A stretch of 62,727 nt of DNA, filler included, from Rhabdomonas costata (taxonomy: Eukaryota), in assembly GCA_019059605.1 (NCBI GenBank). It is 46 parts of 46 records of this genome, joined end to end, with 100 filler letters (N's around TTAATTAATTAA, not from the genome) between each part and the next. Parts side by side here need not be neighbours in the genome. Positions count along the whole stretch, not along the records: positions 27,318 to 28,581 come from JAHMHO010021349.1; positions 28,682 to 29,947 come from JAHMHO010021350.1; 44 more parts are not named here. One strand, 5' to 3'. Below are positions 1 to 62,727 of this stretch, piece after piece (positions within the stretch are counted from its first letter, which is position 1; each line of letters begins with the position of its first letter). A model generated the notes under the pieces. It was not told the origin of the DNA and ran no database searches. It saw only the letters and a list, made by a program, of their open reading frames with translations. Made by a program: the position numbers and the translations under genes.

Positions 1-1267
1 GTGTTTTTTGATCTTTAATTATGTGATTTGTCATATAAAATGTACGAATGGAGGAGGGATTTGGGGTGAAGTCGTCGTGTCGTTGGTGTCTGCATCTGTA
101 ATTTGTCTAGCATTTGCATAACTGGTGCTTGCGAACAGCGAGAAATCATCCAGTATTGTCCATCGCAGCGGGCAATGCTGCCACCAGTCCATTGCCCCGG
201 CCTGGGGAGAATAAACATACAGGCTTATGTACAGGGATCAAGGAAGGTTTTGGAAAAAGGGAGGGGGCACTGGGTCATTGTAGGTCATTCCAGTGGCACA
301 GCGGCATAAAATCTTCGTAAAAAACCGCAATCCCCACAGAAAGGACGCTGGGAAGGAAAAGATTTTTTTGGTGGTGGTGGGGGGGGAAGAAGATAAGGTG
401 GTGGAGGAGGAGAGGTTGACACCTTGGGTTGGCGGGCCCAGCCGAACGGCAGACCGACTGCCACAATGAAGAGAAACAAGAGGCGCACGAAGGGATCTTT
501 CGCAAGATATGAGTTGGTACACGCTTGCCGAAGTGGAAGCACCTGAACCGGCTGTCCATCACTTTTGTTCCTCTGCTTCATGATGCCGCAGCTTGGACGT
601 AGAGGTGATGAAGACAGGCTGAAAAGTCCACATCTGTCAGGGACTCAGTTCGTGGTCAGCAGATGGTAATCTGAGTTCGTTCAAAGAGCAGAAGTCGACC
701 TCCACAAGAGAAGACCTCCTCATATAGCCTGAAGTCTTTCCATTGGATGACCTCTTTAAGGGGAAGGTCTTGCAGAGGAAAATCCGATTTTTGAGTCGGC
801 GTCAAGTGGCTCCTGTAAATCTCCCTTTGGGGGTCCAGAATCAGGGCTTGGCGGATGTTGTCGTTCCAAAAATTGATTGGTCCCCTTGGCCACATCCGTC
901 GTGGACTCAGCGGTGCTTGCTGCTCTGTATGGAAGAGACGGAACCACTGCAGGAGTACGCCTTTTCGGTCTGCCATTGAGCGACTGGGGGCGGGGGGGGG
1001 GAAGGCGATGGCAGGTCTTGTATATCTACAAGAAATATGAGAAGAAAAAGATTCACGCCAATGCGATTCTTGCTTTAATGCATCTGCTGCGTGTGAGCCA
1101 GCATATATCAGTCACGGATCCATCCATTGGGCATCCATTGCACTTGTTTGGGCTGCACTTCCGGCTCATGAGCTAATCTGCGAAGAGTGTTCTTCGCTTC
1201 CAGAACAGCCTACTCAGCTGCTATGAAATCGGCGACGCTCTCGATTCGATTCATGTTCTCGTACTGA

Positions 1268-1367
1268 NNNNNNNNNNNNNNNNNNNNNNNNNNNNNNNNN
1301 NNNNNNNNNNNTTAATTAATTAANNNNNNNNNNNNNNNNNNNNNNNNNNNNNNNNNNNNNNNNNNNN
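1268..1367. other. Artificial contig-joining spacer (first of 45 identical spacers; N44-TTAATTAATTAA-N44)
   Basis: The same 100-nt block recurs about every 1366 nt. TTAATTAATTAA puts stop codons in all six frames. Flanking sequences are unrelated. Confidence 0.99.
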
Positions 1368-1667
1368 CTGCAATCCGTTGCAGTCCGGATTCCGTCGAAC
1401 GCAGCAGAGCCCGGGGCGTTTAGTGCCTTAAGTGTTCCCCTAACGGGCACCATCTTCCTCCATCTGTCGTCTTCCAGCGCCTTCTGAAACCAGAAGTTTT
1501 CTGCTCAAACTCCAGACATGGCGCCATCAAAAGGTATCAAAAGGTGGGCGACGTTTCGGCAGATTGGCAATGCCCCCCCCCTTTTTTTGCAAAGCAGAGC
1601 TGCAGAGTAAGGTAAGTGGAACTTGCTGAGAAACAACGCTAAGCGCTTCGTTTTCTGTTGTGTGTAG

Positions 1668-2523
1668 GTCCTCTTTTGAACTGAAGAACGTGAACGGCCT
1701 TCTGTGTCGTGTCGACGGTGCCACCGCGTGCGGGGTCAACTTTCATGGCAATCTGGCTCGCCTTCAGTGCCACGGGAACACTCCCCGGCGGCACGAATAC
1801 ACCGTGAAGGGTCGAAGATGGTCTGAGCCTGTCGAAGCCGATGCAACGGCAGCTTCCCCATCTTCCCCAGATATCGAGAGCGCATGGAATGACCACGAGG
1901 CTCGTGGAAACGAGCGTGCAGCACAACAAAAGACCAGGTTCTCTCATTGTCTTCTGTGCTTCGGGTGTGGGAGTTTTTGCTGGGCACCGTGGTCAAATGT
2001 AAAGAAGCCCAAGCCCTGGGTTGAACGAGACTGGTGTCCCTGAACTCCCGCGTCTTGCGTTAGAAATAACTTTGAAGCGTGAGTTGACTTGGTTCATTAT
2101 TGGAACATGGAAGGACTGCGGTGTCGTGTTGTTTTTCGACCGAATTGCCCGATGTATTGGCATGTAGCAGCTGCTTTTATCAAGCTAAGGGTGCTGATAT
2201 GCATGAATGCCGTGATGATCACTTTGCTTTACCTTTTCAGTGCGACGGACGTCGAGTCACCCTTGATTGAGGACACTGTGGTGGAGCCAGAGAAGTCTTG
2301 GCCTCAGCCTGCAGAAGCTCCTGCTGCTCCCTCTCCAGACTGGACTCATCGGATCTCCACCCGCCAGTCAGAGCTGACTAGTGAGGGTCCCAACGATCAC
2401 AACGAACGGTCTTGTCCCACCCCGCGCGGAAACTGGCAGAACACCTGCCTCAAGAACATCAGCATTGAGGGCCCCTGTGCTGGACGCTGCCTGTTCAAAG
2501 CCAACTGCGAAGATACTGACCAG
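1668..2523 (+). CDS. Two exons (1668-1937, 2241-~2523) of a protein with a Cys-rich, possibly CVNH-like segment
   Basis: The intron 1938-2240 (GT...TTTTCAG) joins in frame (AG|T = Ser). Exon 2 encodes CPTPRGNWQNTCLKNISIEG...CLFKANCEDTD, which resembles the start of a cyanovirin-N-homology repeat. Confidence 0.4.
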
Positions 2524-3204
2524 GCAATCGCCCCGTTCTGTTTAGCTGCTTGCGCTTTGGGTGGGCATGCAATGGTTCGCTGACGGAAAGTATGACAACC
2601 TACTCCGTTGTGATCATCTTTTGCCAACCCACAANNNNNNNNNNNNNNNNNNNNNNNNNNNNNNNNNNNNNNNNNNNNTTAATTAATTAANNNNNNNNNN
2701 NNNNNNNNNNNNNNNNNNNNNNNNNNNNNNNNNNGTGTGGGTGTGTTTGGGGGGTGGTGTTACGCGAAAACGACACAACACATTGCATGAAAATCAGAAG
2801 CCACCCACCAAAGGTGCGATAGGGACCAATTTGACACTGCGCAATCAGATCTCTTATCACCTGAAGCAGAAGCAGCGAAGAGTGAAGGAAGGGATGGGGG
2901 GCTCCGCCCCTCTTCTCCACCATGAAAGACTAAGCAGCCCAACTGACCATGCCGCTTGATCCCCCTAAGCTCCTTGGGCCAAAAAGACACAAAGGTTCAC
3001 AAAAGCACGACAGGGACTGGGGGCGATACCCCCTTCCTTGGTTCCAGGTTGCACCCTAACGCACTAAGTCTTCCAATCAACCAAAAGAATATGAGCCCCC
3101 CCCCTGCACTGTGCATCACCATCTGTACTAGGACACTGAGGGTGGTGGTGTATAAGAAAGCTTATATATGTGTCCCCAGTTTCGAGAAATGAATTTTCGC
3201 ACAC

Positions 3205-3942
3205 CTGAACGTCATGGAGATAGGTGATCGATGCTTCGCGGTTGTGCTTTCCCACAACAGTCACCAGGCCAGGCTCAACTTGCCTTGCCCCTATCGCAGC
3301 CTCGTGCCGGTCGACATACTGAACATCCACCGCAGTACCGAACTCCACCAGAACTTCTCGCTCGTCGGGATAACACGATAGCTCATGAAGACTGTAGCCC
3401 GACAACCCGGACACCTCATACAGGGTCCGCGGCCCACCCAAAGCGATAAAGTTATTGAGGACACCGGGGTTTGTGGTAAACGAGGTCAGGCTGTAGAAGA
3501 AGATCCGAGGAGCCCCGCCCTTGACGGACTCCTTTTCTCCACATTCCGCTCGGAAAGCCTTCACTCCAGAAACCCGGAATCTCCCCGGAAGGCAGCGCAG
3601 GCCTTTCTGCACCAGCTTGGCGAAGGGCAGAGCGTCGCGGAACCTCGGATGTGCTCTGTTGGTCGTCAGGTGTCTCAGAACATAGCACATCACCGTGCCC
3701 GTATAGCTTCGGATGGCTGCGATGCAGTCGACGCTCACTGCAGCACGGACGTCCATGGAGGCCTTCTCGATGGCCCAGCGGAGGCAATCCTGGAGGCAGT
3801 TCTCCCCATGGGTGCTGGCCGACTTGAAATCAAAAGTGAGGATTCCTCTTGTTGGATGACGAAACTGCACCCCGTGCAGCATTCGAGCAGCTTCGAGCAG
3901 CGGAAGCAGGGGGACTGCGTCGAGAATCGCCTGCAACTCCAT
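3205..3942 (-). CDS. Mono-ADP-ribosyltransferase, R-S-E (ARTC/toxin-like) clade; probably the first exon of a longer gene
   Basis: Ordered motifs AAIRSYT, GLRCLP, AFR131, LTS154FT, RTLYEV and SCYPDE194RE196VL. The ATG follows an in-frame TAG and a TTTTCTCCTTGCAG acceptor. A CAG|GTGTGC donor lies at 3204; the unspliced ORF runs on to 3064. Confidence 0.85.
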
Positions 3943-4641
3943 GTGCTGTTTTTTGAGCTAATGAATGATTACTGAATGCTGCAAGGAGAAAACCCCACAC
4001 ANNNNNNNNNNNNNNNNNNNNNNNNNNNNNNNNNNNNNNNNNNNNTTAATTAATTAANNNNNNNNNNNNNNNNNNNNNNNNNNNNNNNNNNNNNNNNNNN
4101 NTGTGGTTTGTAGTAGTTCGTGAGAAAGGAGGGGGGGGCATGACATAAGGATACCATGTCGATTTTCAGCTTCCGTTTGTCAGTTTTTAAGGGCGCAGCG
4201 CGGTCAGAAAGAAACACTAAGCTTGTTGGCGCAACGGACATTCGGGTGTTGGGGTGGTGGTGAGGGTCACGGCCACCGCATGGAAATGGAAGCGGTATCG
4301 ATTCGATGTCCAAGTTCTCGCAAAGATCGACAGAAGCAGGAAGGGAGGTTTTAAACAGCTGCCTCGCCTCAATGGAAACTCTCGGTTTACACCCGAGCAA
4401 CTCCAGGGAGGCGGAAAAACGGAGGTCCGAAAGTCTATAATGGCTGAAAAAGCCGCGAAAAACGCCCCCGTGCATCGAATAGCCGCGAGAGTGAGCACCT
4501 GCACGACGTGATTGATGCTTCCCCTTCCTGAGCTGAGTGGCTATGGTGCACTTTAGGTGGTTTCAACAATGATTTCTTTTCATCGTTGCTTGTGTTGCGC
4601 CTTTGCCTTAGAAGGTACCTGAGGTACTAAATAACTTTCAG

Positions 4642-4953
4642 GTGGATTCAACGGTAGATCCCACCGGGGCGGTGTGGATGGCGCATGGCCCGTCGGGCTT
4701 CTCATGGCGGGCGTTCACCGGGCTGGTGGCATTCCTGGGCCGTCTGTGGGTCATCGGTGGCTTCAGCGGCCCTGAGACTATGCTGAACGATGTCCTTTGT
4801 GCCCTCGAGCCCACCGCGCCGCGGGGCCGGTGGCTGCGGGTCAATGCTTCGGCCTTCCAGAGTGGCCTGGAAGGTCACGGGGTGACCGTGTTTCGGAATC
4901 AGCTTTGGGCTTTTGCATCCGGATGGGGTGGCCATTCAGAGGTCCTGCTTTGA
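4642..4953 (+). CDS. Kelch-repeat protein exon
   Basis: Follows a CTTTCAG acceptor. R.F..LVAFLGRLWVIGG...LNDV...W and GHGVTVFRNQLW are Kelch-blade signatures. Confidence 0.8.
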   Translation: MDSTVDPTGAVWMAHGPSGFSWRAFTGLVAFLGRLWVIGGFSGPETMLNDVLCALEPTAPRGRWLRVNASAFQSGLEGHGVTVFRNQLWAFASGWGGHSEVLL

Positions 4954-7042
4954 GGAGGATTTTGCTGGTTCTTGTTTTTCCTGTAGACGTCGGAAGCTGG
5001 GTATTTTCTCAATGTTGAGTGTCCAGAACCTAGCGCAGAGCAGCAACATAATTGAGAAGAGGAATTTGGTAAACGCACATAGGCAGGGAAGACCGACGGA
5101 CTGTGTTGGTGTAGATCCCGTGTCATGAGGAAGCAGATATCATATATGTATGTGAACGCGGAACAGGATTCCCATGGAAGAAGGGTGAGAGCGGAGGCGC
5201 TGCCCCCACCCCCCTCCTCTGTCCCGAGGTCGGGTTCCGGCCCAGCCCCGGATAAGGCGACAGGCAGAAGCCTCCCTATGTACAGCAGAGACGGCCAGGG
5301 CGCCACCGCTGCAGCTGAACTCAAGAAGAGGACAAACAGTGGTAACCTTAACCCCTTCCCCCCCAACNNNNNNNNNNNNNNNNNNNNNNNNNNNNNNNNN
5401 NNNNNNNNNNNTTAATTAATTAANNNNNNNNNNNNNNNNNNNNNNNNNNNNNNNNNNNNNNNNNNNNGTGTTTGCAGATGCTCTCCCGGTGCGCTTGGAG
5501 TTGGAGGGGGGGGGTACCATTGGTAAGGGTTACCGGTGGTACCAGCGTTTTCTATTGAGCACGATAATAAAAAAGCGGGTGAATACCCCAGCCGCCCACT
5601 CTTACTGGGCTTCCCCCCTAAACTACAGCTGTCCTACTCCTCCGCCCGCATCCCAGCCATTGTTCAGTCCTTGTTTTTCGGTACTCTGTGCATCATGTCT
5701 TGCTTTCAATTTCCGTCCTTGCGATTAATCATTTTCGAATCGCTTTACTTACAGCCAAGATGTGACAGTTCTATAAAGTATCAAGTGTAGTTCGAAACCT
5801 AGCGCAGCTGTGAATGCTATCAGCATCTATTCAGACAGAGTACTCTGCGCGTATGCCCATGCGAAATGGGATGGGGGCTTGGGCTCATAGTAGGCTCACA
5901 GTTTGGGGCACCTGTTCGGGGCCAGCACTCGGACCCGGGAGCGCTTCGGGGGGGACACCCGGGGAGCCTGAAGGGGAAACGCCATGGAATCGGAGCCGGG
6001 CCCGGTGTCCGCGGTGAGGTCCACCAGGGTGGAATCCTGACGGCTGATCCTCCGGGAGCGACTCCGTGAGCGCGGCGCACGCTGAGGCGAAAAAAAAAAG
6101 AAAAACGAAAAAGAAAACAAGAAAAAGATGTCTTTAGAGGCCTTTAGGCTTGCAGCTGCTTTTTGAAGCAATCAGGGTCTAACTGGCACTGGCAAAAGAA
6201 AAACTCATGTTTGTTGGCACAATGGCAGCGGTCCAAGTGTGACCCGAGGAAACCTTCCAAGCCAGACTAAGCCAGCTCAAACTTCTGACATCTGAAAGAG
6301 ATTGCATCGAATTTGGTTTTCGCATTTCCAGCAAAAAGGCAGGAGTGGTGTGTATATGTAGGGGGAGGGGAAACCTGTGTTCGCCGGGTTTCTCCTCGGT
6401 TGGCACTCTTGAGCCTGGAGCAAAGGGTGCCCAAAAGAAGGGAGACATCCACAAAACATACAGGTGTAGATCACCACAACATTCAAAAAACCAGTCTGGA
6501 CCAGGGAGGAAGGGGCCGTGTGAGTGTGAGTGCGTTTGGTCTGTGAATGCCTCAGCAACAGTAACCAACACCTGAGTTTGCTCTCATATTTTGTCGTGAG
6601 ATGTGCGGGCAATTTTGAAAGCTCCACAGCGGCGACGGACGCCAGAAAGCTGCTGACGCAAATTCGGGCTGAAATCATCCGCACCACCACCACCACCATC
6701 GCCATCTGCACAAAGATGGGCTGCACCAACACCNNNNNNNNNNNNNNNNNNNNNNNNNNNNNNNNNNNNNNNNNNNNTTAATTAATTAANNNNNNNNNNN
6801 NNNNNNNNNNNNNNNNNNNNNNNNNNNNNNNNNGGTGTTTTTGTCTTCAGTCTTGTTCACGTTAATTTGTTACACAAATGGTTTGTAATTTGAAAGTTGG
6901 TCATGACCCCTCTCCGAATTGGTTTTGGATGCAGCATGCGTACTTGTGGTCGAGAACGGTTTCCAGTTTCGGATGAGGTGCATTCTTTTTTGCAACATTC
7001 CCTTGCGATTCCAACCCGCGCTGCCCCTTTTACATGGAAAAG

Positions 7043-7939
7043 GTGTGAAGCTTGAGGATACCCTGTCCGATCTGAAGGCCGCTTATGCGGAGTTCAAGAA
7101 GCGCCGGGAGATGGTGCGTGGGAGCCTACCTGACGCAGCGCAGTCCATCGTGTCCAAGATGAGCAGGCCGCTCACCACGGAGGAGATGATGCTATTCTTG
7201 AAGTGCCCTGTGGACAACATCCAAAAGCACCTCGACAAGCAGCTGCGAAAGGTTGGGTACCCTTCCCCTCCTCATACACACACCTTCAAATGAAACCAAA
7301 CCATACCTTTGCCTGAACTGAGTGAATCCAGAAGCTTAGGGGTTGGAGCTCAGTGGAGCTGGTACGTTGCTTAAACCCAGTTCCTAACTTGAGCTTCCGC
7401 GCTTACTAACTCCTTTCCCTCCCCCTTTCCCCAACTATATTCCCGTTCTTGACGTTGACCAGTATCACTCATGCGTTAAGGCTGGGTGACCTGGGCCCGC
7501 CTCAAAATGGCCATCATAGCCCTCTGCAGGCTTGAATACCGACCGTAAGCATTCGGCCTGGCATACACGTGAAGGCCAAGAAAGAAGCTCAAATGCAGCG
7601 AACCCCGGCAGCAGAATGCTGCTTTCCGTCACCATACGTTTTTGCGCACAGGGTGTTTCCTTTGAGGCCGCCCTGGAGGACCTCGCGCTGAGCGCACAGC
7701 CTGCTCCGGGCTCTCTGGTGACGGCCAACGTGGCTCTTTCTGCGCTGTCACCCACTTCCCTGAACCCTTCTCCAAAGGAGCGACGCCCCTCCGCGGGCCG
7801 AACCTTTGATGAAGCCGCTCTGGAGGGCAGCACTAATAGTGCTAGTTGTGGCAGCAGCAGCAGCACTGACAGCGTCGGGAAGGCAGGCGGGCGAGCCCCT
7901 CGTGGGGCACGAATGAAAGTTGCGCAGAACCCCTCTGCC
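7043..7939 (+). CDS. Two exons of a hypothetical protein (~7043-7251 and 7652-~7939)
   Basis: GC-rich open stretches bounded by AG/GT: a helical exon (KLEDTLSDLKAAYAEFKKRREM...), then a Ser/Pro-rich exon. Confidence 0.5.
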
Positions 7940-9882
7940 GTATGGTTCAGCGAACTCGCCCATACGAGCGTGGTGTGCGACCCAAAGACCCCCCCAAAAA
8001 ACCAAAGGCAGATCCGGAGATCAGTTGTTCCACCAGTTCTGGTTTGCTTCTGTAGAGTTGCTTGCCAATCATCTGCCGTATCTTTCTCGACCCAAAAACN
8101 NNNNNNNNNNNNNNNNNNNNNNNNNNNNNNNNNNNNNNNNNNNTTAATTAATTAANNNNNNNNNNNNNNNNNNNNNNNNNNNNNNNNNNNNNNNNNNNNT
8201 GTTTGGGGGGGGTGGTGCAGGGCGGCCTGCAGGCGGCCCAGGCCAGCAAAGGCGTCCAGGGCGTCCGCCCGGCTCAGCCCCGCCGGAGGGGTCTGGCGCG
8301 GGGGAGGCGTGTCCAGCGAGGGGCACCCCTTTGGTTTTGTCACAGCCGCAGGACCCTAACCGCCATCGCAGCTGGAGGTGATAAGCTGCTAGGAGTCGAG
8401 GAATCCAGTGAGTTCGCTGGCTTGCTGCTGGATCATCCATCCTCCAACCTCCTCTGCCATCTGTGTAATCCTCTGGGGGACACATTCACACCCTCGTTGC
8501 TGGGTTTTCTGTAAAAACAATCCTTCAGGCCGGAAATTGAACTTCCGCTTCTACGGCTCTCTAACTGCTCACTGGATAACTGGTGGTGGGGTAAAGCCAA
8601 AGCCGATATAGCCCCTCCCTCTCTTTTCAAAGTCCGGCCCACCAGATCGTTGCCAGTGTGGGGTTCACGTGCTGCTTGACGCTTGTCCGCAACATTTGAG
8701 AGTTTCTTTCTGCACCCTTTCATAGAAGTGTGTGTTAGGGTCAGAGTCAGGTGTGGGGTTGCCGACCCGGTTTCCCAGCACTCAGACCCCGTTTCACAGC
8801 AGTTGCCTCCTGTCCCGTACCATCCTTAAAGAGTGAGCTGCGCGCGCAGAGACCATGGATGCAACGAGTGTCGATCTCTGGAGGGAAATTCAGAAGCTTC
8901 CGCTCAGTGTCATACACTCCAATGATGATCAATCAGTGGAGTGGAAGGCATTTCGATACAAATGGGGTAAAGTGGAAGGAAGGCAGTAAATACACTTGGG
9001 AACAACTGAAGAGTATCCACCATCTACCATTGAAATCCGATTGAAATCACGCAACTGCCTTTTCGTTGCATTAACGGGATGTTTCCATTTCCGCGACACC
9101 GAAAATTTTCATATTTTAAACTTAACTTTCTCAAACGCATCGAAACAGAAAGTCAGCCAAAAATTGGAGACATCTATCCAAAGAGCTCCCAGAACTTCGT
9201 TTTCAGGCAAACTTTTCGGCAGTCATCAAAGGCAGCGCCGCAATATTAGGGGGCATGGGATCGGGCACAGCCACTCACCTCTAGAAACTCCAGCTGAGAG
9301 GAAGAGCCCCGGAGAGTGGCACCAGAGCTCTGGCCACGGCTGGCTTCAGCACTACAAACATTCACACGTGACCACGAGGGTACAACAGAAAGTGCCCAAA
9401 GTTAAACGCCATCGCGTACCAAACCACCCCTCACCTTCGGACATTTCGCCCAAAACCCCNNNNNNNNNNNNNNNNNNNNNNNNNNNNNNNNNNNNNNNNN
9501 NNNTTAATTAATTAANNNNNNNNNNNNNNNNNNNNNNNNNNNNNNNNNNNNNNNNNNNNCTCTTTGGGGGACATGCTCCGCAGTAAATGGGCAACTCGAA
9601 CCACCCTCGCAAAGACCCAACAAGTCCAGAACTACTGCTGTGCGACGCAACTGGCATCACCCCCACCTCGCTTAACGTAACAAAAAATGAGCGAGAAACC
9701 TTGCAAGATTAAAAATTATGCGCTACATGCTCTTACTGTTCGCTCGCCGAGAAAGGGCACAGAATACCATGTGACTCACAGACATGTGGTTGGGTGTATG
9801 CGAGTCCTCTCGTCTCCAATCTTCAAGTCCATTCATTTGAAAAGCCGCCCATCACCGAAAGGACAGGTGCACGCACGCAGAC

Positions 9883-10219
9883 CGGGGTTGGAGGATCTGC
9901 CCGAGACACCGTCGAGGAAAGCGGCGGTACGGTAGCGCCACCTTCGCTAGCGTCCTCCTCCTCCGAAGCGGCCTCCGAGGGAAGACGCTCACGGCTGCCC
10001 TGAATGAACAGAGACTGCGGCATGAACTTCCGGTACTCCGCAAGGCTCCGCGTCAGCGTGTTGAAGGCCTGCGTCAGCGTGTCGATCTCCTTGTACACCG
10101 AACGGGGAAAGGGCTGCATCTGGACCACGTCCAGGGCGCACAGCAGCTCCACCTCACGGACGAGGCGAACCAAAGGGGCCGTAAAAAGGCTCGCCAGGAG
10201 AATAGTCAGCACGGCCGCT
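9883..10219 (-). CDS. Exon encoding a TM helix plus HAMP-like linker of a receptor-type (class III nucleotide cyclase-like) protein
   Basis: After a TCCTTGACAG acceptor: hydrophobic VLTILLASLFTAPLVRL, then SVYKEIDTLTQAFNTLTRSLAEYRKFMPQSL. This is the HAMP-to-cyclase linker pattern of protist receptor cyclases. No cyclase domain is present in the contig. Confidence 0.65.
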
Positions 10220-11088
10220 CTGTCAAGGAGCAGAAGCTAAAATAAGTTACAACCGATGGTCGCCAGAACGAGACCCGGTGGAACTATAGCATGCAGCGGA
10301 TTTTCTCTGCTGCCACACACAGAGGACGCAGTTTGGGAAGCGGTCGCAAAGGGTCAGTTGAACCAACGCGCCCTCTCCTTCCCCTGCCCATCAGCAAATG
10401 GTGACACCACATGATGACACCGCATTCCACTGAACTTCGTTTTTATATTTTCGGGCAGATCCCAACGTTGCGGCTTTCCTTCCCGCTACTTCACAGCAAT
10501 ACAGCAAATCTGGATTTGGATGATTGGGACAGCAACCCGGGAACCGCGTGAAATGCCAAGCACAGGCGTACCCGACAGTCACCAGGCCCACCAGCCCGAC
10601 GGTCAGCGGAAGCCCTTTGTTCACCATAGAGGTCCACGAGGCAGCGTTCGTGCCCACCACCATAACCCACTGCAGGCCCTAAAAAACCACCCCATCACCA
10701 AATAAAAAAGGATAGGAAGCAAATTGGCCCGAAATTAAGACCACACGTCTAAACGGGGCGGGATTCTCGGCACCGAGTTCTTCAACTCCGCCCCTGAACA
10801 AAAACCACCACACACACCCACCACANNNNNNNNNNNNNNNNNNNNNNNNNNNNNNNNNNNNNNNNNNNNTTAATTAATTAANNNNNNNNNNNNNNNNNNN
10901 NNNNNNNNNNNNNNNNNNNNNNNNNGTTTCTTTTTTCTTTTGAAAATTTCTCTCTTCCAAAGAAGCCATAACATGAGTTATATCATCCTTTGCCAAGTGG
11001 ACCTGCCCCTGTCGAATCCATCATGCAATTTCTCACCGCCACTACTAGCTGTCCCTTTATCCAAACCCAAAGCCCAGGCCTTCTCCAG

Positions 11089-11786
11089 TCTTGGGGTGCA
11101 CCAACTGGACCGTCGTTGTGGTGGGTCGCGACGCTCGCTCCCGCCCCGAGCTGTGCGGGTTGGCCAGCCTGGGGTGGTGCGTGGCGGTCGTGGGACAAGG
11201 GCCGAGCCCCCCGCGGGCGCAAAGAGGTTGCTTCTGGATAGACCCTGATCAGCACTTCAAGCTGGCGGTTTGCAGTCGTTCCACTCCGTTTCGTGCAGTT
11301 TATTGTGCAGTTTATTGCTAATGCTAGCGTCCCTTCGCTCCATGTCTTTCATTCCAAACCCTCTGGCGTGAAGCAGCGATTGAGAATTGGGCGCCAAGAG
11401 ACTGGAGGGGAATGGAACCACCATTCCAGAGAAATAGTTACCACAGCCTCGGAACTACTTTTTCCTTTGTGTAATGAAAAAGAAATATGCCGAGAGATTG
11501 CGTGACCGATTGCTGTCGATGCGATGATTTGGTTGACCTCTTTGTGAGCATGCATTCACCTCATTCGTGTTTTTTTTCTGCGTATCGTTGCACATGGATT
11601 AGTTTGGATGATCCCTATTCACAGAGCACCCAGGCTTGGTCGGCACCTCTAGGAGCGAGCCACTCTCGCAGCAGGATGCTGGGCTACCTCTTCGCCATAC
11701 GCAGAGGGGCCCGGCTTATCCTGGACCTCTCTGCAGAGGCTGCGGTCTGGCCTGCCACTGCGGACCTGAAGTCTGCCATTTTAGAT
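11089..11786 (+). CDS. STELLO/DUF288-like glycosyltransferase-related protein, exons 11089-11267 and 11625-11786
   Basis: Phase-0 GT-AG join gives NWTVVVVG...LASLGWCVAVVGQGPSP...FWIDPDQHFKLA|STQAW...SHSRSRMLGYLFAIRRGARLILDL. This matches the STELLO pattern W.VV...LAS..GW..VV...RK..GYL(F/Y)AI..GA..I.D. Confidence 0.7.
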
Positions 11787-13797
11787 GTACGTATGAGCCG
11801 GGCACGCGGTCGCTGTATAATTTTGCTGTGCATTTAAGATGACAGCAACCATGAGGTTTACCGGTGGGTTGTAATGTTGTTCGATTTAACATTACTGGAC
11901 AATGAGGCTCGTAACCATGCTGAGGAGGCTCCTTCCCCCACACCCTGATGCCCATCCCACCCTTGCCCGTCGATTTTTCCATGATTTGCCAATGACAAAG
12001 AAAGCCCCCAGGCAGCTTAACCGCCCCGACCGCCTGCTCCGGCCTTCGGAGCAGCTCACCTTCGCCTCCTGAAATAAGCCTTTCCCAGTCGTCCGTCAAA
12101 GCCATGACAGAAATGTTATAACCTGCTCAAACTTTGTCCGCGAGAAGTGCCCACCAAAGACGGCCACAACCCCCCAAACACACCCGACACNNNNNNNNNN
12201 NNNNNNNNNNNNNNNNNNNNNNNNNNNNNNNNNNTTAATTAATTAANNNNNNNNNNNNNNNNNNNNNNNNNNNNNNNNNNNNNNNNNNNNGCGGCAGACG
12301 TGAGTAAGAGGTCCTCCGGGACCATCCCGCATAGGCGGAAACAGGGGGCCCAGGCCTCTGGAGCTCTGGGAACTTGGCCCGCACGCAGTCCCAGAAGAGG
12401 TGGTCCGGGGTTTCCAGGAATCGAGCCTGTCGAAGCACTTGGCACCCTTCGAGAAAGATACGATTAAGAATTTGTTTTTTTATATTTTCAGAGGTGATCC
12501 AGGAAGCTTCAACTTGCAGAGCTTCAGCCTCTGCTCGTCAACCCTTGGGGGATTCACAGTTTCGTTCTTTTCCATGGGCGGTGTCAGCAGTCACTCCTTG
12601 ACTGATGTGAATGATGTGAAGTTGAGGATGCTCGATCTTTAATTTCCGTAACGCCCCAACGGTTTCGAATTTTAATGGCGTTTTTGTAGCCGGCACAGAT
12701 TTGAAGTTTTCGCACGTTATGCGATACTCCCTTTGTCCAACGTCGATGCATTCTGGAGACGCACTTTGGTCGAAGCCATTTCTTGAGCCAACAATGTTTC
12801 GTATCATTGAAGCTTGATTTCAGATGATTATAGTACTCCTCCATCCGCGAGAACAGTTGGGGAGACTGCGCGCTAGACAGCACTGTGAGCAGTAGCTGTA
12901 GCCAGATGACGGCGCGCCACACAAGCCTGTGTGTGGCAGAAGTGCTTTTCGTCATACGGGACGGAATATCTGCAACTGGGATCACATGACTAATGGCATC
13001 CCTGGCAAATATGGGGGCAAAGGTGTCATTTTCACCGTGAAAATGGCATGCAAAGTGTGGTTTGTGTTCCCGAAAGTTAGTTCCTTGAAAGAAAGTGTCA
13101 GTTCCTTGAAAGAATTTTATTACTGAAGGAAGCCATTCTTTACTGGAACTTTGCTAATGAGCTACGAGCTATGTAAGGTTAGCAATCAGTGTTGTGGCAA
13201 TGTTGTGCTTATCGATTTATTGGGATAAGCAAATATTTCAATTTTTATTACTTTATGATTTTTTTCTTGGGGCTTTGCTTGTAAAATCTAAATCACGCTT
13301 CCGCTGTACAATGCTTGCGGCTGCTGCGGAAGTCAGACAGCCTTTGCAGAGAGGGACCCACTGCCGCCGGTCGTTTCACCCCTGGCCGGTCTGCATTGAT
13401 TTTCTGTTTTTTTTTTTTTCAAATTTTGTCTCGACAGTGGGGTCCACACTGAATGAACAAACTTAGAGTGAATGAGAAGGAAGAAGGAAAGAAGGGGAGC
13501 CCGCAAGAAAAAAATCATAAAGTAATAAAAATTGAAATATTTGCTTACCCCAAAACNNNNNNNNNNNNNNNNNNNNNNNNNNNNNNNNNNNNNNNNNNNN
13601 TTAATTAATTAANNNNNNNNNNNNNNNNNNNNNNNNNNNNNNNNNNNNNNNNNNNNTGGGTGGCAGTGCTCATGTCGGTGGTGCTCTCCGCAGCGAGGGC
13701 TTTGCCTGTGTGCAACGTCCATCAAAAAAGAATACCAGAAAAAACCCTAGACATTCCCACCCAATCCTACTCGCTGCATTCTTGACCTGTTTCACCT

Positions 13798-14215
13798 TGG
13801 TGTGGATGTTGACGTGAATGTCTAGGGTAGGATTGGGTGGGAATGCTAGGAGGTAGCTCCGCGCAGGCGTGCACAGATCTTTCAATGTCTCCTCCGATTT
13901 TCCATTACTGATCCCAAATTCAATGAAATCCCCTTGTCAGGTTGTAATGTGTTGGTGTCAAGTAGCAAATCTCAAATGTGCCGACGATGCATTCATACAA
14001 CAGAAGAGAACCTCTCCCCCCGCTCGCACACCTGCAGCAATCTTCGCCGCAAGGGCCTTGCGATGGATCTCCTCGATCTCACGACGGGCTCTCTCCTGGG
14101 CCTCCGCCGTGGCCTTACCGTGGCACTCCAGGAAGTGTTCGTATAGGGAATGGGGAAGGTTACGCTGCATCGGGCCCTCCTCCCCACGGCCGTGGCAATG
14201 GTGGTGGTACCAACT
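13798..14215 (-). CDS. Exons of a hypothetical protein (coiled segment EAQERARREIEEIHRKALAAKIAA)
   Basis: Short open, GC-rich segments ending in G|GTGTGC and AAG|GTGAAA donors. Boundaries are approximate. Confidence 0.4.
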
Positions 14216-15282
14216 CTACGCATGATCCTAGAATCGTGCTTGGCTGGCACCTTCCCTGGCGAACCAGTGTTTTTCCAGAGGCTGTAATCCAGCAACCCTG
14301 CAGAGGAACGTGGCGGGAAGAAGACAAACTCTCACTGATACCTCATATCACGCGAACTACGCGGTGAGCTCTAAACTGAAAGATGCAGTACCTACAGTAC
14401 GAATGAGGGTAGGCATGGGACTGAAAATGACAACGGGTCTTTGCGGAGAGGTAACACTCGTTGTGGTAGAACACAGTTCGGGGAGGTAGCAAGTAATTAC
14501 TTCGCCTTCCTTCTGCATTCTGCACGGAGCTATTGTGTGTGGACTCTTGTTGTGTAACTTGATCTGTGCGGTTAAAAGCAAAAAACATCCATTGCATCCC
14601 ATTGCATCCATTTGCATAAACTATCTCCACTTTTTCAGCTTCATGTACTCCCGGATAACGGAACCGATAGGAATGACCTCAACTAGATAACTGGGAGCTG
14701 ACTGGGATGGCCTCTACTCGATAACTCGTTTTCGCCTTGCTATTTAGTACGCGCCCAAGCGGAAGCACACCTAAGACACATCCCAGGCGAACGGGCAAGC
14801 ACTCTCCCCAACAACGTTCTGATGGAAAGCCAGGGGCAAACAAAGTGTGCTACCGCCGCCAGAAGACACCGGAACACTACAGCATATCGGCTAACACATT
14901 AATACAATTCTCCCCCCAACCCCNNNNNNNNNNNNNNNNNNNNNNNNNNNNNNNNNNNNNNNNNNNNTTAATTAATTAANNNNNNNNNNNNNNNNNNNNN
15001 NNNNNNNNNNNNNNNNNNNNNNNGGTTTGGTTTTCACCCATTCTGTCTGAGTGAAGTGCACATCATAATGCAAAGTTTCCTTCAGTCGCCTTGAAAGAAC
15101 CACGAAAAAATTGTTTTTCAGGAATAAACGACGGCACCAGCCCAAAATGCAAACAGCAACAGGTGCACTTCACTCAGACAGAATGGGTGAAAACAAAACG
15201 ACAAAATAAAATGCGATGAAAAAATGGTGCGGAAGGGGGAGGGGGAGGAGGGGCAAGCGATGCAGCACTCTGCGGCTGCGAC

Positions 15283-15972
15283 CTCATCTCTGTAGGCCTT
15301 GACGGCCTGCACAGGGGGCCAGTCAAAGCCGTCCGGAAGTAGGTCGTCCCAGCTCATTTCATCGACTCCAATCGCAAACAGAGTCTCATATCGCTCGTTG
15401 ATACGGTTCGTCACCAGATTTGCCAGGCGAAGCTTGTTGATAAAGAACGCTGCCGTGTGCCCGTAGTAGAAGATCAGAGGGTGCCGCAGCGGATCCGCGC
15501 GAACATAGAAAACCTGGGACCCGGGGAATAGATAGCACCAGGATCAATCAAATGCTATGTCGCACAAAAAAACCTGTGAGTGGCCATGGACAGAGACCCA
15601 AAAAACGCTCCAGCCAAATTTCTCTAGTAATCGCTCACCAAATTTACCTTTGGCAGTCTAATAAGCCTAGCTACACCCCGAAACTGAGAAAATAGTGTGT
15701 TACATTTCCAACAGAAGTCTTTTTACCCTGTATTCATGCCGCTGGTCCCCAAATGGTGCGCAAGGTGCCTCTTTTCGCACGGATTATCCAATCTCTCAGT
15801 TTTCGATGTAGCCTGCTATACGAAGCGAGAAGGGAAAAGGCCCCCAATCCACATACGCTCTCAGTCTTCAGAACGTCAAAGAGGCGCTCGTAGATCGTGT
15901 AGGTATCATGAAAGTACGTCAGAAGTTCATTTCTCTTTGCGGCCACGTCGGAGCCCGAGAGAACCGGTGTTC
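15283..15972 (-). CDS. ovoA: 5-histidylcysteine sulfoxide synthase OvoA (ovothiol biosynthesis), N-terminal exons 15857-15972 and 15283-15513
   Basis: Spliced translation TPVLSGSDVAAKRNELLTYFHDTYTIYERLFDVLKTES|VFYVRADPLRHPLIFYYGHTAAFFINKL...RINERYETLFAIGVDEMSWDDL...DWPPV..V..YR. RHPLIFYxGHT and GVDEMSWDDL are OvoA signatures. The intron is GTATGT...CCCAG, phase 0. Confidence 0.93.
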
Positions 15973-18900
15973 CTGAAGGAATAAGCGCAGCAACATTCAA
16001 CATTTTCCGCACTGATATGAGTCTAAGCCCCCAGAGGGAAAGTGAGACATTATAATGGGTACTTGCTCTGAGTGCTAATGACCTTGGCGGGGATATTAGT
16101 TGCCAAAGAACCACACAGTGAAAACGGGTCATCACGGCCCACAGAACATGCTGTCGCCTCAGCCGCAAGCTTCGACCTTCCCGAGGCCTCCGCCCCCGAC
16201 CTAATCTGCATCGCCCTCTAACCACTGTGCAGCTTGGGAGGCCGGCACCGCATCGAGGAGAGAACACACGCGAGACGCAACCACAACACNNNNNNNNNNN
16301 NNNNNNNNNNNNNNNNNNNNNNNNNNNNNNNNNTTAATTAATTAANNNNNNNNNNNNNNNNNNNNNNNNNNNNNNNNNNNNNNNNNNNNTCTTTTCTTGC
16401 GATGTGCTTGATGTCATATTTCAATCGTGCGGACATGAAGGGCTGTATATGCGGAACCAAATTCAGTTGAATAGGTTGTAGGCTCACTGCTTACATAATT
16501 CCCTTGTCCCCAACTCGGAAGGCGCTGTTTGGAGACGTGTGTGCAGAGGTTTGGGCTTGGTTGTTTTGTGCCAAACGTCCACATGGACTCGAGGATAGGA
16601 CGCCTACTCTTTTATACCATCAGTTTTGTCCGTGTTTTTTCTGTTGTCTGCTCTCAGGGGGGATTGCAGCACTGTGTCGATGTGAGAAGCAGAGTGCTTG
16701 TGAGAAGAACCTGTCGAAAGAGCGAGCCGAACGTGAGAACGCGAGGAGGAGGATTACAAGAAAAGAAGCAAGAAAGGGTAGCTGGTGAATGGATGGCTGC
16801 GGAGGAACCGCGGCCGTGCCTCGTGTAGGTGGGCGAAGGGCTGGGGCAGGGGCCCCTCAGCCTGCCGCGATTCTGCCTGCGGTCGAGTTGGAGGCCAGGC
16901 TGCGCGCCGAGGGGATTGTGCTGCCCTCCCAGTCCCGGGGGCTGCGGAGGTTCCCGGCCCACGACAAGGTTTCACCCTCCCTCCCTGTCTTCCGGTATTT
17001 CAGCCGTACTGTTCTGTGCATTGTGATGGACTGTGATTTTGTGGTGGAGCTGGCCAGGGGACGCGAGAGCCCGTGACAGCATATACACAATAGCGGGGTG
17101 GGGTTCTGGCAAACGTCAGTCCTCTTCGCAGAAGTTGGGGTGAGCTAATAAAAAGAATTTCCATAACGTATGTGAGACTGGTAACAAATTCAGTTGTCAC
17201 AGACACATGTGTGTGACAACTGAATTCCAAATATCCAAATTGGCCCCGTCTTTGTCATTGCGGTGGGGTGGGGGTCACTCTGCCCCCACCCACCCACGCA
17301 GCTGCAAGGGGTCCCCTCTGCAAGCTACCAGCTCAAGACCCGGAAACGCTGGGGAGTTGGGGCTTTCTCAAAACTGAGCCCTCTCCGCTCCCCAGAAAAA
17401 GTCTGAGCCGAGTCACATTGCCCTCCTTTCCCAAACAAACGGAACCCGGAACACCCCCCCCCCTGCAGGTGCGCATAGGGAACATTACAGGTGGTGTTGG
17501 TCATGGAGGAATTTTGCAGATGACAGGGAGTAGGGCAAAATTGTCCTCTACATACGTTAGACTGGTTTTCAAGGAAAAACGCACACATTCACGGTGACAC
17601 CCACACCCACACACACACAGCAGGAATCCGGAGAGAGGCCCGCTGAGCAAAACCCNNNNNNNNNNNNNNNNNNNNNNNNNNNNNNNNNNNNNNNNNNNNT
17701 TAATTAATTAANNNNNNNNNNNNNNNNNNNNNNNNNNNNNNNNNNNNNNNNNNNNGTGTTGGGGGGTGTGGAGGTGCGAGGTCCGTAACCTCGGAAGACC
17801 TCCCCCCCCCCTCGTCAACCCACTTCTGCATTGCCTCGTCCCGAGATTTCAGTGCTCATTTCTTTGCACCCGCCGCCCAGATGGCCGCTGCGGACGCGAT
17901 CGTGATCTGTGCTGCTCACTTCCCGAGTACACAATCGCGTTGAAAAAAACTCTTGCTCTCACCGCTATGCCAGCTCATACGATGCTGCCAATGCCTCATG
18001 GATGCTGTCGATGAACACGACAGGAAGAGAATCGCTGCACTCGTGATGACCACAGGGAGGGATGCACTGGCATCGGGCATTATGAAAGAACCGCGGAGGT
18101 GCGGAGTGGCAGTCCCCGCGGCCATGAGAAATATTGCATTGCAACAACATTACTCACTTTGGGTGGGTGAGCAAATGTGGTTTCGAAGTTTGAGAAGGTT
18201 GAGATTATCTGCGGGGGCTAACAGCAACAGAGATAAGATGGGGCAAGTCGGGGTCGTATCGCTTACTGCAAAAGAAAGCAGCCGCGGGTCTGAAAAACAA
18301 AGGAAATATCCTTTATCGGCACAGGCTGCCCCAGCACAATGGCAGGAAATATGCCCGCTGATCGCGTTCCCTTCCGTATCTGTTTGAGCCTCACATTGCG
18401 GGACACAAGTCTTCGTCGTGCTTGCCTTGAAGACAAGAGCTCCATCACACAGTGGAGACGGGTGCAAGGTAAGAATGAAGACGCCCACGGATCCACCCTG
18501 ATGGCTCTCACAAGGTCATACCGTTACAGGAGAACCCCCGCCAAGAAGCAAGAAGCGGGTCCCAAAAGACAGCAAACGGGAAAATCTCTAGAAAAACGGG
18601 AAAAGAATGCGCCGAGAGTTGAGCCGAATGAGTAAAGAGAGAGAGGATAGAAGTGAAGGTTGTGGGACATACCGGATATCAGGATACAAGGAGTAAGTGA
18701 CAAAGAGCCAAGAGAAGGGCTGAGGTTGAGAGGAAGAGAGATAAGATGTCCGACCGCGTACCTCGCCTCCACTAAAAAGTCGTCTCGTCTCCTTTTCCCT
18801 TCCAGAAGAGCGCTCCCTTAAGAGGCTGCTGTGCGCGAGGACGAACCTACGACTGTCAAAAATCGGGGGAAGAGGAGCACTCCAGGAGGAGGGCTGAAGG

Positions 18901-19638
18901 GGGATTACAAATGCGGGAAAAGAGAAAAAGGACCTCCCTCCATACAGTCATCACCCAGCAGGAAAGGCATGGCAGGTGATTCGAAGGGAAAAGAGGAAGA
19001 GCTCAGAGCTTAGTGGCTGGGNNNNNNNNNNNNNNNNNNNNNNNNNNNNNNNNNNNNNNNNNNNNTTAATTAATTAANNNNNNNNNNNNNNNNNNNNNNN
19101 NNNNNNNNNNNNNNNNNNNNNGGGGGTGGGGTATATCAGGACAGATGTTACACGTGTGGCATGTATTTCAATTTGGTGTTTTTGTCTCTTTTTGTGTCTC
19201 TGAGATGCACGTAGGTCGGGTGGGTGCGTCTTGTTCCCCGGGGGTATCGGGGAGTTTGTAAGTGTGTAAGGTCGTATGAATTTGGTGATTTCGGTGATTT
19301 TTGGATGGAGGGTGATTTTTTGACCCTGGTGTTTTTTTTTCGCGTCGGTGTATGGTTTTTGGTTTTCGTGGTTCAGGCATTCTCGGTTTCCGTATCGGCT
19401 GCTATGATATTGGGCTTATGGCGTTCAGGGATTCGTGCGTGGGATTTCGGCCTTGGTATCTGGGATTTCGGCTGTGGTATTTGGGATTTTGGCTAGAGGG
19501 GGTGAGGAGTTCGAGATTGCGGCTGGGGTATTTCGGTCTTGTGGGGTTTGGTATGGCGTTCATGGTTTGGGCCTTTACTTCGCGTGGTGTGCGTGTATTT
19601 AGGATAATGGTAATGGTGGTTAGGATAATGGTGTAGGG

Positions 19639-19824
19639 TTAGGAGTCGGAGTAGGGTGTTGGACTTGGGGTTGGTGTCGGAGCGTGGGTTCGAGGGTTGG
19701 GTGTAGAGGAGGAGGAAGTGGTGGTGGAGGGGTTGGGCTTGGACCCCGAAGAGGGCTTCTCACCCGCCCCGTCGTCGTCGTCCGAGTCCACAGTGATCTT
19801 CTCGAACTTCGAGTAGTCCACCAT
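19639..19824 (-). CDS. Protein start with a Cdc37-N-terminus-like motif followed by P/T/S low-complexity sequence
   Basis: A CACAG acceptor lies 5 nt before the ATG. MVDYSKFEKITVDSDDDD resembles MVDYS(K/V)WD.I.VSDDED. Similarity does not continue beyond the motif. Confidence 0.4.
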   Translation of the reverse strand: MVDYSKFEKITVDSDDDDGAGEKPSSGSKPNPSTTTSSSSTPNPRTHAPTPTPSPTPYSDS

Positions 19825-20864
19825 TTGAGCTGTGGGCGCACCCCCTCCTCCCTCAACGCATGCTCGCTCGTGACTTGGACAACAGTAACAGCAAGGAGGC
19901 CAGCCAAACTCGCAGTTCACAACTCGAAGACCCAGTAAGGAAACAGGGCATAGAACTAAGCTCCCCATCAACAAGCACGCCGTGTAAGCACCCCACTCCA
20001 CCCGCAAAGTTTTCACAGGAAGGGGAGGGTCACCGTTGGGCTGCGCCCCTGCCACTCATGGCCTTACACAGCCTGTTGCCCATGGAAAAAACTTTGCCAC
20101 GAAAAGGCTTTCCAATGCACACAGAAACACTCGAGGATTTCTTTTCGAAAAGCAACTCCACTCAGAAGTCGACAAACAGCTGGTTTTCGCCTCTCTCTCT
20201 CTCTCTTTTCCATAAACATGAACTATCCTGGGGTTAACATTGGTTTGTCTTGGGGGGAACGTGGGCTCAGTGAGGGCCCTCAGATGCCTACGGGTTCCGT
20301 AAACAGTTGACCGATGCTACCACGCAGTAAAGACATCCCCACGCATCTCCCAATTGATCCAGGCATCAGCAGAGGTCAGGGCTACGCNNNNNNNNNNNNN
20401 NNNNNNNNNNNNNNNNNNNNNNNNNNNNNNNTTAATTAATTAANNNNNNNNNNNNNNNNNNNNNNNNNNNNNNNNNNNNNNNNNNNNAGTTTCTGGGTTT
20501 AGCCCGTCATGCTTTGTCAGGAAAACGAGTGCGAGTTTGAGTTGGGTGTAACTTGTTAACCAAATTCAAGTACCGGTTTTCCAAGGAAGAGGCACATATT
20601 GAGTGGGATAAAGATCTTGTTGTTGAAGCTTAGCGACGGGCAGGAGACCGAGTCCAAAGTCCAGGGGGTTTCCAGTTTAAAAAAGTTTAGAGAAGAGAAC
20701 AACTGTCTTAACTCAAGCGCCGGAGGTGCCACCACAAGCGAAACAGAGCATGAAAGGAAGAAAACTCTGAAAAGTTCGTCTCTAAATTCGACCGTGATCG
20801 TGCAAGTGGGTGAGGGACCACTGTTGCAAAGTGGACTCATGTGTTTTTTTGTCTATCTCAACAG

Positions 20865-21736
20865 CTGGGAGAAGCGCTGCTCGCTGGAGTGCAGAAGGTT
20901 TTCCAAGCTGCCAGCATTGCAGTCGAGTTTTCTAAAATCGCCCCCTCTGCGAGCGGAGCGGCAAATGGCCACGTGCTTGCAGGTTTGCGCGCGTGTGTGT
21001 CGTCTTGTGGGGTGTGGTCGTGCTTGAGCACACTTTGTCACTCTTCTGTGCATCAGGTCCCCTCTCCAGCGCAGCTACCGCGGAGGTTGCGGACAGGCTT
21101 TCTCTGAGCAGCAAGCTCACCTCCACCGCCGCCGCCTCGTGGTACCCGGACACCATCTACCCCACGCTTCCTGTCGTCACTGTTCGCAACCTCTATAATG
21201 AGAGTGTGCCATCCTTGTCCGTTTCTTTGCAAAACCCAAAGCCAACCACCCTGCCCACGGAGCCTTTCCTGTTCCTTTTTTCCTTCAGTAAATCCGTCTT
21301 TCAACGAGCGGGCGGCCCCTTCGGTACGCACCCCGCGCGCGCTTGTGTTTTGCTGTAACTTAGACTTACACTCAGAGAGCTTCGTGGGAAAGCACTTACA
21401 CCCGCACTTCTTTTCTCTTGCGTCTCTTGCGTCACAGCCCACCGCCGGCATTGCCCCCCATGATCCCAACGAGCTGTCGCTGTTCGAGCTGCGGGTGTGC
21501 TGCGATGCTCCTGTTTTTACCCAGAAAACCACTGTTTATACGCTTGCTCCGCACATCGTATCTCTGGGTGTGCTCAGAAAGACGCAGCGCGGTCAATCAA
21601 CAGCTTCTTCGCCAATGAGGCCAGGGACAGTATTCACGACACCCTGAAGGTCGCTGTCAGCCGAGCCATGTCCAGCAAGCTGAGCGAGCGCTCGGTCGTC
21701 ACGGTTGTGCACAAGCCCCAGGGCGACCTTGCCACG
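20865..21736 (+). CDS. Multi-exon hypothetical gene (about four short exons)
   Basis: Series of AG/GT-bounded open segments: LGEALLAGVQK; GPLSSAATAEV...VRNLYNE; PTAGIAPHDPNELSLFELR; KDAARSINSFFANEARD... Confidence 0.5.
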
Positions 21737-22149
21737 TATGCCTCCAAAAAAAANNNNNNNNNNNNNNNNNNNNNNNNNNNNNNNNNNNNNNNNNNNNTTA
21801 ATTAATTAANNNNNNNNNNNNNNNNNNNNNNNNNNNNNNNNNNNNNNNNNNNNTGTGGGGGTGCATTTCTGCGCCGCCGCCCCCACCCCACCCGCCAACT
21901 TTTCGTCAGCAGGGATGTGAAACAAAAGCAGGATATTTTTCGAGGCTCAACTGAGTGGCTGCCTGATTGACTGATATCGGCCTTGGCCACCGTTCGTTTT
22001 TTTGAGGTGTGGGCTGAGCTTTTGGTGCACCCTTACAGCATGCGTGTTTTTTCGTTAGGTTCCGGGGTCTCGGAACGACTTGAAAAGACTGCTTTCTTCA
22101 GGCCCTGCAAGTATGCTGCTCATCTTTCTCACATTCAGCTTTACTCACG

Positions 22150-22929
22150 CGGCGCATGCATGCTTTCCCAAAGTGACCTCGACGGACGGCGGTCGCGTTG
22201 AAACTGCGGGGACGAACGGGGAGAAATCTCCTGAACTGTTGGCATGGCTTATCGATCGCTGGGTGCATGTGCCTGTGCCGCTGAGGTGCAGCCCAACTTT
22301 GCTCCCTTTGTTGTGGACAGACGAATAGCTATGTGAAGCAACAGGGGGGGGTTACTCTGTGATGTTTTCCGGTGCCTTCGCTGCAGTGCTGCTTCACCCC
22401 GACGTACAGGGCAAGTTGGATTCCCTGTGTGCCACTGGTCACCTTCCTCGTGTGGGGCTGGACCAGCAGGTGCATTGCTTACCCCCCCCCCACACACACA
22501 CACCATGCGCACACCCACGCTCACATTCACATCAAAACTTTGTCCGAATTTAACTTTAGCGAGCTACCGTGGCCGACCTCGCATGCCCCCGTCAGTTCAC
22601 GGTGGTCACCAACATTCACTCAGGCAACAGCCAGCGCTATGCGCCTACCATACACGAGCAACACCATCACTACGACCACCGCCTCCTCCTCCAGACCACG
22701 CGCGAAACAGAGATCCGTGGCACCCCCTTCACGTCCCCGATAACGACACGAGGACCTAGTGGTTATGTTCCGGCACTCCGTGACAGGATGCTCCCTCTTT
22801 GTGCGACTGGGAGCCTCTCCGGTCGGTGTCGAAGCTGACGAGGAATACAGCTCCCTGTTCTCAACCGTTGATCTGCTTTGCAGCTTCGCAAGGCTCATTG
22901 GCAGCCTGTGACTTTTTTCGAGAATGAGG
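22150..22929 (+). CDS. Multi-exon hypothetical gene
   Basis: Several short open segments flanked by pyrimidine-AG and GT sites, e.g. TTTAG|CGAGCTACC at 22560 and TTGCAG|CTTCGC at 22884. No family recognised. Confidence 0.4.
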
Positions 22930-24391
22930 TCAGGGCTTTTCCGCGTCCCCCCTTTCTCAGGCACTGGAGGAGCTGGCCCGCTTGTCACCGGAAGCCGGGG
23001 TGGCAATGCTATATAAGCTGGAGGCAAAGGTTGTTGACCTTTGCCTCCCTGCTTCCCCATCAGGAGACAAGGGAGAGGTTTATGGTTGAAGAGGGAAGTC
23101 TACGTGTCACCAAAAACAANNNNNNNNNNNNNNNNNNNNNNNNNNNNNNNNNNNNNNNNNNNNTTAATTAATTAANNNNNNNNNNNNNNNNNNNNNNNNN
23201 NNNNNNNNNNNNNNNNNNNGGGTTGGTGGTCCGCCCAGTATATACACACACGCAGGCCGGTCCACCTAACTCCCTAACCAACGGTATGAAGGCATAGGCG
23301 ATCTAACCTTCCTGCGAAATAAAGCGTCGCAAACCTTCGCGATTTCTTCCGAAGGGGGGGGGGTAGGAGACTCGAAATGGGAAGGGGTTGCATTCATGAT
23401 AGAAAGTAGCCTTATTTTATGAATCACACAAAGCTGATGATCTCAAGAGAAATGCAGCTCAGAGGCTAGCGAGTGTACTTGAGCTCACTTCATCGTGCGG
23501 TGTGCCCCTGGCATGCGATCTTATCTGGAAATCCCCTTTGGTGCATGCACTACACGTAAATACATACACACGTAAACTTCACGCAACAAAACATACTCTT
23601 CCGAGATCCTGTTAACCTTTCCGAAATCCTGGCACTAAAGGGATATAGAGGTGGGAAGGGAGGCAGAAGGTGCGGTATATGGGGAAATTCACATTTCCAA
23701 ACAACAGCAACCGTGAATAATCAGCGGCTGGAGCAAAAGAAAAGAAACCAATTTGCAACACCGTGGACATTCAGAAGCCCAACCTTCGCAGTCGTTGCCT
23801 GCACACAAACCCCATCGAGAGGGTGTGGGGGAAGAAATGAAGAAAGCAGTACAATATTGTTCCAGCAGACGACCTAACACTGTTTAGATAAGTGGACCAG
23901 ACAACTTTGCTTACCTCTTCCACACTCCCACACAGGAGACACAGGAGACGCAAAGCCCCTCTGACCGGCGCTGTAGTGTATGCGTAGGCTGGCACCAGTC
24001 TCGTTTTCTTTTTTGAGATAGAGCTATGCACAGGATAGGATAGCGAAACTTCCGAGGAAACCATCAAACCAGTTACCTAATATTGAAGCCTCCCCAGCTC
24101 GAAGACCCGCGCAAACACTGCAGGGGTTCAAATTCTAACACAGCGCATTCAAAGCAAAGCACACAGCACAGCTCCTGACATCTGGAAAAAAAACCCTAAC
24201 AACACAATCCCGTTCTGGGGGAAGAATGCGTTGAAAACGCATCCCTCCCAAGGGCGACACAAAAGCACAACGGCAACACTGCACAAAACTCTCTGCCTGT
24301 GGGGCTAGGCAAAGAGAGGAATCGACTGCAGGGACGAAATCTAAAGCAACACTTCTAGAAATCAACACGCAGAAATGGAGGTAGCCAAGGC

Positions 24392-24480
24392 GTCTTTTCA
24401 CCACCCCCACCACCATTTCGCCCAGGGCGGCAACTGCCCTCCTCCTCACTTGGTGAGACTCATTGGCACACAGGTACACA
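24392..24480 (-). CDS. Possible HEAT-repeat exon fragment
   Basis: LCANESHQVRRRAVAALGEM resembles the HEAT consensus D....VR..A..ALG. Very short. Confidence 0.35.
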
Positions 24481-24882
24481 AACCCNNNNNNNNNNNNNNN
24501 NNNNNNNNNNNNNNNNNNNNNNNNNNNNNTTAATTAATTAANNNNNNNNNNNNNNNNNNNNNNNNNNNNNNNNNNNNNNNNNNNNGGTTTTTTGTCTGTT
24601 TCGTGGATCATCCTTTTTGTTTGCTAACTACTTTGTTGCATATAAAGCCTCAGCGTTTTGAGCATTGTTGCTTGATACTATGAGAAAGAGATTCAGACCA
24701 GTGGGTTCAACGGGTCCAATGCTTACATCGAAATGCTCTCAACGGCGGGTGACGCACTGCAGAGCAATTCTTTACCGCAACACAGCATAACATAAAGATA
24801 AAACGTTGGCGATTAAAAAAAGGCGACGCTTAGGAACTATGGAACCCAAGAAATATCCCCCTATCCTAAAAGCAACTCTCAC

Positions 24883-25424
24883 CTTGTGCCTCCAGCTCCA
24901 GGATTCGAGAGAGGGTGGCGATGTGCGCCCAGGAAAGAGGGGCGCAGGAGGACGGAACCCCGTGAAGGGCCTCCAGACACCGCTTTCCAGAACTGCCCTC
25001 CATCGACTTTATTTTTTTTGGGAGGAACAGAAAGAACGGGGCATCATCGGGAAAGGTAGGGTGCGATGGGTGGGTCTGCAGGGCATGGTACGACAGGTGC
25101 GCGACCAAGAGAACATGAATATTTCTGATGTCGCAACTTCTCAACGACCTTCACCGCTGGTTCACTGGTTCACCAAAACAAATTTCGACAAGATTTGGCA
25201 ATAAACGGCCTTCGCACATGCTCAAGGCTGGTATACGAAGCCGCAGCAGATATACAGGGACACAGCCAAAGGCAAAAGTAAGATACCGAAAACAAATTCA
25301 GCTGCTCGGCCTCTGCCAGGCCGTCCAGCAGAGGGAGCAGCTCCTCACAGCTCCGGAGCTTCTCGGCGGTGTCTGCGGAGGGCCCCGCGAGGCGCTCCAG
25401 GCACACCGAGCACTGCAGGGACAT
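24883..25424 (-). CDS. Exons of a hypothetical helical protein
   Basis: Open segments ...AEKLRSCEELLPLLDGLAEAEQLNLFS|GTATCT and ...HIATLSRILELEAQ G|GTGAG with canonical donors. Confidence 0.4.
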
Positions 25425-27317
25425 TCTCTCAAGAGAGGAATGACAAGAGAGCCTCTCTCATGCACAGCGACACGCACAAAAGAAACAGTGATGGTAGTGA
25501 CGGAAACAACAATCTAATCGGAAAAGGGCACTGACCAATAGACGCTGTCCTGTCCCGTTCAATTGCATTCCTTCGTGACCCTTTTCCCTGGCACGCTTCG
25601 TTTCCACGCTTTATCGAAATCCCTTCACGCGCTCGACGATCGGAATCTCTACAAATGCTCAGCAAAGGAGCACACAACTTTACGGTCACCTGGTAATGTT
25701 TCATTTCATGTTTACTAATATCGAAAAAAGCTTCAAATTAACTTTTCCAAATGGCCAGCCCATCATTGGGGTGGTGTCTCCCTCCGGGTCGCTTTTTCAT
25801 CTTTTGGTGTCGCCAGAACTGAGCTAAAGGGCGAGAGTACCCTTACACCCCNNNNNNNNNNNNNNNNNNNNNNNNNNNNNNNNNNNNNNNNNNNNTTAAT
25901 TAATTAANNNNNNNNNNNNNNNNNNNNNNNNNNNNNNNNNNNNNNNNNNNNTGTTGTTTGTTTCCCTTTCATGAGCAAGGAACAACTCTCCTAAGAAAGA
26001 GGAGGAGGGGGAGAAGTTCCTCCTCTCGAGCTACTTCCACAGCGAGACCCCTGTGGTGTGCCAGATTCGCAGCGTAGAGAGAGCCAACCATCCTGAGGAG
26101 CGGGGAGAGAGAGTGCGTGGGTAAGAGGTGTGGCTCCACGGCGTTGGTGGTTTGAGAGGGGAGAATCCACAGCGTGCGTGGGTTGTGTGGAGAGCCCTGA
26201 ATAAGCTACTGAGTGCTTTCGAGTTTCCCTTTGAGAGGCTTGAATGAGTGCTAAAGTACTTCCCAGTGTTGCTCAGTCCAGAGTTGATAATGTCGCAACC
26301 ATCTGCTAGTAAGAGTAACAGTGGTTAGTGTATGCCAGCTGTAGAGATCCAGAGTTGTATGTTTTCATCCCCAATCAGAGATATGATGGTGTGTGAGTGT
26401 GAGTGTGTGTGTCGTGTTTCCAGAGCGTTTGTGGTGTGTTTCCACAGCTTTGAGTTCAATCCAGATGTGTGATGTTTGTGGTGTGTAGGGAGACTTTCCA
26501 CAGACTGCTGATGCGCCATATGGTGTGTCCTTCTCATCCACAGTTGGTGCAGATTCATGTCGTGTTTCACGAAAACGAGTGTTATAGATACACATACCAT
26601 ATACACGGGTGTAATGAGGAATCCACATCTACAGTGGAAAAGGTGCTTTAACATTTCTACAGGTGGACCTTTCGGGTTATCGGCCGTCGGCCGTCTGCTG
26701 GAGATGTCCTCCGTCCTAGAAGGTGAGGGTGTAACGGTCCAGATCACCCAGGTGTTCCACATCCAGAGACAAAGGAGAAAAGTCACATGCGTGGTACACA
26801 GACATTTTCCAGAGGTTTCCAGAGTGCCAATGGTCAGCTGATAAAGAAATCGAAGCTCAGCCCCTCTTGAGCCAGCTACTGGCCAGGCCCTGGGTCAGGC
26901 TATATATCAACCAGCTGGGCGAAAAGGCGAGCAGAGCATGGCCAGGTGATAGATGCAATAGACCAGCAGAGAGACAGTAGGGAATACACATGGAGAGGCA
27001 CAGAGCCAGGCCAATGGAATGAAGTCATCGATCATCAATGGAAATCAATGGATGGAAGTCATCAATGGAAGGATGTAGTAAGCACACGACACGACCGCAT
27101 TAGAAATCCACAGGGTGTGTTCCAGTGTTACGGATGAAGAAAGTTGCATTCTCAACTTTCTCCTGAGTTTTCACAGGTCAGGCAGATTTCAGAGTTCTTC
27201 CTAACTACCCACCAACCNNNNNNNNNNNNNNNNNNNNNNNNNNNNNNNNNNNNNNNNNNNNTTAATTAATTAANNNNNNNNNNNNNNNNNNNNNNNNNNN
27301 NNNNNNNNNNNNNNNNN

Positions 27318-27403
27318 CTGTACTCATTTCTATTTAGAAAGTACATTTTAGTATTTTCATCATCAAAATTCAATATTTGTTTACAGTGTTCACAACGATT
27401 CAT
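27318..27403 (-). CDS. 5' part of a small ORF with CxxC (MNRCEHCKQILNFDDENTKMYFLNRNEY...), truncated by the contig end
   Basis: The ATG at 27403 is divergent from the ATG at 27428. The frame is open to the contig edge in very AT-rich DNA. Confidence 0.6.
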
Positions 27404-27427
27404 TTATTATATACTGTTATAATATAA
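27404..27427. promoter_or_regulatory. 24-bp AT-rich quasi-palindromic divergent intergenic region (putative bidirectional promoter)
   Basis: CAT-TTATTATATACTGTTATAATATAA-ATG; both strands read ...TAAATG into a start codon. Confidence 0.45.
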
Positions 27428-27658
27428 ATGAACCTTGAACTAATATACGAAAATGAATTAGATGAAAATGAATTAGTAGAGCAAAGTACAAAACAAATAA
27501 CAGAACAAGACAAAAGATTAAAAGAGATTCTTGAAAAACTTTATGAAGTTGAACATAAAATAGACGATATTTTCAAAAATTTATGTGAAGTTGGTTCAAA
27601 AATTGGAAACATATATACAGTATTAAATGATATTGACAAATGTATTCAATTACGGTAA
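27428..27658 (+). CDS. Small acidic coiled-coil protein (76 aa), virus-like contig
   Basis: Intronless ORF in AT-rich DNA with a heptad pattern (LKEILEKLYEVEHKIDDIFKNL) and tight gene packing. Confidence 0.7.
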   Translation: MNLELIYENELDENELVEQSTKQITEQDKRLKEILEKLYEVEHKIDDIFKNLCEVGSKIGNIYTVLNDIDKCIQLR

Positions 27659-27682
27659 CAATAAATTTCTCAGTATATTATA

Positions 27683-27931
27683 ATGGACTACTACACAATG
27701 TCAGATTTAGTCGAAAACCTAAAAATAATGATTGCTTTTAAAGAGCAAGAAGCTATGAAATTACAATTAGAATCTAATAACGATCTAAACACAAACATTA
27801 AAGTGAATAACTTGTTTTATGAAATCAACGAACTTAAGACGCAACTTACATATCATGAGAACCTAATAGCTGATACAATGATGAGCAAATGCACAAATTG
27901 TTGTAATGGTTGTTGTTGGTGGAAGAATTAA
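27683..27931 (+). CDS. Small coiled-coil protein with a Cys-rich C-terminus (82 aa), virus-like contig
   Basis: Intronless ORF starting 24 nt after the previous stop; ends CTNCCNGCCWWKN. Confidence 0.7.
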   Translation: MDYYTMSDLVENLKIMIAFKEQEAMKLQLESNNDLNTNIKVNNLFYEINELKTQLTYHENLIADTMMSKCTNCCNGCCWWKN

Positions 27932-27958
27932 ATTATTTTAATATTGAATAATTTAATT
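27926..27958. terminator. AT-rich hairpin between convergent ORFs (putative 3'-end/polyadenylation signal)
   Basis: AATTAAATTATT (27926-37) pairs perfectly with AATAATTTAATT (27947-58) around a 9-nt loop, filling the space between the two stop codons. Confidence 0.5.
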
Positions 27959-28321
27959 TTAGTCTAGTATTTTATTTAATTCATCAAATTTTTTTATAAA
28001 TCTGCTCATTAGTGCTTCAATTTTATCTTTTAATACGGTGTATTCACCTTCATATTGTTCAAATCTTCTTACTGAATCAGATTTAATGTAATTACAACAT
28101 CGTTCGCAATAAAAATCAGATGTAGGGCGGCCTCTATAATTATAACCGAATATTTCGCTATCTTCTGATGCATTTTTATCTGAAAATATTTTGAATTCTT
28201 TATTATCTATCATATAAACTGATGAACAATGAAAACAGTATCTTACTTTACATGTCGTACAATAGAAACTATCGTTGATGTTAACACATTTATTACATAA
28301 CGGACAGTGAATTATAATCAT
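27959..28321 (-). CDS. Cys-rich zinc-finger-like protein (120 aa), virus-like contig
   Basis: Four CxxC pairs (CPLC, CTTC, CFHC, CERC) and a C-terminal helix; intronless. Confidence 0.75.
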   Translation of the reverse strand: MIIIHCPLCNKCVNINDSFYCTTCKVRYCFHCSSVYMIDNKEFKIFSDKNASEDSEIFGYNYRGRPTSDFYCERCCNYIKSDSVRRFEQYEGEYTVLKDKIEALMSRFIKKFDELNKILD

Positions 28322-28358
28322 TATAATAATACTATATTTTAATAATTTAAGTTTCTTC

Positions 28359-28580
28359 TTATTGAAGTGGAATAATAAATTCGGTTGAACATTTACAAAT
28401 ACCTAATGATACACCATCCGACGGCTCTATCTTTTGTTTTTTATTATTAATATACTCATTAACATTATGTTTTATGTCATCTAACTTGCGCATTGCATCA
28501 TATGCTATATCACGTTTTGTTTGGTGTATATAATCTTCAATATCTTTATCGTTTTTAATATTATCAAGATGAACATAAAG
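28359..28580 (-). CDS. 3' part of an ORF (LYVHLDNIKNDKDIEDYIHQ...ICKCSTEFIIPLQ*), virus-like contig
   Basis: 74 codons including the stop, open from the contig edge in AT-rich DNA, ending 37 nt before the next ATG. Confidence 0.65.
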   Translation of the reverse strand, partial: LYVHLDNIKNDKDIEDYIHQTKRDIAYDAMRKLDDIKHNVNEYINNKKQKIEPSDGVSLGICKCSTEFIIPLQ

Positions 28581-28699
28581 ANNNNNNNNNNNNNNNNNNN
28601 NNNNNNNNNNNNNNNNNNNNNNNNNTTAATTAATTAANNNNNNNNNNNNNNNNNNNNNNNNNNNNNNNNNNNNNNNNNNNNGGGTGGTGGTGGGTGGTA

Positions 28700-29055
28700 G
28701 GACCACTTACTTCGGCCCAAAACCTCGCCCTATTCGCTGGGTAACATCCGCCATGGTCACTCCCGACCAGAGACCTGACATTGACCTCAGAACTCGAGCT
28801 GGAGTGACAGGTTGGGGCTCATATTTGGTGGTGTGGTAGTACTCCTGAGATGAGTTGGTTGGCCGCTTCCCACCTTGGAATTGCTTGTGTACGCCGAGAT
28901 ATGAAACCTTCAAGGTCCCATTTTGGCCCTTTTCATGACATTTTCGACTGCGAAAAATTCAAGGTCCTGGAGGTGGGATGCACTTCACGGACATCTGCAG
29001 GCCTGCATACTGAGCCTAAGCTTTCGGCCGGGCCTGCTTAGCATAACTAAGGGTA
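28700..29055 (+). repeat. Dispersed repeat shared with 46546-46686
   Basis: 28700-28730 vs 46546-46576 match at 29/31 nt, and 29018-29055 vs 46649-46686 match at 35/38 nt, in the same order and orientation. Confidence 0.8.
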
Positions 29056-31434
29056 GGGCCCAGGAGCACTTCATGCTGGCACCGGAGTGGGCAGGAATGC
29101 TTCAATATAGAGCCACGCTTGAGGCCATTTCAGGGCTATTTTGGGGTGTTTGGGTGCCCTTTCTGCCTTTAAACACGCTTGGAAGGACCTTTTTTTTTTC
29201 GCTTTGCACTGACTTAACATCGGGCTTGGGCTTTGATAAGAGAAAGAACTGTAGGCTGGCACACCTTCTGCCCACCTGCACGCCGGTGTGCCAGCAACGA
29301 TTTATTCTTTGCTCAATAGTATTACCCCCTTCACATTAAACCCTAAACCCATCCAATGTCCATCCAATTACAAACCTGGGAAAAGTCAATGCAGAAAAGC
29401 TCACATGGTGAAGAAGAGTCATATCTATTCTTCTTCCTTTTCACTTTCCACCTTTTTCGAAGTTGCTCAACAAACGGACGCTTTTCACTTGTAAAGTGAA
29501 GTGGATAATAATTGCAGGGGTTGGAGGGCGATGCAGTTGTCCTCAAGGGCTCCGACGGAAGGTTTTCAGGTGGTTAAAGGGCCGCACTTGTGACCTCTGG
29601 TGGTTTTCATGGGGGGGGATGTCCTTGCCCCGACAAAAACAGCAAATATCAACCATGAACTCTTGAACCATCCCACACTAGTTATTGATCAGAGAAAGGC
29701 CATTCACATCAGAGCGGGTTTTTCTGAGCAGACAAGCTGGAAAGGGCACATTAAAATGAGCAAAAAGCCCAGGTGGGGCCGACCTGGTCACACGTGTCGG
29801 CGTGCTTGGCGCAGTAGTACGGATTCCCGCTGAGCAAGGGGCAGCTCTGGGAGCAATCCGCTCCCCAGTACCCGGCAACGCAGGTGCACACTCCCGTGCC
29901 TGAGAAGACCCACACAAACGTGCTCTGCACTGCACTGACACAAAACCNNNNNNNNNNNNNNNNNNNNNNNNNNNNNNNNNNNNNNNNNNNNTTAATTAAT
30001 TAANNNNNNNNNNNNNNNNNNNNNNNNNNNNNNNNNNNNNNNNNNNNGGGGTGGGGTGACTCTCAATCCGTGATTTTCTTGGGAAACTTCTGTTTAATCT
30101 CGAGCGAAACGACAGTCGCCAATCGCCTGTGCCATTTTAGAGTTTTGGGGAAGGGCCACCGTTTATGGTCGTCTATGCACGAAAGATTTGATAGGTGAGA
30201 AATGAAATGAGTGCAAACCGTTTATTACCGTTGTTACAGCCGACGTTGGGTGTTGTCGCAGTGTATCTTGGGGGTTGAAAATCACATTTTGGGAGATTTG
30301 AAATCCATTGAACCACTCCTCCAATCTCAGCGAACCCCGACCTCTGTTTTTCCAAAGGTGTCTTTCATCCCACCAACGATATGCTGGCAAACCCCCAGCT
30401 TATCCCCCGGTGGCAAACCGTGGGATGGTGGCTGAAGGCCGTTGAGGCCAACAAGGAGCTACGATGGATGTGCGAGCAGGTCCTGATCTTGCCGTGACCT
30501 TCTCTACCACTAAATAGAACCACAGACAGACTTCGAACGTCTGTGCTTTCGTTTGTGAATGTGGTTCAGTCTCGTGGTTTTCAGGACAAGAAAAACTGAA
30601 ACACCTGCGCCCAAACACGATGGAGAGATATCGGGGAATCGGGGAATCGGATATGGGGGAATATCGGGGAATGAAAACAAAAGAATTACCCTCTGCGTCT
30701 CTTATGCGAGCCTAGTAAACCAGCGAAGGAGTAGCCGTAGCGTCATCACCCTGCGACGCCATTAACCGAGCATGGGGTAGTGGCTATCTTCGCGATAGCG
30801 AGGCATTGGACTGGGAGTACGATGCCGAGCCTGGTAACACATTTTGGGCCCCAAGACCAGGAGGGCAAGGCCGAGTGGGCATAGGGGAGTTCAACAGCTA
30901 GGTATCACACAAAACCGCCAAAAACGCAAAACGTTCGAAGAACAAAAGGTGAGAATTTGTGTAAGGGACCCACATACCACACAACCGCCTGTTCCTAAAA
31001 GTGAAGAAATCCCCTGGTGGTAAACATGCCGTGGGATATCCGAGGGGAATTGAAGAAAGAGAACTGCGGGTCCTTGGGGCCCCTTGGGGCCCCGGTCGTA
31101 TGCTGCGCGGGTTCACGCAGTGAGACCATGAGCGGGGTAGAATTTGTGATTTGGAGCTCGAGACTGAGTGGCGACCTGAGAGAGAAGCGTTAGTGTCAAG
31201 AACCTGGGGTCCCTAGAATGGGAGCATATAATCCAGGCATGGAGTGAGGGCATGACGTAGAGGGTAAGCCTCACCTCACATCACCCCTCTCATGCAGGGC
31301 CTACCACAAAAAANNNNNNNNNNNNNNNNNNNNNNNNNNNNNNNNNNNNNNNNNNNNTTAATTAATTAANNNNNNNNNNNNNNNNNNNNNNNNNNNNNNN
31401 NNNNNNNNNNNNNTAGTCTTTTATGCTACATACT

Positions 31435-31860
31435 ACGTGATCAACAGAAAGGAGGGGAGGAGCGCAGCGACGACGTTAAGGGGCGTTCGTGGGGATAGTA
31501 GGACGAAGGAGCGTAGTGACTGAGGACGTAAAGGTAACATGTCGGCCTTCGGCCTCCCAACGTAATGGAAGCATGCGAGGTACCGAGCATGCGACCATGA
31601 GCCAAGGAGGAACGTACCGACGTCAGTCGGGGGAGTGACGACGTAACATCAACCAAGGAGCTTGCGTAACCGGGCAGCGGTGGAGCATGCGACCCAAGAA
31701 TAGAGGAAGGATTCGAAGACCTGAGAATCCTGACGTCTATCTTCTTTCTTCTTCTAAAGTAGTGAACATGAGGACATTGAGCGTAGCGAAAGGACGAATG
31801 TGAACCATACAACGTGATCAATAGAAAGTGGAGGAGGAGCTTAGCGACGACATCTTGGGG
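31435..31860 (+). repeat. Diverged repeat family, shared in inverted orientation with 34565-34795
   Basis: Identical 24-mer AGCATGCGAGGTACCGAGCATGCG (31570-93; reverse complement at 34618-41). A second shared block lies at 31703-37 / 34738-72. An internal direct repeat recurs at 31435 and 31812. Confidence 0.8.
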
Positions 31861-32848
31861 GCCCCATGACTCACGAGAGCATCGAGTGAGGCATGGGGTA
31901 TCAGTCATCATCACTCTTCATACACTGGAGGGATGGCCGTAACGTAGTGAAGGGCATCCCGACTAGCATCATACCTGTCACTTCGCACTCTCGGTCCCTT
32001 GAGTGCTCCGTCCGGGCGTAGCCACAGCGAATACCATGAGAGGTTACGCTTTCACTCTCTCTAGGGGTCACGAAGCATGGGTGCGTCAGCGAGCCATGCG
32101 TAGTAGTGTAGGATGAAAGGCACCTGCGGTAGGAACGTAAGAGGGTAAGAGGCATCATCTTAGCATATTCTCTTCTCTTCTTCTCTTCTCTCCCCCTGAG
32201 TCATGCTTGAGTTACTGCATTCTTCACTCACAGTCATGCTGATACTGGTACACTTACGCTCTAACTCACCACTGCACTCACCACTGCACTCACCACTAGC
32301 ATCCAACATCCACCACCAAAATCCACCCAACAGCCCCCAAAACCCTACTACCTCAGAAGCGCTAAGAATACAAACACACCATGCACTCAACATGCAATGC
32401 CACCACCACGAACCCCACGAACCCCACGAAGCCCAACCCCACACTCTGACACAGCAAGCACTAACACAGCGTAACACACCAAGCACACCATAAGCAATGA
32501 CGTGAACCCCTCAACGTCACACACCCTCCAGCCATGAACCCACTGACACCATCATGCACCACCACAACGCTAACACTAACGCCCCTCAGACCACCATCAC
32601 CCCAACAGCCAACATCACCAGCAACAACAAGCACAACGACAACACTACAGACAGAGAGCGTGACACAAGCACACAACACNNNNNNNNNNNNNNNNNNNNN
32701 NNNNNNNNNNNNNNNNNNNNNNNTTAATTAATTAANNNNNNNNNNNNNNNNNNNNNNNNNNNNNNNNNNNNNNNNNNNNTTATGCCATTGTGCCCGGATG
32801 AAGTCGATCCGTCAACAGTATGGCCTGCAGTATTTCACAGCCAGGAAC

Positions 32849-33726
32849 CTGCGGGGGCAGCGCTGAGGGGTCAAACTTCAGCTGTGCGAAGTAGAAAGGG
32901 CTAGTCCTATAGGCCATGGCGAATTGCTCCGCGGTTCTCGGAACGGAGGGGTTGGACAAGGCTTCGGGGGACAGGAAACGGATCCCTTCGTCAGTGGGGA
33001 CCTGCGGAGGTTCACGGCACAGTGCACACCGAAGCCTGGTGAAACAAAAACCACGGGCTAAGAACTGATACTCGACCCGTGAACAGCAAAATGAAGAAAG
33101 CCAGGTGCTATCTTTTTTGGGCAACCAGTGACCAGAAGTGCTGGCACTCTTCTTCCTTTTCGAGCAATTGTTCGAGAATGAGAGAAAGCTTAAAATCGAC
33201 AGAGGAGAGAGTGCGCCCAGGTATATGGCGGTTATTGTACCCCCTTGCTGCAGGACAGCGTACGACATAAGAAACCCTCGCATGGGTCCTGCACATATGG
33301 TGCGAGAAAATCTATCGATCAAAAGATAAATTTCCGATAACAAAATGACTCCGAAGAAATTCATTCGGGGAACATTGTGCCCTTCTGCAAAAGGGAAACA
33401 TTTTGTCATGGTTCCTCTCCCTATAGCAAGGCGTACAATGGACAAAACAGGGGTGCAAAGGCGTAGTCTGTAAGAGAGAGAGTGTTGAGGAGAAACGTCC
33501 GAAAAGGGAAAGCCATTGTCGAAGAGAGACAAACAAGAGGAAACATTTCACCACAACCAACTATGGAGGAGGTAAATATGGTTGCTGTGAGATAGGGGAG
33601 GGGAGGGAGAACATGGACAACCAGCTGCAGAAAGTAGCCCTCGTCCGTGCACTTGGGAATTCGGTACCCCAGGCTGCCAAAGTAGGGGACGGCCTCTTTG
33701 GCAGGCCCTTGGTACACAATGTGCCC
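32849..33726 (-). CDS. ABCG/PDR-family ABC transporter, exons 33622-33726 and 32849-33001
   Basis: GHIVYQGPAKEAVPYFGSLGYRIPKCTDEGYFLQL|VPT...VPRTAEQFAMAYRTSPFY is the post-NBD linker typical of ABCG/PDR. Phase-0 GT-AG intron. Confidence 0.85.
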
Positions 33727-34564
33727 CTGAAAGATAGGGGGCACTCGTCGGGGGGCGGGATTTGAGAAGGGTCGGAACATGCATTCAGCGAATCGAGCCA
33801 CACACCGCAACACTTCAGACCCTCGTTCAGACGCTTCAGAAACTCCACTGTGGAGGGACGAAGGGAGGAAGTGTGAGCGTGGGTAGGAAACAATCGGCTG
33901 AGGGGATGCCTGCACGTCTCCACGCATGCGTATGTGGAAACAAGCAAACAAAGAGGTCACATTGTCTGCAAAACACAACCTGTACATCACAGAATCACTT
34001 CGTTCCCACCCGCGAGAAGGTTTCAGTCCCAGTTCCACAAACACANNNNNNNNNNNNNNNNNNNNNNNNNNNNNNNNNNNNNNNNNNNNTTAATTAATTA
34101 ANNNNNNNNNNNNNNNNNNNNNNNNNNNNNNNNNNNNNNNNNNNNGGTTGGTGTGTGTATGGTATCGGACCCACACCTTGGTAACCAGTAACCCACCTCC
34201 AACGTTAGCATGGAAGGGTGACTCAGGGTGAAAACTACGCCTCGATGCAAGTGGATGTCGAGAGTGCTGAGTACGAAGCTGAGATGCCCAACCTCTACCG
34301 TTGAGAGAAGGTGAAAGGTGCAGACCGAACCCTCAACCTCAACGTCAACGAAAGCTAAACCGTAGTGGTGTATTCCTCTACGGCTACGCCAAGGACGGAG
34401 TGACCGAAAGCGCCTTAGGGCGGTGGAGGGAGCGAAGTGACGCGTATGGTGAAGTGTTGATGGAGTGACCGTAACCACCTTATGGTGGTGGAGGGAACGA
34501 GTGGAGGGTGAGGAAGGGGCTCGAGGAACCGAGAGACCCGACGGTGGGGATACAATCATGATCT

Positions 34565-34795
34565 GTCAGTCGTCACTCCCCGCTAGCACGGGTCGTTCCT
34601 CCTTCCACTTCCTACTCCGCATGCTCGGTACCTCGCATGCTGCGTGTTGGCTGTCGGTCAGTCGATGCTGCGTATCTCCTTTCCTCTGCGTTGTTCACTC
34701 GCTTCACCGATACGCGCTTACGCTCGTTCACCTTTCTGACGTCAGCATTCTCAGTGCTTCGAATTCTTCCTCAGTATGAATGATGGTCGCATGGT
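34565..34795 (-). repeat. Second copy of the repeat family seen at 31435-31860
   Basis: The reverse complement contains GAGGAAGAATTCGAAGCACTGAGAATGCTGACGTC, the 24-mer, AAGGAGGAACG and GGGGAGTGACGAC. Confidence 0.8.
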
Positions 34796-36884
34796 CACTG
34801 CGCTCCTGTCATGAATGCTGATACCCAACACCCACAGATCCGGAGTGACATTGTCGCCATGAATTCCAAGGACGACGCGAGGGTGTGTGTCCCTAGCTTT
34901 GCTTCCCGCTCTTTTTCTCACACCCCACACCAAATTCACAAGGACCGGGACGGTATTTAGGGGTCTTGAAGTTCTTTGGACCTGCCCTCTCTGAAAAGCG
35001 GGACGGGGCGGCCGGAGCGAATGAAATCATCAAAAGCGCAGAATGCATCCGGAACTTTCCAGATGGGATTACCCCGAATCAATATTCGATTACCCGGAAT
35101 CAGTATTCTCCACCCCTCCACGACGAGATTCAGAGGCAGTGTACATTCCCTTGGCATCCGAGCCACAAGTCGGCCCATTTCCCTTCACTTCGTCATTCTT
35201 CCGCGGGTTGCGAAGCCATTATTGGAGCGGCCTGGTTCAAGAGCACGTGAACCTGCCCAGTGAACTAGCTCTTTTTGGCTGAGAGTGGACCGTATTTTAA
35301 GCCTGAGCGCGATGAGAGTTCTCGTCATGGGAACCGGTACGTCGGGTCGTCTGTGGTTGCTGCTGCCTGTGTGGTCAGGAGATCACCGAGCCCTTGGCCT
35401 ACACCAACCACNNNNNNNNNNNNNNNNNNNNNNNNNNNNNNNNNNNNNNNNNNNNTTAATTAATTAANNNNNNNNNNNNNNNNNNNNNNNNNNNNNNNNN
35501 NNNNNNNNNNNTGTTGTTGGACTCTGCCATGAGCTTGTTAGCTGGAACTTTCTTCAAGACATGTCTTCCAGTCATCCTGGAGATTTTTTGCCTAGCATCG
35601 ATGGACGTCTCGAGCGTCCGAAACGCTTGGTTGATCCACGTTCATGAAAACCGCTTCCAGGGCTTTTGGGAATGGCTTTGCGGTTTGCCCGGCTCGCACT
35701 GTGGCGTCTGGAAGCCGATATGACCTTCTCGGAAGGTCTGTTTTTGACCCGGTTATGCGCTTTCTCGTGCTATATTTCAACCCAGCTCCATGAAGGAAAC
35801 ATAAACCTTTCTGACACGTGGAGGTTGGTATTCCTTGAAGGAAGTGGAGTCGGCTGTGAAACTTAGTCCCTGTTTCGATGTTTTTGTGCTGTGATGGACA
35901 CGTTCTTGATGCACACCCCCTTCGGGTTTCGGTCGCTTGCCCATCTGACAGGGCCTTTTTGGATATACTCTTCCTGTTTGCTTGGATTAGTTGCCCCCCC
36001 CCTCCGCACACACAGACATATACACCCACTTCAATTTCGGAGCAATGGCAGCTCCCAAACAGTCTGGCGCCCCTCAAAGCAGCGCTGCAAGCGATTTCAG
36101 CAGTTCCTTTACGCCCACCACCGTCAGCGGGGCAACCCGAAGTGAGTGACCACCCTTCCCCTGCATTTTTGTTTGAGCGTAAGCTTCGAAAAAATAAGCT
36201 TTGCCTTATAATCTCTCATATTCATCCTTTTTTGTGGTTCAGAAACCAGAATCCCCCGCCGAGGCATTTTTGACATCGGACACTTTGCGCCAGGTTTCAC
36301 ATGTTCAATTATACCAAAATATGCTCTTTTTGATTGCTTAAAGGTACTCCTTGACCTGTGCGAAAAATTACTTCTTAAAAGCTCTTGCTTGTGGATAATG
36401 TCCCATCACTTCTTTTCAGTTTGAATTAGAGATTTCGCTGGCGTTTCCAGCATTGGCTGCTGGCTGGGCGGTAAGTTGCACTACTGTTACCTTCAACCCC
36501 ACCCCACCCACACACTCCCCGCTCTCTTCTGTATTTAGGCCTGGCATCTGGCCTGAGCTGCCCGTCAAAGCTCAGCCAGCTGAGTAAGCCCCTGCCTCCC
36601 TCAGAGGCCCCGACGCAGCCCCCTGCCTCCTCTGTGGCGTCCCACAAGAGTAAATCCACCGGTGATTGGCGTGTGCGCATGGGTTTTGTCTTATATGGGA
36701 AATGGGTATGATCCTTTTTGGGAATGTGGCGGGTCTTTTTTATGTTGAAGCTCAAAATAAAAAAGACCCCCCACAACNNNNNNNNNNNNNNNNNNNNNNN
36801 NNNNNNNNNNNNNNNNNNNNNTTAATTAATTAANNNNNNNNNNNNNNNNNNNNNNNNNNNNNNNNNNNNNNNNNNNNTTTGTTT

Positions 36885-36942
36885 GTTCGAACCGGTGACC
36901 CCTGGATTACAGTTCTGTGGATGCTGGGCCATTACAAGGTGC
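36885..36942 (-). other. Degenerate tRNA-like sequence (possible tRNA-derived SINE head or tRNA pseudogene), truncated by the contig end
   Basis: The minus strand reads TGTAATGGCCCAGCA (D-loop/A-box-like)...ACTGTAA (GTA anticodon-like loop)...AGGGGTCACCGGTTCGAA (variable loop and T-arm/B-box). Stems are imperfect. Confidence 0.35.
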
Positions 36943-39611
36943 AATTCTCTCTCCGAATGGGTATGCGGTGTGGTCCCAGAGGATTCCCGACGAGACTATA
37001 CCAAGCTTTTGGCATTGAGGGTATCTGAGAGGCAAATGAACAGCGGCCCTGTTCACTCGCTCCGGCAGCGTAGCAGCGGATCATGAAGGCAGTGGGTAGC
37101 GCGCCCGGATGATTGACAAGGGTAGTCTCCAACTACGTTCCCTCCGCCACCGAAATTAGCGTCGCGGCGGCAACCTCAAACCGCTTCAGTCACGCTGAGG
37201 TTCATGTATCAGCGCGGCCTGGCCAAACTTTTGTTCTGCAGCTTTCCACTCCTTTCCACTCCCGTTTAAAGGGTCCTGGGGGTGTGGTTTGGGCAAAAAA
37301 AAACTCCCGTGGGGGCATCCCTGGTTATGCCCAAGGAGGCCGCAAGAGGAGAATACAGGGAGAAAACACAACATGTGAACGCGCCGTTTTATTCGGGATC
37401 ATCCGGTGCAAGTACTTCCCATAGTAATATGACTCACTACTTGGAGCAACAATGAACAGCTCTTTCACAAACACCCGCATCACAAGAGCAAAAGTGCCTC
37501 AACCTCGGCCTCGAGGTATGCCACGTGCCCCACCATTCCGCACTCCCAGAACAGCCAGCGGTACGCCGCGGAGCCCAGCTCTCGTACCGCAGCCTCCAGT
37601 TCAGCCAGCATTCCGAAGGTTAGGGCCCCGTCAGAGGCGATGTCCTGGTAGCAGCTGAATTGCTTCGTATCCTACGTCACAAACATCAGTCGTAAATATC
37701 TTGCGTATACGGGGGGGGGGATACCATATGGAGTAGATTTTGGCTGCTCTTGGCTCGCCTTGACAGAAGAACCCTTCTGCCGTCCACATTTCTTGGCGGA
37801 AGCGGAAAAAGAACTGAAGAAGGGGAAGGACAGACAAACTCATTTTTAAGACTGAGGAGGAAGAAGAAGAAATAGAAGACTGAACAAGAATCAAGTATGA
37901 AGAAGCAAATCCACTGAGGAAAAGCAAGGGCATTTTTGTATTTCATTTTTCTTTCGAAATTGCAAAAAAGAGGCCGGCGAAATTGAAAAAAAAAGGGCGG
38001 CGCAGCTTTGGTGCCCTCTGACCCAGGAAGTTCGCAATCGAGTAGACAAGGACGAGTGCGAGACAGAAGCCCAACTGTGTTTCCCATTAGTTCAGGAGAA
38101 CCACACTCAGAAGAGAATTGACACAGGAAAAAGACAACACCACNNNNNNNNNNNNNNNNNNNNNNNNNNNNNNNNNNNNNNNNNNNNTTAATTAATTAAN
38201 NNNNNNNNNNNNNNNNNNNNNNNNNNNNNNNNNNNNNNNNNNNTGTGTGGTGGAGCTGATGGTCGCGCTTCTTGTTATGAAAAATGATTGCGGTGAGGGG
38301 AACTGAACCGACGAAGCAAATTCTCTGTGCAGTGAGCAGCTGGGTCAAATAGCTGAGTTGTTGTAGTCTCCCGCCTTTTTCGCTACTGACGTTTTGCCTC
38401 ACCCCCGACCTGGTCGCGGTTCTCCGATTTGCGTCAGATTTATAGAGAATTTGAACAAACCGGAAGACGGTGCTTCGGCAAAGGTGCGCCGTTCCGTTTT
38501 GTTCAAATTCTCTATTTAATTCAGCCAACGCCGCCCAGGGAAAGGCATGGGTATATGAGTGAACGAATGGATGCAGGTGGCATTGAAACCCTGCACAGCT
38601 TAACAGCAACTGTTCCTGGGTAGGTAGAATGGACAACCAAAACATTTGCTCTGGGAGACGGTTAATTCCTAAACGGTGGAAATCTATTTTGCTGCGGCTA
38701 TGATGCACCGGAACGTATGCTCCAAAACTAACTACTTGCCGTGGTGCCGTGGTCACTTTTCAAAAGTTGTTGGTAGTCATTTTGCTTCCGTGCGGTTCCG
38801 TGGCAAGCGGCTCAGGCTTTCCAGGCATGTCTGTTTTTCTGTCATTGATGTTTGGCATCATACATGTGCTTCGCCTGACAATGATAATTCTGATCGACAG
38901 GCCTGCGGTGTGACGTCTCGTTCTGGCCACTGCCCCCAGACCTTGCCTGGGTCCTTCTCCTGTTTCTGTCGCTGAGCATCGCGGGCTGCGTGGGGGCGTG
39001 CATGGTGAAGCTTCTGCTGGACGCCTGCTCGTGGCTTCTCGGGGGCGACCGAGGGGAGGCCGCAGAGGACGCCGACGAGGAGGCTCAGAGAGGTGCACTT
39101 GTCGTTTTGGGGTGCTGCGCTCTTCAGGATCTCGCAAAGCCTGATACTGGATGAATATCACACGAACGACGATCGGCACTCAATCGAATGGTGGGGGTGA
39201 TATCAGTCTGTTGATGGGGTGGGGCTACCAAAAGGATATGTGGCGTGTGGTGGCATAGGTTTGTCAAGCATGGGGTGCAATTGATGTCAACCATCACCAC
39301 CGGAAGCCGTCACCAATGCGGACAAGTTTTCCCATTGGGCAATACAGTATTGTAGTTGTTAAAGACCCCCCCCCCGTTGCTACGTTCCCACCGCAGCGCC
39401 CGCTCCGGCCAGCGTATGGTGTCCAACTCGTCCGCACAAATCCTAGGAACAGGGTAGTACTCAACCAACCAATCTGGTTTCATGTGCAAACCAGGAGTAC
39501 ACAAAACACNNNNNNNNNNNNNNNNNNNNNNNNNNNNNNNNNNNNNNNNNNNNTTAATTAATTAANNNNNNNNNNNNNNNNNNNNNNNNNNNNNNNNNNN
39601 NNNNNNNNNAT

Positions 39612-39962
39612 GGGTTTTTTTCATGAGACCACCACTCGGTGCAGGGGCTGTTCAGAATGAAGAGGATGATCCGGCACAACGACTCACTGTCTCTGAGTAA
39701 CCCCACCAATGCCATCGCCAGTCGGTAGGACCTGTGGCCCCATGAAAAGAACCCAAATATTAATTATGCTACGGGGGCTACGGATGGCAAGGTGACCTCT
39801 TGGAAGATTGTCGTGCAGCAGGGCGACGGGTTGTTCGCGGTGAGCGGTCCCACGACGGACCTGCAGCCTGCCTTTCGATGGTCGCAGTTCCCGCACATGC
39901 TGCACCCTGGGCAGCCCGAGGCGTTCCGTTTTTTTTGCGCTTCGACTTTAACACCAGCCTGA
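39612..39962 (+). pseudogene. Phospholipase B-like (PLBD/LAMA family) C-terminal region with two in-frame stops
   Basis: One frame reads FS*DHHSVQGLFRMKRMIRHND...NPTNAIASR*DL...GATDGKVTS...AVSGPTTDLQPAFRWSQF...HPGQPEAFRF. TGA is at 39624-26 and TAG at 39726-28. Confidence 0.85.
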
Positions 39963-41197
39963 GCGACGCCCGGGAATTGTAAAAGGGTAAACTAATGCAC
40001 CGCTGCTCACACCCACACACACGAAAGCGGAGATTCTGAAAGGCGGGTCCTCTAGTGGCCCTCGTTTTTGGTGGGCTTGTAGTTAGCTCAGTTTCCGAAC
40101 GCCGCACGACGACGCGTCTTTTTTTTTTTTGCATGTTTTCAGCCTCGCAAATTTCTCCTACCTTATCGTCCTCAGTGTGCTTTTCCTCTGGAGTGTTGCA
40201 CAATGATACTCCAGTCGCTGCTTTTTGATACTTTTTGTACCGAACACCGAGCCTTACTCGGCCAAATTTCGCTGCAATGGGGCGAAGAGCATGCATTGCA
40301 TAGCTAAAACAGCACTATTGGTCAAACGGAAGTGGTATTGCGGTTTGGGGGCCACATAGTGGGATTTAGTTGAGGCTGCTCCCACTCCCTCAACTCTGTA
40401 AACCCCAGATGCTTCGGATTTTGTTCTGGAAATGCAGTGGTTGCGAAAATCTGCCTTTTGCCCGCCTCCCTTTCCCATTACAGTGAAGCTCAGAAAGAAC
40501 GTCGACAGGCGCACAACCAAAGGCTGAGCAAACCATTTTTTCGAGTTTCAGTTCTCGCCCAAGGGCAAACCATTAAGTAAGAAAAAGCGACATCAGCAGG
40601 CACAACCAGCATTCTTGGTATGCTTGATGCACTCCCTCCTCCTCCCCTCCTGATCAAACTTTTTTAATGAATATTAGAACGTTTGTCTCTGCAGCCTACT
40701 GGCTGCTCATGGCGCAATGCAGTCCAGTTGAGGAATCCGGGGGAGGGTGGATGCGGGCATCTCCGGTTCTATCCCTAGCCTCTTTAAAAATAGCTGAAAG
40801 ACCATTGACGCGGGTTATGTCATGGGTGTTTTTCGGGCCGCTATTCAGCAGCCCATGACACAACACCCCAACCACNNNNNNNNNNNNNNNNNNNNNNNNN
40901 NNNNNNNNNNNNNNNNNNNTTAATTAATTAANNNNNNNNNNNNNNNNNNNNNNNNNNNNNNNNNNNNNNNNNNNNTTTTTGGTTGTGTTTTGCTCGACAC
41001 GGCGTGCGAGTACGGCAATCGAATGAAATCATCGTGGCAATTGTCGTAAGCCGAACTTCGCATGGGACTTTCCGTTGATCACTGCAGCCATCGTGGAACA
41101 ATACCTGACATTAATCTCTTTTACCAGTATTAAACGCTTTTGCGCTCACAGTCCAAAAGGGAAGTGTACAACACAGATGTCTCTCGGTTGAGATGAA

Positions 41198-42232
41198 ATG
41201 GGCAGCACTGGAAGAATCCTGCTGGAAGTGTCTTTCGTGAGTGGTGGTGTGTTGCTAGCGATAGCTTCTTGCACAGTTGCTTACACGTCAATCAACACGT
41301 GGTTCAGTTCTATGGCAGGTGCACGGCACAAAAGTGACCATGGCATTAGGGGAATGAGCACCCCAATGAAGATGGGCTGGTTTAATATTAATCAACCACG
41401 CAGCACACCCTCGGCGCACACAACGTCGGATTCATACTTACCTCTGTTCCGGCGCAGCTGCTCCAGCAGCTGGTCAATCCTCCCACGGACCTCTGCGCTG
41501 CCCAAGTCTAAGTCAGCTCGAATCACAAATGAGAACAGCGCGCTCTTGCTCCCGAAGCTCATGGAAGATCTGCACCGCAGGTACCACCAGCACAACGAAA
41601 CAAACATTTCCGCTCAAAAAAGAATTGTGGAAGGAACTTCGGACTTTTATCCAGAAGTACGGCTTATGGGCACTTTATGTACCAAATATTTTCGACGCGT
41701 TTGCTCTCCGCGGCTCCAGATCCCAGAAGAACTGGTTCTCACCTTCACTGAAAAAACCCACAAGGCAACGTCTTAACTTGTAATGTGGCTGGAGGGAGCC
41801 CTGGATGAAATCCTTTCGGAGTCAGCCCTTGAGACGTGGTCTTGCAGAAAACTTGGACTAAGGCTGCACGAGGCTCGTGGGTTGCCCATTTGCCCCTTGA
41901 GCACGATGGCAGCACCACCTTTACTGCGGGGTTCCAGGTGCCAGCTTCCGCGTTGGTCTTCCTTTTGCAGGTGCGACAACGGGGTGCGGCGGTTGCCGCG
42001 CCTCGCAAGACATGTTCGGGACCATGCCTGGTCTTGCCATGTCTGTGGGAGTTATGCCAGGCACAACTTGCTGCGCGACGCGTTGGCCGAGAAGTACCAT
42101 AGGGCCGGAGTTCCAACGAGACTGGAACGGCCCCTTCCAGATGGTGGGTTTCGTCTCGACGTGCTCATTACGGAATCCAGCGAAACCACTCCCGTGGTGG
42201 TCCCCTGCCTTCCTCTTCAACTGCGGAAGTAA
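41198..42232 (+). mobile_element. Decayed non-LTR retrotransposon 3' region with a zinc knuckle and restriction-like endonuclease (CRE-like)
   Basis: CRC...DHAWSC..GSYARHNLLRDALA...AG..E.....RLDV matches the CCHC-RHN-E-RPD layout. Upstream STPMKMGWFNI resembles the post-RT LP...GGLG motif. In-frame TAA at 41774-76; no introns. Confidence 0.8.
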
Positions 42233-44319
42233 CCCCAACACNNNNNNNNNNNNNNNNNNNNNNNNNNNNNNNNNNNNNNNNNNNNTTAATTAATTAANNN
42301 NNNNNNNNNNNNNNNNNNNNNNNNNNNNNNNNNNNNNNNNNGGGGTGGGTGGGGGTGGTTGGCATGGTTATCATTTTCACTAAGGAGGCGAAATGCATTT
42401 CGTTTTCAAGCCAGATTTTGGACCGCACAGCTCCGCGCAGCGGCCTAAACCCTGCTCGTTCACCGAAGCTAAGCAGCTAACTCGTCCCCAGCCAGCATTT
42501 GTTTGGAGTACTGCCCTAACCCGTACTGGCTCAGAAAGATTGACGCACGCGAAACCTCGGCCACCCAACCAAACCGAAAAGGTCAAGCGCGCGAGGGCAT
42601 TTACGTGCGGAGCAGACTAGCCATATAAAACCGACCGCAAGTCGGCTGCGTGCGTAAGGAGCAAGGCTCGACCTTTGGCAACACGGTCATTTCGAGCATG
42701 TGGACGCGGTTTATCGACCCTGTTCTGGAGAAAATAATACTTTGCCACAAATAGTGAACAATGGTGACAATTAACCCTTGACAACTGGCAACTGGGCCCA
42801 GCCAAACAGCAGGTAAGCCTCATTTTGTCCAAAAGAACAGTAAAGTCAGTGACATGAAAATATAAGTTCGATGGGAGCAACGAACCGGTGCAAGGTGCAG
42901 TGAGTCATGCCGTCTGAAGACGAAGGTACGTGCCCACGAAATGCCGTGGGTTACAGGGACTGTGAACCTTCTTCTCAGTAGGCAGCTCTCTTTCAGGAAG
43001 TTTTGCGGGGGCCTGGAGCGGTGAAAAAAACTCACTGAAAAAACTAATTTTCCCAAATGAAGCCGCCTTTCACCAAAAAGAGCGGCAATTCGCACGTACA
43101 CGAATAATTGCTGGGTCTATAGCTACACTGTGTACTGCAGGTTTATGAAGATTAGCGTGTGTCATCTCGTTCTCTGGCATCGACCGCCCCACAAATTTTC
43201 GAAAGATCAGCAGGCAAAGGCTGAACTGAACTGCTCAACGTCCAGGGGATTATGCGTCAGCCGTGGTTAAAAGTACTTATCTGAGTGACGAAATGCATAG
43301 AAAGATGCCGCTGCCAAGAGAAAAACTAAAGTGTTGATCAACGTTTCAAAATCCCCGTTGGGTATAATGATTTTTTCGAAGGTCGTCCCTTTTTGCCCTT
43401 TTGTACTGACTTCGTATGCGCGCTGGGTGGGACGAAAGAGTAACCAGCACAAAAGTGATGGGGATGCCACATTCTCCAAACACGAAGCCCATTTCTCGGA
43501 AAGACGACGAAATTTGAGACCAGTGACATTGGATACACACAACAAACCACGAACGCAGCACTCTTTGGGCGTGCAGACGAACGAGCTGCAGGTGATCAAC
43601 GATGAGTNNNNNNNNNNNNNNNNNNNNNNNNNNNNNNNNNNNNNNNNNNNNTTAATTAATTAANNNNNNNNNNNNNNNNNNNNNNNNNNNNNNNNNNNNN
43701 NNNNNNNAAAACCCCCACCAAAAACATGAAAAACATCAAAAATCCACTCCTTACACCAAATTACACCACTCTTACACCATCAATCAACGCATTTCTGTCC
43801 GTGTAATGCCTCTTGTTGGTTTCTGCGCAAACCTATCCTTACACCGCACTCCAAGATGCACTCTAGGGGCATTAAAGTTACAAAAATCACCACTTAATAC
43901 AGAGTGATTGGTGCAAGCCGTGAAAAAAATGAAAGAAAAAAAGCGCAAAAATACCCGTTATTCTTTTTTTTTTTGCCATTTTTTCACCAAAATCCAAAAA
44001 ATTGCCGGCTCTACTCCGTATGTGAATACGACTTGATACCCCATTGGAATGGAAGATACCCCATTGGAATGGAAGCCTAGTGAGGGTGAAAAAAGACGAA
44101 AAGTGTAAAAAAGCGAAGAGGTGGAAGAAAAAACCCACCTCTGTATCCCCTTGCATGCTTTTGAAACGGAGTAGGGATACGTAGTAGTGGGTTTTGGGCC
44201 CCCAATAGTCACTCGCTGCGCTCGTTCCTCAGTTTACTTAGCTCGCATACGTTCGCTGCTCGCTCCGTATGCTCGCTAGCGCGAAACAGCCAAGATAGCC
44301 TTACTTGGTCTTGGTCCAG

Positions 44320-44649
44320 GCCGGGGATACGGGGTGCGTGTACAACAACGGGGAGGTGACCACCCCGAAGGGCTGGAAGGAGGCGTACAAGCAGTACTGC
44401 GAGGCAGGCTGGCCTGGGCTTTCGATGCCCCGCAATACGGAGACCAGGGAATGCCACCTTCCTTGGGTCTGGCCCGATCTGAGGTTAGACCGTCTTTTGC
44501 CTGTCTCTTAAATCTATTTGGTTCCGGGGACTGGTTTTCGTTGCATTTTTCCTCTCAGATGATGTCGACCGCAAGCTGGAAGTGGGGGATGTACCCCCGG
44601 GCTGTTGATGGGCTGTATGGAGACCATTCTTCTTCACGGGACTGACTAC
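44320..44649 (+). pseudogene. Acyl-CoA dehydrogenase (long FadE5/DmdC-like type) N-terminal exons 44320-44483 and 44559-44649, with two frameshifts
   Basis: GDTGCVYNNGEVTTPKGWKEAYKQYCEAGWPGLSMP/QYGDQGMPPSL...E|MMSTASWKWGMYP/GLLMGCMETILLHGT. There is a -1 shift at the C-run 44428-31 and a +1 shift at the C-run 44594-98, plus a 75-nt GT-AG intron. Confidence 0.8.
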
Positions 44650-45302
44650 GTATCGCGGCCTGCCCTTCTTTCCCAGTTGGTCATATCCTGTCATTGGTTG
44701 CTTAGATGCTCGAAATTGTTGCACGCAACCCCACCTTCGCTATGCTCAGATGCCCAACCCTCCGTTCGTAAGGGGCTGAAGGGGAGGCCACCGACGCCGC
44801 CATCATCTTCCTACGGCTACGCCTTCGTGACTCAACTGTCGGGATAAGGCACAGGAACAGCTTTTCTACTTTATTCTCCAGCAATCCTCTTCATTTCCAC
44901 ATTCTCTTGTGCTCTCTCACAACGACAATAGATTGCCCCCCCCCCTTCCAGTGGTGAGAGGCAGCGATAGGTANNNNNNNNNNNNNNNNNNNNNNNNNNN
45001 NNNNNNNNNNNNNNNNNTTAATTAATTAANNNNNNNNNNNNNNNNNNNNNNNNNNNNNNNNNNNNNNNNNNNNTTGTTGTGGGTTCAGAGTCAGTGACAG
45101 TGGAGACGATATAGTGCTGAGGTGGGCAACCGACATCGCTTCTGGTGGAAAGTTATGTGCGTGATCGTGGAGGAATGAATCGTCATGTGCTCAGCGTCCT
45201 CTGGTCTTCTATCGGATTGACAGGGGGTGCCCAAAAGTACTTGGTAATTTTCCAAGTAGTAGTTTTTGGTGAATCATACTGTTTACGTGGGCCCTTCTGT
45301 AG

Positions 45303-46044
45303 GGCTCGGCAGTGGGTATCGTGGATCCGGCTCGAGCTAGGGCGGCCTCTGAGGAGTCCGATCGTGCCTCTCAGCGGGGCACCCCACGTCACCCCTCGTC
45401 TCACGGCTCGGCCGCCGCTGCCCCACCGTACCGCCCTTCCCAAGATGAGATCATGGCCCAGGTTCCCCCTCCCCTCCTGACTTTTTGCCATAGCGCTTCA
45501 GCAGGGGACCTTCTGCTTCAATGCACACTGCACACTCATGCTTGTGCTGGCGGAAAGTTCTCTCTATCATTCCTCGCCTAACGGTTGTGCTTCACCTTTG
45601 GGACCAATCTCAGCACTGCCGCTTCGGTTATCATCTCCATTGTACTGCACCGCTCCCCTTTGAATTTGAAAGTCCTTTTCTGTCCTTTTCTGGTTTTCTT
45701 GTTGGGGGGAAGCGGGGGAGGGATCTCCGCAGCTGTCAAGCCTGTGGTCTCGAGCATGGTGAGGAACTGCCACATGCCAAACGCAGAGCGTACGTATCAC
45801 GGATCACGAGGAATTTTTCACTCTCTCCACCGCAGACCAAAAGGGTCCTTCAGATGTGTACACTGCTGCTATTGAGAAGACGGGTCTCTCTATGTCTGTG
45901 ACTGTGGTGTCAGGTGCACCATTACTTCTCTGACGAGGCTCTGGCGCGAGACCCTCACCTGCAGCGGTGGGTGGAGTGCTCCGAGGACGGCTCGGTGCCG
46001 CTGGGCGTGGTTGCCTCCCTGCCCAGGGTCAGGGTGCTCAGCAG
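45303..46044 (+). CDS. La-motif (LAM) RNA-binding protein, exons 45303-45461 and 45914-46044
   Basis: Spliced DEIMAQ|VHHYFSDEALARDPHLQRWVECSEDGSVPLGVVASLPRVRVLS aligns with the La motif Q.EYYF.D.NL.RD.FL...DG.VPL....F.R. Confidence 0.8.
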
Positions 46045-46885
46045 GTATGTCTGTGACTGAAGCAAAATACTGGGCCGTCCAAAATCCCAAGGGTGGAGTA
46101 GTCTCCGTTACCGCTGGTAACCATTTTTTACATGGGAGTAAGGTTTTTGATATTCGTTGAGGCCCAGGTCACGTTCCCGTCCCGCCTCAGCTGCCCGCTC
46201 CGACCGCGCCGTGGACTGGCCTTTGCCCCTAAACAAATTGCTGTCCTTCTTGTCCGCCGGTGAGTCCTCAGCCAGCGTTGGGCTGCCATTGCAAAAACTC
46301 TCACTGGGGAGCACTGGCAAAGAGTACCGAACCACCAACNNNNNNNNNNNNNNNNNNNNNNNNNNNNNNNNNNNNNNNNNNNNTTAATTAATTAANNNNN
46401 NNNNNNNNNNNNNNNNNNNNNNNNNNNNNNNNNNNNNNNGGTGTGGGGTGGGTTCTACCAGGTGCCTAGCTGGCCTCTGCAGCCGGCCTCTGGAACCTCA
46501 TCAATCGTCGCGAACCTCATCGGAAATGTGGAGGGAGGCGGAGTGGGACCACTTATTTCGGCCCAAAACTTCGCCCCTCCGGCGTGGTCACTCTCACTCC
46601 CGGACCGGACCGGACCGGACTGGAGACCTTTTAGGGCCTTTTCGATTCAAGCTTTCGGCCGGGCCAGCTTAGCATACCCAAGGGTATGCTAATGTATGGG
46701 CTTTCTTGTCTTGGGCACTTGCACGGCGCCTGCCACGAATGACGGGGCGCACAGGAGCAAGACACGCTGAAACCAGCCAAGAACCGTGCCGCGGTTGGGT
46801 TTTTGTCGAGCGGTTAGGAGACCATGTCCAGCGGGTTCCCCCTCATTCTTTTGTGGTCTCATTCCATTTCCGCCGCCTGCGCCTT

Positions 46886-47579
46886 GCGAGCGGAAATAGA
46901 GACCGCTTTGGCGGGTTCCCACCTTGTTTGCTTGTGTTTCCGGGTGTCATTGGCTTTGACCAAGCTCGCAGTGAACAAGGGCGGAGGTGCGACGACCCAA
47001 AGCGAGCTCTCTTTGAAATAAAGAAGCCCCAAAAAACGTGCGTACGTGTGGGTGTGGGTGTCTGGTTGCAGGACTGGGTGGCGCAACCCCCCGTTCCCGC
47101 GGACAGCTCTGAGGTGACCTCAGACTTGGCCGCGGTGCTGCAGGCGCTGCGCGAGGAGGTGTGCTCGGAGGACTTCCCCGCTCCCACCAGCCCCTCGGCA
47201 CCCGAGGCCTGCAATACGTCGACGTCGACGGGGTGTCAGTTAGCAGGTGGAGCGGTTCCTGGGCATCCCGAGGGAGGTGGCTGTGACCTTATATTCGCCT
47301 TAACAGCCCGCCCACCTGCACGTTGTGCCAGCACTGACTTAATTGTGCGTGTTTTCGCTGTCTCTCGCCGTTACGCACTTGTTCTATTCCTCCATTTTTA
47401 GAAGCGTTTTTAATTCGGATCCACAGAAAATTAGAGGTTTTTTGTGGGGGCTTGTTTTTTCTTTTGAAAGCTCGCTTTGGGTCGTCGCACCCCCGGCCCT
47501 TAATCACTGCGAGCTCGGTCAATGCCACCGGAAATGGAAAAGGCGGGAATCCGCCAAGGCGGTCTTTAATTCCGCTCGC
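46886..47579. repeat. Pair of diverged ~150-bp inverted repeats (46886-47037, 47437-47579) flanking a probable exon starting at 47072
   Basis: Shared cores GCGAGCGGAA, AGCTCGCAGTGA and GGTGCGACGACCCAAAGCGAGCT in opposite orientation, with indels and substitutions. Confidence 0.85.
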
Positions 47580-50500
47580 TAATAGCGGACTCACAAGAAA
47601 CAAAGAATACGCGAGTGGACAGGGAAGGGACCGCGGTGAAACGGCGAAGAAGATGCGAACACGTGGAACAAATAAACAAGCAAACTAGCGAACAAGCAAA
47701 CAAACNNNNNNNNNNNNNNNNNNNNNNNNNNNNNNNNNNNNNNNNNNNNTTAATTAATTAANNNNNNNNNNNNNNNNNNNNNNNNNNNNNNNNNNNNNNN
47801 NNNNNGGGTTTGGTGTCGGAACGCGGGGTCCACAGGTCTTCGGGTTGCCCTACTTGTGGCAGCGTGGCGCTCTAAAGTCGGACTGCCACCATGGGCGGAG
47901 GGAAGCATGTGCCTGGCGCCGGAGAGCGTCGTGGACGACGCGAGTCGGTATCGGAGCTGTGGTGTTTTGCGTCGTGGGGCCCGAGGGCCCTTCAGCGCGA
48001 CGATATTGCCATCTGGGCAGATGGCACGCTCTCTTTAAGCAGGCTGTGTCTTCGTGCCGCGTGCCGCGGTTCCTGACCAGGAGCATTTGGTCAGGTGCTT
48101 CCCCTCCGTGTCGCACTGGACGCCGCAGTGGTGGCGGCAGGTTCCTTCTTCGATGCATGGAAGGCCCAGCTTCTAGCATCCATGCCAGAGATCCGTGGAA
48201 CTGACTTGGAGCAGATCCAAGGAATGGATCCTGTGGGCCAGCTGATCGCGTGCGGGGACAGAAGATATAGTAGGCGTCCCGTCATCCCCCAGGCTAGCAA
48301 AGTATCGCGCTAAGCTGCCTCGTGGAGCTCAGGTGTCAGGACATGCATGGAGGTGAGGCTCTGGTCGTGGCACAATCGGCTTTGTTTTCCCACACGGCTT
48401 CGCGTAGAATAGAGCGGCTCTGGCAATTTCCACATTCAGCGTTGTTGGCTTGTTCTGCTGCTGAAGAATGCGGTTGCTGATGAGCATCACCAAACAGGCG
48501 GTGGCCACAGTTGCCCGGGTGATGTCCGTGTTTTCTGCCAAGGTTGGCCTGCAGACGAGTGAGTGGAAGCCAGATGATGGTCTGGAGAGCGTCCATTCAT
48601 CTCGTGTCGTTGTCGTTGCAATCGGAAATGCGCTAGGCCAAGCATGAAGTTTCCACGTAGCATCCCTTTCTTTGGATCGGCGGGCACGCGGAAAAGGTTT
48701 GTGGAATCGCCCTTCCGCAAAAGATATTCACTTGCTGTCCTCTCCTCAAGCCCTACCCATGCCAGAAAGGGCTTAATAATGGCTCGAACAAATGATGTAA
48801 TCATTAATCAATGCCGGACATAGTCGTGAAAAAATGATGGATCGTCCAAGGGGCAAGTCCCTTCTACAACGCCAAGAATAAAGACCCTTTCATCTTTGAG
48901 AGATGGGAAATGGAACTTCAAAAAATGGATAAATCGCGACGCTGAGCCATTGATCCTATTATTTGCACTGATCCTTCATTCACACTTTCACGGTATTGGT
49001 TTCGTGGCACTGAAAGCATAGCTTGAAGGCCACACAACAGAGTACCGCGCACAACAAGGGCACCCACACAANNNNNNNNNNNNNNNNNNNNNNNNNNNNN
49101 NNNNNNNNNNNNNNNTTAATTAATTAANNNNNNNNNNNNNNNNNNNNNNNNNNNNNNNNNNNNNNNNNNNNGTGGTTTTGGCTATTCAATAATCAATATC
49201 ATCTCATCATGTACAGCCTTCCCAACGCTACTTCTGACGGCTGTACATGATGAGATGATATTGATTATTGAATAGCCAAAAGTGAGCCTAAACTACGACA
49301 AAAAATTGCAGATCAAATGTGTGTTTGATTTTCTTTTGATTCAGTGTTACTGAGTTATATGAAATGCGGTGATGCTATTCTTATCATGCTTTTTAAGTTT
49401 TACATTCTTTTTTGCATTTTTAAATCAGATACATTTGAAAGCATAAGACAAGTGATAATTATGTTGACGAGTTTAGTGCATCTGTGGAAACAAACCTGAT
49501 GTTGTGAGTGTACTGGTATTATTATTCCATCACCAGTGATCTCTTCACGCCACACGTATGCTCTCCAGTCATTTCACTTTCTGATTGTGTCTTTGATTGA
49601 TCCTTTTGTGCGAAAACTGCCGATATATTCAGAGCCACCGTAATATTCACCAACCTGAACCTGTGAAAAAATAATTTTGTCGCTTGCATAAAAGGCACTG
49701 ATTGAAATAAAAACCACGAAACAACAGATTTTTTGGTAGCAATACATTATGAAAAACGCTGATGATCTTGTCTAGGAAAAACGCTTACGGAACAAGTAGT
49801 CCACTGGCTACACACGGCCACACGTCACACGGTAAAACAGAAGAACATTGCACATTGCAAACAAAAATCACATACAGAAAGCTTTGTCAATTCATCATAT
49901 AACAGACAAAACATTAAAGTGGTTGAGTATTTTGGAACTGCTGAGTTATCAAATGCGTTTTTATGTATAGGATAGTTATAAAGGTGCTTATACCGTATCT
50001 TAAAATTGAACGAATCAAATAAAACCGATCTTAGCCAGACTGAAGTGTGTGGCATATCAGGGAGTTTATCATTGGAATACGGCAAGACGTTTTCCTTTAT
50101 ATGCTCTCAAAATTGTTATTTCCTTTTCCCAAATTTTTTGCTTGAACGAAACTCGATAACTGGGTTGAAGTTTTCTTCCGAGAGAGCACCTCATTTTTTT
50201 CTTGGAGCTCTTCAGAAGAGCGGAACCTGAGCTCTGCACCATCCTGATGTGTGGGAAAGACCTTGAGTTGCAAGAAAGTGTGTGATGCATTGCGGCAGAT
50301 GCCGTGGTTGTTTACATGTAACTGCAACTGCTTCTGCGCATCAATTGATAATAGACATGGAAGCCAAGAGGATGATGTTTTCAAGTGAAGCACTGCACCA
50401 CACACTTTCTTGCAACTCAAGGTCTTTCCAACACACANNNNNNNNNNNNNNNNNNNNNNNNNNNNNNNNNNNNNNNNNNNNTTAATTAATTAANNNNNNN

Positions 50501-50978
50501 NNNNNNNNNNNNNNNNNNNNNNNNNNNNNNNNNNNNNGTGGGGGGGTGACTTGGGTCAACTCCCAGCAGAGCAGCTGACTCTGATTTCACGCTCTGCTGA
50601 AGTGGCTGGCGTTTCGACCCCAGCGGATTGGGTGGGTCTTTATCTGAAAGGCAACCACTCCCGCCTGCCTTGACGCTCTTTTTCAGGTGGGCTTTTCAAA
50701 GGACTTTTGTCATCTAACACCGGGGGAGATGTTTTGAGATGAGGAGAAGGAGAGAAAAGGAGAGAAAGCAAGGTTTACGTGGGACGCCACAAGGAGGAAC
50801 AAGGAGGAAAGCACGCAAAAAATATAAATCTCACCTATATCCCCAACAAATTTCGCGGAAATCGTCAAGATGCATCAATTGTAGGATACACAAAAGATTA
50901 TACAAAGGTCTCTTATTTGACTGAGGAAGAGAAGCGGAGGTGAAGGTTCCCGAATTCCCCAGTTTGAGCACACACAAC

Positions 50979-51090
50979 CTCTTCAAATCCACTCCCTCCG
51001 CAAGTCTCAGCTTTGCCGTCAGCACGGCCAGAATTTGCTCACGGCCCTCGGTGTTGGGGATCCCGAGGCAGATTTCTCGATCAAACCTCC
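50979..51090 (-). CDS. NVL: AAA+ ATPase exon, NVL/Rix7 (CDC48 family) D1 domain
   Basis: GRFDREICLGIPNTEGREQILAVLTAKLRLAEGVDLK between a CTGCAG acceptor and an AG|GTTGTG donor. EICLGIP...LRL is NVL/Rix7-like. Confidence 0.75.
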
Positions 51091-51903
51091 CTGCAGTGAA
51101 GAAAAGATAAACAAGACACACACGCACGCACGCACACGCGCACGCACAGGCATACGCACACGCACACACACACACATTGTGCACTTGGCCAAGGCGGTGG
51201 GGTGTTTCTCTTCCCCCCTGGGCTCCCCACCCTCATCACACCATACACACACATACACGTCTCTGCCGCCTCATGCTGCGAATCACGGATGGCAGCCCGT
51301 CAAGGCGTTCAGAGTTTAAGTTTCCCACCGATCTTCGAATTGCTGAGATAAGGTGAGGCTACATTTCGAAGTCCTGGGAACGCTCCACGAAAAAAACGCG
51401 GATGGGTATGGGCATAGGGCTTTTGTTTTTCGCCATAGGATCGCAGGGCTGAAAAGCTTTTGTGGCTTGTGAACTTAAAGCTTAACGTATACGCTTGTCC
51501 CACACAAGCGGAGCGAGTGGAGCGAGGGTACCAGTAGTAGTTGCCATAAGCAGCGTGAGCACAGTTACAAAACTTTCAAAATATGAGGCTAGTGTTGCTG
51601 CCTTTTTTCATTTTGCAGCCAGATGCATTGTTGTTCATCGAGAGAACTGAGGGAAGGCCGGGCACACTCGAGCACATCCTCGTGGATGCAAGTCACACGG
51701 AGGGATGCGCACCAAATGAGTGAGCGAGCACACCGAACGCCAGTGGGGGTTCGTGTGTGTGTGTGTGACAAGCGTATACGTTAAGCTTTAAGTACACAAC
51801 CCCNNNNNNNNNNNNNNNNNNNNNNNNNNNNNNNNNNNNNNNNNNNNTTAATTAATTAANNNNNNNNNNNNNNNNNNNNNNNNNNNNNNNNNNNNNNNNN
51901 NNN

Positions 51904-52909
51904 GGGGTCTGTGAGGTACGCACGGGTGTGCGCGAAGCGGTCCACCTCGGCCTGCATCAGCTGCAGGAACTGCCGCTGCACCGCCCGCCGGTGCACTGTA
52001 CGCAGGCCAACCCGGGGACGCACCCCTCCCCCCCAAACGATGATACCCACAAAGAGATAAAAAGCGATTCCCCGCAAACAATTTCGGAGTTGCAAACTAA
52101 AGGATCGGGTGATCCAAATACTCAGAAATTCGTTTTTCGAAAGGAAACAAAAGTTTGCTTCACCATTGTTGTCCAGACGTTTGTGTTTTGTTTTTGACAA
52201 GTGTTAATCGTCCGCTCTGAAAACGTAAGAATTAAAACTCAGCAGGGTTATATGGGAGGTGAGACAAAGCCACAGCAGACAAGCGACATCTTGTTACACA
52301 GCCCGTGGCACGTGTGCGGCTCTATTCCGGTGTCTCCAGTCAACCACCGCATGCGAAGAGGGGGGTAATGGAGCGTAGTCATGCCCCCCCAGAATTTTGA
52401 CTGATGACTCACATAGCAGAGTCGCACGGCAGGCGCAACAATTTTTTTGGGTGTGGTTTGAACAGATCGCTTTCGTGAACGTGTGCTTGCGACCCAAACA
52501 ACCCACAGTTCTGGGGGTGCACAGGCTCCACGCACCGTCCATCCACTCATCCGTCTGATAGGTGTGCAGGATCGCCCGGGCCTGGTCCCGGCGTTGGTCG
52601 TTGATGGCCCACAGCTGCTCCTATAAACGCAAAAACTGGAATGTTAAAACACAAGGCTGGGGTTGCGCGCAGTCTCCCCTCAGCCCCTCCCTGTTGCTTC
52701 CATGCAAGCACAGGTTTTACACCATTCCAAGGAAAAACGGAAACCGTACAGTGACCATGGGGCAATCTCGCGTCAACCCAACAAACAAAGCCCTTTGAGA
52801 AACCCCCAATCCAAAAAAACAGCACCTGGAGCTGCTCCACTCGGAGGTGGAGCTCCTGCTTGGTGTCCACGTCCCTTCGTAGAAGCGGGTCCACAGCATT
52901 GAACTCAGT
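51904..52909 (-). CDS. SPEF2: Sperm flagellar protein 2 / CPC1 (axonemal central pair), exons 52826-52909, 52536-52620 and 51904-51995
   Basis: Phase-consistent splicing gives EFNAVDPLLRRDVDTKQELHLRVEQLQEQLWAINDQRRDQA...EWMDVHRRAVQRQFLQLMQAEVDRFAHTRAYLTD, matching SPEF2 TKAELHQRV..L..RLW.I.D.R...LMQAE..RF. Confidence 0.85.
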
Positions 52910-55900
52910 CTAGGAACAAAGAAGGACGAGGTGGCCACTCAACAGGTGACTCGTTCACCCCACCCCCGAATGTCGAGTGAGTGGGCGACAGCAGGTTCTA
53001 TGGTTTGTGGACCCGACCTCACACCGAATATCAATAAAGGCACCCACCGACCCACTGTTTCCAGCTCTTGCACTGCAATACCTTAACAAGACAGCCATGA
53101 TGAGCCTGCACATCATCTCTCGACAATCTTAGCGCCACACACACACACACACACGTAAGCTCTCCCACGNNNNNNNNNNNNNNNNNNNNNNNNNNNNNNN
53201 NNNNNNNNNNNNNTTAATTAATTAANNNNNNNNNNNNNNNNNNNNNNNNNNNNNNNNNNNNNNNNNNNNAGAGAGTCACCCCCCCCCTCACGTCCCTTTG
53301 GAGGTTCTGGTTTCCTTTACAGTGGTCAGTTTTGGTCAGCTTCGGCCGAAACTTTCCTTCCAGGATTACTGCTTCCGTTTGAATTTTGCTTCTGGTTCCG
53401 CCCTTCCCCTTCCCTTGTGTATCACTGTCCTCCACAGCTTCCTCCTCGCTTTTGCTTCTCGTTCGTTTCGTTCCCCACTTCGTTATTAGGGGTATTTTTA
53501 GACGGGGATAGATACCACGGGGAGGGGGTAAAGGGCATTTTACAAGTAGAGTTTCTTTTGCGCGTTTGTGCACATAAGCCTGTGACACGTGGGGCAGGCG
53601 GAGGGTCTTGGCCTGTTGTCTGGTGAGCCGGCACCCCACGTCTGACAACAGAGCTATAGCTCCCTCCGTGCGAGCACCCAGGCTGCGCGCGTCTTAGGTT
53701 AGGGGCAGCTTTTCTTTTCTTTCCATCATCGCTCTCCTTCACGTGTGTGTTTCTTTTCTGCTTTACATCGCACAAACATACACAAACACGGACAAACCGA
53801 CACAACTGTCCCTAAGTCAAAGAATGAAAAATGAATGCTTTGCCACTTACCCCACCAAAGTATTGTATTGTTTTTTGAGCTTGACCCAAGATAAAAAAAA
53901 GGGAGGGTTCATATTTATAACCCCACCACCACAACCAGGTGTTAAACGCATGCCTTCGCACCCCTAATTCATCATGGGGGTCAAATCACGGCTGGACAAG
54001 GCACCACAGGCATATTCTTTTCCACCCTCGTGCTGCGCAGTGGCCTCTTGCGCGGCATTGCGCCCTTCATCCCCTCATCCCGTCGTTGCCCCTGTTTTGG
54101 GGGTATTGCGTGTTTTCCCCTTTCTGGCTTTAGGTTTATTAAAAATGCCAGTCCACCGCTGAAATTTGTCGAAAAAATTCCAGGTACGACGTGAAATCCT
54201 ATACGTGTCACTTCGCACTCTCTGTTCGTCTGTTGCTACGTCCGGGCGTGGCCACAGAGGCTTGGTGCCCTGGCTTGGCTTGGTCAACGTGATCGATAGA
54301 AGGATAGAAGGAACGTAGCATGGGTCCGAGTTACGAGAACACCAACCCTCACATCAATACACCTCTCGACACAAGGCCCCAGAAATTCACACGTCTAAAA
54401 ACACAGAAGGCGTAAACACAGAAGGCGTAAACACAGCAGGAACACACATAGTACCAATAGAGAGCATGGTTAACAGGAACAGAGACCGTAAGACAGGAAG
54501 GCCTTGAGACACAAACGGAGACAGATGAACACGTANNNNNNNNNNNNNNNNNNNNNNNNNNNNNNNNNNNNNNNNNNNNTTAATTAATTAANNNNNNNNN
54601 NNNNNNNNNNNNNNNNNNNNNNNNNNNNNNNNNNNCACACCCCATAAAATGTCATCACTGCTGACCGCACCACTACCCCAAAAAGCATAGGAGAGCATCT
54701 TTTTGGCTTTTCTCGCCTTTGCTTGGGGTTGGTGACCACTTTTTCCCTTCGTTCCACGTCATGTGTTGGTTTGGTCCGGTTCATACATCGAGCGCAGAGT
54801 CAGTATAACAACAAATTCATCATCAAGAGGCGGTGTTTGGTACCGAGACTCCAGTCCGTCCGCTCTTCTTCCACTCGCTACCGCTGCGTTGAGCAGGGGT
54901 CGCTCGTTGTGGTGGAGAGTGATGCGAATGACCGTCCCTGTCAACCAAGAGGGACTACGGATATGTTGCCTGGAGGAGCGATTGGAGAGCAAAAGTTTGG
55001 AAAAGATGTGCCACCATTGCGTAAACCAGATCCACCGTGCAGAATTGGAGAGTTCGAGGAACCGAGAGACGGAAGAAACCCCTCTTCAGACCGAATTACA
55101 AAAAGATCGGCCCTGGTGTATTGATCGCAACGAGAGCTGAGGATTGGGAGAAAATTTCTTTGTCTTAATCGTTGCATAAGTTGTGCTTGTCAATGCTTCG
55201 TTGGATCGAATCCTACAATGATATTGTGTTTTTATTTACTTTGTCTTTCCAAGAATCCTAACAAAAGACTAAACCAATAGAGATAAAGTGCAAGGCAGAA
55301 CCACCAAAACTCGAACCACAGCAGGCAACCGATCGTTTGAGGTATAGATTCTGCGCATTGAAAGACCAGGGACGAGACCAAGCAAAGCCGATCTGGTTCC
55401 CAGTCAGCACCACTTGATCAAGTATACGTCTTCAAGCAAGAGAACTCTTTTTTCATCAACAAGACGCTTTTAAATCCTCACGACACCCGAAGCACATCAA
55501 TGCATGTCTTTTTGTGCCTCCAAAAAATCACATTTCAAGATAAAATCGTCCACACTGACGTATGTTACTTTCCACTTGATTTTTCAAAAAACCCTTTTCC
55601 ATAGGATTTCAATTAAAGCGCTCACTGCAACTGTTCGTTCGTTTTCAGACGCGGCAATTAAATGGCCAAAAATTTACCAGCATCTACTTTGATCAAGGTT
55701 GCTTTATGTACGGTGCCAAAACCTACTCTAACGGTGCATGTGAAGCGTATCTCGCTTTTGAGCTCCCGGCTTTGTTAGCCATTACTTTTACCGTCTCTAC
55801 GTTCACCTGGCGCTCATGTGGTATTGCACTGACTAACACCACTACATCTTGAAATTTCCGCCCTTTTTTGCATAGTTTTACATAGCGAAACACAACACCC

Positions 55901-56001
55901 CNNNNNNNNNNNNNNNNNNNNNNNNNNNNNNNNNNNNNNNNNNNNTTAATTAATTAANNNNNNNNNNNNNNNNNNNNNNNNNNNNNNNNNNNNNNNNNNN
56001 N

Positions 56002-57080
56002 ACCACAGTCCTGCCTGTGGCACGAATTTTTCTCCGCGGGTACTACGCAGGGAAAACGGGATGGTAACCGCAGCGCGATCGGCCGACAGGTGTGCCTGTA
56101 TGTGTAGGTGAGGCCGAGGGCAGAACCCAACGTCTCCAGAAAGACAAAGCACCTGTCCTGGTCGCACCTGAAGAAAACACCCGCACATTCCGGACAGTGA
56201 GGCTATCTACCATTGTTTCATAATCCATTCCACATGCCAAAAATGAAGGCCAATCCGGTGCGATCCATCTCTCATGATGTACAATTGCCCCAAAGGCGAA
56301 TTTGCGCTTTCCAAATCCCGCAACCACATCACTGAACGTTGCAACGGCAAATTCCCGCACCGTATACCCACAAAACCATCTGATCTACCTTCGGCATTAA
56401 ATTTTTCTTTTTCGCCTAATTTGCAAAAAAAAAATACCGGTTACGTTTTGCGAAAGTCTTTTTTGCCTTGAATACAAGCAACTTGCCCTGAAAAACCCTC
56501 TACAGGACTTTCAGGGAACCGAACAACGATGTTTCTTTGACAACTGAGATTATTAGACTAGTCCATACCATTGAGCCAATGGCACAAGGGCATTCCCGTA
56601 CTCGCGGGGTGCCCGTATCCGAGATTTCAGGGATGAGGAACTTTGAGAACTTCAAGCGCTCCATTGCATTCGCTTTCGGAATTTCAGGAGCTAACCGCTC
56701 AGCCCAGAGGGAAAGAAGACATGGGACTTTCATATCAAATTCCAGTTCCTTTGTTTTCTATACCAAAACCAACAACAGTGGAGTTCAGTGGAGTTTTGGT
56801 GTCCGCGGGTCAGGGAGCACAACGACCTTTTCACCAACACGGACGGCAGCACTGCCCTGCATAACGTGAACGAAGTCCACCCAGACACCCACATCCAGTG
56901 CGACAGTAATAGAGTTCCACAGATACAGGTTGTCCACGTGAATCCCTGTTGCCTGGTGCTCCTGGCGAATTTCAACAACAACTCCTTCTCCGACGCTCAG
57001 CACAGGGGTGCCCACGTCGCATTCAAGATCAACAGCATGAAAGGTTTGCGGCAAAAAGTGAGTGAACTGCCCACCAATGC
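56002..57080 (-). CDS. Peptidase M23 family (LytM-like) protein, exons 56827-57080 and 56002-56167
   Basis: GGQFTHF...FHAVDLECDVGTPVLSVGEGVV...FVHV..GS..V.VGEK|VRPGQVLCLSGDVGFCPRPHLH. The Zn-ligand motifs (H...D, HxH) and GTPV/G..V..GQ are intact. Phase-0 GT-AG intron. Confidence 0.88.
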
Positions 57081-57415
57081 CTTTGTAAGTGAACAGCGCT
57101 TTCGGAACAGAGCCCCATAAAGCATTTTTGTTGAAGTTAATCGCAGGCCAATAGAATATATAAGGTTGCTGCTGATGCGTCTTTGCTTTGCGGTTGGCTT
57201 TTGGTCAGTTTTGCGCACCTCCTGGGAGCCCATCACCCTCCTTATTGTTCTTGTTGCCCCCTCCCCNNNNNNNNNNNNNNNNNNNNNNNNNNNNNNNNNN
57301 NNNNNNNNNNTTAATTAATTAANNNNNNNNNNNNNNNNNNNNNNNNNNNNNNNNNNNNNNNNNNNNGTGTGGGTGTGATTTACATCCCACGCGTCACTAA
57401 AACTACACCCAAAAG

Positions 57416-58030
57416 GTGTACAACAACACTCATACACAGAGGAGGAGCACAGAGGAGGTGCTTCTTCTCGAAGACCTGATCGACCCCTCTGAATGGCAGT
57501 CAACAGACGACGCTGGCGAGATGATCGAGTATGAAGGCCCTTCCGAGCATCTCACCATGACTCAGGCCACTACATCGTCGAGCCAGGGTGGGCGCACCAT
57601 CCGGCGGTCTCATACCACGAAGGAAGACTGGGACCAACGGTTCCTGCAGGAGTACAAGATTTTCAATGACGCCCGTGGTAAACTCCGGTGCGAGATCTGG
57701 TCCAAGGAGGAGCGCCGCTTGGTCTACCTCGCCAGCGGGATGCGGTCTCGCCAACTGCAGCTGCGCTGGAAGGGGCAGATCGACGCGACGCGCCCGGGAA
57801 GGGGACAGTGACGAAGAGGAAGATCCAGAATAAATGTCGCTCCCGGAGGCCTCCTCCTCCGCACGGTCAGCAAGGCGGTCAGGCGTGCAGTCGAGAAGAA
57901 CGCGCAGCTGATGCACGTGCTGGACAGGACCGAGATGAAGTGTGGTGTGTAGGAAAACAACGCTGAGGGGGACGACGAGAGCGACAGCAGCGAGAACAAG
58001 AGCGAGAATAGCGAGCAACCCACCGGTGGT
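57416..58030 (+). pseudogene. Intronless degraded ORF (possible transposon relic)
   Basis: Coding-like, GC3-rich sequence continues through frame changes and stops (…KEDWDQRFLQEYKIFNDARGK…/…LLRTVSKAVRRAVEKNAQLMHVLD…*ENNAEGDDE). Family not recognised. Confidence 0.3.
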
Positions 58031-59057
58031 CGCGGGGGACTCCTCCACTGCGCCGGTCCCCGTCCTCACCGGCGACTACCCAGGCCCAACCAAACCACAA
58101 GGCACGACAAGCTGGTGCACCCCAAACCTGCCCACCTCTGGCTCAACCCGTCACTCCATCTTCCCAACCGAGATGCCGGAGGGGCTGAGCAACCTCCAAT
58201 CAGCGGAGATTTTGCTCTTCTGCGGTAACCACCTCCTGCAACCATCCAACACCAACGCCCACCGCCCCATCCCTGAGCTCTGCGGGGGAACCGCACATGA
58301 CGGCTCACGCAGGAACGGGCGGTTACCACCCCGTGCGCCCCAGAGGACTCCACATCCCGGGTTCGCGGGCACCAATCCACGGCCACCTCACCGAGACTCC
58401 AGTCCCAGCGGCTACGCCAACTCAGTGCGCCGTCGCCCATCCCCACACCACGGCGCAATTCTCGTGGCGCCATATGGCCCCCAAGAAAGCACACGGCTCC
58501 CCGTGTGTGTGTTTTGAGGAGCTTGTGCTGCTGCTGCTGCCTGTGTTTGTGTGTGTCAGCCATGTGCCGCGTTCTCGTGAAATTGGCCAGTCTTCAACAT
58601 CGGATCGCATCCTTCATCCCTTCCCCAGCCTTNNNNNNNNNNNNNNNNNNNNNNNNNNNNNNNNNNNNNNNNNNNNTTAATTAATTAANNNNNNNNNNNN
58701 NNNNNNNNNNNNNNNNNNNNNNNNNNNNNNNNCTCGTGATCTTTTTTTGCCTGATCAGGCGAAGGTAGTCAGGCTGGCGGTTGGGAGGTTACTACTTCGG
58801 GTGCATTTTTGTCTTTATTGGGCAGCAGTGGATCTTTGATTTTCAGCATCTCTGTCGATGCGGTGAGCTACTGAGATTAGTTTACTCCACTGTAATTTGG
58901 GACATTGTTGTGTACCCTACGCTCGTTCAATCTCGGTGCACCGCGATGGTGTATCTTCCAGGCGCCTGCTTTACATCATCAGGGATCCATGGTCAGGGTT
59001 ATAGGTTGGTTTAGTCCGAGTCCGCCTTCGAACTCGTGGCCTTTTCCTCCTTTGCAG

Positions 59058-59732
59058 AGCGCGCTGTGCTTACAGCCAGCCGAAGGTTGGAGCAGCAGCT
59101 GCGGCGGATAGGCCGCGGCCCCAAGAGGCCGAAAGTAGTAGAGGTCTACTCCGACGATGAGGACCCCCTTTCCGCACCTCAGTCAGTGGCAAAGGTGTTG
59201 TGCTAACGAAAGCATCTGTCATGCTGCATGGACTCAATAAATCCCCAGTGAATGACATATTTGTGTGAACTGCATTCATACAACTTATGTACTGCACCAT
59301 TTTCCGTTGACTATAGGCATCCAGGATGATTTTGTTGGTGGTCTTAATTTGAATGTCAAATTAACGCGGGGTGTAGAAAGCTTGTGCTTGCTGCTGCAGG
59401 ACGCTTCCTCTTGCCCTGCCACCCCACCCCCTGTGCTGCTTCTACCCGTGAAGATTGGATTTGAGGCTCAAGTTCGGATGGTGGTGGAGCACTTCGGACT
59501 GGAGTACCGCCCAGACAGAGTCTTCACTCGGTTCACTTCGGCACGCTCCTTGCATGTCCTTTGCAACTGTTTTTGTTCTCTTGTTTATTGCAGCTGTTTC
59601 GTCAGGTATCTGGAAGCTCGGAACATTGCTGACACATTGCTTACCTCTTCTGCTCGCCAATTTTGGAACTGGAGGGAACTCGCGGGTCAACTCTTAATGC
59701 ACGAAGGGCCGATAGAAGCTGCAAATTTCGCG
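59058..59732 (+). CDS. Multi-exon hypothetical gene
   Basis: AG/GT-bounded segments ERAVLTASRRLEQQLRRIG…, IGFEAQVRMVVEHFGLEYRPDRVFTR and YLEARNIADTLLTSSARQFWNWREL…. Confidence 0.5.
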
Positions 59733-60097
59733 GTTTGTGTCCCATGTACCAGCAAGAGTTTTTTTTTAGAATTACTCAAGGGTCTGTTCATCAATCCTGA
59801 ACAGTCACCGTTTGTCGCAACGCATCCTTATTGAGCAGTTTAGCCTTGTGATCGTCCAACCATAAGTGATTGTACTGTGGATCAGTTATTATGCAATCCT
59901 TCGTATTATGGGTCTTAGCTTTTTTTCTTCGTTGCACGTATTGTCGGGGGAAGGGGTGCGCGTCGCCAGCGTTTCCGCACTAAATACCACCCAACCCNNN
60001 NNNNNNNNNNNNNNNNNNNNNNNNNNNNNNNNNNNNNNNNNTTAATTAATTAANNNNNNNNNNNNNNNNNNNNNNNNNNNNNNNNNNNNNNNNNNNN

Positions 60098-60114
60098 GTG
60101 TTGGGTGTGTTTGG
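60098..60114 (+). other. Residual whole-genome-amplification primer (GenomePlex-type)
   Basis: GTGTTGGGTGTGTTTGG at a contig start, followed by G/T-only bases. A near-copy starts the contig at 2735. Confidence 0.75.
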
Positions 60115-60352
60115 GTGGTTTTGGGTCTTGCGAGTCCTTGTCACACGCACACAAGCACGCACACGCCCGTTCAGGAGAGAACCATCTTTTTTTTTTTTTT
60201 GCAAAATATTCATTGTACAAAATACTTACGATTCTGAAAAAAGCCCACCCTGGGTAGAGTCAGAGTTCAAACCTCGGGAAAAGGGGGTCAACGAAGAACC
60301 AAACAGTGAGCAGATTGCGGCCCCGTGCCTCGACACACGACCACATATATAA

Positions 60353-61043
60353 CCTCAAAGGTTAGCCCCATCCGAAGCATTGTGGAGTTGGCCTTCGTCA
60401 GTGGGAAAGCATGCAGACGGTCGTCCATCATCCCCACACAGGGGTTGTCCAGGGAGCTGGCCGAGCTCAGACTATCCGAATCCCTGTTACAGAAACGCGT
60501 ATGAAGGATATAAACCTTTTTACAGGTGAGCTTTGCACACCCTTTTTTGCTCTGCAGATTGAGCATCGCCGTTGTCACAGTTCCTGCAGGCTTACTCAGA
60601 AAAATCAAACTCGAGCTCGAACTAAAAATTAAAATGCATAAAATACCTACCTTGTTCTCACGAGTCAAGTCTTGGCGAAGTCCGGTACTGCGACATATCA
60701 ACAGCACGTCCAGAGATCAGTTCAGCCATGCAGGCAAAAGCGCGAGGGAAAATGAGGGAGGGGGAGTGAGCTCCAATTGCGAGCGAGAAGGTGTTGAATG
60801 GAATTTGAGAGCGAGAGGGGGTGTGCGCGTCCTTTTTGCCCAATGCACATGGCATGAGACCTGTGGGTGCCGGGGTGCACCTTGGGCAGGGCGAGCTTCT
60901 CGGCCCGGCTTTGGCTTGGGGGTTGCCGTGGCTGCCGGATACGCGGCTGGGTCTTCGCGGCAGAGAACGGCGGGAGGGTGAGCTTCAAGCTGACCTCCAT
61001 GGACTTATCCAGCGCCGGGCCTTGCAGCGGGCTGGGCGCGTCC
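60353..61043 (-). CDS. Two exons of a hypothetical protein
   Basis: GCGCAG|DAPSPLQ…KLALPK|GTGCAC and CAG|…DNPCVGMMDDRLHAFPL…LTFE|GTTATA. Confidence 0.4.
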
Positions 61044-61053
61044 TGCGCATGGG

Positions 61054-61130
61054 GAAGGAAGGAAGGACGGCTTGCAGGAAGGGATGAAGGAACGAAGGAA
61101 GGAAGGAAGGAAGGAAGGAAGGCTGGAAGG
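61054..61130 (+). repeat. Imperfect (GGAA)n microsatellite
   Basis: Repeated GAAG/GGAA units; on the minus strand it forms the pyrimidine tract of the adjacent acceptor. Confidence 0.85.
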
Positions 61131-61538
61131 ATGCCATCCCAATGCCCATTGCAAAGGACCAGACATGAAGATCAGTCACTCTCACGGCGATCATCGGGTT
61201 CAGCATATGACTTGGCAAGGGCAGCAGACCAGGCATACACTGTACTCACTCACACAGAGGCGACCAGGTGCACTCGATCCAAGAAATAGGAATCACCGGC
61301 GTTTATTGCGCCGTAAGTTGCTGCTTTTGAGAAGATGCAAGGGTGCAGCAATCCCCCAAAAANNNNNNNNNNNNNNNNNNNNNNNNNNNNNNNNNNNNNN
61401 NNNNNNTTAATTAATTAANNNNNNNNNNNNNNNNNNNNNNNNNNNNNNNNNNNNNNNNNNNNTTTGGGGAGGGAGTGTGGAGTGGGGGTTGGGTGGGAAA
61501 ACAGAGGCAGGCAGAGGTTGCTCGCTAGCCAGACATGC

Positions 61539-62348
61539 CTTAAGGTCCGCGTCGTCCGCAAAGTAGCGCTTGCCACTCTGGGCACCTAGAAAGAGCCGAT
61601 CACAGCTAAAAGCAATCATGAGATTTCGGCTGATCCTACGCCCCTCTCCTCAAGGGCACCACTGCGGTTGTGGTGGTACGCTGGTTTCTTATCCGTGGTG
61701 CTGAGTTGCTTCTACAAATAAGGCTGTAAGACAAGTATTTTGAACTGTAGTGATTATCTGTTCAAGAGATGGTTTGTACAATTGCGGTAGCGACACTGAC
61801 ACAAAGATACAACAGAGATCGGAAAATTTGGGGGTGGAGACAAACTAAACAAACAGAGAGAGAGGATGGAGGTTTTTTTGATCCCCCGTGTGCTCTGGGA
61901 ACCGCGATGCAATTCGATTACCGGTAGGAAATCCAAAAATGCTACCTGGCCGGCCCTCCGTGCAAAAAGAACGCGCAAAATCCGCGAGCACCTTTCTTCA
62001 TCATGGCCTCCACAGAGCCCATTCCACGGTATGCCTTGACTCGCACCCCTAAAACACAAAAAGCAGAAAACTGGAACGAAAAGTGTCTGAGAAAAGAAAA
62101 GGGGCTTGCTCACACGAAGGGAAGGTGTGCTTATTACGGCCACGTGCAGCAAAGCGTGCTTACAGCAATGCAAAGAGAAAAGTGAAGACGTGGGGCCACA
62201 GGTCTAAACAGGGAAAAACAGCGGAAGAGCTCGAAAGATGCGCAGTGGAAGCCATGCCACTGGCGTCGAAGAAGAACTGCCCCGGGGACTCCGTAGTGCC
62301 TGCCAGCATGGACCCCATCATCACAGTGGACGCCCCCAATGCAGTGGC
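61539..62348 (-). CDS. IMPDH: Inosine-5'-monophosphate dehydrogenase, exons 62258-62348, 61992-62048 and 61539-61585
   Basis: Spliced [65 protein letters not shown] contains [22 protein letters not shown] and the flap RY. Confidence 0.93.
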
Positions 62349-62727
62349 CTGAGATTCCCACCAACACACTCCCCCAGCCATTGAGAAAAAGGAAACAACC
62401 AACATAACAGCCATGAATTATCTAGTCAGGTCGTATGTACAACTACGCGCCGGCACGGCAGAATTGCGAATGATCGAAATATGGTGACGTCGTGGAAACG
62501 CCGAGCATGCGTGTCTGTGCTGCAAGCGTATGCGTCACTTTGCTCTGAAAAAAGGAGCGAAAAGATCTCGGACAACCAGAAGGACCAGATAGCCCACGTC
62601 ACCACTCTTCTGCAAACAACCTTTTCGACTTGAATAACCTTTTCTGAAGGGGTTGGAATTGAAGACTATTCCTTGCCCCACCCCACCCCAACATGAAACA
62701 GACAATCCCTTGTCTTCGTCTTGTATT

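Follow-up and report, generated by a model that had tools for sequence, protein, structure and literature searches.

A foreign, AT-rich and gene-dense contig in the Rhabdomonas costata assembly: a possible fragment of an undescribed eukaryotic DNA virus

Introduction

Where does a contig come from that is only about a quarter G+C, carries small genes packed almost end to end, and was assembled together with protist DNA of about twice that G+C content? The question is raised by positions 27318 to 28581 of the window, the whole stretch of DNA analysed here, which comprises 62,727 nucleotides from Rhabdomonas costata (GCA_019059605.1) in 46 contigs of 1260-1267 bp (about 1266 bp), joined by N/TTAATTAATTAA spacers. 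A sequence-only reading of this contig had proposed a fragment of an undescribed DNA virus, free or integrated. We describe the composition and genes of the contig, a protein family to which one of its products belongs, and its candidate expression signals, and weigh the possible sources of this DNA.

Results

Composition and gene layout

With 25.4% G+C, the contig lies 7.7 standard deviations under the other 45 contigs of the window, which have a mean of 52.0% (sd 3.5) and of which the two lowest reach 37.8% and 45.3%; the earlier estimate of roughly a quarter G+C, made by eye, was accurate. Of its five ORFs, three are complete (76, 82 and 120 aa) and the other two are cut by the contig ends (Table 1); the spacers between them measure, from left to right, 24, 24, 27 and 37 nt, exactly the range that had been read on both strands, and the coding fraction is 0.91. 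Gene orientation switches at two of the four junctions, and TAA is the stop codon at all four stops. AT-rich coding sequence runs up to both ends, and nothing host-like of ~52% G+C is joined to the contig within its 1264 bp. Its composition marks the contig as foreign, and its genes are intronless, closely packed and mixed in orientation, which bears out the gene-dense, intronless layout of the sequence-only reading.

Two observations concern the window as a whole. A G/T-only 5' end or C/A-only 3' end is absent in three of the 46 contigs, the AT-rich contig among them. In the other (host) contigs, none of 10 long frames matches Pfam at E <= 0.01, and an ADP-ribosyltransferase is the sole lead from the Atlas.

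Table 1. Features of the AT-rich contig, in positions of the window
Feature	Position	Strand	Description
Whole AT-rich contig	27318-28581		1264 bp, 25.4% G+C, 91% coding
ORF1	27318-27403	-	first 28 codons (MNRCEHC...), cut by left contig end; one CxxC
Palindrome	27399-27432		spans the 24-nt divergent spacer 27404-27427 and the start codons of ORF1 and ORF2 (CATTTAT...ATAAATG)
ORF2	27428-27658	+	76 aa, acidic (pI 4.5), hydrophilic; TAA stop
ORF3	27683-27931	+	82 aa, acidic, C-terminal cysteine cluster CTNCCNGCCWW; TAA stop
A/T hairpin	27924-27960		convergent ORF3/ORF4 junction, covers both stop codons
ORF4	27959-28321	-	120 aa, predicted eight-cysteine finger, then one long helix; TAA stop
ORF5	28359-28581	-	last 73 codons, cut by right contig end; ends ...GICKCSTEFIIPLQ; TAA stop

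The small genes of this contig are real. Its longest stop-to-stop frame has 147 codons, whereas a length of 120 was attained in just 8 of 2000 mononucleotide shuffles, and the coverage by non-overlapping ORFs of 0.895 (0.762 +/- 0.059 in dinucleotide shuffles) was matched once in 1000. Codon position 1 is a purine in a fraction of 0.60-0.69 across the five ORFs, and GC1 exceeds GC3 in four of them. ORF length, tiling and codon periodicity are thus above chance, and together with the homologues of ORF4 described below they establish the frames as genes. The genetic code can be narrowed down as well: in-frame TGA is absent from 383 codons (43 occur off-frame) and the two Trp codons, which lie in ORF3, are both TGG, which disfavours codes with TGA=Trp, as in mollicutes and many mitochondria. 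The C-termini of ORF4 family members end near the TAA of ORF4 in the alignment, which likewise disfavours the ciliate codes with TAA=Gln.

The products are acidic and soluble. ORF1 and ORF5 have no family match in Pfam, PHROGs or NCBIfam, ORF3 has no Pfam family even at E <= 10, and all matches of ORF2 in the three collections are sub-threshold and to coiled-coil families. For ORF2, ORF3 and ORF5, exact-peptide-pattern scans found no relative in IMG/VR and tblastn none in phage records; these three ORFs went through searches narrower than the exhaustive HMMER search, which was run with ORF4 only, and may have relatives. ORF1 was considered as a paralogue of ORF4 and rejected, the likeness comprising just 7-10 residues around CEHC (hhalign probability 11%, 7 columns).

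The ORF4 family and its predicted fold

An exhaustive HMMER search with ORF4 against 1.84 billion representatives gave nine matches at E <= 0.001, six of which (P0003-7 and P0010, E 8.8e-24 to 6.3e-5) are true relatives; P0008, P0009 and P0011 are repeat or low-complexity proteins and were dropped as spurious. A profile search added P0012-14, for a total of nine homologues. Five of these are full-length, with 39-46% identity across most of the length, and all nine are unnamed and come from contigs of at most 1772 bp each. A word-index protein search returned no candidate for ORF4 and, for P0003, only the protein itself on a 531-bp contig. The sequence-only reading had called the products unrecognisable, which overstates the case for ORF4.

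The cysteines of ORF4 form four pairs (C6/C9, C21/C24, C29/C32 and C72/C75) with the spacing C-x2-C-x11-C-x2-C-x4-C-x2-C-x39-C-x2-C in sequence and alignments, which we take to fit the cross-brace pattern of PHD, RING and FYVE fingers. C24 and C75 are invariant in the 10 sequences of the family, and C21, C29 and C32 nearly so. The AF2 model (pLDDT 89.7) confidently predicts that a PHD/FYVE-like finger with eight cysteines leads into one long helix of 47 residues (73-119); modelled alone, the finger still has a pLDDT of 84. Presumably, the finger binds two zinc ions, its four CxxC pairs being arranged as a cross-brace.

PHD, FYVE and Rab-effector fingers make up most of the best 50 of 48,161 PDB chains for the finger-only model, with Z scores of up to 4.8, the best example being the PHD finger of ARID5 (Z 4.8, rmsd 3.5 over 55 residues). 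For ORF4 itself, the best Foldseek match in the PDB is weak (E = 0.27, none at E <= 0.001), as is the best match of a PDB profile search, the MLL3 PHD finger (E 0.37). We therefore treat the PHD/FYVE assignment of the modelled finger as a lead from weak matches (Z < 5), not as proof. The Pfam family PF25080 (zf_RING-like) scores 23 bits on ORF4 (E 8.1e-5), below its gathering cut-off of 27 bits. Three of the 10 family members match it at E <= 0.01, and P0012 bears it as its precomputed label; a full-text literature search found no paper naming PF25080. One family member includes a GIY-YIG piece.

A VIA structure search with the whole ORF4 model was dominated by the long helix, which by itself is similar to many coiled coils, that of TRIM75 among them, at Z of about 6, as is common for any single long helix. 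Prediction of an ORF4 homodimer scored 0.00 in two runs in which the fold of the partner was itself uncertain, and is evidence neither way. The coiled-coil nature ascribed to the products by the sequence-only reading finds a counterpart in the modelled ORF4 helix; for ORF2 it comes down to sub-threshold matches, and for ORF3 and ORF5 to a reading by eye. In the Atlas, the three clusters nearest to ORF4 hold hypothetical proteins, mostly labelled Uroviricota, with scores of 0.86-0.88 that fall below the lead threshold.

Candidate expression signals

The sole convergent junction of the contig, between ORF3 and ORF4, is also the exact site of its sole strong palindrome. This A/T hairpin has perfect 12-bp arms (27926-27937 and 27947-27958) and is the only perfect stem of at least 9 bp in the contig; 78 of 1000 shuffles attained 10 bp for their longest stem, and one attained 13 bp. 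Folded as RNA, it forms 15 pairs around a 7-nt loop (-13.1 kcal/mol, z -4.14, none of 200 shuffles as good). It may act as a terminator or 3' end signal, a putative role for which viral precedents exist: 3' motifs that form hairpins rank among the key features of Mimiviridae (PMC6163669) and have also been described for Pithovirus, which is AT-rich (PMC4402537). Downstream of ORF2 and ORF5 there is no significant hairpin (z 0.65 and -0.88), so that one of the three intergenic 3' regions bears one.

The palindrome between the divergent ORF1 and ORF2 is less regular, with 15-nt arms that are 87% complementary and lie 4 nt apart, and with fold z values of -1.9 and -2.7 that were equalled in 11 of 200 and 4 of 200 shuffles. 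It may serve as a bidirectional promoter. A poxvirus-type TAAATG start is found at ORF1 and ORF2 only, the two genes that share this palindromic spacer.

Bacterial signals are scarce: G+C-rich terminators of bacterial type are absent from the contig, sigma-70-like sites are not in excess (8 against 11.5 expected), and no Shine-Dalgarno sequence occurs, each of the four 24-nt upstream stretches having a single G, in agreement with the sequence-only reading. The exact early-promoter motif of Mimiviridae, AAAATTGA, lies within 150 nt upstream of none of four starts, and its single copy in the contig falls inside ORF4. TCTA, which virophages of CroV and mimiviruses use as late promoter, does not occur close upstream of the starts either (nearest at -59). 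An AGTAT shared by three of four starts at -11/-12 was discarded as no better than chance, since 695 of 5000 shuffles equalled it.

Searches for the source genome

None of the five products has a Pfam match at E <= 10 to a viral hallmark (major capsid protein, PolB, packaging ATPase, VLTF3-like factor), just as the sequence-only reading had stated; 1.26 kb is too small to hold a hallmark gene. For all five ORFs, Pfam gave no match at threshold and NCBIfam none near its cut-off, and no PHROG was significant (best E 0.0039, coiled-coil-like). The contig holds no tRNA gene and no Rfam family. In viral sets, where relatives of the ORFs had been suggested as a check, none emerged: IMG/VR was negative for ORF2, ORF3, ORF4, ORF5, P0005, P0006 and the 3-sequence alignments A2 and A4 that served as scan queries, and BFVD structures gave no match at E <= 0.001. 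A2 and A4 had no relative in JGI metagenomes or in prokaryote genomes (one for each of 185,579 species); these scans, like that of IMG/VR, used a few exact peptide patterns and would miss distant kin. Across 50,697 phage records, neither blastn of the contig nor tblastn of ORF2-5 and P0014 gave anything below E 0.8, and tblastn found no match in plasmids. The sole phage matches, at E 0.8 and by chance, were two records of one Caulobacter phage. The outcomes that had been named as pointing away from a virus are absent from these results. Neither a bacterial, phage or plasmid match, nor a tRNA or Rfam RNA, nor a TGA=Trp code was found.

Discussion

The contig would belong to a distinct AT-rich, gene-dense genome, a fragment of which was carried along with the protist sample, and its source may well be an undescribed eukaryotic DNA virus or virus-like element, to which we assign somewhat less than an even chance. 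The genome could be that of a large DNA virus of a eukaryote or that of a small virophage or polinton-like element; a large DNA virus appears the likeliest, but the contig holds no proof of it. Two features hint in this direction, namely the predicted PHD/FYVE-like finger of ORF4, as cross-brace fingers of this type are mainly a domain of eukaryotes and eukaryotic viruses, and the A/T hairpin at the convergent junction. The viral part of the sequence-only reading accordingly stands as far as foreign, packed, intronless genes and these two hints carry it, against which have to be set the missing hallmark and the missing relatives in IMG/VR and BFVD.

The closest parallels are the accessory regions of AT-rich Nucleocytoviricota (Mimiviridae, Pithovirus-like), which share the ~25% G+C, the high coding density and the intronless small genes on both strands. 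Further likely common traits are paralogous families of zinc-finger mini-proteins and A/T-only hairpins at gene 3' ends (PMC4402537, PMC6163669). The contig differs from them in that it lacks a hallmark gene, matches no known member in sequence or structure, has AAAATTGA upstream of none of the four starts, and bears a hairpin in just one of three intergenic 3' regions. Mimivirus spacers are, moreover, longer than 24-37 nt. Virophages and polinton-like viruses resemble the contig in that their genomes are AT-rich and compact, with short spacers, genes in both orientations and many small orphans, whereas the contig lacks a capsid, ATPase, protease or integrase gene, an IMG/VR or BFVD match and, unlike the virophages of CroV and mimiviruses, a TCTA close upstream of its starts.

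Tiny, closely spaced genes are equally typical of the early and accessory regions of phages, and the contig could stem from a phage of an AT-rich, non-Shine-Dalgarno bacterium (e.g. of the Bacteroidota) that was present as prey, epibiont or reagent contamination. Small genes of 76-120 aa that lie 24-37 nt apart, in DNA that is 91% coding, would fit such a region, as would the Uroviricota-labelled Atlas clusters near ORF4 (0.86-0.88, below the lead threshold) and the GIY-YIG piece in one family member; CxxC mini-proteins are common in phages and the GIY-YIG domain is frequent there. We nevertheless regard a phage as unlikely: PHROGs (best E 0.0039), the phage records and the IMG/VR scans gave no significant match, terminators of bacterial type are absent, and sigma-70 sites are not in excess. 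Orientation changes at two of four junctions, a pattern to be expected of large eukaryotic DNA viruses rather than of phages, the 24-nt divergent spacer cannot fit two bacterial promoters plus leaders, and the modelled ORF4 finger resembles PHD/FYVE fingers of eukaryotic type. A cellular or organellar genome, be it the protist's mitochondrion or plastid-derived compartment (nucleomorphs included), a compact AT-rich eukaryotic parasite, for instance a microsporidian, or an AT-rich bacterial endosymbiont, strikes us as improbable to the same degree. Organelles, nucleomorphs and endosymbionts of hosts of ~50% G+C commonly combine ~25% G+C with very short spacers, nucleomorphs hold many orphan genes, and eukaryotic genomes are the natural home of PHD/FYVE-like fingers. 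A host that bears a nucleomorph or a parasite is conceivable, given that none of 10 long host frames matched Pfam. Yet among five consecutive genes there is not one of housekeeping, ribosomal, respiratory or tRNA type, Rfam gave no match, and the acidic, soluble products differ from the basic or hydrophobic products of organelle ORFs. The absence of in-frame TGA, the two TGG codons for Trp and the TAA stops, which speak against ciliate nuclear codes, the lack of a relative across 185,579 prokaryote species (by exact patterns only), and nine family members on contigs of at most 1772 bp, unlike high-copy organelle DNA, argue in the same direction, and divergent genes 24 nt apart are too near for ordinary nuclear promoters.

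The DNA of the favoured viral source would have been free. Integration of the contig in the host genome, the other half of what the sequence-only reading had offered, is unsupported, and an endogenous viral element in a protist chromosome seems very improbable to us. Its sole argument is co-assembly with protist DNA, and this is opposed by AT-rich coding sequence at both contig ends, to which no DNA of ~52% G+C is attached, by three complete frames that are intact with clean TAA stops, and by a G+C content without any drift towards the host value.

If the contig is viral, it may represent an accessory-type block that encodes small, acidic, soluble proteins. The 47-residue helix of ORF4 could pair as a coiled coil, and the protein would then be a bivalent adaptor for docking to a partner of host or viral origin. 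In its eight ligands, four CxxC pairs and PHD-like spacing, ORF4 resembles PHD, FYVE and RING fingers, from which it differs in a 39-residue insert with a modelled beta-hairpin between ligand pairs 3 and 4, and its ligands are all Cys, unlike the C4HC3 of PHD fingers. The predicted junction of finger and long helix recalls TRIM-type RING/B-box/coiled-coil proteins and the coiled-coil-FYVE dimers of EEA1 type, whereas ORF4 is far smaller (120 aa) and has no further domain and no sequence relation to these adaptors. Expression would be governed by very short signals: the starts follow directly behind A/T-only spacers, so leaders should be tiny and promoters should extend into the neighbouring gene. 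ORF3 and ORF4 would end in one common A/T hairpin, similar to the hairpin-directed 3' ends of Mimiviridae and Pithovirus. More speculatively, and in our estimation doubtful, the contig could stand for a new AT-rich giant-virus lineage of the protist with an expanded family of all-cysteine finger and coiled-coil mini-proteins (the nine relatives being paralogues or orthologues), near-leaderless mRNAs, palindromic 24-nt bidirectional promoters, and hairpin 3' ends of Mimiviridae style without the Mimiviridae promoter.

A contig of 1.26 kb without a hallmark gene is too little on its own for a strong claim. What it does mean for the Rhabdomonas assembly is that this contains non-host DNA, which ought to be removed by binning ahead of any annotation of the protist. 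If the viral reading is true, a low-input protist genome has brought a virus-host pair to light, and a small, structurally confident family of finger-plus-helix proteins would join the orphan genes of giant viruses. It would then also be a hint that hairpin-directed 3' ends extend beyond the lineages that use the AAAATTGA promoter.

A foreign, gene-dense contig in an amplified assembly

We found that the contig at 27318-28581 is a real scrap of DNA, foreign in composition and dense in genes. Its G+C content is 25.4%, against a mean of 52.0% (sd 3.5) and a next-lowest value of 37.8% in the other 45 contigs. Five ORFs, separated by spacers of only 24, 24, 27 and 37 nt, give a coding fraction of 91%; all four visible starts are ATG and all four visible stops TAA. 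The 24-nt stretches upstream of the ORF starts contain a single G each, and therefore no Shine-Dalgarno core. These counts agree with the sequence-only reading, which had described five ORFs, short spacers, AT-richness and a lack of Shine-Dalgarno sites; all five ORFs are present, with two of them (ORF1 and ORF5) truncated.

ORFs of the AT-rich contig (positions along the joined stretch)
ORF	Position	Strand	Extent
ORF1	27318-27403	minus	first 28 codons
ORF2	27428-27658	plus	76 aa
ORF3	27683-27931	plus	82 aa
ORF4	27959-28321	minus	120 aa
ORF5	28359-28581	minus	last 73 codons

The ORFs are real genes, as judged from length, tiling, codon periodicity and the homologues of ORF4. The longest stop-to-stop frame has 147 codons, and frames of at least 120 codons arose in 8 of 2000 shuffles, while the ORF tiling (coverage 0.895) was matched by 1 of 1000 dinucleotide shuffles. 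The purine fraction at codon position 1 is 0.60-0.69, and in four of the five ORFs GC1 is higher than GC3.

The window, 62,727 nt long, is not a single locus and comprises 46 contigs of 1260-1267 bp each, with N/TTAATTAATTAA spacers between them. A G/T-only run at the start and/or a C/A-only run at the end marks 43 of the 46 (for example 60098-60120, 2735-2760 and 8200-8215), the AT-rich contig being among the only three that have neither. One contig opens with the universal whole-genome-amplification (WGA) primer TGTGTTGGGTGTGTTTGG(K10)NN, which the methods section of PMC10781638 gives as 5'-TGTGTTGGGTGTGTTTGGKKKKKKKKKKNN-3'. The assembly thus derives from degenerate-primer, low-input amplification and seems to retain untrimmed primer sequence at its contig ends. 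Stray DNA is frequent in such amplifications.

Two further contigs deserve mention. On a host-like contig, a 297-codon open frame (3067-3957, minus strand) looks like a putative ADP-ribosyltransferase from its Atlas protein-cluster score of 0.95 against clusters with PF01129/PF03496; its best PDB match is a bacterial exoenzyme (E 0.09), and no Pfam family matched at E <= 0.01. The contig at 49172-50437, second lowest in G+C (37.8%), looks non-coding, with short, overlapping frames of at most 107 aa, and does not resemble the contig of 25% G+C.

Signals between the genes

The AT-rich contig contains just one perfect palindrome of at least 9 bp; its two arms, 12 bp each, occupy 27926-27937 and 27947-27958. 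In the predicted RNA fold, this palindrome forms a 15-pair stem (-13.1 kcal/mol, z -4.14, equalled by none of 200 shuffles), which consists of A/T only and lies exactly on the sole convergent junction, ORF3/ORF4, spanning both stop codons. This predicted hairpin resembles the hairpin-forming palindromes that end transcripts in Mimiviridae (PMC6163669) and in the AT-rich Pithovirus (PMC4402537). No G+C-rich terminator occurs anywhere in the contig, and no significant hairpin follows ORF2 or ORF5. The divergent 24-nt spacer lies within a palindrome that takes in both ATGs (fold z -1.9 and -2.7) and could act as a compact two-way promoter. None of the four starts is preceded by the AAAATTGA promoter motif of Mimiviridae. 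An AGTAT motif shared ahead of three starts was rejected as not above chance.

ORF4 and its neighbours

When ORF4 was searched exhaustively with HMMER against 1.84 billion representatives, nine matches came up at E <= 0.001, of which six (P0003-7 and P0010, E 8.8e-24 to 6.3e-5) are true relatives and three were discarded as repeat proteins; profile search added P0012-14. All nine relatives are unnamed entries, labelled by source as 'ena' and nothing else, and their contigs are 531-1772 bp long. In alignments, the family has four CxxC pairs in common, spaced C-x2-C-x11-C-x2-C-x4-C-x2-C-x39-C-x2-C. A C-terminal helix follows this finger in six of the ten family sequences, while P0010, P0013 and P0014 stop right after it. 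P0014 is chimeric: some 45 residues at its N-terminus resemble a GIY-YIG nuclease (Pfam E 0.0048) and take the place of the first CxxC pair. The helix of P0007 is near-identical to that of P0006, but most zinc ligands are gone (e.g. MYSERC replaces MYCEQC), and P0007 is perhaps a paralogue in decay or the product of a gene miscall.

The alignment-based AlphaFold2 model of ORF4 (pLDDT 89.7) comprises a beta-rich finger (residues 1-72) and a single helix (73-119). When the model of the naturally finger-only P0010 (pLDDT 84) was compared with 48,161 PDB chains, the top-ranking matches were for the most part PHD, FYVE and Rab-effector fingers, all weak (Z <= 4.8). Foldseek against PDB and BFVD gave no match for the family at E <= 0.001, and ORF4 scored 23 bits against Pfam PF25080 (zf_RING-like), under the 27-bit cut-off. 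Our interpretation of ORF4 is a predicted cross-brace finger with cysteines as its only ligands, PHD/FYVE/RING in class, joined to a probable coiled coil; we place the protein in no named family.

ORF2, ORF3 and ORF5 are acidic and hydrophilic, without transmembrane character, and have no family match, IMG/VR relative or phage match; ORF2 matched coiled-coil families only, all sub-threshold. The products had been called unrecognisable, which does not hold for ORF4. The orphan status of ORF2, ORF3 and ORF5 is provisional, because the exhaustive search covered ORF4 alone. At its C-terminus ORF3 has a cluster of cysteines (CTNCCNGCCWW); this dense Cys/Trp tail (27893-27928, plus strand, CTNCCNGCCWWKN) follows a helical body and might bind metal or be acylated.

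Source of the contig

A eukaryotic DNA virus or virus-like element is the best available reading, unproven and given somewhat less than an even chance. The eukaryote-type class of the ORF4 finger, changes of gene orientation at two of four junctions, extremely tight packing of intronless genes and the placement of the A/T hairpin argue for it, as does a diverse ORF4 family seen only on short, low-coverage contigs. Against it stand the lack of a hallmark gene on the contig, already noted in the sequence-only reading that proposed a candidate virus, and of the Mimiviridae promoter. A comparison with viral sets, suggested there as a check, gave no relative in IMG/VR (eight of eight scans, covering ORFs and ORF4 relatives by exact peptide patterns that miss distant kin) and no structural match in BFVD, and JGI metagenomes were negative in two of two such scans. 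The weak Atlas neighbours of ORF4, which carry phage labels, also tell against it. A phage is an unlikely source, and we consider an AT-rich cellular or organellar genome equally improbable. Several results speak against a bacterial, organellar or phage origin: the contig holds no tRNA, Rfam family or NCBIfam match, sigma-70 sites are not in excess, Shine-Dalgarno sites are absent, and in-frame TGA does not occur, both Trp codons being TGG. The match to a bacterium or organelle that would have spoken against a virus did not appear, with no relative among 185,579 prokaryote species (one genome each, scanned by peptide patterns), 50,697 phage records or 72,556 plasmids. A ciliate-type nuclear code conflicts with TAA closing all four frames and with the C-termini of the ORF4 family, which agree with TAA as a stop. 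A nucleomorph or parasite may be the source. Integration, implied by the term 'endogenous viral element', finds no support, because neither contig end carries host-like sequence, and we regard it as very improbable. The remaining probability goes to an unknown source. ORF4 is the best-characterised gene of the contig and founds a small, unnamed finger-plus-helix family.
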